Shown here one piece after another: positions 1 through 64,000 of a stretch of 64,000 nt of DNA. Numbering within the stretch: the stretch's first letter is position 1; each line of letters starts with the position of its first letter. The stretch comes from Prasinococcaceae sp. CCMP 1430 (lineage: Eukaryota > Plantae > Prasinodermophyta). The notes under the pieces were generated by a model. That model worked only from the letters and a program-made list of their open reading frames with translations. It made no database searches and was not told the DNA's origin. The position numbers and the translations under genes were made by a program. The DNA is taken from positions 49,532 through 113,531 of the forward strand of contig RQSC01001079.1 in NCBI GenBank assembly GCA_013416795.1, read 5' to 3'.

Positions 1-36
1 GCCGCCCCGGCGAGACGGCGCTCGCGCGCTCGCGCC

Positions 37-1638
37 ATGGGCTGCGGCGCGAGCTCGTCCGCCGCCGCGGCCCACGCCGGGGACCGCCTCGCTCCACTCC
101 CCGCTCTGTCAGGGGCGTCGGCGGGGACGATGGTGCGCGCGTCGCTCGGCGCTGGCGAAAGATCGTCCGCTGGGTCAGTGCTGCCCGACGTGCACAAAAT
201 GTCGTTCTCCCAGCACCCAGAACGCATCAAGCGCTGGGCATCCAAGGGCAATGTCGAGAGCCAGTACACACTCGGCGAGGAGCTGGGCAGCGGTGCGTTC
301 GGCGTGGTGCGCCTAGCTACGCATAATGAGACCAAGACGCAGTGGGCTGTCAAGTGCATGTCGCTGGAAAAGCTCGGCGGCAGCTCGTCTGAGGACGAGA
401 AGGCGCTATGGAACGAAGTGGGACTGCTGCTCGGCCTCGATCACCCCAACATTTGCAGGATGACCGAGTTCTTCGTCGTGGGCGGCGACCTCTTCCTGGT
501 GATGGACCTGCTGGAAGGCGGCGAATTGCTGGACGCGCTCTGCGACAAGGGAAACTACACGGAGAGCGATGCGCGCGAAGTCATGCGGCAGTTGCTCTCC
601 GCCCTGGCGTACCTGCACTCCAAGGGGGTGGTGCACCGGTGCGTGGCGCGCATCTCATAGTCTGTGTGCGCGCACGGCCCCCTCGCGCTCGCGCGCTCGC
701 GCGCCGTGCAGCATCGGCCCCCTCTCGCCCCCTACGCGAGCACCAGAACGCGTGCGGCGCGCTGACGGCGCCCGACTACATCCCTGCCTCGGCGCGAGCG
801 AAACAGTGACATAAAGCTGGGCAACCTCATGCTGCCGTCGGAGGAGGACCAGACGACCATCAAATTGATAGACTTCGGGCTGAGCTTGCGAACGACCGAG
901 GAACATCTCAGCATGCTCTGCGGCACGCCGGTGTACGTAGCACCCGAGCTCGCCACGGCGGTCCTCACGAAACGCAAGCGGCGCAAGCAGGGCCTCGCGC
1001 CGCTCACGTACACGAAGGCAGTGGACGTGTGGGCCTGCGGTGTCATCATGTACCTCCTCCTGGTAGGCGAGGTGCCCTTCAAAGCGGACGACGAAATTGG
1101 CATGTTCAAAACGGTAGTAAACAACCGCCTGCACCTCGGCGGCGAGGACTGGCAACACGTGAGCGCCGGCGCCAAGGCGGCGCTCAAGCGCATGCTCGAA
1201 CGCGACCCGAACAAGCGCGCGACGGCCGCCGACATGCTTTCCGACCCTTGGTTCGCCACAGCGGACGCCGACGTGGACCGCACCGACGGGAGGCTCGATA
1301 ACGCAGCGGCCAAGCTGCGAGCGCTGAAGGCGCGCAGGCGCATGAAGGCTGTGGCCAACACGATTCGAGCTGTGTACCGGATGACAACGACGAACTCCGA
1401 TTCGAGGGAGCAGGTCAACGAGGGCACAGGGGAGGGTGAGGCGGGGGGCGGAAAGGGCAGCGGGCATACACGTAGTGACGCGGACGAGGTGGTCGACGCG
1501 ATCCACAAGGAGGCAAGTCGCGACGGCGTCATGAGCGGCGGTGAGCAGGCTCACGGACCAGCTGCTCATGCCGCCAGTGCTGCCGAACCAGAAAGCGAGA
1601 CCGCAGAAGCGACGCGCGTGTCACGGCTCGAGATGTAA
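37..1638 (+). CDS. Ca2+/calmodulin-dependent-type Ser/Thr protein kinase, N-myristoylation motif; exons 37-638, 807-1638
   Basis: LGSGAFGVV, AVK, DFG, GTPVYVAPE and DVWACG motifs. Splicing GT(639)..AG(806) rebuilds HRDIKLGNL. Starts MGCGASS. C-terminal basic amphipathic segment KLRALKARRRMKAVANTIRAV resembles a CaMK regulatory tail. Confidence 0.9.
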
Positions 1639-1819
1639 GGCAGGTCGCCACGCATGGTTGCGCGCTCGTGCTCGTTTGCAACGCGGGTCCACGCGCCAAA
1701 AGCTGAGATTTGTACACATTAGTCGGCGAACGGGCAAGGCATCGCGCCGTCGCCTTCAGGCGCTCCGCGCCCTCGCAGTTCTTCGCAGGCGCGCCTCCTG
1801 CCCTCTTTTGTCTGTACAT

Positions 1820-2640
1820 TCACGCGCTCGCATCAGCCTCCTCGACGCCAGCCTGCTGGATGAGCTCGCCGATGCTCTTCTCGAGATCGTCGATGCGCGA
1901 GCCCATCTCGTCGATGCGGCCGATGATCGAGTCAGACATGGTCTGGAAGCGAGTTTGCTGCGGAAGGCGGGCATGCATCGGGGGCGCGCGCAAGCGGCAC
2001 AGAAGGCGATACGTCAGCGTCGGCACATGTCGCCGGAACAAGGGCGCCCCGAAGCCCGGACGCCATCCGCGCGCGCGACGCTTTGCAGGGCGCACGCGTG
2101 CGCGTGACGCCTCATGCAAGTCAGTGCTCGTACCATCTGCTGCAGCAGACTCTGCACGAACTCGGTGAGATCAGCCGTGCTCTCGGGCGTTTCGCCCACC
2201 GCAGGAGTGCTTGGCGCCCCAGAGTCCGCCTGCGGAGCCAAGAAGACGCGCACGTAGCGCAGGTGTACGGGCACCGGTCAGCAACGATTTGAGCGCAGCA
2301 GGCGCGCCCGCAGCGCGCGTGAGAGAGAGAGAGAGAGAGTCAGAGAACTCGCCCCAAGTTTCGTCGTTGTCGCCTTCGATTCGACGCCTCGCTAGCACCC
2401 CTTGCTCTGCATCTAGGCTTTCAAACTCCGTGCCCCCCTCGAGCGGCAGCCACGCCCTGCCTGCTCTCGGGCATGTGCGCGTGCGCTCCGCCTCCGCGGC
2501 TGTGCACGCGCCTCCGCACTCCGCGCTCTGCCTTCTGCCGCGGCGCATGCGCAAGCGCGCGCGCGCGCGCGCGCGCAAGCGCGCGCACAAGCGCCGCGCC
2601 GCGCGCACTCCCCCACCCAGCACCTCCGAGCACGCACCAT
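1820..2640 (-). CDS. HSBP1: Heat shock factor-binding protein 1; exons 2640-2638 (ATG only), 2229-2134, 1957-1820
   Basis: Spliced product MADSGAPS...[48 protein letters not shown] matches the HSBP1 signature. Both introns are GT..AG and in phase. Confidence 0.9.
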
Positions 2641-3053
2641 GACCGCCTTGGCCCCGCGCCGGGCGCCGCGCCGGTGGCCGTGTGCGCTATGGCGCCGCGC
2701 CCCGCACCCCGCACACGTGGGCATGCGCTCGCGCGCGCTCAAAATAAAAAACGGATGCGCATCCTTAATATTAAACCGCGAAATTCCTTACCAGGTAAAT
2801 GTAAATATAGAAGGTGCACACAAACGACGGATACCAAAGTATCATTTATTGTCATCAGAACGGCTTTGTCATCCAAGGACCCTATTACGTCGATAGAAAC
2901 CCTAATTCGACACCCCTATCCTCGCGGCTGCGCCGGCGGCGGAGGCGGAGGGAGAGGAGGCGGAGGTGGCGACGAGGGAGCTGCGCCGCGGCGTGCGGCG
3001 CGGCGGCTCGCGTTGCCGCACGCGCGCACGGCAGGCGGCGGCGTGCGGCGAGG

Positions 3054-3498
3054 CTACGCGGCGCCGCCGTCGAGCGTCGCCAGGCCACCGTACAGCCCGG
3101 GCCGGCGATCGCGGAAGAGCCCCCAGCTCGCGCGCTGCAGGCGCATCCGGTTGAGGTCGAACGTGCCCATCGCCAGCGATATGCCGTCCGCCGTTTCTGT
3201 CGCCACCCCCTCGCCGCTGCCATCGCCTGTCCACCACTCGCATTCGCCGCACAGCTCGCCGGTCGGCCCCGCGACGAATGAGCCGCCGTAGAATGTGATG
3301 GACTGGTCGGTCCCGTCCGCGGCGGGCTCGACGCCGCACCTGTTGGCCGCGGCGAGCACGCACAGGTTGGCGCCGGCGTGCCCGCGCATGACCGTGCGCC
3401 AGTGCTCGCGCGAATCGAGCGTCGGGTCCTGCGGCTCCGAGCCGATGGCGGTGGGGTACAGCAGGATCTCGGCGCCGCGCAGCGCCATGCAGCGCGCC

Positions 3499-3538
<40 letters not shown>

Positions 3539-4019
3539 CGCGGCCGAAGCGCGTGTCAAACACTCGGAAGCCTGTATCGCCGGGCGAGAAGTAGAACTTT
3601 TCTTGGTAGCCCGGGCCGTCGGGGATGTGACTCTTGCGGTAGGTGCCGAGCTCGGTGCCGTCGGCGTCGAACACAACGACCGTGTTGAAGTGCGCCTGGC
3701 CGGCACGTTCGAAGTACGACACCGGCAGGACCACACCGAGCTCGCGGGCGAGCTTCGAGAAGCGCCACAGGAGCTTGTCCGCGCCGGCGGAGGCGCTGCC
3801 GCCACGCTCCCTCGCGAGTGAGAAGAGTGCCTCGTGCTGCACCTGGCAGAAGTAGCGGTCACTGAAGAGCTCCTGCAGCAGCACGACCTGCGCACCCGCG
3901 GCCGCCGCCTTGCGCACCGCCAACTCGGCGCGCGCCTCGTTGGCTGCACGGTCGGCGCAGCACGCGAATTGCGCGGCGGCGACCGTCACGCGCCGGGGCT
4001 CGGGGGCGGGCGGGAGCAT
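3054..4019 (-). CDS. aguB: N-carbamoylputrescine amidase (nitrilase family)
   Basis: Catalytic E-K-C motifs LLQELF, YRKSHIPDGPGYQEKFYF and GICWDQWFPEAAR, plus YPTAIGSEP and FRDRRP typical of AguB/NLP1. Intronless. Confidence 0.92.
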
Positions 4020-4186
4020 GCCCGCCGCGAAGCCCGCGCGGCCAGGCGCGCAACGGATGAGGCGTCTTCTTGCACGGGGGGCGCCGCGGTGCGCTCGCGG
4101 ACTGGCACCAAAGCGCGAAAGTGACAGACTGGGATCACTGACAAAAAAATTAAAAGCGGTGCCCGCCCGGTGGTCGCTGCCAACAT

Positions 4187-6658
4187 CTACACCGACGGTG
4201 GGCCGCCGCCCGCGGCATCGGCGCCCTCATCAGTGCCCCTGGCGAGAGCGAAAGGCGCAGATACCTTCCCCGCCACCGAGGTGACGCTTGCAGCGATGCG
4301 TGGAGCGGGCGGGCTCGTGGCTGCTGCACCGCCGGATGGGGACGCGTCGGTCGGGAGAGAATCAGGCTCCACGGCCGCCGCCGCCCCGGCGCCAAGTCCG
4401 CACTCCGGCTGCGCGCAGCCAGCATCTACCTCAACTTGCTGTTCTCGCCGTGCCTCCTCAAGGAGCAAGGTGATCTGATCGGGAGTGGCCTTTTCGATGT
4501 GCGAGGTGACCAACGAGCGGATCTGCTTGTCCACGTTCTCCAGAGCGTCTTTCCCCTCCTTCTCGGCGCGCACGCGCTCGAGGTAGTCGTTTCCAGCAGA
4601 CGTAGTGCTCACCGACCACACGGTCGGCGCAGCGGTGCTCGGTCGCACGAGCGCGGCAGCGCTGTCGTCACCTTCGGCAATGTGGTGAGCAGCCTCGAAT
4701 CGCTCGATGCGCGCCTCAATGGCGGCGAGGCGCGCGGCCTCAGTATCGTCGGTCGCAAAGCCGCTCATCCACACGCTCGACACGCGCGACGAGCCGTCGT
4801 CTGTGGCGTCGTCGTCCACTCCATCAGGATCCGCCTCCGCTAGGATGCGTTCGACCAGTTCCTCGTCGGCCTGTGACAGTGAGCCAACGAACACGCTCTT
4901 CACCAGGAGCGCGTTACGACGGAGGATGTCCTTCGGATCGGCCTCCGAGGCACCCACATCGCAATCGTCTCCGTCCCCCTTGCCCGCTCCCACGCCGGCA
5001 AGCGTAATTGCGAGGCGCCGCGCGCGCTTGCGCCTCTTGCGCGCGAGGCGCAGCGCCTCGGCTGCCTTATTGTCCGCGTCCGCCCGCCGTACACCCTGGC
5101 GTTCTTGCATCTCCTGTGGCACGCACTTCCGGAGCCTGGCCTGTGCCGCGGCCTCCGCCGCCTGGAGCTGCTCATCCAGTTTCGACACAGCGGCGATACC
5201 TTCACGCTCCTTTGTCGAGAGGCGGGGGGCGAGGGCGGCGTCCGCCGAGTCGTCGTGCCGATCGCCACCTTCGAGCGTGGCACTGACACGCATGGAGACA
5301 TCCGCGGCAAACGAGCTCAAGCTGCTGAGGAACTCGCTCGCTCGGCGCGAGCGCGTGTCATCTACGTCATCGCTGGGGGGCTCATCCTGTCCGTCGCTTG
5401 GCGCATGGGCCATGACGCGCGCCTCAAGCTGGGCAATAGCGTCATCAACCGATGAGTTGAACGCTGGCCCAAGTTTCACCGCCCCCGCACCGCTTGCGAG
5501 CCGGGACATGTACCCACGCAGTTCGAAGCGACGGGATTCCTGTTTCGATGTGAGCGCCGACAGAACGTCGTCGGCTGAGCTCGAGCACTCGCAAGCTGCT
5601 TGGGCACTGGCGAGCGGCGGCTGGACCTCGTCCTCGACGGCGCCACTGCCGCCTGCTACGACGCGCTGCCCCTGCCCCTCCGCCTCAGCCTCCGCTTGTA
5701 CCTTCGGTGAGCACCGCTCGGGCGCAACGCCAAGAGCTGCCGCTGGTGCCATCATCTGGATCGCAGCCTCCACCTCGGGTTCGATGGACGGTCCCGCGAG
5801 CGAAGGCGGGCCTTCGTCGGCCACATCCGAGTCGGACGCGGGCGACGGCGACGCTTCGTGGTCCTCCGCGGTGCCATTGTCGTCGTTGCAGGCGTTGGCC
5901 AGTTCCTTTGGGAGTTCGATGGCGTCGTTCAGCCTCAGCGATTCCATGTACGACATCAGCTCCGCGCGGCGCGCCGCAGCCGCGTCCTCCTGCTCGACCA
6001 GAGCGCGCGCTCGGCTCGCTCGCAGCGACCCGGCGCCCGCTCTGCCCGCGTCTAACTTTGGCGTCGGAGCGCGCTCAGATCTCGCACTCGACGGCGCTTC
6101 AGCCTCGCACGCCCTAGAGGGTGGCCGCTCCGACCTGCTCGACAGCGGGCGCGCCGCGGACGTGCTCGAGGGGGGGGGCGACTGCTCTTCCTCCACGCCC
6201 GCCACACCCGTCAGGACGAAAAAGCCGCCCGCACTGCTCGCGGCGCTCGCCGGCCGCGACGCCGCGACGGTCGGCGCCATCGGCAGCGCGCCGGACGTGC
6301 GATGCGACATCGAGAGCTGCGCGCCGCCAGCGATTGTCGCAGTGCTCGGCCGCGCCGCCCCCCCATCGACGCTCTGCTTGCGCCGGGGGCCCACCGCGCC
6401 TGCTGACCGCGGCCGTGGCCGCGCGGGGTCGCCGCCGCGCTCGGCATGCCGCCGCTGCGCCCCCGCCTTGCCTCCTGGTGGCTCGGGCGGCAGCTCTTCT
6501 AGCACGCCGCCCCGCCCACGCGGCGTCCCCGCCCGCGACACCCCTTCCACCACCGCCGTCCCCGCCGCGTCTGGGCCCTTGCCGCGTACCCGCACGACGG
6601 GCGACGTGTACGCCATCCCGGGCCGCCGCCGCCACGGCGGTGTGGTGGCGCGCGGCAT
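4187..6658 (-). CDS. Low-complexity coiled-coil protein, FSIP1-like C-terminal half
   Basis: 823-aa ORF. Segments AVSKLDEQL, DILRRNALL..ELVERIL, GFATDDTEAARLAAIEARIERF and YLERVRAEKEGKDALENVDKQIRSL follow the layout I recall for fibrous sheath-interacting protein 1. Confidence 0.55.
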   Translation of the reverse strand: MPRATTPPWRRRPGMAYTSPVVRVRGKGPDAAGTAVVEGVSRAGTPRGRGGVLEELPPEPPGGKAGAQRRHAERGGDPARPRPRSAGAVGPRRKQSVDGGAARPSTATIAGGAQLSMSHRTSGALPMAPTVAASRPASAASSAGGFFVLTGVAGVEEEQSPPPSSTSAARPLSSRSERPPSRACEAEAPSSARSERAPTPKLDAGRAGAGSLRASRARALVEQEDAAAARRAELMSYMESLRLNDAIELPKELANACNDDNGTAEDHEASPSPASDSDVADEGPPSLAGPSIEPEVEAAIQMMAPAAALGVAPERCSPKVQAEAEAEGQGQRVVAGGSGAVEDEVQPPLASAQAACECSSSADDVLSALTSKQESRRFELRGYMSRLASGAGAVKLGPAFNSSVDDAIAQLEARVMAHAPSDGQDEPPSDDVDDTRSRRASEFLSSLSSFAADVSMRVSATLEGGDRHDDSADAALAPRLSTKEREGIAAVSKLDEQLQAAEAAAQARLRKCVPQEMQERQGVRRADADNKAAEALRLARKRRKRARRLAITLAGVGAGKGDGDDCDVGASEADPKDILRRNALLVKSVFVGSLSQADEELVERILAEADPDGVDDDATDDGSSRVSSVWMSGFATDDTEAARLAAIEARIERFEAAHHIAEGDDSAAALVRPSTAAPTVWSVSTTSAGNDYLERVRAEKEGKDALENVDKQIRSLVTSHIEKATPDQITLLLEEARREQQVEVDAGCAQPECGLGAGAAAAVEPDSLPTDASPSGGAAATSPPAPRIAASVTSVAGKVSAPFALARGTDEGADAAGGGPPSV

Positions 6659-6659
6659 G

Positions 6660-7070
6660 CCATGCCAGTCCGCGCGCGCGGCGCCGCGCGCCGCATTTGC
6701 ACGCGCGCGAGGAGAGGCACACGCACAGACTCGGATTTAGGGTCAGGGTTAGCACACAGCCAAAACCAAAAAAAACTGAAGCTGGAGGGACGCAGGTGCG
6801 GATCAAACGCCCCGCAACGACCACAGCAACAACCCCCCCAAAAAACCAAAAAAAAATCGAACTCACGCACACCCACGCACGCGTGAATATGACTTTGAAC
6901 GTGCACTCAAAATTTGATCGGTCCATCAAAGTGCATGCGAGGCGGGAGGCGGGACGCGGCCCCCCCGTTCCCCAACGGGCCGCTCGACAGCACCACTTGC
7001 CCGAGCGAGGCGAGGGGCGCGCCCGCCACAGCGCGCGCGCGGCCCCGCGCGGCGACTGCGCACGAGGGGG
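6660..7070. promoter_or_regulatory. Bidirectional promoter region (FSIP1-like / CEP104)
   Basis: AT-richer island with A-tracts and TTTAGGGT / AGGGTTAG telo-box-like motifs (6736-6752), lying between two divergent start codons. Confidence 0.55.
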
Positions 7071-9290
7071 ATGGCCGCGGCCGGCGCCGCCGCCGCGACG
7101 GGCGCGAGCGCGGACCCCCCCGACGCCGCCAGCATCAAGCGCACGGGCCGCAAGCTCTTCTTCCGCGTTGAGGGCGCGACGTCCGAGGACCCCGAGCACC
7201 CAGCGCGTGCACTTGCCGTCGGCCCGAGCGCCACCTCCGATGGGTGGCGCTGCGCGCGGTTCTGCGCCTTCCCGCAGGCGCTCACGCTGCGCCTCGAGCG
7301 GCCGGGCAGCCACGTGCGCTCCGTGCAGGTGCTCAGCCACGAGGCGCTCATCACACGCAAGCTAGAACTATGGCTGGGGTACCTGCCGCCCGAGTCCGAA
7401 GTGGGACATCGCCCGCGCGACGAGGTCGAGCCGGTGTGGAAGAGGCTCGGCCACGTGGGCTTTGGGGACAACGAGAAGAACGACTTCGGTGCGCGAGAGC
7501 TCAAAAGCGTCGCGCTCGACGAGAAGCGCGTGACGCACGTGAGGCTGGTGCTCGCCCGTTGCCACGTGAACAAGCGCAACATTTACAACCAAGTCGGCCT
7601 CGTCGCCGTCACCGTGCTCGGCGAGCCCGAGGGGGGCGCGTACGGCCCGTCACATGGCATCGGCGCGGCGCCCACGCCATACGAGCTCGAGCTCGAGCTC
7701 AGCATGGACCCGGCCACAGCGGAGGTGGTGCGCGAGCTTCACTCCGCGAAGGTGGCAGCCGTGTCTCGAGAGGACTACGTCGAGGCAAAGCGGCTCAAAG
7801 AGCACATCGACAGGCTGCGACATGTCGGGGTGCGCGTGGCCCAACTTGAGGCCCGGAAACGACACGCCGAGGCGAGAGAGGACTACGACACGTGCAAGGA
7901 GCTCAAGGCGGAGATCGACGTGCTGAGGATGCACGGGCTACAGGCGGCCACGGGAGCGAGAGCGAGAGCAGAAAAGCGGACGCAGCAGGCGGCGCTGGAG
8001 CAGCAGGTGCAACAGGCGTCGCTCGATCAGCTCACGGCACCGATGCCGCCCCCCCAGAGTCAACGCAGCCTCTCGCGACAGCATGCGGTGGCGGCGGCGC
8101 AACAGCCCATGACGCCGCAGTCGGAGGTGGCGCCGCAAACGCCCGTCGCCGAACCATCGCCAGCCTCTGTCCGAGCCGCGGCAACCCCCTCGCCCGTAGC
8201 GGCTCAGACAAGCGCGCCGGCACCGGAGCTACTCCGTGCGTCCCCTCCTGCAAACGAGGCTGCTCCGCTCGGGTTCAACAAGGCAGTGCCCGCGGCGAAT
8301 GCGTACCAGTCGTACGACGACAGGCCTGTCGATGGCGGCGGTAAGACCCACGCGGAGCACATGGAGCTCCTCGAGCAAGAGGAGAGGGAGCGCGTGCAGC
8401 GTGGTGCGGTTCCAAGCATCCTCTCCGCCGGCGAAAAAGAGGCCAGCGGAGACCTGAGCGCCGAGGCGGCCGCGGGCGCGGCGGGTGCCGAGCAGGCCCC
8501 GTCTGAGCCGTCGCAACCCGAGCCCTTGTCTGCGGCCGACGCGAAGGACGCCCGGCGGCTAATTGAGCTCTTCGGTGAGCACACAATTGCATGCGCCTAC
8601 AGCCGCACCTGGTCGCTGCGCGAGGCCGCGCTGGCCAAGGTGGAGGAGGAAATGTCTGGCGCGTGCGAGAGCGACGCCGCCCTCGCATGCCGCTGCACTC
8701 TGCGGCTGCTGGAGAGGTACATGGCCGACAACAACGTCGCCGTGTTCACGGCCGCCCAAGGCGCCCTGCGAGCGTGCTACGACTGCGCGTCCTTCTACGA
8801 GGCAGACGCCAGCGAGCTGGCGGCGGAGACGGAGAACCTGTGCGTCGCGCTGGTGAAGCGCGTCGGCGACGGCAACTCGCGCATCAAGCAGCAGGTGGAG
8901 AAGACGGTGATCTACCTCGCCGGTCACGACGCCTGCGGCACCACACCCCTCGAAAACGCAATCTGCATATCGCAGAGCGCCAGCAAGAAGGCTTCGGCGC
9001 GTGGCACGGTCGGGCGGCTAGACCTGCTGCTCGATCTCGTACCGAAATACTCGGTGTACGACGGCGACTCCGGCGGGGCGCACTTGACGCTATCGCTGGT
9101 GATGAAATTTGCGGTCGCCGCGTTCGACGACTCGAGCAGCGACGTGCGCAACCGCGCGACCAAGGTCGTGCTCGAATGCTACCAGTGCGTCGGCAACGTC
9201 GTGAAGCGGTATCTGAAGAACGTGAAGCCGGCCATACGCGACGTGCTGGAGACCGGCTTCGAGCAAACAGTCGTCGGCGCCGGCGGGTGA
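7071..9290 (+). CDS. CEP104: Centrosomal protein CEP104/FAP256-like (jelly-roll, UVR coiled coils, TOG domain)
   Basis: N-terminus GWRCARFCAFPQALTLRL, LGHVGFGDNEKNDFGARELKSV and NIYNQVGLVAV; K..AV..EDY..AK..K repeats; HEAT/TOG region AYSRTWSLREAAL..SSSDVRNRA. Confidence 0.88.
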   Translation: MAAAGAAAATGASADPPDAASIKRTGRKLFFRVEGATSEDPEHPARALAVGPSATSDGWRCARFCAFPQALTLRLERPGSHVRSVQVLSHEALITRKLELWLGYLPPESEVGHRPRDEVEPVWKRLGHVGFGDNEKNDFGARELKSVALDEKRVTHVRLVLARCHVNKRNIYNQVGLVAVTVLGEPEGGAYGPSHGIGAAPTPYELELELSMDPATAEVVRELHSAKVAAVSREDYVEAKRLKEHIDRLRHVGVRVAQLEARKRHAEAREDYDTCKELKAEIDVLRMHGLQAATGARARAEKRTQQAALEQQVQQASLDQLTAPMPPPQSQRSLSRQHAVAAAQQPMTPQSEVAPQTPVAEPSPASVRAAATPSPVAAQTSAPAPELLRASPPANEAAPLGFNKAVPAANAYQSYDDRPVDGGGKTHAEHMELLEQEERERVQRGAVPSILSAGEKEASGDLSAEAAAGAAGAEQAPSEPSQPEPLSAADAKDARRLIELFGEHTIACAYSRTWSLREAALAKVEEEMSGACESDAALACRCTLRLLERYMADNNVAVFTAAQGALRACYDCASFYEADASELAAETENLCVALVKRVGDGNSRIKQQVEKTVIYLAGHDACGTTPLENAICISQSASKKASARGTVGRLDLLLDLVPKYSVYDGDSGGAHLTLSLVMKFAVAAFDDSSSDVRNRATKVVLECYQCVGNVVKRYLKNVKPAIRDVLETGFEQTVVGAGG

Positions 9291-9380
9291 CCCCCCACCC
9301 CCACCCCCCCCCGCGCGCGCACCTCAGCCAACTCTAATAATAATCGACCGGCTGGATTGGTACAACTATTTTACATTCGA

Positions 9381-11049
9381 TCATTGCTGCCGGCGAGCGT
9401 CAGCGTCCGCCTGCTCCGCGTACTCGCCCGCGCGCAGTAGGAAGCGGGCCTGCTGCTGCACCACGAGCTTGCCGTCGCTGAAGAGCGCGCGGCTGACGGG
9501 CCCGCGCCCCAGGGCACAGATCTTGTTGTGCGCCATGAGCGGCACGGGGAAGGCGACGGCCACCTCGTACCACTCCATGCTCGTGAGGCGCTCGGCGATG
9601 CGCTCCATATGCTGCAGGCGGGGGCTCGCCTTGCGCTCGCGCGCGCTGCTTGCGGCCGGGGCCTCAAAGCGCGGCACAGGCCGCTCGTACAACACGTTGT
9701 TCGACAGGCTCCAGTCCTCATCCTGATTGGCGGGCAAGAAGTGCTCCGAGGGGAGCAGCCATGGCAGCGGTCCCTGCGGCAGCGGGCGCAGCGCGGACGT
9801 CTGCCAGGGCACCATCACGTCGTTCACTAGGTTGGCGAACGTGCAGCGCCGTCCGAACGCGCGCAGCGCCGAGGCGAACTGCAGGCCGTCAGGGACGCCG
9901 GGCGGGGCATCCTCGGTCATGCGCACGAGCAGCGGGGTGCTGCTCTGGCCACCGCCGCCGCCACCGTCGCAGAGCATCAGCTGCTGTATCGTGGGCAAGC
10001 TGACGACCGCCGCCAGCCCGGCAACCCATTCGAGGATCGCACCCGGAATGAGGCCCATGACGCCGTGCTCGCCCACGCCAAGGTGGGGCGATGCGGTCGT
10101 CAGGAATGTGTCGGCCTGCAGGCGCGGAGTGCGCGGGGTGACGCGCGGCAGCCGGGAGGCGCGCGCGCGGGGAGGCAGGTGGAGCACGCGAGCGTCAGAG
10201 AGAGAGAGAGGGGGAATACGCGAGCGTCGGCTCGAGCGGCTGAGGCAGTCTCGCGACAGAGCGCAGTGCGCACTCTCGAGGCTCGCGAATGCGCGCTCCC
10301 TCGCGCGCAGAGGCACGCACCTGCAGCCCGGCGAGCGTCCCGTCGTCGTCCGAGTACAGCAATGCGGCGGCGTAGCGGCAGTATATGCCGCCGAGCGAGT
10401 TTCCCACCAGCGAGATGCGCTCGAGCTGTGGGTGGCGCGCGATGACTTCGCGAATCTCGTCGGCGAGGCGCTGGCCACCCGCCTCGACGCCGTCGTACGT
10501 GCGCGCGACCAAAGGCACGCGCAAGTACTGCATGAATTTCGGCACTTCCCCAGCCGCCTCGGCGTCCTGCTGCGGTGCGGCGTTGCACTTCGCGACGTGC
10601 ACGATGGCGTTCGAGTCGGCGCCCAGGGCGTCGCGAAGGACATTGAGATCGCGCGGCGTGCCGCCGAGGCCGTGGCACAGCACGTAGAGGTGGGTGGGCG
10701 GCCGGCGCTCGGTGCGCGGCGCCCCTGGCGGGGCGGCGCGCACGGAGGCCCGCCCCGCCGCGGTCGCCTGCCTGGCAGCGCGCGCGCCCCGCAGCCGCGA
10801 CAGGATCCCGTTCGATAGCCGTGCGACGATCCCCGCGCGCGGTTTCGCCATCGGCGATGGCAGCTGCTCCATGCTCGCCGCGCGCTGCAGCGGCGCAGCG
10901 GCCGTGCCTGCGCCGCCGCCTCCGTCCTCGCCCGCCGCGCCTTGCGACGCGGGTGCCGCAGGATGCATCGACGCGGCTCCGCTGGCTCCCTGGAACTGCG
11001 CGTCGGACCCCTCCGTCCTTCCGCCCGCGCCGCCCGCAGGTCCCTCCAT
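9381..11049 (-). CDS. DUF676 putative serine esterase/lipase; intron 10320-10116; N-terminus may extend to about 11490
   Basis: HLYVLCHGLGG, nucleophile elbow ISLVGNSLGGIYCRYA, then after a GT..AG intron FLTTASPHLG. Confidence 0.85.
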
Positions 11050-11054
11050 CGCGC

Positions 11055-11330
11055 CGAGAGCGCGCGAGCGCCTTCGCCGCCTTTGCCGCCTGCGCCTGCG
11101 CCGTCTTGGCCGCCTTCGCTGCCGCCTGCGCCGCGATGGGCGCTGCCTCCGCCGCCTGCGCCGCCTTCATCGCCTGCGCCGCCTGCTCCTGCGCCGTCTT
11201 CGCCGCCTTCGCCGCGACAGGCGCCGCCTGTGCGGCCTTCGCCACCTGCGCCGCCTGCGCTGCAGCCTGCGCCGCGACGGGAGCCGCCTTGGCCGCCTTG
11301 GCCGCCTTGGCCGCCTTGGCCGCAACACCT
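11055..11330 (-). repeat. Coding-like Ala/Lys/Gln-rich repeat (AAKAAK/AAQAA)
   Basis: Reads VAAKAAKAAKAAKAAPVAAQAAAQ...QAAKAAKALAR with codon-like periodicity (gcg gcc aag). It is out of frame with the lipase ATG at 11049. Confidence 0.6.
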
Positions 11331-12355
11331 TGCCCACGGCAGTAGTGGCCGGCGCGCCACACATCTGCGACAACCCCCCGAGGGGGCCGCGGCCGGCAGC
11401 GCCGGCGCCAACCACCGCCGCCACGCGCGCCGCAAAGCAGCCATACACAAACCCTCTCACCAATACCAACCAACCTCAAAAACGCCATGGCACGGTGAAT
11501 CAGAGCATCCCCATCGGATGTGTTTGTACAGAGGTCGTCAAAAAAAATCGTCCGCCTCGCCAGGCGGATTTGCGCCCGCCTAAAAATCGTTCCAGCGCGC
11601 GCCGCTTGGCCGGTGCGCGCGGGTTTACCCAGGCTACTCATGGAGACTTTCCGCACCCCCGCCGCTGCGGCGCCACCGCGCGCGCGCGCGTCCCGTCGTC
11701 GGCCCCAGCCCGACTTTCGGTTCGGATGGAGCGCGGCGTTTTGGTTTTGGTTTCCCCACGGGCGCCCCGGCGTCCTCAGCCGCAGCCTCGGCCGCACCAT
11801 TTCATCCACATCCCGATCCATTCCCTGACGGTTGGTCGGGCGAATTGCCGCACAGCATCGATGGATAGATGGATGGGTGAATGCATGATGATGATGATCC
11901 CGCCCGGCCGGGGCTCGCACCAACCGTAATCAAATCCGGATCGATTCGCGAGAATTCGAGCGGTCGGCGGCGACGGCGTCCCCGCGGTCCGGATTCGGAT
12001 TCAGGTTCGGCGGCGGGCTCGCGGGCCAATTCGGTTGGATTGGTTTTGCGCGGATTTTTTGGTGCGCGCGCGCGCGCCACACGGCGCGCGCGGGCGGCTC
12101 GACCGCCAAGAACCCTCCTCCTNCACGAGCGCGCACACTGCAGGGACCACCGGGCTCAAGATTCCTGCGTCAGCCCAGGCGCGCGCGCCAGCTCGCCGCG
12201 CGGGCGGCGGCGCCTCGAAAGGGCGCGCCGGCCACGCACGCGCGCGCACGCGCAAGCGCAAGCGCAAGCGCGCGGGGAAGGCCGAGGTGGAGCGGAGGGG
12301 GAAGGGTGAAGAGAGTGGAGCGCGCCGCGCGCTCCGCGGGAGGCGGCCGCTCGCG

Positions 12356-13859
12356 ATGATGATCGAGCCTTCCCTGCTCGCCCGCGTGACGGGCGCGGCG
12401 CTGGGCGCGCCGCCCCTCCGCGCGGCCGAGGAGAGCGGCGCCGACAGCGGCGCGTCGAACGTGCCGGCGCACCTGCCGAGCACGAGCGGGCGGGCGTGGG
12501 CGGGGGGCGCGCCTGCGGGCCGCCCGCGGGAGCGGCGCGCGCAAGCGGCGAAGCGCTCGCGCAGCGGCGCTCGGAAGTCCAAGTCGGCGGGCGCAAACAC
12601 GACCTCGGACGAGGGCAGCGGGGGGTCAGCGAGGCAGCCCTCCAGCACGGGCGGTGCGTCGCAAGGTTCGGCCGGGCGCAGGGGCAGGCAGGCGCGAGCG
12701 GGAGGGCGCGCGGTGTCCAGCGCGCCACGGCCGACTGCTGGCGTGCCGGGCGGCGCCGACCAGCGGCGTTTGCCGCTCGCCAGCGCCGCACCCTCGACGC
12801 TCAAGCGGCAACGCAGCGGCACGCGCAAGTCCCCGGGGAGCTCACAAGACACACAGAGCGTGGTCGCGGCCGCGCCCCTGCCGCCACCGCCCAGGCTAAG
12901 CAAGGCCGAGCTTCGCAGGAGCCTCGACTCGGTGCCCGGCGAGGGCAGCGCGGCGCGCAGACGAAAGCTGACGGTGGCGTGCGCAGTCTGCGAATGGGGC
13001 GGTGGCGTCGTGGAGTGCGGGCTGTGCCTGACCGCCTTCCACCCGGACTGCATGGAGGAGGGGGACGCGCGCACGTTGCTTCGCGAGGGCGAGGAGCACT
13101 TCACCTGCTCGAGCTGCCGACACCACTTCCACGAGTGCTTCCTCTGCAAGGAGGGCGCGCCGGACAGGAAGCTGCTGCGGTGCGATGCGGACGACTGCGG
13201 CTTGCACTTCCACCCGAGTTGCATGCGCCGCATGAAGCTGGCGGTCTCGGTGGATCCCGAAGACGACTCGGTCTTCCTGTGCCCGCATCACACGTGCGCG
13301 ATTTGCAAGGTGCGTGCGACCCAGCTGGCACTGTGCTGTGCCGTGGGCCCCCCGACTCATACGTCGTGGCGGCGCTCGTGCGGATGGAGCGCTGCCGCGC
13401 GCGCCGGAAACGCCACCCGCCTTGCTGACCCGCGCGCGCCGCCCGAACCACCCGTCGGCCCACGCGCCGCGTGCCACCCATGCGCAGACCCCCGCGCGCT
13501 CAACCCTGACGACCCGCTGCCTGCGCTGCCCCAACGCCTTCCATATCAAGTGTGTGCCGGACGCCGTGCGGAAGGCGGCGGAGAGCGCTGGCATCTGGCC
13601 GAATCGGATGATATGCGACATGCACCCGCAGCCTGCTGGCGCGGGCCTGCGCGGCCCCTGGTCCGTGCAGCCGGCCATGCCGTCGTGGTCCCCCCCGGAC
13701 ACCTCGGAGGACCAAGCGGCGTGCGTCTTGCAGGCGATCAGCGGTGGAATGATGAAGGGCCTGCAGCACAGAATATCTGCTTCCGGCCTGGGCAATGACG
13801 ACTCCGGCTCCGACACCTCCTCCGACGAGGATACGAGCAGCGACGAGGAATCCAGCTGA
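12356..13859 (+). CDS. Tandem PHD-finger protein (NSD-type PHD array, no SET domain seen); intron 13310-13487
   Basis: CAVC..VECGLCLTAFHPDC, CSSC..CFLC..LLRCDADDCGLHFHPSC, CPHHTCAIC|..RCLRCPNAFHIKC..ICDMH. The start is uncertain because of a single N at 12123. Confidence 0.8.
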
Positions 13860-14228
13860 GGGGCACACGCACCCCACGGGCGCGCCGTAGGCGCGCAGGG
13901 CAATCCCATGCGCTCCATGATTCGTAATTGCCAGCTCGTTCGCTTGGCACTCGCCGCGGCCTGCGTCCGTCCCGCAGGCGCAGCTCGCTCGCCCGGCCCC
14001 ACCGCGCGCTCGCGCGCACTGCTCGCGCAAGGTGCCAACGGGTCGGGTCGTGAGGAAGGCGCTTGTTAATCACACGACTTCGCCTTTTTTCAATCTTACA
14101 GCCAGGACTACGGGTCCCGAGGACCGGGTGTCGGCGACGCGCAAGCCGGTGACGCCACCGGGGCCGTCGGCCTCCCCGAAAGGCGCCCGCACCGTCACAG
14201 CGGGCGCACACACCAAGCCGGCCGCGGC

Positions 14229-14555
14229 TTAGCCGCGCGACGCGATGTTGTTGCTGAGCCAGTCAAGCCCCTCGTACAGCCCCTCACCCGACGTCGCGCA
14301 CGTGCTCTGGATGTACCAGTGGCGCTGGCGCAGCGAGTTCAGGCCCAGCTTGTCCGTGATGTCTGCGCAGGTCATGGCGTTGGGCAGATCCTGCTTGTTG
14401 GCGAAGCACAGCAGCACAGCGTCACGCAGCTCGTCCTCGTTCAGCATGCGGTGCAGCTCATCGCGCGCCTCGCCAATGCGGTCGCGATCGTTGCTGTCCA
14501 CCACGAAAATGAGGCCCTGCGTGTTCTGAAAGTAGTGCCTCCAGAGGGGGCGGAT
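14229..14555 (-). CDS. ARF1: ADP-ribosylation factor 1, last exon only
   Basis: [26 protein letters not shown]...[11 protein letters not shown]...[33 protein letters not shown] acceptor at 14557-14556. I could not find the 5' exons. Confidence 0.9.
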
Positions 14556-14723
14556 CTACGCGAAGTGAAGGTGTTGATGTGACGGAGCCGGCAACAAGAG
14601 GGGGGGGTCCATCGCGGCGGAGAGGCCGTGGCGCACGGTGCATCAGACGATTCGCCGTGTCATCCGCGACACGCCGCAAGAGGCGAGCGCGCACGCGCGT
14701 GAACGCGCGAGTCGCGGCGGTGC

Positions 14724-16154
14724 GTGGCCATTGTCGGCGGCGGCATCGGCGGGCTCGCCCTTGCGCTCGCGCTGCAGCGCGGCTCGCCGGGGGCGCACGT
14801 GCGGGTGTACGAGCGTGACGCGCACGTCGACGAGCGCATGCAGGGCTACGGCCTGACGCTGTCCACCACAAACGCGGCGCTGGAGGCGCTCGGCCTGCTC
14901 GAGGAGCTGCGCGAGCGCGACACGCCATCGCACGCACACTGGGTCTTCGAGGGCAGCGGGGCCGTCATGGGGTACTTCGGCCGCGCGTTCTGCGGCGACC
15001 GCGAGGGCGAGGAGCGGCAGCGCGGCAACATCCGTGTGCCTCGTCAGGTGCTGCGCAAGATGCTGCTCAAAAGGCTCAAGCCGGGCACGGTGGTGTGGGA
15101 CTCCCGCCTGCGAGGTTTCCAGCAGTGCGCCGACCCAGCGGATGGAGGTGCCAGCAGCGTGCGGCTTGCTTTCGAGCCGCGTGCGGATGGGTCGGCACAC
15201 CCTGCGGACGGGTCGTGCGTCGCACTGCTGGTCGGTGCCGACGGCGTGCGCTCGCGCGTGCGCGCGCTGCTGGATGCCGCCGATGGCGCCAGCGGGGCGG
15301 AGGCAGGCACGAGCGCATGCGGTGGGGCGCGCGCGCAGCACTTACCGGATCGGCAGTCACAGCGGCAGACTCAGCAGCAGCAGGAGCAGGAGCAGGAGCA
15401 GCAAGGATCGGCTTCGTCGCTGCGCTACCTGGGGGTGCTCATTACGACTGGGCTGACGTCCGTGCAGCACCCGCTGTTCGAACGGCAGGGGTACTACACG
15501 CTCGACGGCGTGTCGCGCCTGTTTACGATGCCATTCCAGCAAGCGGACGCCGCGAGCGGCGCGCCGGCGCTCACGATGTGGCAGGTGAGCACGGCGATGG
15601 AGTCGCTGTCGGAGGCTGCCGCCGTGGCCGAGGGGCCCAAGTCGGCGCTGCTCGACCTGCTGGAGGCGCGCTGCAGCGCGTGGCACGCGCCCATGGGAGA
15701 GGTGCTCGCCGCGGCACGCCGGGCGCTCACGCTCCCCCGTGCGGGCGATGGGCGCAACTGCGCGGCGGGTGAGCACGGCGCTCTGTGGGCCACGCCGCTC
15801 TTCGACAGGCTGCCGCGCAGGCCGCCCGCCAAGGGCGAGCGGAGGTGCGTGACCGTGCTGGGGGACGCAGCGCACGCCATGAGCCCCTTCAAGGGCCAGG
15901 GTGCCAACACTGCACTCTTCGACGCCTGGCAGCTCGGGGCGTGGCTGCGCAAGTGCCCCATCGCGAGCGCGGTGGGCAATTACGAGCGCGAGATGGCCAC
16001 GCGCGGGACGCAGCGCGTCACCGCCAGCCGCGAGGCCGCAGCGCTCTACCACTCGCCGGCGGCGCTCGCGCCATGCAGCGCCCCCGGCGTCCAGGGCCTG
16101 GCGCCCGCAGTGGCCGCGCGGGTGTGCGCCGCGCTGCGCNTTGGCGTGTGCTGA
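14724..16154 (+). CDS. FAD-dependent monooxygenase (aromatic-ring hydroxylase type), 5' end incomplete
   Basis: VAIVGGGIGGLALA Rossmann motif, VGADGVRSRVR, LGDAAHAMSPFKGQGANTALFDA. No in-frame ATG (stop at 14700-14702). N at 16140 near the C-terminus. Confidence 0.85.
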   Translation: MAIVGGGIGGLALALALQRGSPGAHVRVYERDAHVDERMQGYGLTLSTTNAALEALGLLEELRERDTPSHAHWVFEGSGAVMGYFGRAFCGDREGEERQRGNIRVPRQVLRKMLLKRLKPGTVVWDSRLRGFQQCADPADGGASSVRLAFEPRADGSAHPADGSCVALLVGADGVRSRVRALLDAADGASGAEAGTSACGGARAQHLPDRQSQRQTQQQQEQEQEQQGSASSLRYLGVLITTGLTSVQHPLFERQGYYTLDGVSRLFTMPFQQADAASGAPALTMWQVSTAMESLSEAAAVAEGPKSALLDLLEARCSAWHAPMGEVLAAARRALTLPRAGDGRNCAAGEHGALWATPLFDRLPRRPPAKGERRCVTVLGDAAHAMSPFKGQGANTALFDAWQLGAWLRKCPIASAVGNYEREMATRGTQRVTASREAAALYHSPAALAPCSAPGVQGLAPAVAARVCAALRXGVC

Positions 16155-16171
16155 CGACAAGCGCTGCGTGA

Positions 16172-17681
16172 ATGCGCCTGCGCGCTCGCGCTCGCGGTCG
16201 CGGCTGCAGCCGCCCTGGCAGGCACGGCCGCGGCGGACGCCAAGGAGGGCGCGCGCCCCGAGTCGGAGCTCATCGACGACATCGTCGAGCTCGTGTCGAT
16301 TCCCAGCGTGAGCGCCCTGCCGGCGCACAAGGCCGACGTGCGGCAGGCGGTCGAGTGGTTCGCCGCGCGCCTGCGCCGCGGCGGGTGGTTCCCGGACGCG
16401 CGAGTGATGGAGACCGGCGGCCACCCCGTCGTCCTGGCGACGCTCGACGCGACGATCCCCGACGACGCCCCGACGGTCACGATATACGGCCACGTCGACG
16501 TGCAGCCCGTAGATCCGCTCGACCTCTGGCGCGCCAACCCCTACGCGCTCCGGCGCGAGACCCTCAACTCGACGGGTGAGGACATCCTCGTCGGCAGAGG
16601 CGCGTGTGATGACAAGGGGAACCTGCTCGCGGCGCTCGCCGGCATCGAGGACTACCTCGGCGCGCAGCGCGGTAACTCACTGGTGCGTGTCGCCTTCTTC
16701 GTTGAAGGACAGGAGGAGATCGGCTCCCCGCAGCTGGAGTCCTTCATCGAGGCGCACAAGGACACGCTGGCCACGGACTATGTGCTGTCGGCCGACGGCT
16801 CGCAGCCGGCGCCCGGCGTGGCAGGCATCGTGGTGGGGCTGCGCGGCGCGATGGCCCTGCAGGTCGACGTCGTGGGGCCCGCGCAAGACCTCCACTCGGG
16901 CTTCTGGGGCGGCGTGGTCGCCAACCCTTTGGCGGGCCTTGCCAGGTTGCTCAGCACGCTGCACGAGCCGGACGGCACCATCGCGGTGGACGGATTCTTC
17001 GACGGCGTCGCGGAGCCCACAGACAAGGAGCGAGAGTCGATGGACAGGTTCCCCTTCGACGAGGCGGCCGCGATGGCCGAGCTGGGCATCGCCGAATGGG
17101 GGCCCGGCGAGCGCGGGCGCAGCCTCCTCGAGCGGCGCTGGACGCGGCCTACTATCGAGGTGGTGGGCATGCACGGCGGCTTCACCGGCGAGGGCATCAA
17201 GACAGTCCTGCCGAGCGCGGCGAGCGCCAAACTATCATGCCGCCTCGTGCCCGGGCAGACGCCTGCGCGCGCCCTCGCGGCGGTATCCGCGCACCTCGAG
17301 CGCGAGGCGGCGCGCATTCCCGGCCTGCACGTTGACGTATCCGAGCTCTCCTTCAAGGCCGACCCGTACTATGCCGACGCTGACAGCCCCGCCAACGCCG
17401 CCGCCGCGCGCGTGCTGGAGGGCGAGTACGGTGCCGAGCCAGTGCTCTACCGCATCGGTGCCAGCATCCCCGCCGTGGGCTATTTCGCCAAGCACCTGGG
17501 CGCCCGGACGACGCTCCTAGCCTTTTCGCACCAGGACGAACGAGCGCACTCCCCGAACGAATTCTTCCGTCTGGACGGCGGGATGCGCCGCGCGCGCCGC
17601 ACGTACGCCGCCATCTTGCCCGCGCTCGCCGAGGAGCACGCCAAGGCGCGCGCGCAAGGGGGAGCGCGCGACGAGCTCTGA
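16172..17681 (+). CDS. M20 family metallo-dipeptidase with signal peptide and C-terminal RDEL; apparent 2-nt frameshift at 16180-16185
   Basis: YGHVDVQP, GRGACDDKG, EGQEEIGS, DLHSG and HSPNE motifs; ends GGARDEL. ATG 16172 is out of frame with the hydrophobic leader. Confidence 0.85.
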
Positions 17682-17770
17682 GCAATGAGCGAGCGAGCGC
17701 ATGGGGCATGCAACGCGCGCGAGCATAAAAATGTACAGGCATGATACATCAGGGGTTCGCCGCCGTCGTT

Positions 17771-18469
17771 CTATGAGAGCTCGGCGAGCATTTCGAGGCC
17801 GCCGGCGACCTCGTCTAGGATCTCACCGAGCGCTACAACCGCGGCGCCTTTAGCGCCCGCCGCCGCGCCGCTAGCGAGCGGGGCTGCGACGGCAGCGAGC
17901 GGCGCACCGACGCCCGCGCCTGCGTGCGCGCGTGTCCGGAGCAGCAGCGCCACGCGCTCCGCTGCACCTGCGCTTAGGTCGCGCGGGGTCGGCGTCGGTG
18001 CCGGCGCGGTCGCCGGCGTCGGCGGCGACGCTGGGGGGTTGTTCACATGCGCATGCATGTGTGCGTGTGTGGTCTCGTGCGCGGGCGCTGATGGCAGCCG
18101 CGGGAACGCCGTCGGAAGTGGCGTGGGTGCCGGCAGCGGCGTGGGCGGCACGCCGATCGCATCCGTGCCCTCTGCAAGCTCGTCGGCGGTGTCCGCTGCT
18201 GCGCCCACGGCAACCTCGACGGCGCACTGCGCCACGCTTGCACCGAGCGCGGCAAGCACGCCGCCTGCGGCAGCAGCAAGCGCACCCACGGCCGTCGCAA
18301 CGGCCGTGCGCGCGCGCTCCGCCTCAGCGTCCCCCTCCTCGCCTTCCCCCTCCGCCGCGCCCGCTCGGCGCAGCACGACGCACCCCGTGGACGGCGCGCC
18401 TGCCCCGCCTACGCCACTCAGACCGCCCGCTGCGCTCGCGCTGTCCCCCTGCGCGGCCGCACTGTCCAT
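17771..18469 (-). CDS. Hypothetical Ala/Pro-rich protein (may be only the 3' part)
   Basis: 232-aa ORF from ATG with plausible composition and a helical C-terminus (ALGEILDEVAGGLEMLAELS). No family recognised. Confidence 0.4.
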   Translation of the reverse strand: MDSAAAQGDSASAAGGLSGVGGAGAPSTGCVVLRRAGAAEGEGEEGDAEAERARTAVATAVGALAAAAGGVLAALGASVAQCAVEVAVGAAADTADELAEGTDAIGVPPTPLPAPTPLPTAFPRLPSAPAHETTHAHMHAHVNNPPASPPTPATAPAPTPTPRDLSAGAAERVALLLRTRAHAGAGVGAPLAAVAAPLASGAAAGAKGAAVVALGEILDEVAGGLEMLAELS

Positions 18470-18730
18470 GACGCGGTTTGTGCGGCCGCCAGGCCAGCGC
18501 CGCGAGGAGGGTGTGGGTGTGTGCTTGCGTGTGTTCGTGCGCGTGTGTGTGCGTGCGCCGGCGTGTTTGTGTGTGTGCGCGCGCGCGTGCGTGGCGCACA
18601 GCCACGCGGGGTCGCCCGGCAGCGCGGCCCTCGCGAGCGCGACTGCCTCTGCGTGGTGAGCACGGCACGCTGCCGCGAGCGCCGCCTTGCCCCCGCGTAG
18701 GCGCCGCGCGCTCGCGTTGGGCGCTGCGCN

Positions 18731-18960
18731 TGCGCTTTGTGCCGCGCGACCGCCGCGCGCGCTCGCGCGTGAACCGTCAGCTCAGGAACCAATGCCTCGG
18801 CGAGGTTCGCAAGCAAGCCCCTGTCGTACGCGTTGTACGCGAGCGCCGCATCGGCGCCTCCCCGGGCGAGCGCACGGTCGCACACGCGCCGCGTGGCCAC
18901 ACGTCGCGCTCGCAGGCGGCGCCAACATCCTGCGATTCCGTCGCCGCCGCCGCCGCCGCC
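18731..18960 (-). other. Orphan exon-like fragment resembling the C-terminal motif of DHHC palmitoyltransferases
   Basis: YNAYDRGLLANLAEAL resembles NxYDxG..N..E.(F/L). No DHHC-CRD or TTxE motif nearby. Bounded by the N at 18730. Confidence 0.25.
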
Positions 18961-19219
18961 GAGGCCTCTGGCACACGAGCGCCCGCTTGGACTCGCACGC
19001 ACACACACGCACGCACACAGCCTGGTCAAAACGCACCGTATATCAGGGTTTAACATCTGGCGTAGCGTCCATAGCGTGATGGAAAATGTAGTGTCACGCG
19101 TGGGATCGACGGGGCGCATGGCGTTGAGGTTTTGTACTAACCGCAATTTCTATCCTCGAGCACGCTGGTTTTGATGTTGGAGTGTCGGGTGGTGGTGCAA
19201 TTGCATTGCGTCATGACAT

Positions 19220-19257
19220 AAACCCTGAAATAAACCCTAATTCGGTTGTTGTTAGGG
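19220..19257. promoter_or_regulatory. Telo-box-like cluster upstream of the GT14-like gene
   Basis: AAACCCTG (19220), AAACCCTAA (19232) and TTAGGG (19252) within an AT-rich island. Confidence 0.45.
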
Positions 19258-19430
19258 CGGAGCGAGCGGTGGCGCCAGCGGCGCCAGGGTGTTGACAGCG
19301 GCGGTGCCGGCCGCCACACCCGCGGCCGCGGCAGGGGCAGGGTCGTCCGCCGGCTGGCGGGGCGCGCCGGGGGCAAGCGCGGCGCGGGGCGCGCGACGCC
19401 GCGCTGCACCCTCGCAGTGCAGGCGGATCG

Positions 19431-21347
19431 ATGCGTGGTAGGAGGGGAGTCTGGGGACGGGCGGTGGGGCGCCGTGGGCGCGCGGCGGCGGCGAGCGCGG
19501 CGCTGCTGGTGCTGCTCGCGGCAGCGGCTGTGCTCGTGGCAGCCCGCGCGGGTCCCTCAGCGGCGGAGCTGGCGCGCGACAGGAGGAGGCAGGCAAAGGG
19601 AGGGCAAGTGGAGCACACCCCGCAATGGGACCATTTCAGCAGCGTGACAAAGACTGTCGCGAGGCAGCGCGCGCGTGGCGGCCGCTACAATGTCACGCCC
19701 TCTAAGACGCGCGGCCTGGGGCTGAGCCGCGCCGCCATGGGCGCACTCAAGGCCACGACAGCCGCGCGAGGTCCTCCCAGAGCGGCGAGAGGGGTGAGCG
19801 AGGCGAGGCCGGAAGGAGACGATCACGCAACGACCGAGGTCCAATCGGCCTCGCCGCCAAGTGATGGTGGTGTAGAGACCCACGGAGGTCTGCTGGGCGC
19901 AGTAATGGCTGGTCTGCGAGCGCTGTACTCCACGAATTCAGGACGCGATGGGGAAGGAGAGGGCGACATCGATGACGACCCCGAAATCGGTCCAGGCGCG
20001 ATGGCCGCCATGCTCGCGAACGCTGTGCCCAATGGCTTCAACGTGAGCGCGCGCGACCCGCGCTCGTACCGATTGCTGGAGCCTGCCGAATGCGACGCAC
20101 GGCGCGTGCTGCCCGCTCGCGACGCCAAGGTGGGCTTTCTTTTCTTTCTGACGCACGCCACCATGCCCGAGCTCATGTGGCGCGCGTTCTTCGAGGACGT
20201 GCCGCCGGAGCAGTACCGAATATACACGCACGTCAATCCGGACTGCCCCGCGTTCTCGAAGCCAAAACCTCACAACTGCACGTTCGGCCCCGACTCTTTC
20301 TTCCACAATACCGCAGCGATAGACGTGCAGACTGGTGAGGTGCTGCGGATACGTACGGGGCGCTTCTCCTTCAGCCTCATTCAAGTGGAGCGCCACATGC
20401 TCGCGCACGCGCTGAAGGACGACCCGCTCATCGACAGATTCTTGCTGCTCAGCGAGACTAGCGTGCCGATGTGGCCCTTCTCCGCCATCCGAAGGGCAGT
20501 CATGCTTCAGCCCGCAATGATCAACACCGCGCGAAACTTTCTCCCCGAAGCTCACGCGCTGAGCGCGCACAACAAGCGGCTATTCGAAGGTGCCCACGCG
20601 CGCCGTCGCTTTATGCAATACGAGGCAACGGAGCGCCAGAGAATCGCTGCGCTCTACCTGGTAGGCACCACTCCCGCGTACAAGGCCGTGGTTAAGCCCG
20701 GCGAGTGGGGCAAGAGCTCGCAATGGTGGGTGCTAACGCGCAAAGAGGCGTGTGCGGTCACCACTGACTGGGAGGTGACTGCAGCGCACGACAAGTCGTG
20801 CTATGTGGGCGGCTGCTGGGCCGAGCCAGGCGAGGTGCGCCACAAGCGGAACTCGTGGTACGAAGTCCACGCTCCAGATGAACACTATTTCCCCACGACC
20901 ATCGCCCACTACGGCCTCGGCAAAAGCCCCATCTGCTTCGGTAGTCACAAGGTTGCTTGGCCAGACGACAGCCTGGGACACACGAAGCTGTTTGCGGGCG
21001 ACCGAAACCGCCTGCGACCGCACGAGCTCGCAACATTTCGCGAGGAAATCTGGAATGATGGCCACGAGGACGTCTTCGTCGACCTGGCTGCGGTCAACCC
21101 GCAAGAGTACCTTGACGAGTTTTTGCCCGAGGACGCGTTGGACCAGGAAGGCTGCAATCTGCATCGCGTGCCATCGATGTGTCGCCTGTTCGTGCGCAAG
21201 GTGCCCTTCTGGGAGGCCGACCTTCAGTACATGGACGACAACATGCGGGGCGTGTGGAGCACCGACCGCACGGGCTTCCCGGAGCCGAGCGGGCCGAGCT
21301 GGCCTTGCGCGAACTTCTCGACGCGGTACCGTGACGTGCACCTTTGA
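19431..21347 (+). CDS. Core-2/I-branching (GT14-like, DUF266/BC10-type) glycosyltransferase, type II membrane protein
   Basis: N-terminal TM (ALLVLLAAAAVLVAA), KVGFLFFL..LMWRAFF..YRIYTH, VERHMLAHAL.D..IDRFLLLSETSVP, KSSQWWVLTR, PDEHYFPT. Confidence 0.8.
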   Translation: MRGRRGVWGRAVGRRGRAAAASAALLVLLAAAAVLVAARAGPSAAELARDRRRQAKGGQVEHTPQWDHFSSVTKTVARQRARGGRYNVTPSKTRGLGLSRAAMGALKATTAARGPPRAARGVSEARPEGDDHATTEVQSASPPSDGGVETHGGLLGAVMAGLRALYSTNSGRDGEGEGDIDDDPEIGPGAMAAMLANAVPNGFNVSARDPRSYRLLEPAECDARRVLPARDAKVGFLFFLTHATMPELMWRAFFEDVPPEQYRIYTHVNPDCPAFSKPKPHNCTFGPDSFFHNTAAIDVQTGEVLRIRTGRFSFSLIQVERHMLAHALKDDPLIDRFLLLSETSVPMWPFSAIRRAVMLQPAMINTARNFLPEAHALSAHNKRLFEGAHARRRFMQYEATERQRIAALYLVGTTPAYKAVVKPGEWGKSSQWWVLTRKEACAVTTDWEVTAAHDKSCYVGGCWAEPGEVRHKRNSWYEVHAPDEHYFPTTIAHYGLGKSPICFGSHKVAWPDDSLGHTKLFAGDRNRLRPHELATFREEIWNDGHEDVFVDLAAVNPQEYLDEFLPEDALDQEGCNLHRVPSMCRLFVRKVPFWEADLQYMDDNMRGVWSTDRTGFPEPSGPSWPCANFSTRYRDVHL

Positions 21348-21551
21348 CCCCCGTGACCGCTCTAACGCGTATTGACGCCTGCTGGCACAGACAGCTCGGC
21401 TCGGCACGTGCTGTATAGTAAAATGTAGCTGTTCATTTTTTTGTGTCAAAGCGCACCCATGCGCGTGCGCGCCCCGCCCCACTGTTACTTTCCGTTGACG
21501 CCTCAGAGGCGGCACTCTGCGCGCGGGCCGCGCTGCCGGCGCGGGCTGCCG

Positions 21552-23264
21552 ATGCGGCCGTTGTCGGCAGCATGGCGGCCGCTCGCGGTCGTGGCGGTCG
21601 TGGCGCTCGCGCTCGCGCGGACTGCGACAGGCGCTGCGAGTCCGTACCAGTCGCAGGGAAGCGTGGTCATCGATGGCGTCAATGGTGGGGGAAGCCAGGT
21701 GAGCCAGTTTGACCACGGCGCGGTCGGGTGCTCGGCCGCATCGGCGGCTGCGGTGCTACGCGCCGACGTGGAGCGGTCCGGAGCGGCGGAGCAGTGGGCG
21801 CAGGCGGCGCCGCGCATCGCTCGCGGGACGCTCAGACTAATACAACGCAGGCGGGGTGCTCAGGACGCTGCTCGCGGCGCTCGGGCGCCTACCGACATTG
21901 GAGGAGAGGCGGCAGAAGAAGGCGCGAACGAAGCGGTATTTGCAATTGCAGCTCCTGGCAGTACTAGTGGCGGGCTCCCGCGGACCGAGCGTGTGGCCCT
22001 CACGCCAGACGCGCGAACACCCCCTTGGCTGCGTGAGCCTGGGTTCTGGCGCGTCGAGGCCGTCGAACGCACGGGCAACTCCGCGGGTCGGTACGCGCAC
22101 ATCGCACTCTCGGGAGAGGGTACATCTGCCCGCCCCGGCAACAGCAGCGCGCTGGTTGTGATCGCGGGCGGCGATGAGTGCGCGCGGTACATCGCGCGAC
22201 ACTTCATCCTGCTCGTGAACAAGGCACTGCGCGCCCGCCGGCACGGTGAGCACTTCTTTGTGTGGACAGGCGGGGTGCCGCCACCGCTGAGCTCGCCGGG
22301 TGCAGAGTGCATGAAGCGGGGTCCAGAGCGGCTGATGGACGGCGTCGGGGGCTTCGTGGGCTGTGACACGGCGAATCGCTCGAAGAGCGCGCCCTCGGCC
22401 TGCCCCAAAAATTCCACTGCGCCGGGCGCACCGAGCGTGCACTACGCGAAAATGCAAGGGGCGCTCCTGGCGCTTGACGAGCCTGGCGTCTCCGACGTGG
22501 CTGTCGTCGACATGGACGCGGTCTTCTCACACTTCGGCATCGGCCCCGCCCCGCGCTTCGACTTATTCTATGACGTTGTCGGGAGTCCCGGGGCGTCAGC
22601 AGCGTTCATGATGGGCCACTGGGCGGGCGTTCAACACGCATGGGCACCGCTTGGCGACGCCTTTCATGTGCGTAAAACTCCGACCGGGCGGGACTTTCTG
22701 CTCGCATGGCTGGGAGCGAGATGTGGTCTGAAGGACCAGCCGCCGCTGTGGGATCTCTTACTGCGCATGTACTCCGCCGCCGGGCTGCTCTCAGGCCCCT
22801 ATCCCGCGCCTGCGCCCACAGGCAGCGGCTCCGTCAGCATCTTCGACATAGCGTACGAGCACCGGTTCGGGCCCGACAGTTTCAGCAGATCGTACGGGCC
22901 GCTCGGCGATCTCAAAGTGGACAAGCACGGGCGCTGCGCGGGCGCATTGGAAGACATTCCCGTCGCATACTTTGGTGGTGCCACCGTGGCTGGTTGGCAG
23001 GCGGCCAACGATTTCGACAAGTGCGCCCTGAAGGCCGCGAAGCGAGCGCGCCGCGGCGAGCCCGTCTTCTGGAGCAAAGGCGCGCGAGGCGGGGGCCGCC
23101 CAGCAGTGTCAACTGTCGGTGGCCGCGCCGGAAGAGACGCGCGCATCACTGGCACGGCAGGGGCGGAGGCGCCGGTGCACGGAACGTGCATCCTGTGGCA
23201 CCTGGGGAGCAATAAGCTCGCAAACGAAGGCACGCACAAGCTGTTCGGCTCGCGTTGGCGTTGA
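21552..23264 (+). CDS. Secretory-pathway glycosyltransferase, GT34/nucleotide-diphospho-sugar transferase-like
   Basis: Signal/anchor LAVVAVVALALA; YAKMQGALLAL..VAVVDMDAVF (DxD); KTPTGRDFLLAW and DQPPLWDLL resemble GT34 motifs. Confidence 0.55.
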   Translation: MRPLSAAWRPLAVVAVVALALARTATGAASPYQSQGSVVIDGVNGGGSQVSQFDHGAVGCSAASAAAVLRADVERSGAAEQWAQAAPRIARGTLRLIQRRRGAQDAARGARAPTDIGGEAAEEGANEAVFAIAAPGSTSGGLPRTERVALTPDARTPPWLREPGFWRVEAVERTGNSAGRYAHIALSGEGTSARPGNSSALVVIAGGDECARYIARHFILLVNKALRARRHGEHFFVWTGGVPPPLSSPGAECMKRGPERLMDGVGGFVGCDTANRSKSAPSACPKNSTAPGAPSVHYAKMQGALLALDEPGVSDVAVVDMDAVFSHFGIGPAPRFDLFYDVVGSPGASAAFMMGHWAGVQHAWAPLGDAFHVRKTPTGRDFLLAWLGARCGLKDQPPLWDLLLRMYSAAGLLSGPYPAPAPTGSGSVSIFDIAYEHRFGPDSFSRSYGPLGDLKVDKHGRCAGALEDIPVAYFGGATVAGWQAANDFDKCALKAAKRARRGEPVFWSKGARGGGRPAVSTVGGRAGRDARITGTAGAEAPVHGTCILWHLGSNKLANEGTHKLFGSRWR

Positions 23265-23330
23265 GTCCGCCCCCACTCAGCCGCCACTGGATAGCGCGCA
23301 GGGCCGTGCGCGCGGCCCTGGCGCACACGA

Positions 23331-23335
23331 TGTAA
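23331..23335 (+). terminator. TGTAA poly(A) signal (one example of a recurring element)
   Basis: TGTAA lies just downstream of stops on the coding strand: + at 1634, 23331, 25551, 36849, 45504; - at 9371, 14096, 27095, 51529, 61941. UGUAA is the known chlorophyte signal. Confidence 0.7.
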
Positions 23336-23424
23336 AGTCCGATGCTGCGACGCTACCATCGACTCTCGTGCACAGGATGCGCGATCGCTGAGCGTGCCAG
23401 CAGCACGGACACGCTACGAGCTCG

Positions 23425-23961
23425 TCATCGTGCAGCGCTCTCTGGCACGTGTGTGCCCGCGGTCCCGAATTGCTCGCCGAGCCGCGTGCAGAGCGTCTCG
23501 AGGTGTCGCCGATCGAGTTCGCTGAAAGCCGCCCTGTCGTCGGAGTCGAGGTCGAGTACTCCGAGCAGCGCGCCGTCCGGCGAAAGCACGGGCACGACAA
23601 TCTCGCTCAGGGTGCTGTTGCTGCAAAAGATGTGGTTCTCGAGGGCTGTCACATCCTCGTGCAGCTGCGTGACGCCTTCTACGGCGGCCGTGCCACACAC
23701 GCCGCGTCCGAGCGCAATGCGCACGCAGCCATGGCCTCCCTGGTACGGGCCGACGCGCAGGAGCGTCCTGTGCCCCTTCGCGGCCTTCTCGTCGAGCGCA
23801 GACTCGGCCGTACAGTGTCTGTAGAAGCCGGTCCAGCTGTTGGCGGGCATGGCCGTGTGCAGCTCGCACGCAACCGTCGCCATTGCGCTCACCCAGTCTG
23901 CCTCACCCTCGAGCGCGGCCGAGAGGCGCCCGAGCACGTCGGCATACCTCGCGTCGTCCAT
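23425..23961 (-). CDS. msrC: GAF-domain free methionine-R-sulfoxide reductase (fRMsr/MsrC)
   Basis: WTGFYR, GPYQGGHGCVRIALGRGVCG, HIFCSNSTLSEIVVPV, LGVLDLDS. Confidence 0.88.
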   Translation of the reverse strand: MDDARYADVLGRLSAALEGEADWVSAMATVACELHTAMPANSWTGFYRHCTAESALDEKAAKGHRTLLRVGPYQGGHGCVRIALGRGVCGTAAVEGVTQLHEDVTALENHIFCSNSTLSEIVVPVLSPDGALLGVLDLDSDDRAAFSELDRRHLETLCTRLGEQFGTAGTHVPESAAR

Positions 23962-24138
23962 CGCCCGATGCCCTGGGAGTGCTCGCGCCGGCGGCGCCGG
24001 CCGCTGGGCCGGCGCGCTGGGCGCGCGGTGTGCCCCCCGAGGCCGCAGCGCGGGGTTGGGCGGGGGTGGGCGGGCGGGCGGGTGAAGGACCCCCCGCGCG
24101 CCACCGTACCTCGAGCTCGCCGTTGACGTGTTGCGGCC

Positions 24139-25413
24139 ATGGTGGCTTTTGCAGTCGCGCGCGCACCGCGCCCGCCGGTGGCCCGTCGCTCATCAGGTGC
24201 AGGGCGGGCGCAGCGTGCGTGGCGCACGCCGGCGCGCTTGGCGGGCGGTGGGTCCAGCGGCGGCGGCACTGGCGATCCGCTCGGGGCAGCGCTTGGCGGC
24301 GGGTTGCGGCTCCTGGAGTGGAGCGGCGCAGTGGTGCCGCAGGGCACGGTGGTCACGGGCGTGAAGGGCGCCTGGAGGGCCGCATGGGTCACGTTGATGC
24401 GCGAGCTCGCGCCCCAGGATGCCTCGGGATCGTACGCGCGGCCGGAGGCGTCGTTCACCGGCGAAATCGAGGGGGACAGCGGCGCGCGCTTCGGCGCCGG
24501 GGGGCGGTACGTGCTCTACGTCGGGAACGCCTGTCCGTGGTGTCACCGCGTGGTGCTCGCTGCTGCTCTGCGCGGAATCCAGGAGCCCTCGCTGCGTCTC
24601 GTGCGTGCGGTCGACGATCCAGAGCGCGCGTCGCGCGGCGGCTGGGTGTTCGACGCGCCCGAGCCGCTCTTCGGCTCGAGCGACCTTCGTCAGGTGTACG
24701 ACGAACTGTCACCCGGCGGCTACTATGGGAGGTGCACCGCGCCACTGCTCGTGGACGTCACCAGCCGCCGCGCGGTCTCAAACGACAGCGCCGCCATCGT
24801 GCGCTCGCTGCGCCACCTCCCGGGGGAGTCGGGCGTCGATCTCTACCCGAGCCACCTGCGCAGCGAGATCGACGCGTGGTGCGTGACGATCGGCAAAAAA
24901 GTCAACGCCGCCGTGTATCGCTGCGGCTTCGCCACGACGCAGGCGGGCCACGACGCGGCCTCGAAGGTGCTCTACGAAGGTCTCGACGCGGTTGAGGCCC
25001 AGCTTGCGAAGACGCGCTTCGTCGCCGGAAACACAGTCACCGAGGCGGACGTCTTCTTGCTGCCCACCATCCTCCGCTACGACCTGGCGTACGCCGGTCT
25101 CTTCAAGTGCTCAGGGCGCAACATGTCAAGCATGCCGAACATCAGGCACTGGCTGCGCGACATGTGGAGTCTGCCGGGGGTGGCACAGACCTTCGACGCG
25201 GACGCCGCGAGGGCGTCTTACTACGGCCTCTTTCCTCTTAACCCCTCCGGCATTGTGCCGGCAGGGCCCACCAGGCAGGAGCTCGAGGCCGAGTGGTCGC
25301 GCCCGTTTTCGAGCCGCGAGCTTCTCGCTGGGGGCGAGCCAAGGCTCTGGTCGGAGGAGCAGGGCGACGTGGACGCGGGCGCGGGCGCGGAGGGCGTCGC
25401 GACCAAGGCCTGA
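24139..25413 (+). CDS. Glutathionyl-hydroquinone reductase (Xi-class GST, YqjG/ECM4 family) with N-terminal extension
   Basis: GRYVLYVGNACPWCHR, GRCTAPLLVD, VSNDSAAIVR, VNAAVYRCGFATTQAG, EADVFLLPTILRYD, LNPSGIVPAGP. Confidence 0.88.
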   Translation: MVAFAVARAPRPPVARRSSGAGRAQRAWRTPARLAGGGSSGGGTGDPLGAALGGGLRLLEWSGAVVPQGTVVTGVKGAWRAAWVTLMRELAPQDASGSYARPEASFTGEIEGDSGARFGAGGRYVLYVGNACPWCHRVVLAAALRGIQEPSLRLVRAVDDPERASRGGWVFDAPEPLFGSSDLRQVYDELSPGGYYGRCTAPLLVDVTSRRAVSNDSAAIVRSLRHLPGESGVDLYPSHLRSEIDAWCVTIGKKVNAAVYRCGFATTQAGHDAASKVLYEGLDAVEAQLAKTRFVAGNTVTEADVFLLPTILRYDLAYAGLFKCSGRNMSSMPNIRHWLRDMWSLPGVAQTFDADAARASYYGLFPLNPSGIVPAGPTRQELEAEWSRPFSSRELLAGGEPRLWSEEQGDVDAGAGAEGVATKA

Positions 25414-25725
25414 GCGCCACGCGCGACGCGCCAGAGAGCCAGCCGCTGCCTGAGCGCCACGGATTCGACGCGCAAGAGAGCCAGCCCGCGGCAGCCACGC
25501 CACCACCGTGTACAAGTACGAAGCGCTTCGCGCACGAAGCGCTGCTTTGTTGTAAGTCATGCGCCTGCTTTCCCTTCGAGCACGAAAGTGTGACACGCAC
25601 CGCCGTCCAGCGCCTTGGACGCACGGCGATGCCCAGCCTGGCAGATTCTCCCGCGGCGCCTGCTCGCGCGCGGGCGCGTGCGAGCATGCGCGCGCGTGCG
25701 TGCGTGCGTGCGTGTCTGTGCGTGC

Positions 25726-27071
25726 TTACTGGCCTGCGGGCGGCTTCTCGAGCGTCGCCGTGAGCATGACGCGGTCCCACTCGGCACCGGTCTTGCGGTT
25801 GGCCATATGCACGCACCCGTACGAGCTCTCTGCGAGGACGAGCCCGGCAGCCGCACCGAGCTTTGCGAGCGCAGCCGCGGAGAACACCGAGGTGTACAGC
25901 CCGTCGCGGCGCACGAAGGACGTCGGGATCAGTGCGTCGCCCTCGAAGCGGGGCGCGTGGCCCTTCAGCGCCTGGGCGGGAGAGGATGTGCGTGGGTGTG
26001 TGGGTGTGTGGGCGTGTGGGTGTGGGTGTGGGTGTGGGTGTGGATGTGGAGTCGGCGCCGCGCCGGACCATGAGTCAGCGAGTTGACGCACTGGCACATT
26101 CGCGCGAGCCATCCTCTCCCACGCGCGCGTGCGCGCTCGTGTGTCTCAAAACATCTGCGCGCGTGTACGAGAGCTCGCGCAAGCGCACGTACCCGCATGT
26201 GGCGCACGTCACCCGGGCCATAATCCCTGAAGAGCACTCGCCCGCCCGGCTTGAGCATTGCTGCCGCCGCGCGCAGCGCCGCCGCAGCATCCTGCGGGCT
26301 GACCGAGTTGAGCGTGAAGACGTAGAGCACGCAGTCGGCGCGCCCCGCCAGGCCGAGCCTCTCGGCGAGCCCCTCGCCGTCGGCCACGTCGCCCACGTGC
26401 GCCTCGAATCTCTCCGGGGCGTAGCCCAGCTCGCGCATGGCGGATGCGGCGAGCGCCACGGCCTCGCTGCTCCTGTCGACGCCCACCACTCGGCTGCCGC
26501 GCGCACCCGGGCCGCGCAGCACGGGCAGCGCAGCGCTGCCGTGGCCGCAGCCCAGCTCGACCACGAGCTGCCCGTCCGTCTGCAGCGCCGGGAAGGCCTC
26601 CAGGAGGTACCGCCTCTCCTTGTATACGCGCGCACTCGAGTGCGAGCGGTAAAAGTCCTCCCAGTACGCCGCTTGCACCGCGTCGATGGCGGCGGCGCCC
26701 TCCTCCTCGCTGCTCTCACTCTCGCCTGCGCCGTTCGCGTCGTAGCCGCCGAGCGGCGCACCCGTGGCCGCGTCGACCGCGCGCGCAGACCGCGCGGCGC
26801 CGTTCGCCGCAAACCCGCCGGCGGTGTACTTGGCCTCGAGCGCCGCGTAGAGCTCCTCCCACGAGAAGTCCTGCTGCTCGTGGTAGAACGCCCGCTCTTG
26901 CTTCTCGCCCGTGGCCACCCCCCCAGCCGCCTCCGCCCCCGCGGCGGCTGCCCGCGGCGCCCCGCAGCGCAGCGCCTCCGCCGCGCCGCGCCGCGCCGCG
27001 CGCGCGCTGTGGCGCACCGACTGCGCAAAGGGTGTCGGTGCGCGCATGTGCGTCGTGATGCGTGCGCGCAT
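25726..27071 (-). CDS. METTL6/Trm140-like tRNA m3C methyltransferase; intron 26192-25972
   Basis: YWEDFY..YKERRYL..FP, VELGCGHG, FTLNSV, LKPGGRVLFRDYG, then FVRRDG..F and NRKTG..WDRV in exon 2. Confidence 0.8.
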
Positions 27072-27136
27072 CGGTCTCGTCAACAGTACATATGTTACAC
27101 GCCGGCCGACACGGGCCACGAGGCCCCGCGGCGCTG

Positions 27137-27644
27137 CTACTCGTCCATCGCCAGCTCGAGCTTGCTTCCCCTCAGCCGCGGCCCGTTGTCCACCGGGCCC
27201 ATGCCCGCCGCCTCCATCGCGTCGTACTGGTCGTGCGGGCGCTCGCCGTTGAGCTCGCGCAGGCGCTTCTTGTACTTCTTGGTGCGCTTGTGGCTGCAAA
27301 GCGGGCGGCGGCGCAAGAAGAATAGGCGGTCAGTCGCCGCCGCGCGAGGCGAGGGGCGGCGCCGGGCGGCTACCAGCGCGGCCGCAGCGCCGCGGCGCGC
27401 ACCTCTCGAGCGCGGCCGCCGTCTCGAAGTGCCTCGCCGTCACCGCGCAGTAGAAGCGCCCCTGCCCGGGCAGGTCGTCGTCGAGCTCCGGCTTGCGCAT
27501 GCCGTCCGGGTCGCCGTCGGCCGCCTGGAACTCCTCCCAGCACTGGTCGACGCCCTTGGCGAGGAAGCGCTCCAGCCGCTTGCTCTTGTGGATGCCCTTG
27601 TGCGACTTGGTGCCCAGCGAGCGCTTCTTGTGGCGCTTCGGCAT
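27137..27644 (-). CDS. BUD20: Bud20/ZNF593 zinc-finger ribosome-export factor; intron 27402-27294
   Basis: DDDLPGQGRFYCAVTARHF..ALE|SHKRTKKYKKRLREL..PHDQ.DA..AAGMG. Confidence 0.88.
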
Positions 27645-28228
27645 GGCGGCCGCGCGGGCGGGCGCTCCCCCGCCCGGTGCCCCTCCTCGGAGCGCGCGAG
27701 GCGCGAGGCGCGAAGCGCGAGAGGAGGTGTGTGCGCGTGCGCGTGCGCGTGCGCGTGCGCACGCGCGCGCGCGTGGTGGTGGGGGGAGGCGCAGGCGGGG
27801 GGGCGCGCGCGCTGTGGCGGCGGCGGCGGCTGCAGCCGCCAACGTCCGCGTTTCCCGGTGCATAATTTCGACCCGCATTTAAGAACGATAAATAGGTATA
27901 GAAGCAAGTAATACGTGCCTGTAGAATCGCCGCAGAATATATTTCTCGCTGTCAAAACAGTTCAAACCGTCGTTTATATGAATGCATTCACATAAATGCG
28001 CAGGAGCTTTGGGCGTTTTTTTTTTTTTGGCAGGGGCGCGGCGCAGAGCAGAGAGAGGAGTGGTGGGTGGTGGGGAGGCACGGGGGTGGGGGTGGTGGGT
28101 GGGGGTGGCACAGCGCGCGCGCGGCAGGCGAAGGGAAGGGCGATGCGTGGGGGCGTGGAAAGGGCGGTAGACTAGGGCACGAGGGGGGGCACAGGGGCAC
28201 GGAGGGTGGAACGGAGCACGCGGGCGCG

Positions 28229-28917
28229 ATGGGTGGCTCGGTGTTCGTCACCGTGGGCACAACGTCGTTCGACGCGCTCATCTCGGCGGTCGACCGCGCG
28301 GAGACGGCTCGCGCGCTCGCCGAGCGCGGGTACACGTCCGCGACGCTGCAGATCGGCAGGGGCGAGTATGAGCCCCACGAGACGTGCCCGGCGTGCACGG
28401 GCGTGCCGGGCTTCAGTGTGGACTACTACCGCTTCAAGGGCTCGCTGGCGGAAGACATGGCGTCGGCGTCGCTCGTCGTCTCGCACGCCGGCTCGGGAAG
28501 CATATTCGAGGCGCTCGCGCTAAAGAAACCGCTCGTGGTGGTCGTGAACGAGGCCCTCATGGACAACCACCAGCAGGTGCGAGCGACCATGCCGCACACG
28601 TGGCCCGCCCGCCCGCATGCCTGCCTGCTTGCCCGCCTGCCCGCTGCGGGCACGCGAGGCGCTGCACGCGCGAACGCCTCGGCGCACCCCGGTAACTGAC
28701 GGCATCGCGTCTGCTGGCGGCGCCTGCGCATGCTGGCGGTCTTGCGTCCCAGGAGCTCGCGGGCGCGCTCGCGTCCCGAGGCTACCTGGTGAGCACGACG
28801 CCAGCACGGCTTGTGTCGGCACTCGAAACGCTCGACACGTCCGCGCTGAAGCCATACCCGGGCGGCGACCCGGCAGCCGTCGCCCAGGCCGTGTCGGGCA
28901 TTGTTGCGCTCGCATGA
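28229..28917 (+). CDS. ALG13: UDP-GlcNAc transferase catalytic subunit ALG13; intron 28577-28752
   Basis: VFVTVGTTSFDAL, LQIGRG, VVSHAGSGSIFEAL, VVNEALMDNHQQ|ELAGAL. Confidence 0.93.
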
Positions 28918-29172
28918 CACACAGCTGCGCGCGCGCGCGCGCACGGTGTGTGCGTGCGTGGGTGGGGTGACATGGCAGTGATAAATAAATGGAGCCGCCG
29001 CCACATTGGGCGGCGGCCTGCGTTCGTTCAGCTCGCCTTCGTCTGGGCGTCAATGAATGCCCCGTGGGTCGCTCCTAAGTCTACGTGCGTGCAGTCGTCG
29101 TGGTGCATTGTGCGAGCCGCCCCCTCTGCCTATCGCAGGAGCCAGCTGGAAACCACCGCCTCACGCGGACTC

Positions 29173-29481
29173 TCACCCGGAGTCTCCCTGCACGCAGTCG
29201 GTCTGCTCGCTGCTGTGGTGCGTCGCGGCGGCGTCCAGCGACGCGAGCAGCTGCTTGAGGCGCGCGTTCTCGGCGCGCACCCGCTGCACCTCCGACATGT
29301 ACGCCGCGTTGACCACGAAACCCTCCGGCTTGCCGTCGCCGCCCATCACGGCGACGCGCATGCCCTGCGACTCGCGGAAGACCGACTGCAGCATCACGCG
29401 CATGCCCGACGTGGGCGACAGCGGAGGCCGCTGCCGCTGCTGCCGCTGCTGCTGCTGCTGCTGCCGCCGCCGTTGCTGCTC

Positions 29482-29531
<50 letters not shown>

Positions 29532-29790
29532 CGCGCGCGATTCCCTCGCACGCCTCGCGTCCCATGCCGCGCCACGCCGCGCCGAGCGCGTGCGGCGCTG
29601 CCGTCGCGGTGCCCCACTGCTGCTGTTGCTGCTGTTGCTGCTGCGCTGTGAAGGGCGTCCCGCAGCAGCTCGAGCCATCCGATTCGTCGGTGCGCTCCTC
29701 GGATTCGCTGCGCGTCGGCGGCCGCCGCGCGCGGCGGCCACGCGCACGCCGCGCCGCCTCCCCCACATCGACATCCGCACGTGATGTGAT
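29173..29790 (-). CDS. Hypothetical poly-Q protein, 3' exon (5' structure unresolved)
   Basis: Two poly-Q tracts from (CTG)n at about 29428-29526 and 29618-29643, and a short coiled coil VQRVRAENARLKQLL. Confidence 0.45.
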
Positions 29791-31504
29791 ACAGCACCGT
29801 GCGATGCCAAAAACCCTACTGAAGTACTCCACATAGGAACCAGATCCTGTTCCTGTTCCCGGTTTCCGTTTCGTTTCCCGGAGTACACGGGCGATACCTG
29901 GTTCGGGGAGCGATGCCCCGACCAACGTCCGGCCCATCAAAAAGCGACGCGTCGCCATTCGACGACGCAGGCGTCGCGTCCCTCAGCCGCGCGCGCGCGT
30001 CGCCGCATCTCGCGCGCGCGCGGGCCCGGAGCGAGTTTTACCCTGGCTCCAGATGGAGCCTCGTCGACCCGCGCGGCGCACAATCCTCTCAATCAATCGG
30101 TCGGTCAATCTAAATCTGCATCCCGCGTCGAGCCACACCGTACAGTTGTATGGAGAAGAGGCACTGAAAAAATCTGCTCGGGACGCCGCGCCCTAACGGC
30201 GCGCGCGCGCGCATGCGCCCTGACCTGTCGGAACGGGTCCGTCGGGCGCGGCGGCGGCCGGGCAGCGGCACATTTGCGGTTTGGGCCGGGTACGAGCGCA
30301 ATTTGGGAGGCTTCTCCGCGTTTTGCGACGATGAAATCAGATTTTGAAATTACGGAAAGTGTGCGAGCGTGAGATGGGGGGGGGGACGCACGCCTCGGCG
30401 CTCGCGCACCGGCCCCCCACCCGCCCACCACCACCCACCCCTGCTCCCTCGCCCCCGCAGGTGCGCGTGCGCGCGGGGTGCCGCGGGAAGCCACACGGAG
30501 CACGCGGAGCGTGCGCGCCGCTGGCGCGCTCGTGCGCCCGCCGGTGCNGACCTACGCACGTATGGCTGGCTGTGTGCTGTGATCCCGCCGCCCGCCCTGA
30601 TTTCGCGCGGTCGCGGAGAGTGGATAAGCCCGCCACACCAGCGGAGCGAAGCGAAGCGAGCGACGACCGGAGAGGGGGCCGCGGACCCACACGACCCCCG
30701 GCGCCGCGCGCGCGCGCGCACGCGCCCTCTCACCCCTCCCCCCCCCTCTCACCCCCCCCACCCCCCCTTGCGAGCCACGCCGCGGCATGCGCCTGACACA
30801 CGCGCGCGGCATGCGCGCGCGGATAAGAATTCAGAATGAAGAAGAACTGACAATCCCATGAGGAGCGCCGGGTTTCACCTCACAGAAATGTGTAATTATA
30901 AAAATGCTGTAAAGTACCAACGGGCGACGCTCTCACGCTTTTCCGGAAGCTCCTGGCTGGCTGCTGTCTGTCTGTGTGTGGGCGGCGTATCGCATCGGCG
31001 GAGGAGGAGTGACTGAGTCTGAGCGCGCTGAGCTCGGCTGTGGCACCGCGCGCGCGCCGTCCGTCCGTCCGTCCGTCCGTCCGTCCGGATGACTGCACCG
31101 CTGGGCGATCGCGAACGGATCTCTGATCCGCTGCTCGACGATGCCCTGCTGGGTGGTGCTGCTGCCAGGCCGGCTCGCGCGCGCACGCGTCTTCCCACGG
31201 ACGGGCCAGTACGGACCGACAGAGCAGTCCTTGAGCCCGCGAATGATCCGGTGGCCGTGGGACCTCGCGGGCGCCGCGGGATGCCGCGTCGGATGGCGTG
31301 GGAGCCTCGCCCTGCGCCCGGTGGGTCTGTGTGTGTGTTGTTGTTGCTGTGTGTGTGTGCGTCCGACGGTACAGAGCAGCGGTGCCTCTCTCTGCGTGCG
31401 CGAGCAATGCGCTCGCGTGTGTTTCGAGCGCGGGCGCGCGCGCGCGCCGTCGGCGCCGTCCCGCCAAAAAGCGCGCGCGCGGATCGCGCGTGTGCGGCCG
31501 AGAG

Positions 31505-32252
31505 NNNNNNNNNNNNNNNNNNNNNNNNNNNNNNNNNNNNNNNNNNNNNNNNNNNNNNNNNNNNNNNNNNNNNNNNNNNNNNNNNNNNNNNNNNNNNNNN
31601 NNNNNNNNNNNNNNNNNNNNNNNNNNNNNNNNNNNNNNNNNNNNNNNNNNNNNNNNNNNNNNNNNNNNNNNNNNNNNNNNNNNNNNNNNNNNNNNNNNNN
31701 NNNNNNNNNNNNNNNNNNNNNNNNNNNNNNNNNNNNNNNNNNNNNNNNNNNNNNNNNNNNNNNNNNNNNNNNNNNNNNNNNNNNNNNNNNNNNNNNNNNN
31801 NNNNNNNNNNNNNNNNNNNNNNNNNNNNNNNNNNNNNNNNNNNNNNNNNNNNNNNNNNNNNNNNNNNNNNNNNNNNNNNNNNNNNNNNNNNNNNNNNNNN
31901 NNNNNNNNNNNNNNNNNNNNNNNNNNNNNNNNNNNNNNNNNNNNNNNNNNNNNNNNNNNNNNNNNNNNNNNNNNNNNNNNNNNNNNNNNNNNNNNNNNNN
32001 NNNNNNNNNNNNNNNNNNNNNNNNNNNNNNNNNNNNNNNNNNNNNNNNNNNNNNNNNNNNNNNNNNNNNNNNNNNNNNNNNNNNNNNNNNNNNNNNNNNN
32101 NNNNNNNNNNNNNNNNNNNNNNNNNNNNNNNNNNNNNNNNNNNNNNNNNNNNNNNNNNNNNNNNNNNNNNNNNNNNNNNNNNNNNNNNNNNNNNNNNNNN
32201 NNNNNNNNNNNNNNNNNNNNNNNNNNNNNNNNNNNNNNNNNNNNNNNNNNNN
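31505..32252. other. Assembly gap (other gaps: 37534-37789, 52786-53055, 55921-56362; single-N joins 12123, 16140, 18730, 30548, 35149)
   Basis: Runs of n seen directly. Confidence 1.
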
Positions 32253-34146
32253 CTCCGCCCGCGCCGCGCACGCCGCCGTCCTCCTCGTCGGCGGCGCCGT
32301 CGCCTCCCACGCGCGCGCCGCCGCGCTTGAGCGCCTCGACCTCGAGCCTGAGCAGCCCGTTGCTGCCGGTGAGCTCCATGAGCTCCACCTCGAGCGCCTG
32401 CGCCGCAGCTGCGCCGCGCTCGCATCTGGTCGCGCGGCCGTCCGCGGCCGCGGCGAGATCCTCGGCGGCGGCGATGCGCGCAGCGGCGGCGGCCTCGGCT
32501 GCCGTGCGCCCCGCGGCTTCGCCCTCCTCGCGCGCGCGAGCCTCGGCGGCCTCGTGCGCGCGCTGGAGCCCTGAGCGCATCGCCTCCTCGATCTCGTCGG
32601 CAGCCGCGCGCGCCTGCGCCTCGGCGGCCGCGATGAGCTCGGACTGCGCGCTTCGCGCCTCCCGCGCATCTGCCGCCGCGGCATCGCGCTCGCGCAGGGC
32701 GTCCGCCAGCTTCGCCTCCGCCACGGCACGCAGGCGCGCGTCCAGCGCCGCCTGCGGCAGTCCCTCTCGCAACGACGCCAGCTCGGCGTGCAGCGCCGAC
32801 ACGAGCCTGTCCGCCTCCTCGGCGGACTCCTCCGCCGCCGCGCGCGCGATTTCGAGCGCGGCCGCGTGCTCGATCGCGGCGCTTTCGAGCGTGGCGCGCA
32901 TGCGCTCGACGTCCTCGGCGCATTCCGCACGCGCGGCGTCGACCCTCGCCTCAGCCGCGGCGCCCGCCTCCGTCGCGAGCTGTTCCGCTCGCGCGCTGAG
33001 ATCTGCGGCCGCCTCCTCCGCCTGCGCCAAGCGCGCACGCAGCTCGGCGTCGGCGTGCGCGCTGGCGACCTGCACCTCGCGGAGCTCCTCGCGCGCAGCA
33101 GTGAGCTTCGCAGCCAGCTCGGACCGCTCAGCCTCGACAGCGGCGGCATCGGCTAGCTGTTCGCGCGCATGCGCTAGCTCGGTCCGGAGCGTCGCGTTTT
33201 CATCCGCATGCGCGGTCGCGCGCGCGCGAAGATCGTCTATTGCGCTGCGTGCGGCCGCCGCGTCGGCATCCGCCACTTCTTGCGCGCGCGCCGCGCCCAC
33301 AACCTGAGCCTCAGCCGCGGCGGCGGCCGCCGCGCCGCGCTCGGTCGCGAGCGCGCGAGGGTTTGTGCGGCTGGGGCTCGGGCTCGCGCAAGGGTCTGGG
33401 AGCGCGCTAGCACCATCCCCAGGTGGGGGCAGGCCCGCTCGCCGCTCCGCCTCGCTGGCGCTCTCTGCTCGCTCTGCCTTCACATGCGCCGACGCCTCTG
33501 GTGATGACTCGGGGCTCAAGTTCTCGGCCATGAGTATCATCGCGTCGAGCGCACCGATGGCAGCGGGCGCACCGCATGCGTCTCCCTTGCTGCCGCTTTC
33601 CTGAACGCAATCGCTCGAGTCTCGTCTCAAGGCTGACTGCACGTTCATGTGCTTGCTGGTGGGCGTGGCCTCCGGCCATCCTGGCATCTGAGCGCCTCCC
33701 ATCGAGGGCGTTTGGTACGCCTCGGCGAGGTTGACGCGCACGTTTGCGAGGCCTGAGAGAAGCGGCGACGGCTCTTGGGTGGGTGGCAGCTGCGTATGCA
33801 TCACGCCCGCCGACGCTGCGGCATGCAAGCCTTGCTGCTGGAGCGTCACGAGCCTTTGGTGCGCCTCGAGCGCAAGCTGTTGTTGTTGCTGCCAATGCTG
33901 CCGCAACAGCAGCTGCTGCTGCTGCTGCTGCGCGAGAATGCGCTGCTGCTCCTCGTGAAGACCGGCGCCCACGGGCAGTGGCCGCTGCAGCTCGGTGCTC
34001 AATCGCGACGAGCCCCCGGTCGAAGGCGCCGCCGTCCCGCGCCAGCCAGGCGCCGCCACGGCCGTGTGCGCGGCCGTCTCGTCAACGTGGGCTCGCGGGC
34101 GCTCGCGGGCACACGACGCCGCGTCCGCCGCAGCAGGCGCGGCCAT
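32253..34146 (-). CDS. Long coiled-coil Ala/Glu-rich protein with Q-rich N-terminus; 3' end lost in gap
   Basis: Open frame from ATG 34146 into the gap; heptad-rich E/A/R stretch; no family recognised. Confidence 0.6.
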
Positions 34147-34851
34147 GGCAGGAGGCAAGCGGCCCGGGGGTCAAGGCGTCCAAGCTCGCCTCCCTGCCCC
34201 CCTCAATGCCAGCACCACACACGCGCCCAGCCGCCCACTCACTCGCGCTCTCCTCTAGCGCGACTCATCGCGCTCGACGCTCCGCCCGCCACGCCCACGC
34301 CTCGCCGCGCGCACACGCACGCGCTGTGCCACCCCCTGCCCCCCTCACCCCCCCCGGCCAAACCGTGCGCTGAGGAAGACGCCGCCTGCCCACGCGTGCG
34401 TGCCGCGGCGGCGCAGAACGGAGGGAGGGGGGGCGCAGCCGCGCGCGTGTGCGCGCGTGTGGGCAGGGTGGGGTTGGGGCTGCACCGGGCGGCCGTTGTT
34501 GTTAGTGCTCGCCGGGGAACCCGACCGCTATTCAGTTAATTACATGCAAATCCGCCAACAGAGACTCTTTTTGACGTGGCTGAAATCCACGGTAGGCATA
34601 TTTTGAACCCGTGCTTTCCGGGGAATCACAATGATAATCAGATCCATGCATGCGACCGACAGCGGTGATTCAAAAATAAGGCTCCCGTGGGTAAAGTTGA
34701 TGTATGCGCTCTTGTTCGAGTATTGGTGTGCAATGCGTTCGTTTCTTCGGTTCCCCGAGCGCCGCGGCGCGCGCGCTGCGGCGCCGGGCGCGCCAGAGTG
34801 CGCGCGCGCGCGGGACGCTCCCCCCCCACCTTCCTGCCCTGACCGCGCGCA

Positions 34852-35148
34852 ATGGCCGACGCCGAGCCCCCTGCCAGCCCTGCGGAGGAGGTGGCAGCGA
34901 TGGAGACGGAGGCGAAGCAGGAACCCGCGAACACGATTGTGCCGCCGGCGGCCGGCGCGGGCTACTCCGACCCACAGCAGGTGCGTGCTCGCAGCGAAGG
35001 GGAAGGGGGGCGCGCGCGCGAGAAAGTGTGTGTGAGGGGAATCCGACAAGCTGCGCGCAGCTCGAGAGGCCGTCGCCGCCGCCGAGGCGGCGGCAGCAGC
35101 CAAGAAGAGCGGCATGAGCAGCATGGTGAAGAACCTCAAGCGCAAGAT
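34852..35148 (+). CDS. Hypothetical small protein, partial (probable intron from 34981; truncated at N 35149)
   Basis: MADAEPPAS..SDPQQ|gtgcgt donor, then ..AAEAAAAAKKSGMSSMVKNLKRK. Confidence 0.35.
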
Positions 35149-35816
35149 NTGGGGTGATGATGCTGACGCCAGTGCCAACGCGCCGCATGTTTTCGTCCCC
35201 GTCGCACCCACCACCCCGATCCGATCCAAAACGCACCGCCGGCGCGATTCAAAAAACGATAACAGCTCCGATTCGAAAACATCCAATCGTGGGCGAACGC
35301 GACCGAAGCGCCAGCGCGCGCCGCCGCGCGCGCGCACGCGAGAAACGGGTCCGCGGCGGGGGTCGACCGGTCGGTCGGTCGGTCGGCGCGCCGACCGGCC
35401 GAGCAGCCGGCAGGGGATGAATGTGAGGGGGGGCGCCCCGGCGGGTCGGTCGGCACTCCCCCCCCGCACGCCTGGCAATGCACACGTCTCGGTCGGACAC
35501 GGTCAAACAAAGACCCCGCGGCTCGCATCCCGTGGGTGAATTTGTGCATGATTTCATTTCATCGCGCGGGCCATCGGCGCGGGGGCGCGCCGCCGCCCCG
35601 CGCGCGCGTCGTTCCCCCGCTCGAAACGCGTCGCGCGCGCGCGCGCGCGCACAGGCACTACTGACCGCGCCGCGCGCGCTGCGGCGCGGGCGGGGTGGGA
35701 TCGAGCGGGCTCGAGCGGGCTGGAGTGGGGTGGGGTGGGGCGGGAGTGGGCCACGAGGTCTGGTGATGCGCCGCGCTCACACGTGAGGCGCCGGTGCGAG
35801 GGAGGGGCCGCGCGGA

Positions 35817-36797
35817 ATGGCGGCGGGGATCGACGACGGCGCCGCCGCGGACGCCGGCGAGGGAGGGGAGGCGGGGCCCGCGTACGGAGCGGTGGCGGCG
35901 CTCGGCGCGGCAGGCGCGCTAGAGACGGCGTACCTGACCTACGAGAAGCTCACCGGTGGCACAGTCGCGTGCCCCATCGGCGGGGGGTGCACGTCGGTGC
36001 TCGCGTCCGCGTACGCCGACGTGCACGCGTTCGGCGCGACGCTGCCGCTGGCGGCCGTGGGGTGCGGAGCGTATGCCCTCGTGTCGGCGCTCGGCGTGAA
36101 GGGCGCCAGGAACGGCGGCGAGGGCGAGCGAGCCGGATGGGAGCGAGCGCTCGGCCTGCAGACGGGTTGGGAGCGCTGGGCGCTCGCCGGGACGACCTCG
36201 CTCATGGCGGCGACGTCCGGATGCCTCATGTGGGTCCTCGCCGCGCGGCTGCACACCGAGTGCGCGTACTGCATCGGCAGCGCGGTGCTGAGCTCGTCGC
36301 TGTGCGTGACGTCGCTCCGCGGGCTATCGAAGGACGATTTGAGGGCCTTCGCTCCGTACGGGATCGGGACCGCCGCCGCGCTCGTGGTCGCGTTCGGCGC
36401 GGCGTACGGCGGCGTCGAGGAGCAGCAGCAGACGCGCGGGGGCGCGCTGCCGCTCGAGCTGGCGTACGCGCCCCCCGAGATTGACACCGAGTCGTCGCCG
36501 CGAGCGCTCGCCATCGCGGAGAGGCTCGCAAAGGCGGACGCGCGCTTCTACGGCGCTTTCTGGTGCTCGCACTGCAAAGACCAGAAGCTCACGCTCGGCA
36601 GGCAGGCGATGGCCAAGGTACGCTACGTCGAGTGCTTCCCGTCGGGCTGGAAGAAGGGCGAGCCGCTGGCGCCAGAGTGCTCGGCGGCCGGCGTGAAGGG
36701 CTTCCCGTGGTGGGTCATCAACGGCGAGGTCACCAGCGGCGAGATGTCGCTCGACGAGCTGGAGAACGTCCTGGACGGCAAGGGCAAGGACGGGTGA
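35817..36797 (+). CDS. LTO1: Thylakoid VKOR-thioredoxin fusion (lumen thiol oxidoreductase)
   Basis: YLTYEKL..CPIGGGCTSVL.SAYA (VKOR), CAYC, then Trx-like YGAFWCSHCKDQK, YVEC and GFPWWVING. Confidence 0.9.
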   Translation: MAAGIDDGAAADAGEGGEAGPAYGAVAALGAAGALETAYLTYEKLTGGTVACPIGGGCTSVLASAYADVHAFGATLPLAAVGCGAYALVSALGVKGARNGGEGERAGWERALGLQTGWERWALAGTTSLMAATSGCLMWVLAARLHTECAYCIGSAVLSSSLCVTSLRGLSKDDLRAFAPYGIGTAAALVVAFGAAYGGVEEQQQTRGGALPLELAYAPPEIDTESSPRALAIAERLAKADARFYGAFWCSHCKDQKLTLGRQAMAKVRYVECFPSGWKKGEPLAPECSAAGVKGFPWWVINGEVTSGEMSLDELENVLDGKGKDG

Positions 36798-37090
36798 CCG
36801 GCGGAGGCACGCGCGGCAGGAGTCGCACGCTCGCCGCGACGGCTTACCTGTAATCATTATTTTTGTTGTCGAGATGTGCACGTATGCACAGCCACACGCA
36901 TCGCGCGCACGCACGCGCGCCTGCACACGCCCGCCCGCGGGTGCACGCCCTCTCGCGCGAGCGCGTGCGCAAGGTGCGCGAACGCGCTCGCCAGCGCATG
37001 CGGAGCGCGCCGCGCCGGGAGAGCGAAGGAATGGGAGTATGGTACAAGTGATCGATACACACAGTGCGGCCGGCCCGGCGCGCGCGGCGC

Positions 37091-37533
37091 TCACTCCATG
37101 TCGTCGGGCCCCACCCTCGCCGTCGCGATTGCCCCTCCCGCCGCCGCCGCCGTCACCCCAGGCGACGGCGGCTGGGCGTGCCGCGCGTGCTGCGCCTGCT
37201 GCGCGAGCGGTGGAGGAACGTGCCCCACCTTGGGAGGCGCTTGCTGGTGCGGCTGCCGGAGCTGCTGTTGCTGCTGCTGAATGAGCTGCTGCTGAAATAG
37301 CTGGTGGCGGTGGCAGTGGCCGTAGCCTTCTCCATGCTGCTGCTGGAAGTGCGGCTGTTGCGAGTGGCGCTGGGTTTGAGGGTGCTGAAGGTGATCGTTG
37401 CCCTCCGTCGCGGCGTGGAAGGCGCTCTCGGCCTCCTCGCGCTCGTCGCGCAGGAGCTCGGCGAGCTCGGCGAGGGCGGCGGCGGCGGCGGGCTCGCCGG
37501 CGGCCAGAGCGGCAGCGTGGCGCCCGGCGGCCG
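37091..37533 (-). CDS. Q/H-rich C-terminal exon of an unknown gene (5' in gap)
   Basis: Open frame from the gap edge to the stop at 37091; poly-Q. Confidence 0.4.
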
Positions 37534-37789
37534 NNNNNNNNNNNNNNNNNNNNNNNNNNNNNNNNNNNNNNNNNNNNNNNNNNNNNNNNNNNNNNNNNNN
37601 NNNNNNNNNNNNNNNNNNNNNNNNNNNNNNNNNNNNNNNNNNNNNNNNNNNNNNNNNNNNNNNNNNNNNNNNNNNNNNNNNNNNNNNNNNNNNNNNNNNN
37701 NNNNNNNNNNNNNNNNNNNNNNNNNNNNNNNNNNNNNNNNNNNNNNNNNNNNNNNNNNNNNNNNNNNNNNNNNNNNNNNNNNNNNNNNN

Positions 37790-39612
37790 ACGCCGATGCC
37801 GTGAAGCCCTCCCAGAGCTGGCCGCCGGCACCGCACTTGTCCCACGCCATGAGCTGCGACATGCTCACGACCGTGTGGCCATCGCCGCTGAGGTCGATGC
37901 CCATGAACTCGCTGCTCGTGTACCACACGGCAAAGATTCCGACGGTGGCGGCGCTAGCTGTGGAGGGCTGTGCGACGCGGGCGGCCGCGGATGCGGCGGC
38001 AGTGGCAGCGGCAGGCGCCCCCCGAGCGCCCGTCTCGCGTGGGTTTGCGGCGGAAGCCGAGGGGGTCGCGGGCGCTGCCCTCGTTGACGAGGCGGGGGCG
38101 CGCGAGGCGGAGCCCGAGTACGACGGTGCGCGCGCGGCCGACGGTCGTTACGACCCCGCCGCGGGGACCACCAGCGGCGACGACGGTGTCAGCGCGGCGG
38201 ACGTGGAGCACGGGTCGGAGCGTCTGGACTACTGGATGTGCCGCCTGCGCCTGGACACCGCGCAGGGCCTGTGGAAGCGCACGCCCGCGCTGGTGCGCAT
38301 GCGGCACTCCGCGGGGATCGGATGCCTGCTGCGTGCGGACTTTGAGGGCGCGTCGCGGGCGCTCGCGGCGTCCTTCGGCGCGGCCGAACCAGCGGTGGGC
38401 AGGCACGAAGCGAGCGAGCTGCTGCGCCTCGCGCACAAAGTCGTGGGTTTGGTGCCGTTCGACGCGGGCTCCGAGCAGCGCGAGCAGTCCAAGGCGCTGT
38501 TGCGGCAGCTCCGCGAGCTCGAGGACGCCGCCGTGGACCTCGACCAGCCGATGGTGGCGGCCGTCGGTGCGGCGCGCGCCGGAGAGGCCTCCGCGGCGCG
38601 CTCGCAGCTGAACGAAGCGTTGGAGGCCCGCGAGCCGTATATGCACGACGCGTTCGGCACGCTGCGCGAGCTGCTGCCCGAGCTGCACGGGGCCGGCACC
38701 GCCGCCACGCAGATGCGCCTGCGGATGCAGCGCGTTGCGAATGCCTCTGAGGAGGGCGCGGGGGCGCTCGAGAGCGACGCTCGCGCCGAGGAGAAACTCG
38801 CTCGGGTCGAGCACGCGGAGGCGAGGCTGCTTGAGATGGGCGAGATGCTGCTGGCCACGGCCGCGGTGCAGGACAAGACGACCTTCGCGCGCTCTGTGTT
38901 CACCACCACCGAGGGCCCGCCGCTCATCGACGCGATCGCACCGCGCCCCCGGCGCGCGCGCAAGGGCAAACAGGAGCACCTCCCCGACGGTGCGCTCAAG
39001 CTGGCGTGCGCGGCGTGGGAGCTCTCGCAGATTGGCGAAGAGCTGCGCGTGCAGCATGCCGAGGCCGAGGAGCTGCGTGAGCAGGACCACATCGTCGCGG
39101 CCTCGGAGGAGGAGGCCATCGAGGAGGCTGCGGCGCGGGCGCAAGTGTTCGTCTCAAAGCAATTCACGAACTTCGTGCCCAACCTGGCCAATATTGAGGT
39201 CCTTCCGCCCATCAAAGTGGTGGAGAGGCTGAGGACGACACTAGAGGCGTACGACCTGGAGCGGAGGCGCCTGTTTTACCTCGCTGACATGGACAAGGGC
39301 CACCTCAAGACGAAGGGCAGCGTGCCCGAGCGCGTGCAGAGGACCATCGATGAGCTCTTCGTCCTCGAAAACGCGTTGGGTGGCATGGGCAAGACGATGC
39401 GCGACGCACAGCGGCACCATCAGAAGCTCGTCAAGGAGGCGCGCCCGGCACGCGAGGTAGCGGAGCGCGCGGCCATCGACGGCGAGGAGGACGACGATGA
39501 CTATGGCGACGTGTTCGACGACGACGATTTTGGCGAGGAGGTCGGTGACGAGTTCGGCGTCGACGACGACGACATCGCCTCCCAACGAAGCGGCGAGGGC
39601 GCGAGCACATAA
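37790..39612 (+). CDS. Hypothetical helical protein with acidic tail (5' in gap)
   Basis: 603-aa open frame with typical codon bias; no family recognised. Confidence 0.6.
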
Positions 39613-40996
39613 TACATTCATTTTTGGGGCAGAGACCAGCGAGCGCAGCGCGCGCCTAGCATGTCTGCGCCCCGTCCGCGCCAGCGCCGCTCCGCTGGTA
39701 CACACAAATTGCGTTCGTACACGACCGGCACCGCGACCGGTCAGATAGCAGAAGGCGCGAACGCGCCGCGGCCACAATATAGTACACTCTGCTCCTGCTG
39801 CGGCGACGGAGCCGGCCTCCTACCTCGCCGACGCGGCAGCGCAGCATAGCTCGGTATCGAGCGCCGCGACCAACGTGCTCGCGTCGCGGAAGGCGCCGCC
39901 TTTCGCCTGTCCGCCGCCTTCGCCTTCGCCTTCGCACGCGGCGACGTCGCCATTCGCCGCCGCCCCCCGTAACCAACGCGCACGCGCCGCGGCCGCGGCG
40001 ACGTCGGCGATCGGCGCGCTCAGCACGCCCGCAGGCACGCTCAGCATCTCCTTTGGTGGGAGGCCGAGCAGCTTGCCGAGCGCGAGCACGTGCGCGACGG
40101 CGGCGCGCGCGTCGCGCGCGGTTGAGTCGCCGCCCCCCGCGATGGCCGCCTCGCAGCGCGCGGCGCGGCCGCGCGCATCCGCGCCGCGCGCGAGGCGGCG
40201 CGATGTGGGTGCCTAGGAGTCTATGCGTGCGTGTGTGCGTGTGTGTGTGGCGTCGGCTGTGTGCTGGTGGTGAGGGGGGGGGGTAGGCCGCAGCGCAGCG
40301 TGCGGCCGCCGCAGCACGCAGCCGTCGCGTTCGGTGCACTTGTGCACGTATAGACCCTTATTCCGATTAACCCTTAACTAAAACCTCAACCCATCGCCCC
40401 CCGCGCCGCGCCCCGCCCGATTCGCGGATTCCGAATTCGCGCGCGCCCCTCCGCGCGTTACCTCACCGCCTCCCGTGCCGAGCGCGCGCGCGCGCCGACC
40501 ATTTCGCCGCGCCCGGCCCGTAAAAAAAAATTCGACGGGCGGGAAATGGCAGCGCGAGAAGTCGTCGTGATGGCAAACCGCATAATTTGCGCGTGCGTAT
40601 TTCCGGACGAAGCTTTTTGTGAGCGCGCGTGTGCTTTTTTGGCGGGGCGGCGCGGGGCCAGACCGCACGCGCCGCGCGCGCGGCGACCAGGGGAGACCCC
40701 TCCCCCTCCCCCGAGGTCCCCGTAGCCGAGGTGAGCGCGAGGAGAGGGTGGGATGACTGGGCGGGGCCGGGCGGCGGGGCGATGGGTCCGAGGGAAAGGT
40801 GCGCGTGTGCCTGCGCGTGCCAGAGTGGATAGGCGTCACGGCCCTGAACGCAGCGCCATCACGGTCACCGCAGCTGACCTCAGCCCCGCGATGCGCCGCG
40901 CCTCCCGCGATGCGCCGCCCGTGCGCTCGCCCCGTCGCCACCCTGACGCGGGCGCCGCGCACCGCAGGTCCCTCGGCTCGTCCCCCGCCTGCAGCC

Positions 40997-42679
40997 ATGC
41001 AGGCCCCCGTGATGGTCATGAATACCAACACGAAGCGCGAGTCGGGGCGCAAGGCGCAGCTCGCCAACATCAGCGCGGCCAAGGCCGTCGCCGACATCAT
41101 CCGCACGACGCTCGGGCCGCAGTCGATGCTCAAGATGATCCTGGATGCGAGCGGCGGCATCGTGCTCACCAACGACGGCAACGCCATCCTGCGCGAGATC
41201 GACGTGAGCCACCCGGCCGCCAAGTCGATGATCGAGCTCAGCCGCACGCAGGACGAGGAGGTCGGCGACGGCACCACGTCGGTGATCATCCTCGCCGGCG
41301 AGCTCATGGCGGCCGCACAGCCGTTCATGGAGAAGCAGCTGCACCCGACCGTGGTGGTCAAGGCGTACGCCAAGGCGCTCACCGACGCCGTGGACGCCAT
41401 CGACAAGATCGCCTTCAACGTGGACACCACCAACAGGGACTCCATGATGAACATTCTGCAATCGTGCATCGGCACCAAGTTCACCAACCGATTCGGCTCC
41501 ATCCTGGCCGAGCTCGCGCTGGACGCGGTCAACTGCGTGGCCGTCGACCTCGGCAACGGCAAGAAGGAAATCGACGTCAAGAAGTACGCCAAGATCGAGA
41601 AGATCCCCGGCGGCCAGATCGAGGACAGCCGCGTGCTGGCGGGCGTCATGTTCCAGAAGGACGTGGTCACGCCGGGCAAGATGAAGCGCAACATCGTCAA
41701 ACCGCGCATCCTGCTGCTCGACTGCCCGCTCGAGTACAAGAAGGGCGAGTCGCAGACCAACGTGGAGATCGTCAAGGAGGAGGACTGGGCGACGCTGCTC
41801 AAGATGGAGGAGGAGTGGATCGAGAACCAGTGCAACATGATCGCCGCCTTCAAGCCCGACCTGGTCGTGACGGAGAAGGGCATCAGCGACTTCGCCGTGC
41901 ACCATTTCTGCAAGATGGGCATCACTGCCGTCCGCCGCCTGCGAAAGACCGACAACAACCGCATCGCGCGCGCGGCGGGCGCGACCATCGTGCACCGCTG
42001 CGACGAGATCAAGGAGAGCGACATCGGCACCAAGGCCGGCCTCTTCAAGGTGGAGAAGATCGGGGACGAGTACTTCAGCTTCGTGGTCGACTGCGAGGAG
42101 CCGAAGGCGTGCTCGATCGTGCTGCGCGGGGCGAGCAAGGACGTGCTCAATGAGGTGGAGCGCAACCTGCACGACGCCATGGGCGTGGCCAAGAACGTGG
42201 TGCAGGACCCGCGCCTGGTGCCTGGCGGCGGCGCCGTGGAGATGGCCGTGTCCAAGGCGCTGTCGGAGAAGGCCAGCTCGATCGAGGGCGTGGAGCAGTG
42301 GCCGTACCGCACGGTGGGCGAGGCGCTGGAGATTATCCCGCGCACGCTGGCGCAGAACTGCGGCGTGAACGTCATTCGCACGATCACCAAGCTGCGCGCC
42401 AAACACGCGGATGGCGAGAGCAGCACTTGGGGCATCAACGGCGAGACGGGCGAGATCCAGTGCATGAAGGAGCTGGGCATCTGGGAGCCGTACGCCGTCA
42501 AGGTGCAGGTGATCAAGACGGCGGCGGAGTCGGCCATGATGCTCCTTCGCATCGACGACATTCTGTCGGGTATGTCGCACAAACAGCAGGGTGGGGGGCG
42601 CCCGGCTGGCCCGACGGGCACGCAGGTGGACGAGAACGCCGGCGACAACGTGGACTCAGAAAGGCAGCTGGCCGAGTAA
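40997..42679 (+). CDS. CCT3: T-complex protein 1 subunit gamma, intronless
   Basis: RESGRKAQLANI, RTTLGP.SMLKM, TNDGNAILREI, GDGTTS, VPGGGAVEMA, IKTAAESA.MLLRIDDI. Confidence 0.97.
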   Translation: MQAPVMVMNTNTKRESGRKAQLANISAAKAVADIIRTTLGPQSMLKMILDASGGIVLTNDGNAILREIDVSHPAAKSMIELSRTQDEEVGDGTTSVIILAGELMAAAQPFMEKQLHPTVVVKAYAKALTDAVDAIDKIAFNVDTTNRDSMMNILQSCIGTKFTNRFGSILAELALDAVNCVAVDLGNGKKEIDVKKYAKIEKIPGGQIEDSRVLAGVMFQKDVVTPGKMKRNIVKPRILLLDCPLEYKKGESQTNVEIVKEEDWATLLKMEEEWIENQCNMIAAFKPDLVVTEKGISDFAVHHFCKMGITAVRRLRKTDNNRIARAAGATIVHRCDEIKESDIGTKAGLFKVEKIGDEYFSFVVDCEEPKACSIVLRGASKDVLNEVERNLHDAMGVAKNVVQDPRLVPGGGAVEMAVSKALSEKASSIEGVEQWPYRTVGEALEIIPRTLAQNCGVNVIRTITKLRAKHADGESSTWGINGETGEIQCMKELGIWEPYAVKVQVIKTAAESAMMLLRIDDILSGMSHKQQGGGRPAGPTGTQVDENAGDNVDSERQLAE

Positions 42680-42993
42680 TCGCGCGCCGCTCTGGGGCGC
42701 GCCGCGCCGAGGCGCGCCGCGCAGCCCACGTCGAGCCCACGTCGAGCCCGGGCGCAAACCCCTATCAATACTACTTCTTTTGTATGACGCGGCGCCTCGC
42801 GCGCCTCGCCCCGGGCGCCGCCAGCAGCCCCCCCCCCCCGCAACGCGCGTCGCGCGCCGCGCCTGGCTCCTCGCCGCGCCCTCGCGCCGCGCGGCGCCCT
42901 CAACGCGATACCAATGCGCCAATTCCACGTACGCACGTACACGCGCACGTGCGTGTACGCACGCACGTTCATTCGAGTGGATGGCCGATTTTT

Positions 42994-43094
42994 GTTTTGT
43001 TTTTTTGCGGCGGGTGCCATCAAACACCATCTTCGGTGACAGCTTTTGTTTTTTTTGCGGCGGGTGCCATCAAACACCATCTTCGGTGACAGCT
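42994..43094. repeat. Tandem duplication, 50-bp period, two copies
   Basis: tttt(g)ttttttgcggcgggtgccatcaaacaccatcttcggtgacagct occurs twice (GCGGCGGG at 43007 and 43057). A separate 11-bp repeat agcccacgtcg x2 lies at 42723-42749. Confidence 0.9.
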
Positions 43095-43159
43095 GGCGGG
43101 GGCGGCGTCGACGCCACTGGGCGCACGCCCGGCGCTGCTCGGCGCCCTCGCCCCGTGCC

Positions 43160-45469
43160 ATGGCGGGGGGGCGCAGGTGGGGCGGCGGAGGAGTGGGCGC
43201 GCTCGCGGGCACGTGCGCGGCAGATGGCGCGGGGTGGGCCGGAGCGGGCGGCGGCGCCGTGCCGCTGCAGCGCCCTCCGGACATGGTGGGGACGGCGGGC
43301 TCAGGACGCGGCGCCGCCGACCCCGACGAGCACGCTGTCTTCGTCTCCGTCGCAGATGCGCCTACGTCACGCGTGGTCGTGTACACCGACCGCGCCGAGG
43401 TGACGCGCGCAGTGACGTCCGTGCGCGTCCCGGCGGGCCGCACGCGGGTGACGCTGTGGAACGTGTCGGCGCTGCTTGTGCACGAGAGCGCGCGTGTCGA
43501 CGGCAGCGCGCTGTCGAGCTCGAGCGGAGGACACGGCGCGCCTTCGGTGGCAGTGCTCGAGGTCAGCGAATCGCGACGCATGGGCGTGCCCGCGGGCGCG
43601 GCGCCGCCGCTGCGGCAGGCGCTCGAGCGCGCCCAGGCAGCGCTCGCCACTGCCGAGGCAGCGGTGGCGGACGCGGCCGAGCGGCTGAAACGCGCGCACA
43701 GACGCAGTGAAATGGCAGACACAGCGGTGGAGAGCGCGCTGGGTCGCAGCAATGACGGCGTTGGCGGCAGCAGCGCCTCGCCGCTCACGCGCCTCACCTC
43801 GGAGTTCGCAAGTATCAACGAGCTCCTCGACTGGGCGGACGCGCAGTTCGACGCCACGATGGTCGCAGTCGGCGAGCGCCGCGCATCGCTCGAGCTCGCG
43901 ATGCGCACGCGCGACGCGCGGAAATGCGATGTGGACGCCGCGCTCGCGGCACTCGACGAGCCCGCGGCGCAGAGCGCGCAGCCGGGCGTGAAGCCCTTGC
44001 GAAGGAGCAAGGGGCCGGCCTCATCCATCAGCGCAATGGTGGAGACATCTGGGCCCGCCACGCTCTCGCTGGAGTTCACGTACATGGTGTCGGGTGCGCA
44101 GTGGGCGCCCACCTACGACGTCCGCAGCAGTGCCGACCCGCTCGCTGGCGGCGCCGGCCAGGCCATCACTGTCGGTTACGTCGCTTCTGTGACGCAAAGC
44201 ACCGGAGAGGACTGGGCATCGGGCGAGCTCACGCTGAGCACTGCACGGCCCAATGTCGGTGCATCGCCGCCTCACCTGAGGCGCAGCACGGTGGGTCTGC
44301 ACTCAGTGCGCGCCTTTGAGGCTTACGGCGCGGCAGGAGACTCGTTCGCCGCCCAGGCAGAGCCGATGCAGCGCACAAGTCGCGCCCGGATGGTCAAGCG
44401 AGGGTCGGCTGAGTTGGCCATGGCAGCAATGGACAACAGCGCCGATGGTGCAGGCTACGAAGACGCTGAGGAGGACGAGGCGGTGCTCTTTGCAGAGGCG
44501 GTGTCATTCACAAGCGCTGTTGTGGCCGAGAGTGGCACCAGCACTGAGTACGTGGTGGCCGACGCGGCCGCGGTACCCTGCGATGGCCAGCCGCATCGCA
44601 TCACGATTGCCACCATGGAGCTCGCGTCGAGAATGAGCTACATTGCCGCGCCCAGGGCTGCTGCCAAGGTGCGTGCGCCATACCTTGCAGCGCCGATGCC
44701 CTGCGGCGGCCCTCGAGGCCACCTCCCGTGTCGTCTCCTATCCCTGCGCGAGTTGCTGACGCGCGTCCACGCGACCCCGCTCTCGTTACTCCTCGTTCCC
44801 AATCGCCTGCATCCAGGCCTACCTCACTGTCAACACCACCAACGACTCGGAGTTCGTCATGCTACCTGGTATCGCCCGCGTCTTCCAGGGAAACCGCTTT
44901 GTCGCCTCGACGCATCTGCCCCTCACGCCCGCTGGCGGCAAGCTCATTGTGCCTTTCGGCACGGACGACAGCGTGACCGTCACGGCGGAGCCGGAAAAGG
45001 TGATCGGCGACTCCAAGGGCTTCCTCATCAACGAACGGACGACCTCCAAGCAGCGCCACGCGATGGGCGTGACCAACAACAAGAGGGTGGCCGTGGAAGT
45101 GCGCGTTGAGGACGTGGTGCCAGACTCAAGCCACGAGGACGTAAAGGCGCGTAGCCGCGACATGCGCGGCGCTCTGGCGCTCTGGCGCGCGCGCGAGCGC
45201 GCACGCGCGAGCGCACGCACGCGCGAGGGCGCAGCTTCGAGCACCCCGAGTGCGCGTGCTGACGCCAGACGTCGCGCCGCTCGTCCACGCAGGTCTCAGT
45301 GGTGGAACACACGTCAGAAGCGTGCGCCGGCTGCACGCTGGCGTTCGAACACGAATCCAAGAAGCAGGATGCCGCGTGGAGGCTCGTGCTACCGCCGGGC
45401 GCCAAGCAGCAGCTCACGCTGCTATACGAGGTCTCCTGGCCGAAGGGCAAACAGGTCTTTGGCATCTGA
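43160..45469 (+). CDS. DUF4140/DUF4139 protein (F37C4.5/MuiA-like); introns 44669-44816 and 45141-45292
   Basis: VVVYTDRAEVTR (DUF4140); YMVSGAQWAPTYDVR, QSTGEDW..LTLSTARP, AYL..N...MLPG..VF..FV (DUF4139). Confidence 0.85.
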
Positions 45470-45737
45470 GGACGGAAGCAAGCGAGATGCAGAGCGGGCA
45501 CGCTGTAATAATAGACAAAATGGCCATTAGTGGCTCTCTCTGGAAGTCCTACCCGCAGTGGGCGTGCGAGAGCAGGCCGGAATCCAAGCGCAGCGTCGGA
45601 GAGTGACCTATCCTCCCGACCTCAGCTCAACTACTGCAACGCCCGCTGCCGTGCAAGCCTGCGGCCGCCGAGGGGCGAGCTGCGCCGTGTGCGCGCTCTC
45701 TGGCCCTGGCCGGCAGTGCGCCCGCGCGGCTTCCAGT

Positions 45738-46801
45738 TTATTTCTTCTTGTTCGGTTGCAGGCCTCCAAACCATCCCGTCTTCTTCGACTCCTTGGCTGG
45801 CTCCGCCTTGGCAGCTGTGAATTTCTGTGTGCCACCGCTCTTGAAGAGAGAGAAGCCGCCGGCGGCCTTCTCCACGGGTTTGGCCTCCTTCGCGGGTGCG
45901 GCCTTCTTGCCGACGCCGAACGAGAACGCGGGCTTCTTGGCCGCCTGGGCAGGCGCAGCCTTCTTCGCGGTCGCGGCCTTCTTCGCGGGCGCGGCCTTCT
46001 TGCCGACGCCGAACGAGAACGCGGGCTTTTTGGCCGCCTGGGCAGGCGCGGCCTTCTTCGCGGGCGCGGCCTTCTTGCCGACGCCGAACGAGAAGGCGGG
46101 CTTCTTGGCCACCTGCGCGGGTGCGGCCTTCTTCGCTGGCGCGGCCTTCTTCTCCGTGACCTTCTTCGTCCCTAGGCCGAACGAGAACGCGGGCTTCTTT
46201 GCCGCCTGCGCGGGCGCGGCCTTCTTCTCCGTGACCTTCTTTGTCCCCATGCCGAACGAGAAGGCGGGCTTCTTGGTCGCCTGCGCTGGCGCGGCCTTCT
46301 TCGCTGGCGCGGCCTTCTTCACGAGCTTCTTTGCTGGCGCAGGTGCCTTCGCAGCAGGAGCAGGCGCAGCCTCCTTCGTGGCAGGCGCCAGGCTGCCAAA
46401 AATGCCGCCAAAGAAGCCGCCGACGGGCGCCTTCTTAGGGGCGACAGGAGCGGCCGTCGCTGCTGGCGGGGCCTGCACGGGGGCAGCGACGGCCTTCTTG
46501 GCGGCGGGCTTCTTCGCCTTCGCCGAGCCCCGGTTGGCGGGCGCGGCGGGCGGCGGGCGGCTGAACGTCTTCATCTGCTTCACCTCTGTGGCGGCAATCG
46601 CCGCGAGTCGCTCGCGCTGGAGCTCTTCCTTGGAGGGCTCCTTCTTGGCAACGGGGGCGGGCTCGGGCTTCGCCGCGGGCTCTGGCGCGGCCTCAACCAC
46701 CTCGTCCTCGGCGACGGCCGGCTCGCCGCCGGCCGCGCGCGCCGGACGCACGCGCCGCGCGCCGCGGCGGCGGGCGCGCCCATGGACGCCATCGACGCCA
46801 T
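45738..46801 (-). CDS. Basic Lys/Ala/Pro-rich disordered repeat protein with 5x KKPAFSFG and a transit-peptide-like N-terminus; apparent 2-nt frameshift at 46734-46741
   Basis: Body frame open 45738-46733 with codon-level repeats. Leader MASMASMGAPAAAARGACVRRA is in a neighbouring frame. Confidence 0.7.
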
Positions 46802-47275
46802 CGCAGCAATCGACGCCTTCCCCGCCAACACTTCCCGAACCCCGGGCGCGCCCCTGCGCACCCTCTGCCACCCTCCCCTCCCCCACCCCCCACCCCCCAC
46901 GCCCGGCTGCGCCCGCAGCAGGGAACGACCCAAATCTGCACAAAAATCCATAATCTGCAGTTAGTGAAATTTCGAACCACCCTTCCGCGAACGCACTTCT
47001 CATTCCACATCAAACAACACTCACCCGACCCGATCACTAGCTTCGCGGAATAAATTCACCCAAATTTCGCGCGTTCGAATTAGTTGGATCGGGCGCATAT
47101 CCGCCGGCGCCCGCACGGGAAATCCGCCGCTGCCCGCAGCAGAGGGGGGGATCAGTTAGGGGTTTATTTAGGGTCTGATCAGATTTCAGGGTCCAAGTTT
47201 GGTTTTGGAGGACGTGCGATGGCCAGCTGTTCCCCGGAGGGGGCGGAGCCAGCCAGCGCCGCGCTCGCGCGCGCG

Positions 47276-47281
47276 GTGTGT

Positions 47282-47324
<43 letters not shown>
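47276..47324. repeat. (GT)n microsatellite (others: (GA)n 2321-2339, (CCGT)n 31057-31086, (GCCT)n 63542-63562)
   Basis: Seen directly. Confidence 0.9.
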
Positions 47325-47328
<4 letters not shown>

Positions 47329-47500
47329 TGTGGTGGTGGTGGCGGGGGTTGCCGTGCTGTGGCTGTTGGTGTGGGTGGGCGGGTTCGGGTGGGTGTGGGT
47401 GTGGGTGGAGGGGTGGAGGGCGCGGGGAAGGGCGCGAGTGGTCACACGGCGAGGCCTGACAGGGGCGGGGCGGGGCCGCCCGCGTCCCGGCGCCCCGGCG

Positions 47501-49345
47501 ATGGAGGCGGTCCGGCGGCGCTGCGGCCCGACGGCGGCGGCGTTCGCTTTGTGCGTGCTCGTTGGCGCACTAGCCTTCCTGCCGCGCAGGGTGCGTTCCG
47601 ACACTGGCGTCGGGGACCGGGCGTATCGAGCCCAACCGACGCGCGCCTCCGCCTCCGCCGCGCGGCGGGTGCCGTTCTACGACGAGCTCGAGCGGCGCGG
47701 CGGGGAAGCCAGCGTGCGCGTCTACGCACAGCCGCTAGATTCGGCGCGGTTGGGGCGGCATGTGGACGCCCCACTCGAGCAAACCAGGCTGTTGCCGGAG
47801 CTATTTCTGCTCGGTGGCGTCAAGTGCGCCTCCACATTCATGTTCGAGTGCATCAACTCGGGCATCTTTGACGTCAACTCGGCGTGCGGCCCCGACGTGA
47901 GCAAGTGGAAGGACTGTGTGCCGAAAGATGGGAAGCGTTACATCGTGACGAGCCTCAAACAGGTACGCGCGCTAGAGAGGGCATGGGCGCGCGCGCGCCC
48001 GATCGCGATCGCACCGCGGCGCCGGTCTCGCTGACCTGCGCGCTCATTCATGCGAACGACCCCGGCGCCAACCCGCGCGTGCGCCCGCTCGCTCGCTGGC
48101 GCGCCACGTGCGCGCGTGCGCGTGTCCGTGGGCCCATCAGGCCAAGGAGCCTTTTGGCTACACAGACATGCAGTTTGCCCAGGGCGATATCCGCCGCTAC
48201 GCTGGCCCCGACGTGCCGTTGGAGCTCATGCGGTACCACGACCCGGGAAGCTTCATGCGCGAGGGGGAATTCCTGGACAAGCAGTGCAAGCCGAAAGCTG
48301 GCGCCGTGCCCGGTGGATGCCTCGCAGGGCTGTGTCGCCTGTCGGAGCCTTCCGGAGGCCCGCTCAGCCCCAGAGCCGACAACATGACTGTGCTCAAGCG
48401 CTGGACGCACCCTGGGTGCACTGTACGAATGGCCGGCCCACAAGGCAAGAAGGCGCCGAGTGTGCAACTGATGCATCACTACCCTTGGCGAGAGGACCTG
48501 AGCGAGGCCGCGGTGGCTGCCGAGGGGACGCCCAACTACCTAATGTCGAAGCACGTGGCCGAGCGCGTGGCCAAGTACAAAGCTGGCCGCGAGAGCAACC
48601 TGCGATTCATCGTGCTTCTGCGCGACCCGGTCGATCGCGCGTACTCAGAGTACTCCATGTTCCGCACATGGGGTTGGGAGAAGGAACCCAACGTGACGGC
48701 CGCGCTGCTCAAGAGGCGCGACGCGCTGGCGACGTGCACGGGCGGGCTCGTCTTCGGGAATCGGCAGAGCGCCTTCGACGACATTTCCATTGAGGAGCTT
48801 CGAAGCATTCACGAGAGGTGCTTCGACGGCAAGGCCACCAGATATTTCGAGAACGGGCTGTACTACATTGGTCTCAAGGTGTGGATGTCCTACTTCGACC
48901 CCTCGCAGTTTCTGGTCATGACCTTCGACGAGGTCACCAACGCGGAGCCCGAGGTGTGTCTGCTCGCGCGCGCACGCGCACCCCGCGCCGTGCTTACACG
49001 AGCGCGGCGCGCGTAGGTTCGCCAGATGCCCCTTTCGGTCGGCACTGCGCGCCCGCGCTGACCACGCGCGCCTCGCGCGTGCCCGATTACGTTCCACAGG
49101 AGCTGTTGGGACGCATCGCAGACTTCGCCAATCTGCACCTGCCGGACAAGACGACCGCGGCCTCGCAAGTGTACTGGGGGCGTGCAATGAACAAGTGCCA
49201 AATTCGCAAGGGCCGGAAAATCCCACAGCACCAGACCACGGGGCACATCACCGACTCTGACGAGGCAATGCTGCGCGAGCTCTTCAAGCCGTGGAACGAC
49301 AGGCTTGAGCGCCTGCTGCCGAACGTGCCGATCAACTGGGCGTAG
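47501..49345 (+). CDS. Golgi-type PAPS-dependent sulfotransferase; introns 47963-48140 and 48954-49099
   Basis: N-terminal TM anchor; 5'-PSB loop FLLGGVKCAST, KEP, 3'-PB motif IVLLRDPVDRAYSEY, GLYYIGLKVW..YF..QFLV, LRELFKPWNDRL. Confidence 0.8.
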
Positions 49346-49410
49346 GGTGGCGCCTGAGGCAAGGTCGCAGTCAGGAGATGGTTCTTAATACATGAACACA
49401 CTAGAGCTGG

Positions 49411-51378
49411 CTAGTTGACAAGGCTGCGCTCCAGCGCGAACCCCTCGCTGCGGTCGGACGGGATGCTGTTCTGCTCGAGGATCTCCTTGGTGGAGGCCTG
49501 CACGTCCTTCGCTTCGAGCACGATGATCTCATTCTGGTCGAGGACCATTTCTATGTACTCATCACCGTTCGCCAGCGCGGCGTCAACGAGCTCGACAATG
49601 TGGCGCAGATTCCGCACCCGCTGGCCCTGGCACATTTCCACTGCCGCATTGGTCACGTGCTCGTACCCCAGGCTGATTTCGTGCGCCAGCACCTTGCTGA
49701 GGAGAACCAGCTCCTCGTCCTCCGTCGAGCGCATCCCGTGAATCATTCGCTCCACGAGGTTCACTGGCGCCTCAAACGTGAAATCGTCGCCGTACTCGGC
49801 GCGAAGATACGCTATTGGGAGCGGTGCAGGTGGCCGCAGTCAGTACGTGGCGGAGCGACGCACCGCACGCTCTGCGCAAGACACACGCGGGCACGCACCT
49901 TCTGTGCACTTTGTGAACACGAGCCCCGCGCAAACGAAGTACGGGGGCATTGGGGTGTCTATGTGCGCCGGCACGACGCGATCGATCACGCGCGTCGCGA
50001 TCTCAGTCTGTCGCATGACGCCGTCCCTGCTGAAGCTCACTTCTACGGTCTCGCCAGCGAACTTGTTCATGAGGCACACGGTGCAGCCTATCCGCTGGCC
50101 AGAGCGAAACGGGATGGTGCCGTCGCTCGCAATCTCAACTCCGTCATAGGCATGCAAGACATCCCCCGGCTGAAGCACGCCCGCCGCTCCCCCGGTGGGC
50201 TCTACACGCTGCACTAGCACGCCCTTGCCTCCCTCGGGCAGCTTCTGCCTCCGCCGCAGCGCGGCATTCTCCATGTTCTGCAGCTGCAATCCAAGCCGCG
50301 GGAAACCCGTGTACTTGCCATGGCGATGGTAATCGGTAAGGAAGTGCCGTATGATGGGCGTGGGAATACTGTTGTAGCCCGCCCCGGAGACACACGAATG
50401 CGCGCACGCGCACACACGCGCACGCACACACACACGCCAACACGCACGTTTGCATTGTCAAGAATGCGCGGCCAGCTGCTGTCAGCGCTCGCAGGCACGC
50501 CAAGACGCGCACGGACACGCTGGGAGGGGCGCGCTGTCAGGGATGAGGTGCGCGCCGATGCTGACGCACATGTAGCCCACGTTTTCGGCGTCGTCTCCGG
50601 CGAGCGATTCGAATGCGATGCCGACCACCTCGCCGCCCTCATTGAACACCGGCCCGCCGCTGTTCCCAGGGTTAATGGCGGCGTCAATCTGCACACTGAG
50701 TAGCTCGTGGCCTGCGAGCGAGTACGGCGTAATTTCGACTCGGCTCACGACGCCACGCGTGACGCTGAGCGTGTCGCCACCGACGGGGTACCCCACCACC
50801 AGCACGGTGTCTTCCAAGAAAGGCAGGCGGCCTAGGATCAGCGGCTCCTTGTCGCGTGTCGCGCCCGCCTCCCCGTCCAGCCAAAACCCGTCGTCGTCGA
50901 CGGTGAGCAACGCCATGTCGCACTCCTTGCCCTCCGTGAGCACGCGCGCGAGGTAGCTCCTGTCGTCGCCGCGGCGCTTGACGCGTACCTGCGTCGAGTG
51001 TTCCACCGAGTGCGCGTTGGTGAGCAGCAGCCTCCCGGGAATGACGAAGCCACTCGACGTGGACGTCGTTTGCCGCTTGCGCTGCCACGGCAGCGAGAAG
51101 TCCGGCTCCGCGTGCGTGGCCATGACCTTCACGACCGCGTCGAGCCAGGGCGCCTCTGCCTCGCCGCCTTCTTCGCTGTGCATGCGCTCGCGGGGGCTCT
51201 CCCCCGTCTCGTACTGCCATCCGAGCAGCTCCTCCGCGCCCGGTGCCTCGTCGACGGCGAGCTCACCCGGGCCGCCGCTGGCGCCACCGTCGCCGCGCGC
51301 GCCCTTGCGGTAGAAGTTGTGCGGGTGGGCCTCTTCGAGGCCAATCATGCCATCGGCGCGGCGCGCGACGCCCGCCAT
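49411..51378 (-). CDS. Deg/HtrA serine protease (DEG2/DEG9-like); introns 50569-50369 and 49898-49812
   Basis: FSLPWQ, SSGF, LTNAHSV (His), ECDMALL (Asp), [12 protein letters not shown] (Ser), GYIIPTPII, PDZ regions, YLRAEYG. Confidence 0.9.
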
Positions 51379-51680
51379 TGCGCCGAGCCTCCCCCCGCCT
51401 CCGCCCCTCCACCCCAGGCCACCCGCGGGCGCGCGTGTGGCGCGCGCGTGCGCGGGCGCTCCTTGCCTACTTCATACGCGAACGTGCGTGCAGCGCACCC
51501 AATGCATTTTGATACGAATTCGTATGGGTTACACATTTGAGGTAAATGTGTAAGTGATAGGGTCTGGGCGGTTCCCCGAGCGCTGATTTCGCGAGCGCTC
51601 GTGGCGCGGGCCGGCAGCGCGCGCACAGGGCGCCGCCCCGCGCCGCCAGGCGGGCCGAGGGCGCCCCTGGCGCACGCGCA

Positions 51681-52700
51681 TCAGCGCTTCTGGCTCTGCA
51701 GTATGAGCGAGTACGGGTAGGCTTTCCCCCCGTCGTTGGGCAGGGCGGGCTCGCCCACCCAGCGAACGTCGAAGCCCGCGGCAACGAGCATGTTGATCCA
51801 GCTGCCGAAGGCCATCGCTTTCCACCCGGCACCTGACGCGACCTCTTCGAGCGTTGGATGCGCGTCTAGCAGGATCAGCGTGCCTGAGGGGTTGGGTGCG
51901 GTGGAATGGGGCGGGATGATCGCGGTTGAGGGGGATGGAGGGCATGCCGGGGACGCGCCGTCGGCGCGGGCGTGCAGACGAAGTGTCGGTCAGCCGTGGC
52001 TCAGATGAGAAGGGCGGGCCGAACGCGCGCAGGCACCTCGCGCCGCACCTCCGGGTTTGAGCGCGGCGTGCGCCTCCTTCAGCACCTGAGTGGGATCGTT
52101 GACGCCGCCAAGCACCCAAGGCGCCATCACGAGGTCAAACACGCCAGCCCTGCATTCGCGTCGCGCGCGCATGCGAGCGCAGATAGCATGTCAGCGCTTC
52201 TCATTGGGCACGCGCGCAGAGGGGATGGGCTGGGTGGCACAGAGCGTGCATGGGCAAGAGAAAGGTGCTCAAGGGAGGGGAGGGAGGATTAGAGAGGCGG
52301 GGGCGCCGCGCGCAACGTACTTGATGCCCGAGTCGCGGTGCTCGCTCAGGAGAGGCGACAGGTTGGACGCGTCGCAGCACGAGACGGCGACGCGCGGCGG
52401 CGGAGAGGCGCGGTACCGACCCGACGATTGCAGCGTCTGCCACGCCTCACCCCGCACACGCGCAACCGTGCCACTGTCTGCATCCACGCCCGCCGCGAGG
52501 ACCGCGCCGGACTGCAGCGCGACGGATACCAACGTCGCCTGACCCGGCGCCCCGCAGTTGAGATCGAGAAACGCCCACCCCTTTGCTTTCGATCCGCCTG
52601 AGGTCTTCTGCTGGCCGCCGAAGTCGTCGGCGAACGCACGCACGAGGTCCACCACGCGGCGCTCGGCATCCGCCGCCGCGGCGGGCCACGCATCGAGCAT
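51681..52700 (-). CDS. Class I SAM-dependent methyltransferase-like protein; introns 52320-52150 and 52048-51884; 5' end may lie in the gap
   Basis: FLDLNCG (motif I-like), GVDA, CCDASNL, FDLV and ALKPGG|TLILLD rebuilt through in-phase GT..AG introns. Confidence 0.7.
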
Positions 52701-53055
52701 GCCGCGCGCTGCGGCCGCTTCCCAACTGCCGGCGCGCGGCGATGCGCCGCAGCGGCACGCTCCTGCGGCGGCTCGCGGCGGCGGCNNNNNNNNNNNNNNN
52801 NNNNNNNNNNNNNNNNNNNNNNNNNNNNNNNNNNNNNNNNNNNNNNNNNNNNNNNNNNNNNNNNNNNNNNNNNNNNNNNNNNNNNNNNNNNNNNNNNNNN
52901 NNNNNNNNNNNNNNNNNNNNNNNNNNNNNNNNNNNNNNNNNNNNNNNNNNNNNNNNNNNNNNNNNNNNNNNNNNNNNNNNNNNNNNNNNNNNNNNNNNNN
53001 NNNNNNNNNNNNNNNNNNNNNNNNNNNNNNNNNNNNNNNNNNNNNNNNNNNNNNN

Positions 53056-53318
53056 CAAGCTGGTCGGCATCGCGATCGTGCTCGGCCTGGCCGTGCTCGC
53101 ATATATTTTCATTCAGAACATGGTGGGGAAGGGTCGATAGATGCTCGCGGATAAGGACCGCATCTTCACCAATGTCTACGGTTTCCAGCCGTGGAACCTG
53201 CCGGCTGCCCAGAAGCGCGGCGATTGGGACAAGACCAAGGATCTGATGTCGATCGGCCAGGACGCCATCATCGACAAGATCAAGGCGTCGGGCCTGCGCG
53301 GCCGCGGCGGCGCGGGCT
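53056..53318 (+). other. nuoF: Bacterial-type nuo operon fragment: end of a small membrane ORF plus the 5' 59 codons of nuoF (truncated)
   Basis: ...LAYIFIQNMVGKGR TAG is immediately followed by ATG (53141) [35 protein letters not shown]. Purine-rich SD-like GGGGAAGGG at 53125-53133. No targeting peptide. Similarity stops abruptly at about 53318. Confidence 0.85.
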
Positions 53319-53542
53319 CGTGTGACGTGGCGGCGCACTCGCACGCAGGCGGGCGGGCGGGTGGGCAGGGGGTTGCCAAGGGGGGCGCAGGGGGTCGCAT
53401 TGGCGAAGGGCGAAGCGCCGAGCCCGCAGGAGAGCGGTTCGGTGCGCGCGCACGGAAGCGTCGCGTCGCTGACTCCTCTGCGCCGCTCGCGCGTGCTCCG
53501 CGTGCTGCGCGCAGGACGCGCGCTCGAACGCGCGCGCGAGGG

Positions 53543-54135
53543 ATGGCGACCATCGCCGCCGCCGCGGCGCGGCGCGTGACAGCCAACAGGCCGCGGCCTG
53601 CCGCCAGGGGGCCGAGGCGTGCGCGTGCTGCCGCGAGCGAGGGGCTCGGCAAGGTGGTGAGCGACGACGGCAACGTGTCGATGCTCTCGAGCGCCGACGA
53701 CTTCGACAAGGCCATCGCGGCCGCGGGTGACAAGCTGGTCGTGGTCGACGTGGCCACGACGACGTGCGCGCCCTGCAAAACGATCTACCCGAAGGTTGTC
53801 GCCTTGTCGAAGGAGTTCGAAGAGGTCGTCTTCCTCAAGATCAACGGTGCGTCCCGGCGCGCTTTGCGCGCGACTCACCCCCGCCAGCGAGAGCCCGCGC
53901 GTGCTGCCGGCACCCGGCGTCGCCGTGCGCTCTGCTGACGCGCTCACGTCCCCTCGTCGGTTGCGTAGGCGACGAGAGCGCGGAGACGCGCGCGATCATG
54001 AAAGAGTGGGGCGTGCGGTCCGTGCCCCAATTCCGCTTCTTCCGTGGCGGCGAGCTCGTGCACAGCCACACGGGTGCCAACGAGGAGAAGCTGCGCGACA
54101 ACCTCGCCAAGCACATGGCGATTACCAGCGCGTAG
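53543..54135 (+). CDS. Plastid-type thioredoxin (Trx-f/CDSP32-like single domain, TCAPC site); intron 53847-53968
   Basis: Arg/Ala-rich transit peptide; [24 protein letters not shown]|GDESAET, VPQFRFF. Confidence 0.85.
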
Positions 54136-54381
54136 GCGCCGAGAGGATGGCCCGGGGCAGGGCTCTAGAACTCAGAAGGAGAGCGCGAATCGCGGCCGCC
54201 GCAGCCGCGGAGGTATTGTACACATAGAGCTGTTTTTTTTATGGCACACTCGCGGCGCGCGGAGACTATCGCGTGCGGGGCACGCGAGAGTTGACGAGTG
54301 GTGTCATACAATTGGTGGCGCTCGTGCGTCTGCAAGTGGCCGTCGCGGAGGGTGGGTCGCTGCTGCTCGCTGCTGCCGCGC

Positions 54382-55842
54382 TCATTGTCCCGCCGCAAGC
54401 GGCTCTTTTTGGTGCGCGTTGCGCAGCTGGCCGCACGCCGCCGCGGCGTCGAGCCCGCGGCTCGCGCGAATGGTGCAACCGAGCCCCGCGCGCTCCAGCC
54501 GCCGCTGAAAGGCCTTGACGGCGCCCGGAGCAGGACGCTGCGCCGACGCGCGCGTTGGTTCGCGGGTGCGAGCGCGCGCGTCAGCATAGCCGCGAGCGAT
54601 GTGCGTGCGCGCCCGCGCGCCCGCGCCCGCGCGCGCGCACACACACACACTCACCTCAAACTCGGCGCCTTCGACGGCGTTCCAAGGGATGAGATTGACG
54701 TGCGACCCACCGTGGCCCGTCTTGCGCAGGATCTGCACGAGCTCCTCGGCGTGTTCCACCTGGTCGTTGACGCCGCCGAGCAACGCGTACTCGAAGCTCA
54801 CGCGGCGGCGCGTGACGGCAAAGTACTGCGCGCAGTCCTGCAGCAGCGCCTCGATGGGGTATGCGCGCGCGCTGGGAACGATCCTCTCGCGGAGCGCCTG
54901 ATTGGGCGCGTGGAGCGAGACGGCGAGCGTGCACTGCAGATTGGCCTCGGCGAGCATGCGCAGCGTGTTGGGCACCCCCACCGTGCTAATAGTGATGTGC
55001 CGAGCGCCGATGCCCACATCCTCGTTGAGCGCGCGCACGGCGGGCAGCACGTTGCGCAGGTTGAGGAGTGGCTCGCCCATGCCCATGAACACGACGTTCG
55101 ACACGCGCCTGCCGAACTGCTCCTCCACCGTCAGCAACTGGTCCACGATCTCGTGCACGCCCAGGTTGCGCGCGAAGCCCCCCTTTCCCGTCGCGCAGAA
55201 GGTGCACCGCAGCGGGCAGCCGACCTGCGAGCTGACGCACGCCGTCAGGCGCTCCTTCTCACCGCGCAGCGAGGGGATGCCCACCGTCTCCACCAAGCGG
55301 TTGTCCTCCAGGCGCATGAGGAATTTCTTGGTGCCGTCGGCCGACTCGACCTTGGTGTGCACGGGGTTGCGCCCGATGCGCAGCCCACTCTCCGAGAGCT
55401 GCTTGCGGAGGTCCTTAGAGAACGTGGTGACGTCGTCGAGATCAGCCGCTCGTTGCGCGTAGACGGCGTCGTACAGCTGCTTGGCGCGGAACGCAGGGAG
55501 GTCCGGCGCGGCACGTTTGAGAGTGGCCTTGATGCCGTCCTTGTCCATGCCCAGCAGGAACATATCCTTGTCCTTGTCCTTGTTCTTGCCCTTCCCTTTG
55601 CCTTTGGAGCCCTTGCCCACAACCAGCGGGGGGCTGAGCGCCGCGGCAACGAGCTCCGCGTCGGTCTTCGTCCACTTGCCGTCACGCACGCCCTTCTGCC
55701 TTGGCACCTCCTGCGTCGGCGACCCCGCGGGTGGCACAGGCACCGACGAGGCAAACCTGCCGCCCGCGCCTGCGCCCGCGCCTGCGGCCGCCGCGGCCCG
55801 CGCCGCAACAGGCAGCCGCATTGGCGCGAGCGCTGCGCGCAT
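54382..55842 (-). CDS. rlmN: Radical-SAM dual-specificity RNA methyltransferase RlmN, organellar; intron 54654-54538
   Basis: [45 protein letters not shown]; transit-like N-terminus. Confidence 0.93.
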
Positions 55843-56362
55843 GTGCCGTGCGTGTGAGGCGCGCACGTCGCCGCCACGCGTCGCCGCTGGGCGCAGCGGC
55901 GCCAGCGCCCGCGCGCAAGCNNNNNNNNNNNNNNNNNNNNNNNNNNNNNNNNNNNNNNNNNNNNNNNNNNNNNNNNNNNNNNNNNNNNNNNNNNNNNNNN
56001 NNNNNNNNNNNNNNNNNNNNNNNNNNNNNNNNNNNNNNNNNNNNNNNNNNNNNNNNNNNNNNNNNNNNNNNNNNNNNNNNNNNNNNNNNNNNNNNNNNNN
56101 NNNNNNNNNNNNNNNNNNNNNNNNNNNNNNNNNNNNNNNNNNNNNNNNNNNNNNNNNNNNNNNNNNNNNNNNNNNNNNNNNNNNNNNNNNNNNNNNNNNN
56201 NNNNNNNNNNNNNNNNNNNNNNNNNNNNNNNNNNNNNNNNNNNNNNNNNNNNNNNNNNNNNNNNNNNNNNNNNNNNNNNNNNNNNNNNNNNNNNNNNNNN
56301 NNNNNNNNNNNNNNNNNNNNNNNNNNNNNNNNNNNNNNNNNNNNNNNNNNNNNNNNNNNNNN

Positions 56363-58801
56363 GCGGGCGCGGCGCCGCCCCGCGCGCCGCTGCGGCTCGC
56401 CGAGGGGCGCGACGCGTACGCGGCGCTCGGCGTCCACCCGCGCGCCTCGCAGGCGGACCTCAAGAGGGCGTACAAGGCGCTCGTGCGCGAGTTCCACCCC
56501 GACAAAAACCAGGACCCCGCCGCGGCCGATCGCTTCATGGAGGTGCAGAAGGCGTGGGAGGCCGTCGGGGAGGAGGCGAAGCGCGAAGCGTACGACGACA
56601 GCAAGCGCCAGCGGCAGCACCAGCACCGCGCAGACCGCGGTGGCGCGCGCGGCGCGCGCGGTGGCGGCTTCGGTGGGTTCGAGTCGCGCGAGTTTGCGCG
56701 CACCGAGGCGATCCCGAGCGAGACCGTCACGCTCACAAAGGCGAGCTTCGCGCGCACGGTGCTCGGGCCGCGCTCGGGCGCGTGGCTCGTGCAGGTGTAC
56801 GCGGACGCGAGCGCGGAGTGCCAGCGCCTCGCACCGCTGTGGGAAAACGCTGCACGCTCACTGCAGGGAGCCGTGCACCTCGGACGCGTCGACGCCAAGG
56901 CGCAGTACGCGCTCGCCGCGCAGCTCGCCGGAGGCCGCGAGCTGCGTCCAAACAGCCTGCCGATCGTGGTGGCGTTTGCCGAGGGCTGCCGCGACGCGGC
57001 GTGCGGCGTGCGGCTACGCGGCGCCGAGCGCGGCGGGCTCAAACTGGATGCGCTCACGGCATTCGCCATGGACGAAGCGGCCATGCTCGATGCCGTGCCG
57101 GAGGTGACCCTCGAGAGCGTCGCAAATCAGCTGCTCGAAGCGACGCCGGAGCACAAGGTGCGCGTGCTCGTGGTGACGACCAAGGCCGGCAGCGGGTCGG
57201 GCGGAGGCTCGGTGAAGCTCCGTCGGCTGGCGACCGAGCGCCGCATGACGCACGCGTTCGCCGTCGCCCGCTATCGCGAGGCAGACGCGGCGCAGTGGCG
57301 CAAGAGCTTTGGCATCCGCTCAGCGCCAGCCATCCTCCTCCTTCGCGAGGAAGGCGAGGAGCCGTATGTGCATCACGGCGCCGCCTCGTACGAGGAGCTG
57401 GTGGCGCTCCTCTCGGAACACGGCTCGTTGGCCCTGCCGCCGCTGCGGAGCGCAAGGCGCGCGCTCTGGATGGGATGCGACGCATTCGGTGAGAGTGCAA
57501 GCGACGAGGCATCCGACGCGCGCGTGTGCCTGGTCCTCGTGGCGCGCGCGGGCGACAGGGAGGCGAAGGCGGCACGCAGGGCGCTGCGCGGGGCGCGCTC
57601 GCTTGCTGTCATTGAAGGCGAGAGCGCGGGTGTAGGAGCAGCTCTCGAGCGTCGCGAGCTTGCGTTTGCGTGGCTCGATGCGGACGTGCAGATCGACGCC
57701 GCGCGCGCGCTGTTGGAGCTCGCCGGGCGCAAAGGCGGCGTCCCTGGTTCCGGCGGAACGCCGACCCTCGTGGCCCTGTGGCCCGCCTCCGGCACGGTCG
57801 AGGCGTACGGGCCAGCGATTGCCGACACGCGCACGGGCCGTGCGGCCATCCTCGCGTTTGCGCACCTTGCGCTAGGCAAAAGCGAGCAGGGCTTGCGTGT
57901 CAAGGGCGGCCGCCTCCCCGCGCTGGTCGACCAGGACGAGCCCACTTCACTCGAGCGCCTCGCCGGCCGGCTGCGAGCCGCCCGGCGCGCCGTGGTCCGC
58001 CGCGCGATGGGGATCGCCGAGGACGCCGTGGCGGGCCAGGGCGGCTGGCTTGTGCCTGTCGGCGGCGCCATCCTCGTCCTTCTGCTGCCACGCATACTCG
58101 CGGCGCCGAAGTCGCCCGAGCAGAAGCGCAGGGAGGCTGCCGCCAAGGCGCCACTCGTGCCCGGCAAGCTGCGCGTGCTGAACACGCAGACGGAGAGGCT
58201 TATCCCCAAGCGAGGGGTGTACGTGGCCGTCATTGTCAAGCCCCCGATGCCAGATACGCCAGCTCCTGGCGTGGAGAGCGAGGATGGCGTGGAGCAGCAA
58301 CAGCACAAACACCAGGCGGTCCTGCTCGCGCACATGCGCAGCGCACTCGAGCAGGGAAACCGGCTCGCGGAGCACTTCAAGGGCGAGAAGCGCGTGCGCG
58401 TCATGGGCGTTGACAGCAGCATGGCGCCTGGCTGGGTGCGCTTGGCGGATGCACTCAAAGAGGGTGCGGGCCTGGAAGGCGCCGCGCACGGCCACCAGGC
58501 CAATCCCGGCCAGAAGGTCGTTCCTTACCTGGTCACGGTGTGGCACCCAAGCCGCACTAAGGTCGCCGTGGTGGGACTGCTGCCCGAGGTGGACAAGATG
58601 GGCAAATCAATGCCCGAGCTGACTGCGGCGCGCATCGAGCGCCTGCTAGACGGCAGTGCGACGTGGGTCCCGGCCAGCTGGCCGAAAGCGCCGCTGCCGA
58701 GGGACAGGGCGACGGTGAGCGGCAGCAAGGCGAGCGCACCTTCACCGTTGGAATCTCACCCCACCCCACGCGGGGCGGCGCCGGCCTCGGGCAACGGCTA
58801 G
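56363..58801 (+). CDS. DnaJ + thioredoxin-fold membrane co-chaperone (DNAJC16-like); 5' in gap
   Basis: J-domain YKALVREFHPDKN..FMEVQKAWE..R..YD; Trx-like WLVQVY..AECQRLAPLW lacking CxxC; hydrophobic segment WLVPVGGAILVLLLP. Confidence 0.8.
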   Translation, partial: AGAAPPRAPLRLAEGRDAYAALGVHPRASQADLKRAYKALVREFHPDKNQDPAAADRFMEVQKAWEAVGEEAKREAYDDSKRQRQHQHRADRGGARGARGGGFGGFESREFARTEAIPSETVTLTKASFARTVLGPRSGAWLVQVYADASAECQRLAPLWENAARSLQGAVHLGRVDAKAQYALAAQLAGGRELRPNSLPIVVAFAEGCRDAACGVRLRGAERGGLKLDALTAFAMDEAAMLDAVPEVTLESVANQLLEATPEHKVRVLVVTTKAGSGSGGGSVKLRRLATERRMTHAFAVARYREADAAQWRKSFGIRSAPAILLLREEGEEPYVHHGAASYEELVALLSEHGSLALPPLRSARRALWMGCDAFGESASDEASDARVCLVLVARAGDREAKAARRALRGARSLAVIEGESAGVGAALERRELAFAWLDADVQIDAARALLELAGRKGGVPGSGGTPTLVALWPASGTVEAYGPAIADTRTGRAAILAFAHLALGKSEQGLRVKGGRLPALVDQDEPTSLERLAGRLRAARRAVVRRAMGIAEDAVAGQGGWLVPVGGAILVLLLPRILAAPKSPEQKRREAAAKAPLVPGKLRVLNTQTERLIPKRGVYVAVIVKPPMPDTPAPGVESEDGVEQQQHKHQAVLLAHMRSALEQGNRLAEHFKGEKRVRVMGVDSSMAPGWVRLADALKEGAGLEGAAHGHQANPGQKVVPYLVTVWHPSRTKVAVVGLLPEVDKMGKSMPELTAARIERLLDGSATWVPASWPKAPLPRDRATVSGSKASAPSPLESHPTPRGAAPASGNG

Positions 58802-58988
58802 CGGCTGCCAGTGCAGGGTGGGCGGCAGTGCGCGCCAGCCGATTCAGAAACGCGCGCGCGCGGGTGACCCGCGCCCAGAAAACGATAATATGCACGCTGC
58901 ACTGTGTGCTCCCCCTTTTGTCCTCCTGACGGAGGTCCACCGCCGTGTGTTTGCACGTGATTCGTGTGTATGTGTACAGATTTACCGC

Positions 58989-60305
58989 CTAGGGCGACCT
59001 GAGAGTGTAGGCACCCAAACCGCTCGTGCCGCGCCGCGAGCCCGTGAGGGAACGGCCGCCGGGCGAGGCGACGCTCGAGGTGTTGTGCATGCCCAGCGTG
59101 CGCGTGGCGTTGCGAACGCGTCGCGCCGTCATGGTGGTGATTTCCACCTTGCGATCGAGGTCGGTGATCTTTTTCTCTAGGTCCTCCGCCTCCGCCTTGA
59201 CGCTAATGTAGTCCATGATGGTGGGCACCTCCGGATTCGCTTGCTCAGCGCGCAGCGCGCGATTTGTGCGCTCGGCGGCTCGGATGTCCTTGTTCACGCG
59301 CTCGATGTCGCTCTCAAATTTCCGCAGCTGACCCTCGCGCTCTTTTGTCTCGCGCGACAGCCGCGTGCCCTGCGAGGCCAGCGCCGCAAGCTTCCCCTTG
59401 AGCGAGTTGAGCGCCAGGACCGTCTTGCCAGTGGTCAGCTTGAGCCTGAGCAGCTCGTTGTTGCGCTCCTCTATGCGCTCTAGGTACTGCTGGTTTTCGA
59501 TCTTCAGCTGGTCGAAGTCGATCACGTGAAGCATCTCGCCCTGCTCCTCTTTCTTGTGAAGCTGTGCCTCGCTCTTGGCGATCTGCGACTTTAGCGTCTT
59601 GTTCTTCCCGCGCAGCTTTTCTGCGTGCGCATCCTTGAGCCGCAGGCCGTCCTCTAGGAAGCGCGAGACTTTCTCGCTCTCTATCTTGCCCGTCCTAGAG
59701 TTCTCCCCCCCGAGAACCACGTCGCGCTTGAACTCGTAGGTGTTTTTCTTGGAGCCTGCGATGCGCAAGTCCTCCTCCTCGAGCAGCGCGCCAAGCGCGT
59801 CCTCCGCGCGAGTGCGCGAGGCGTCGAGGGCTGCGCGTGTTTCGCGCAGCGCCTCCACCTCCGCCACGACAATCTCCGCCTTCTGCTCGACGCTCAGCAG
59901 CTCACCCATGCGCCCGCCCTCTCCCACCTCCTCCACGGACCCGGCTGCGTGCGGCGCGACGCGATCGATGTACGCCTGCAGAAGGGCGTTCTCGTGCTCG
60001 AGGGAGGACACGGCCGCGCGCCGCTCCTCGGCCTCAGCGCGCACCGCCGCCAGCGCAGCCTCGTCTGACGCGGCAGCGACGGAGATCGACCCTTCGGGCG
60101 GCGCGGGCGACGGCGACTGCGCGGACGGCGACTGCGCCGAAGGCGACTGCGCCGAAGGCGACTGTGCCGACGGCGATGACGGCAACTGCTCCGACGGCGA
60201 CTGCGCCGACGGCGACGGCGCCGACGGCGAAGGCGATGCCGCGCCCTCGCCGCCGTCCTCTGCCGCGCCGGCGCCGCCGCCGGCCGCCTCCGCCTCGGCC
60301 GACAT
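58989..60305 (-). CDS. CCDC113: CCDC113/CFAP263 (DUF4201) ciliary coiled-coil protein
   Basis: KKNTYEFKRDVV, LHVIDFDQLKIENQQYLERIEERNNELLRLK, VPTIMDYI. Confidence 0.85.
   Translation of the reverse strand: MSAEAEAAGGGAGAAEDGGEGAASPSPSAPSPSAQSPSEQLPSSPSAQSPSAQSPSAQSPSAQSPSPAPPEGSISVAAASDEAALAAVRAEAEERRAAVSSLEHENALLQAYIDRVAPHAAGSVEEVGEGGRMGELLSVEQKAEIVVAEVEALRETRAALDASRTRAEDALGALLEEEDLRIAGSKKNTYEFKRDVVLGGENSRTGKIESEKVSRFLEDGLRLKDAHAEKLRGKNKTLKSQIAKSEAQLHKKEEQGEMLHVIDFDQLKIENQQYLERIEERNNELLRLKLTTGKTVLALNSLKGKLAALASQGTRLSRETKEREGQLRKFESDIERVNKDIRAAERTNRALRAEQANPEVPTIMDYISVKAEAEDLEKKITDLDRKVEITTMTARRVRNATRTLGMHNTSSVASPGGRSLTGSRRGTSGLGAYTLRSP
60112..60236 (-). repeat. 15-bp coding tandem repeat (SPSAQ/SPSAP) in the CCDC113 N-terminus
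   Basis: ggcgactgcgccga(a/c) and ggcgacggcgccgac units seen directly. Confidence 0.85.
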
Positions 60306-60834
60306 TGTGCTGCGGGCTCGCACCCGGGGCGGTGTAGGCGCACGCGCGCGCACACGCGCGCGCGCAGACACACGCGCGCACCCCCGCCCTCGCCCCCGCG
60401 CGCGTCCCAAAGCGGCGCGCTCGAAAAAAATTAAGGTCCTTCTCTGAGGGGCGATTTCGGATGCGTTTTGCCCTGCGTTCGTTCCCCGTCGTCGCAACGC
60501 TCAGCTGTGCGCGCGCGCGCGCGTGCCGCGGGGGGTCCGCGGCGCGCGCCGCCGTCACGGCGCGCGCGGGCGGGCTCAAGCCCCCCCTCCCCCCCCCCTC
60601 ATCCTCAGGACGCTCGCTTGGCCGAGGGCGCGCGCGGGGCGCCTTGGTTCGGAGGGGTTGGCTCGAGAGCGCGGGCGCGCCCGCGGGCGCGGCGGTGTCG
60701 CGGACGAACGGCGGCGCCGCGAACGACCCCGCCGGTCCTCACCGCGTGCGCGCGCAGGAGGGGCGCGAGCGGCGGCGGGGTGGAGGCGGACGCGGCGACA
60801 CGCGCGCGCAGCGGGGCCTCACAAGGGTCTGGCG

Positions 60835-61659
60835 ATGGCACCCCCGTCGACGGGAGGCAGCCTCGTCGGCGCCGACGGCGGGTGGCAACCCGAGCGGAGC
60901 ACGTGCGCGCGCGCGCAGACCGCGCGGGGTGAAAACGCTGAAAAACGCTGGCGCACCGCCGAGCGCCTGTCGGCCAAGGACGGCGAGAGGCACACTGTGT
61001 ACTTGCCTGGGAGCGGCAACTACAAAGGCTCGTGGAAGTCCAACCTCAAGCACGGGAAGGGGACGATGGTGTACACCTCCAAGGACAAGTACGAGGGCGA
61101 GTGGGTGCGAGATAAGCGCGAGGGCCTGGGGACGCTGTGGAAGTACCTCGGCCGGGGCAAGTTCCGCGTGCAGTACCACGGCAGCTGGGCGGCGGACCTC
61201 CCTGACGGGCGCGGCGTGTTCTACGAAGATGGAGGGGATCGGTACGAGGGAGAGTGGCGCGCGGGCTTGCGCCACGGGCGGGGGCGCCAGAGCTACGGCG
61301 GCCGCCCCAGCGACGGGTTTGGAGCGGACGTGTACGAGGGCCAGTGGGTCGACGGCGAGCGCTCGGGCAAGGGCACGCTCACGCTCGCGTCGGGGGACGT
61401 CTACACGGGGCACTGGCAGCACGACGTCAAACACGGCCAGGGGAGCTACGTCTATCTCACAAAGGGGAAGCGGTACGATGGCACGTGGAAGGACGGCTCG
61501 CCGGTGTGCGGGTCGTACTCCGACGTCGCGCCCCAGGGCGAGCGGCCGGTGGGTCCTAACGGAAAGGTCCCTGCCGCCCTCCCCACGCTCGAGCTGGAGG
61601 ACGCCGAGGCGGTGCTCGCCGGACGGCGCGCCGAGCTCGCCGCGGGGGACCAAGAGTAG
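60835..61659 (+). CDS. MORN3: MORN repeat protein, MORN3-like
   Basis: KRW..ER.S.KDG.RHTVY, YKGSWKSNLKHGKG, YEGEWVRDKREGLG and further MORN repeats ending WKDG.PVCG. Confidence 0.75.
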   Translation: MAPPSTGGSLVGADGGWQPERSTCARAQTARGENAEKRWRTAERLSAKDGERHTVYLPGSGNYKGSWKSNLKHGKGTMVYTSKDKYEGEWVRDKREGLGTLWKYLGRGKFRVQYHGSWAADLPDGRGVFYEDGGDRYEGEWRAGLRHGRGRQSYGGRPSDGFGADVYEGQWVDGERSGKGTLTLASGDVYTGHWQHDVKHGQGSYVYLTKGKRYDGTWKDGSPVCGSYSDVAPQGERPVGPNGKVPAALPTLELEDAEAVLAGRRAELAAGDQE

Positions 61660-62061
61660 GCGACGCGATGCACAGGGCGGCTGAGGGCGGGCGGGAGCCG
61701 GCGCCGGGATTTGCGTCGCGCGGCGCGGCGCAGCCGCGCCGATGGGGGCGCGCGCGCGCCGCTGGTACCCACGGCGCTGTATATAACGCACGGGAGCGGT
61801 GCGTGGCGTGCCCAAGCGTACACACTAAGAACAGGCAGCAACTCCTCGATTCGTGCGCCGCAGTTCTCGCGCGGGAGCCGGGAGGCCGGCTATCGCGTTC
61901 AGTCGAGCTTGATTAAGGCCCGCTCGGGCGGGCACGAATGTTACACGGCGCGCGGCGTGGCCATTCGGAGACGCATGGGCTCCACGGCAGGATGGTGCAC
62001 TGGCTGCCCTTTCACCACAGCCCGACCGCGCCCGGCCCGTCCACCCCTCTCACATCGGAAT

Positions 62062-63216
62062 CTACGTTGTCATCGCGCTGGTCGTCTCGTCGTCCGCACT
62101 CCGCGCCCCACCCTTGGGCTTGTCGTAGCACCCCAATGACGTCAGCACGTCGGCTACCATCTCCGCGTGCGGTGAATCCGCCTGCCTGTACAACGACTTG
62201 ATCCTGTTTGCGGCGAGAGAGAAGAGCTTGGCCTCCTCCGCCGACCGAGCGTGCTTGTTCCCGGCGCCGCGAAGGGCCTGTGCGCATGCTGCCAGCCCGT
62301 ACAGCGCACGCGCACCGTGCCCCCCGCCAAGCTCCACCGCCGCCGCGAAGTACCGTTTCGCGGCTAGCACATTCTCGGCGCCCCCCATTGTGTACAGCAC
62401 CTCGGCATAACGCAGGTGTCGCTTCTGCTCGTGCGGTGCCGCGAGCACGAGTTCCTCCAGACAGAACGCTGCCTGCTTGTACATGCTCAGCTCCAGGTAG
62501 AGCTCCGCGAGCTCCGCCCAGGCCTCCTGATCGGCGGCGTAGTTCTCAAGGTACTCGTTGAGACGCTTGATGGCATCGATGGGCCCCGAGCGCGCACGAG
62601 CGAGCGCCGCGCGCCTCTTCATCGCGTCCGCGTTGGTCTTGTCCTTCTCGAGCAGGTCGGCGTACACCTTCTCGGCCGCATCGTAATCGCCGCGCGCCTC
62701 GAAGGCCATGCCCTGCAGGCGCGCAACGCGCGCCGAGTCGGGAAACTTGGCCTGCAGCGCCGACAGCGTCTGTGACACCAGCTCCGGTGCATTGAAGTCG
62801 CACGCCGCGAGGCACACCTGTACGCGCAGCGCCAGACGCGGGCCGACACCAGGCACGCCGCCGCATCGTTAGGGTTGCTGATCTGCACAACGCGCCGGCG
62901 CCGGCGTCACCGGGCGCATGCTTGCGGGCGGGCGGAGGCGCGGGCGCTTTACACACCTGCTCGTACACCACGTACAGCTCGTCGCCCAGCGCGGCCCTGT
63001 CGTCCGCGCGCGAGAGCAGCTCCGCGCCGATGGTCGCCACGGCCTCCGGTCGCCGCACGCGCTGCGCTCGCGCCAGCCGCAGGTACTCGCGACGCCGCCC
63101 GTCCGCTCGCCCAACCGCCCGCCCCACCGGCCGAACGCGCCGCCGCGCGCGCCCTCCCCGGCCTCGAGCAGCTCGGCCTCGAGGGCGTCCATGCGCCGCG
63201 CGTCCACGCTCGGCAT
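62062..63216 (-). CDS. EMC2: ER membrane complex subunit 2 (TPR); intron 62956-62818; frame break in exon 1
   Basis: LYVVYEQ|VCLAA, KFPDSARVARLQGM..EARG, YLENYAADQEAWAELAELY, AAFCLEELVL, RALYGL. Confidence 0.88.
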
Positions 63217-63586
63217 GGCGCGAGCCTCCTTCCCCCTACCCACCCCCCCACACCCGCGCTACCCCCGCCCCGCCTGCGGGAGCGCCCACCCGCGCCGCAG
63301 CGCGCTGTGGCGCGGCAGCAGCCGCGCGCTCGCGCCCGCGCTCCGGAGCGCACCGCTCTCATTTTGACCTAGAACATGTGATCGCCCGTGGGTAAAAATG
63401 TACTGTACACACTCTACGCGCGAATCTGGTATCAGTGTCGCCACTGCCGCAGCCGCAGCCGCAGCCGCCGGCCGCCGCCGGTGGGAGGAGGCCACACCCC
63501 ACACGGCAAGCGCCGCGGGCTGAGGGCCTGCCCTCCCGCCCGCCTGCCTGCCTGCCTGCCTGCGTGGCGCGTTGGGCGGGCGACAG

Positions 63587-64000
63587 GCATGGCCGGCCGG
63601 GCGTCGCGAGGGGGCTCCCCCGACGCGCGGAGGCGGCGGCGGTGGCGCGTGCGCGCGCTGCCTCAAGCCGCTTGGGACGCGCGCGCAGCAGCTCGCTTGG
63701 GCGGCGCGGCTGCCGCTGGCGGGGGCGGACGCGCGCGACGCAGGCGAGGCGGACGCAGAGGGCTATCACGGCTGGCGGTGCCTGTGCGCAGGTGGCTGCG
63801 GCGCTGCCTACTGCTCCCTCGCGTGTCGAGCGGAGGACTGGGGCGCCGGCGGGCACGAGCTGGTGTGTGCAGGGCCGCACGACGAGGCGCACCCGCTTGT
63901 TGAGCTCGAGCGCGCGGCGAGGGAGTCGCACGAGTCGTTCGGTGCGGCGGCGGCTGCGCTCGCGGCTGCTGCTGCGGCGGCAGACCACGAGGCGGCGGTA
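63587..64000 (+). CDS. SET/MYND (SMYD-like) protein, partial; runs off the window
   Basis: A frame missing from the ORF track reads CARCLKPLG...CLCAGGCGAAYCSLACRAEDW..GHELVC..HPL, a split MYND zinc-finger pattern. Possible acceptor AG at 63585-63586. Confidence 0.65.

Follow-up and report, generated by a model that had tools for sequence, protein, structure and literature searches.

Two kinds of described protein come closest to the one encoded by the locus reported here. The first comprises the green-lineage Rubisco linkers EPYC1, CsLinker and SUPA1, which have about 300-370 residues (291 in SUPA1) and five to six tandem repeats, are largely disordered and strongly basic, and occur in narrow lineages. 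Known green linkers are each limited to a single order and lack homologues elsewhere, and the stickers of EPYC1, CsLinker and SUPA1 are positively charged helices, either pre-formed or folding on binding. Each known pyrenoid linker is lineage-specific and represents a new way of condensing Rubisco, and what is learnt from such linkers feeds directly into attempts at building pyrenoids in crops. The criteria behind the discovery of CsLinker and SUPA1 were generic, namely at least three repeats, disorder, a pI above 8 and a repeat spacing of 20-120 residues (PMC11570498; bioRxiv 2026.07.16.738900). The second kind comprises the FxFG nucleoporins (yeast Nsp1, Nup1, Nup2 and the Nup50 family), in which the core motif KPAFSFG lies in a disordered chain that is rich in Lys and free of Arg.

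The Prasinodermophyta are the earliest-diverging phylum of green plants. For the Prasinococcales, in which cytoplasm and a mitochondrion penetrate a large pyrenoid sheathed in starch (PMC4860620), our literature search found no described pyrenoid linker. Here we analyse a gene, hereafter the FSFG gene, from a 64,000-nucleotide stretch of contig RQSC01001079.1 (the window, to which all positions refer). Its protein resembles EPYC1, CsLinker and SUPA1 in length, number of tandem repeats, disorder, basic character and narrow lineage, and shares with the FxFG nucleoporins the core KPAFSFG within a disordered, Lys-rich, Arg-free chain.

Origin of the DNA and the coding body of the FSFG gene

A GST-like ORF at 24139-25410 (+) of the window is 100% identical over 401 aa to the EukProt entry PRCOL_00003736 of Prasinoderma coloniale. 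Judged by this identity, the source of the DNA is Prasinoderma coloniale or a near-identical strain. The match also overturns a stramenopile origin (Aureococcus), under which the missing signal peptide would have spoken against import into the plastid. Up to residue 401, the plain ORF of the GST-like gene (424 aa; UniRef, MMETSP) agrees with PRCOL_00003736 as modelled (421 aa); the two diverge only beyond that point, where a 3' intron seems to be disputed. This gene too begins with a transit-peptide-like leader of similar Ala/Arg composition to the one described below.

On the minus strand, 45738-46746 forms an open frame for an Ala/Lys/Pro-rich protein with a pI of about 10.8 (10.76). This main coding body, assigned from the ORF, third-position GC and RNA contigs, contains an acidic patch, one helix and a polycationic, disordered Ala/Lys/Pro-rich chain, and closes with a stop codon at 45738-45740. 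Third-position GC in the body frame is 0.87-1.0 from about 46740 down to 45870. Since the coding signal of this frame persists for 170 nt on the upstream side of its first Met (46574), the translation start must lie further up. An antisense ORF of 401 aa was discarded, as codon-position GC argued against it.

Public contigs from RNA libraries were aligned to 45200-47500, including those of a culture transcriptome (X1), a marine metatranscriptome (X2) and a related organism (X3). Together these contigs span 45530-46663 of the FSFG gene and are intron-free. The gene is real, and its body is transcribed both in cultures and at sea. Its contig depth in the culture transcriptome is of about the same order as that of an ordinary neighbour gene, although such depth cannot rank genes. 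The 3' untranslated region (45530-45737, minus strand) was delimited by an X1 RNA contig covering 45530-45927 and abuts the 3' end of a convergent DUF4139 gene.

Just upstream of the putative start codon, a G-rich run on the coding strand (GGGGGTGGGGGGTGGGGGAGGGGAGGG, 46860-46905), which is conserved in the Tara metagenome scaffold L002, may represent a G-quadruplex in the 5' UTR or promoter. A 5'-UTR intron running from gtgagt at 47022 to ctaactgcag at 46955 was also considered and rejected, as neither its donor nor its branch signal is kept in the near-identical L002 and no RNA contig extends over it.

A putative transit peptide and a frame break in the window

The sole suitably placed ATG for the FSFG gene (46801-46799, context gcgATGG) opens a MASMASMG leader whose start, MASMASMGAPAAAARGAC, occupies 46747-46801 on the minus strand, yet in the window this ATG lies in a different frame from the body. 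The break falls within 46744-46762. An independent DNA contig from the same organism (X13, record 13, 1284 nt) is 43 bases longer than the window at 46747-46762, with the same single-copy depth there as in its flanks. The extra 43 bases consist of 27 new letters and a re-used stretch of 16 bases. When the gene was rebuilt from X13, MASMASMGAPAAAARGAC-ARAGGLTARRARRVRP-ARAAGGEPAVAEDE fell in a single frame and reached the ...GGEPAVAEDE of the body; about 16 of the 43 inserted bases are approximate (aligned with up to five mismatches), so that five to six leader residues are uncertain.

A sequence-only reading of this DNA had joined leader and body by removing a single CG. The joining itself is borne out in independent DNA, by X13 throughout and by L002 over three bases, and X13 has the same +1 frame effect; the removal of one CG is not, as X13 shows 43 additional bases instead. 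The confirmation of the frame by reads or RNA that the same reading had called for was obtained in part, with the DNA contig X13 in frame and with RNA contigs that cover the body, none of which covers the leader or 5' end. The scaffold L002, reached via the neighbouring sulfotransferase ORF, is identical to the window in its first 18 leader codons and ends three bases past the break, where it reads cgc like X13 as opposed to tcc in the window. All other assemblies break at this spot, and the window, itself a draft sequence, is interrupted by eight single Ns or N runs. The frame break in the window probably reflects an assembly collapse or a strain deletion in a GC-rich near-repeat. An intron was rejected as the cause, as between leader and body there is no GT...AG pair with a usable length.

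The first 40 residues of the leader are Ala/Arg-rich and include about eight Arg but no Lys and no Asp or Glu, whereas the FSFG repeat region contains 24% Lys and no Arg. In this genome, with a GC content of about 67% and mutation pressure towards Arg codons, the change from an Arg-only leader to Lys-only repeats marks a sharp module boundary. In composition, an acid-free Ala/Arg leader set off in this way from a Lys-only repeat region agrees with a targeting peptide that is cleaved off. GC-rich sequence can also yield N-termini rich in Ala and Arg that have no targeting role. Transit peptides in the green lineage are simple N-terminal sequences, and in an algal host of this lineage that has a large pyrenoid the leader is plausible as such a peptide. 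No hydrophobic signal peptide was found in the protein.

Stickers, spacers and predicted structure

The peptide features that the sequence-only reading had listed, including five copies of KKPAFSFG and several aromatic patches, were all found where it had placed them on the minus strand. Five exact KKPAFSFG[M/L/V]G motifs are evenly spaced at 25-31 residues. The first (46251-46274) is followed by MGTKK, the second (46176-46199) by LGTKK and the third (46083-46106), fourth (46008-46031) and fifth (45915-45938) by VGKK, the residue at FSFG-x being hydrophobic (M/L/V) in all of them. Three aromatic-glycine patches accompany the stickers on the same strand, namely VGGFFGGIFGSL (46389-46424), which contains GGFFGGIFG, GGFSLFKSGG (45831-45860) and the C-terminal TGWFGGL (45759-45779), which holds the only Trp of the protein and is followed by QPNKKK and the stop. 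Besides the five FSFG motifs, the protein has three other FG dipeptides.

At the DNA level, the five sticker-spacer units are coded by a tandem array (45882-46320, minus strand), in which Tandem Repeats Finder detected periods of 75 and 93 nt (also 168 nt) with 83-95% identity. As the stickers stem from a DNA tandem array, the repeats are not a matter of chance. Within the gene the sticker residues are invariant, and the codons flanking them differ synonymously. Between related, near-identical strains we found five synonymous and four non-synonymous variants, all in spacers; the number of KKAAPA spacer units also differs between such strains, and the stickers and the C-terminal tail are 100% conserved. 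Correspondingly, the fifth sticker, GGFSLFKSGG and TGWFGGL are identical in the environmental contigs L016 and L017.

With its leader, the precursor would have about 368 residues, of which 29% are Ala, 18% Lys and 12% Pro, and a net charge near +58. A single-sequence AlphaFold2 model of a 333-aa query had a mean pLDDT of 48.7, with 204 of the 333 residues below 50. The only secondary structure predicted was a helix of about KEELQRERLAAIAATEVKQ (46575-46631, minus strand; model residues 37-55, pLDDT about 70), a candidate anchoring or dimerising element. A Pfam scan at E up to 1 gave nothing above threshold and only a sub-threshold SHIPPO repeat. The pI, the low pLDDT and the five repeats agree with the earlier description of a basic, disordered, multivalent sticker-spacer protein.

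The precursor would accordingly be laid out in three modules. The first would be a leader of about 40 residues, Ala/Arg-rich and free of acidic residues and Lys, which resembles a green-lineage organellar transit peptide. The second would consist of a short acidic patch and one amphipathic helix. The third would be a disordered polycation of ~270 residues, with Lys as its only basic residue and rich in Ala and Pro, bearing five stickers of the form KK-PAFSFG-(M/L/V)-G-(K/T)K and three Gly-flanked aromatic patches.

Homologue searches

A word-index homology search gave no match at E up to 1e-3 among the 8000 proteins sharing most words, and the ESM Atlas gave no usable match. PDB sequence searches with the whole protein and with the repeat region returned nothing meaningful, and scans of JGI metagenomes with the protein and with a 29-nt leader pattern found none. 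Four candidate products of the locus were looked up exactly in public protein sets, where none is on record.

Further, an HMMER pass over 1.84 billion representative proteins returned 16 weak matches (best E-value 1.7e-10) and no self-match. All 16 are restricted to the repeat zone (residues 145-317) and fall into two classes, fungal-type FxFG nucleoporins and invertebrate allatostatin-type precursors with FGLGK(R/K) units. Four of the nucleoporin matches (P0001, P0006, P0007 and P0009) carry NUP50 and/or RanBP1 Pfam domains, and the others are Nup1-like. From these comparisons it appears that no homologue exists and that the matches share the motif alone.

The environmental and culture contigs that bear the gene (L002, L016 and L017), which were found via neighbouring proteins, all end inside it. 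Because the products cut short on such contigs are absent from the protein collection, the 'orphan' status of the protein is partly an assembly artefact. Short-read assemblies all fail at the GC-rich leader and near-identical repeats of the gene, and the reference is frameshifted there; for these reasons the gene is missing from public protein sets, which makes it a blind spot of protein catalogues.

In a more distant environmental relative (Tara L006:1-480), the order of the sulfotransferase and PDZ-protease genes is kept relative to 46800-48100 of the window, and a different gene (MLSLVHAARHFRSEDK...) stands upstream at the position of the FSFG gene. Judged from this arrangement, the FSFG gene may be absent or relocated outside the closest strains.

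A possible Rubisco linker of the plastid

We tentatively favour, as possible rather than probable, the reading that the FSFG protein is targeted to the plastid and serves there as a polycationic sticker-spacer scaffold, Rubisco being its preferred partner. Plastid targeting with some partner, whichever it is, has close to an even chance. The data themselves establish the structure of the gene, the transcription of its body, the layout of the repeats, the disorder and charge of the protein, its lack of homologues and the identity of the host; which start codon is used, import into an organelle, the identity of the partner and condensation are inferred. Once imported, most probably by the chloroplast, the protein would make a weak contact through each sticker with an acidic multivalent partner, to which the sticker would offer a hydrophobic F-x-F-x-hydrophobic face clamped by lysine pairs. 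The flexible cationic spacers would let one chain bridge several partners and so lead to condensation. With the Rubisco holoenzyme of the large pyrenoid as this partner, the one that we favour, the protein would be a lineage-specific analogue of EPYC1, CsLinker and SUPA1.

By the generic criteria that led to CsLinker and SUPA1, the FSFG protein has five repeats spaced by 25-31 residues, a pI of 10.76 and a mean pLDDT of 48.7, and its length is similar to that of SUPA1. The earlier proposal of a Rubisco linker is consistent with these values and with a green-lineage, pyrenoid-bearing host, but the stickers are not predicted to be helical. In contrast to the positively charged helices of EPYC1, CsLinker and SUPA1, the sticker of the FSFG protein is a Pro/Gly-containing F-x-F-G-hydrophobic, strand-like element. 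AlphaFold2 on the single sequence predicted no helix in the repeats, which is a weak negative as the motifs of SUPA1 fold only on binding. The spacing of the stickers is also about half that in known linkers (about 40-60 residues), and the Chlamydomonas Rubisco-binding motif [D/N]W[R/K]xx[L/I/V/A] is absent from the FSFG protein.

A more specific proposal is that the pyrenoid matrix of Prasinodermophyta is held together by plastid-imported, non-helical FSFG stickers with the same chemistry as the permeability barrier of the nuclear pore; we regard this as quite unlikely. Were this the case, the green lineage would have a fourth, mechanistically distinct Rubisco linker, and a multivalent phase of FG type would for the first time be known from within an organelle. 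The gene is a concrete, clonable candidate for the missing pyrenoid assembly factor of Prasinodermophyta.

Alternative functions of the FSFG protein

The FSFG protein could instead be an FxFG-type nucleoporin or a soluble FG protein of nuclear transport, with its FSFG motifs binding karyopherins or NTF2, its helix or basic chain tethering it to the pore or basket, and its leader having no targeting role. The resemblance to Nsp1 that had been noticed from the sequence holds at the level of the motif. Indeed, KPAFSFG is the Nsp1 repeat, every paper containing this string concerns Nsp1 or the nuclear pore, and the best matches among the 1.84 billion proteins belong to the Nup2/Nup50 family, with NUP50 and RanBP1 domains, or are Nup1-like. 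The FSFG spacing of 25-31 residues is inside the range of the nucleoporin matches (median 14-30.5), and charge carried by Lys only is typical of FxFG spacers, R being near 0 in these matches. FG domains, moreover, evolve fast and are often unrecognisable across lineages.

However, the similarity is limited to the motif zone, residues 145-317, and the spacers around the motifs differ. The FG regions of eight nucleoporin matches are polyampholytes with a net charge per residue of -0.03 to +0.005, 23-37% S/T/N/Q and as much Lys as Asp and Glu together, whereas that of the FSFG protein has a net charge per residue of +0.22, 2% acidic residues, 31% Ala, 12% S/T/N/Q and no Arg. In terms of class membership, FxFG motifs in a disordered region are present (five FSFG, pLDDT 48.7) but neutral, mixed-charge spacers are not, since the spacers of the FSFG protein are purely cationic and Ala-rich and those of nucleoporins are charge-neutral and rich in S/T/N/Q. 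The protein has five FxFG motifs as against 8-28 in the nucleoporin matches, the residue at FSFG-x is always M/L/V, unlike in those matches, and the Pfam scan at E up to 1 found no NUP50, RanBD, Nsp1_C or other anchor domain. A coiled-coil anchor is likewise missing, and an organelle-type leader is present at the N-terminus. On balance, we consider a role at the nuclear pore unlikely; were the FSFG protein nuclear after all, it would stand out among FxFG proteins as unusually cationic and as a striking case of exact convergence on the motif of yeast Nsp1.

Another possibility is a polycation in the manner of histone H1 tails that binds and compacts nucleic acid, either in the nucleolus or on chromatin or else, given a functional leader, in a plastid or mitochondrial nucleoid or ribosome, with the Phe motifs mediating self-association. 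The C-terminal tails of H1, kinetoplast-associated proteins and bacterial AKP-repeat DNA binders have a matching Ala/Lys/Pro composition. The FSFG protein shares with H1 tails and AKP-repeat binders this composition (29% Ala, 18% Lys and 12% Pro, with a net charge of about +58) and runs of the KKAAPA type (KKAAPAKKAAPA) in a disordered chain. It differs from them in that it has no globular domain and carries aromatic stickers, whose regular spacing and invariance are not H1-tail-like. Moreover, neither a linker-histone globular domain nor a DNA-binding domain was found by the Pfam scan at E up to 1, and no homologue among the 1.84 billion proteins searched with HMMER backs such a function, which we rate as rather unlikely.

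The eight basic-plus-aromatic patches of the protein, together with a leader compatible with plastid import, would also suit a TSP9- or MARCKS-like plastid protein that sits on anionic membranes by means of such basic-aromatic clusters and that tethers or stacks thylakoids or links the membranes entering the pyrenoid. The GGxFGG(I/L) patches resemble the tail of TSP9, a small basic plastid protein. The likeness to the TSP9 tail that had been drawn earlier did not carry through to the family model, however, as TSP9 (PF11493) gave no match in the Pfam scan at E up to 1, and TSP9 has no FSFG repeats. In addition, no amphipathic helix is predicted in the aromatic patches. Membrane binding of this kind appears improbable, although none of these observations separates it from the binding of Rubisco.

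It is highly improbable that the locus is a frameshifted pseudogene in the sequenced strain, or that translation passes over the leader and yields a protein of 278 aa from the internal Met at 46574. The window is itself frameshifted and the exact product of the locus is absent from public protein sets, but X13, and L002 over three bases, are free of the frameshift, the window is a draft at a place where every other assembly breaks, and the coding signal reaches 170 nt upstream of the internal Met of a body that is transcribed in cultures and at sea. Finally, a neuropeptide precursor was rejected: allatostatin-A-type precursors, among them P0004 (Allatostatin by Pfam), share x-F-x-F-G-L-G-K-K/R units with dibasic sites, but these are animal secretory proteins with signal peptides and acidic spacers, whereas the FSFG protein has no signal peptide and comes from an alga, and the match is a coincidence of motif.

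Neighbouring genes and the rest of the window

The convergent neighbour of the FSFG gene, at 43046-45525 (+), encodes DUF4140 and DUF4139 domains. In a spliced RNA contig of this neighbour, ...VPDSSHEDVK is directly continued at position 45291, and the intron accordingly ends at 45290. The 3' end of the neighbour is at about 45525, with a TGTAA signal at 45503-45507, and lies within five bases of the 3' end of the RNA contig of the FSFG gene. On the other side, a long (GT)n/(CA)n microsatellite occupies 47250-47420, in the divergent intergenic region or the 5' region of the next gene, where reads are cut and which no contig of four runs spans.

Farther along, an N run (52786-53055) is immediately followed by a putative alphaproteobacterial nuo fragment (53056-53318), and this stretch looks like a scaffolding join or a contaminant insertion rather than a biological fusion. 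Further N runs are located at 31505-32252, 37534-37789 and 55921-56362, along with several single Ns. At 7071-9290 (+), the window contains an intact CEP104 gene, which codes for a 739-aa protein of the ciliary tip and centriole with CEP104_N and TOG domains; the order to which the host alga belongs is described as being without flagella (PMC4860620).
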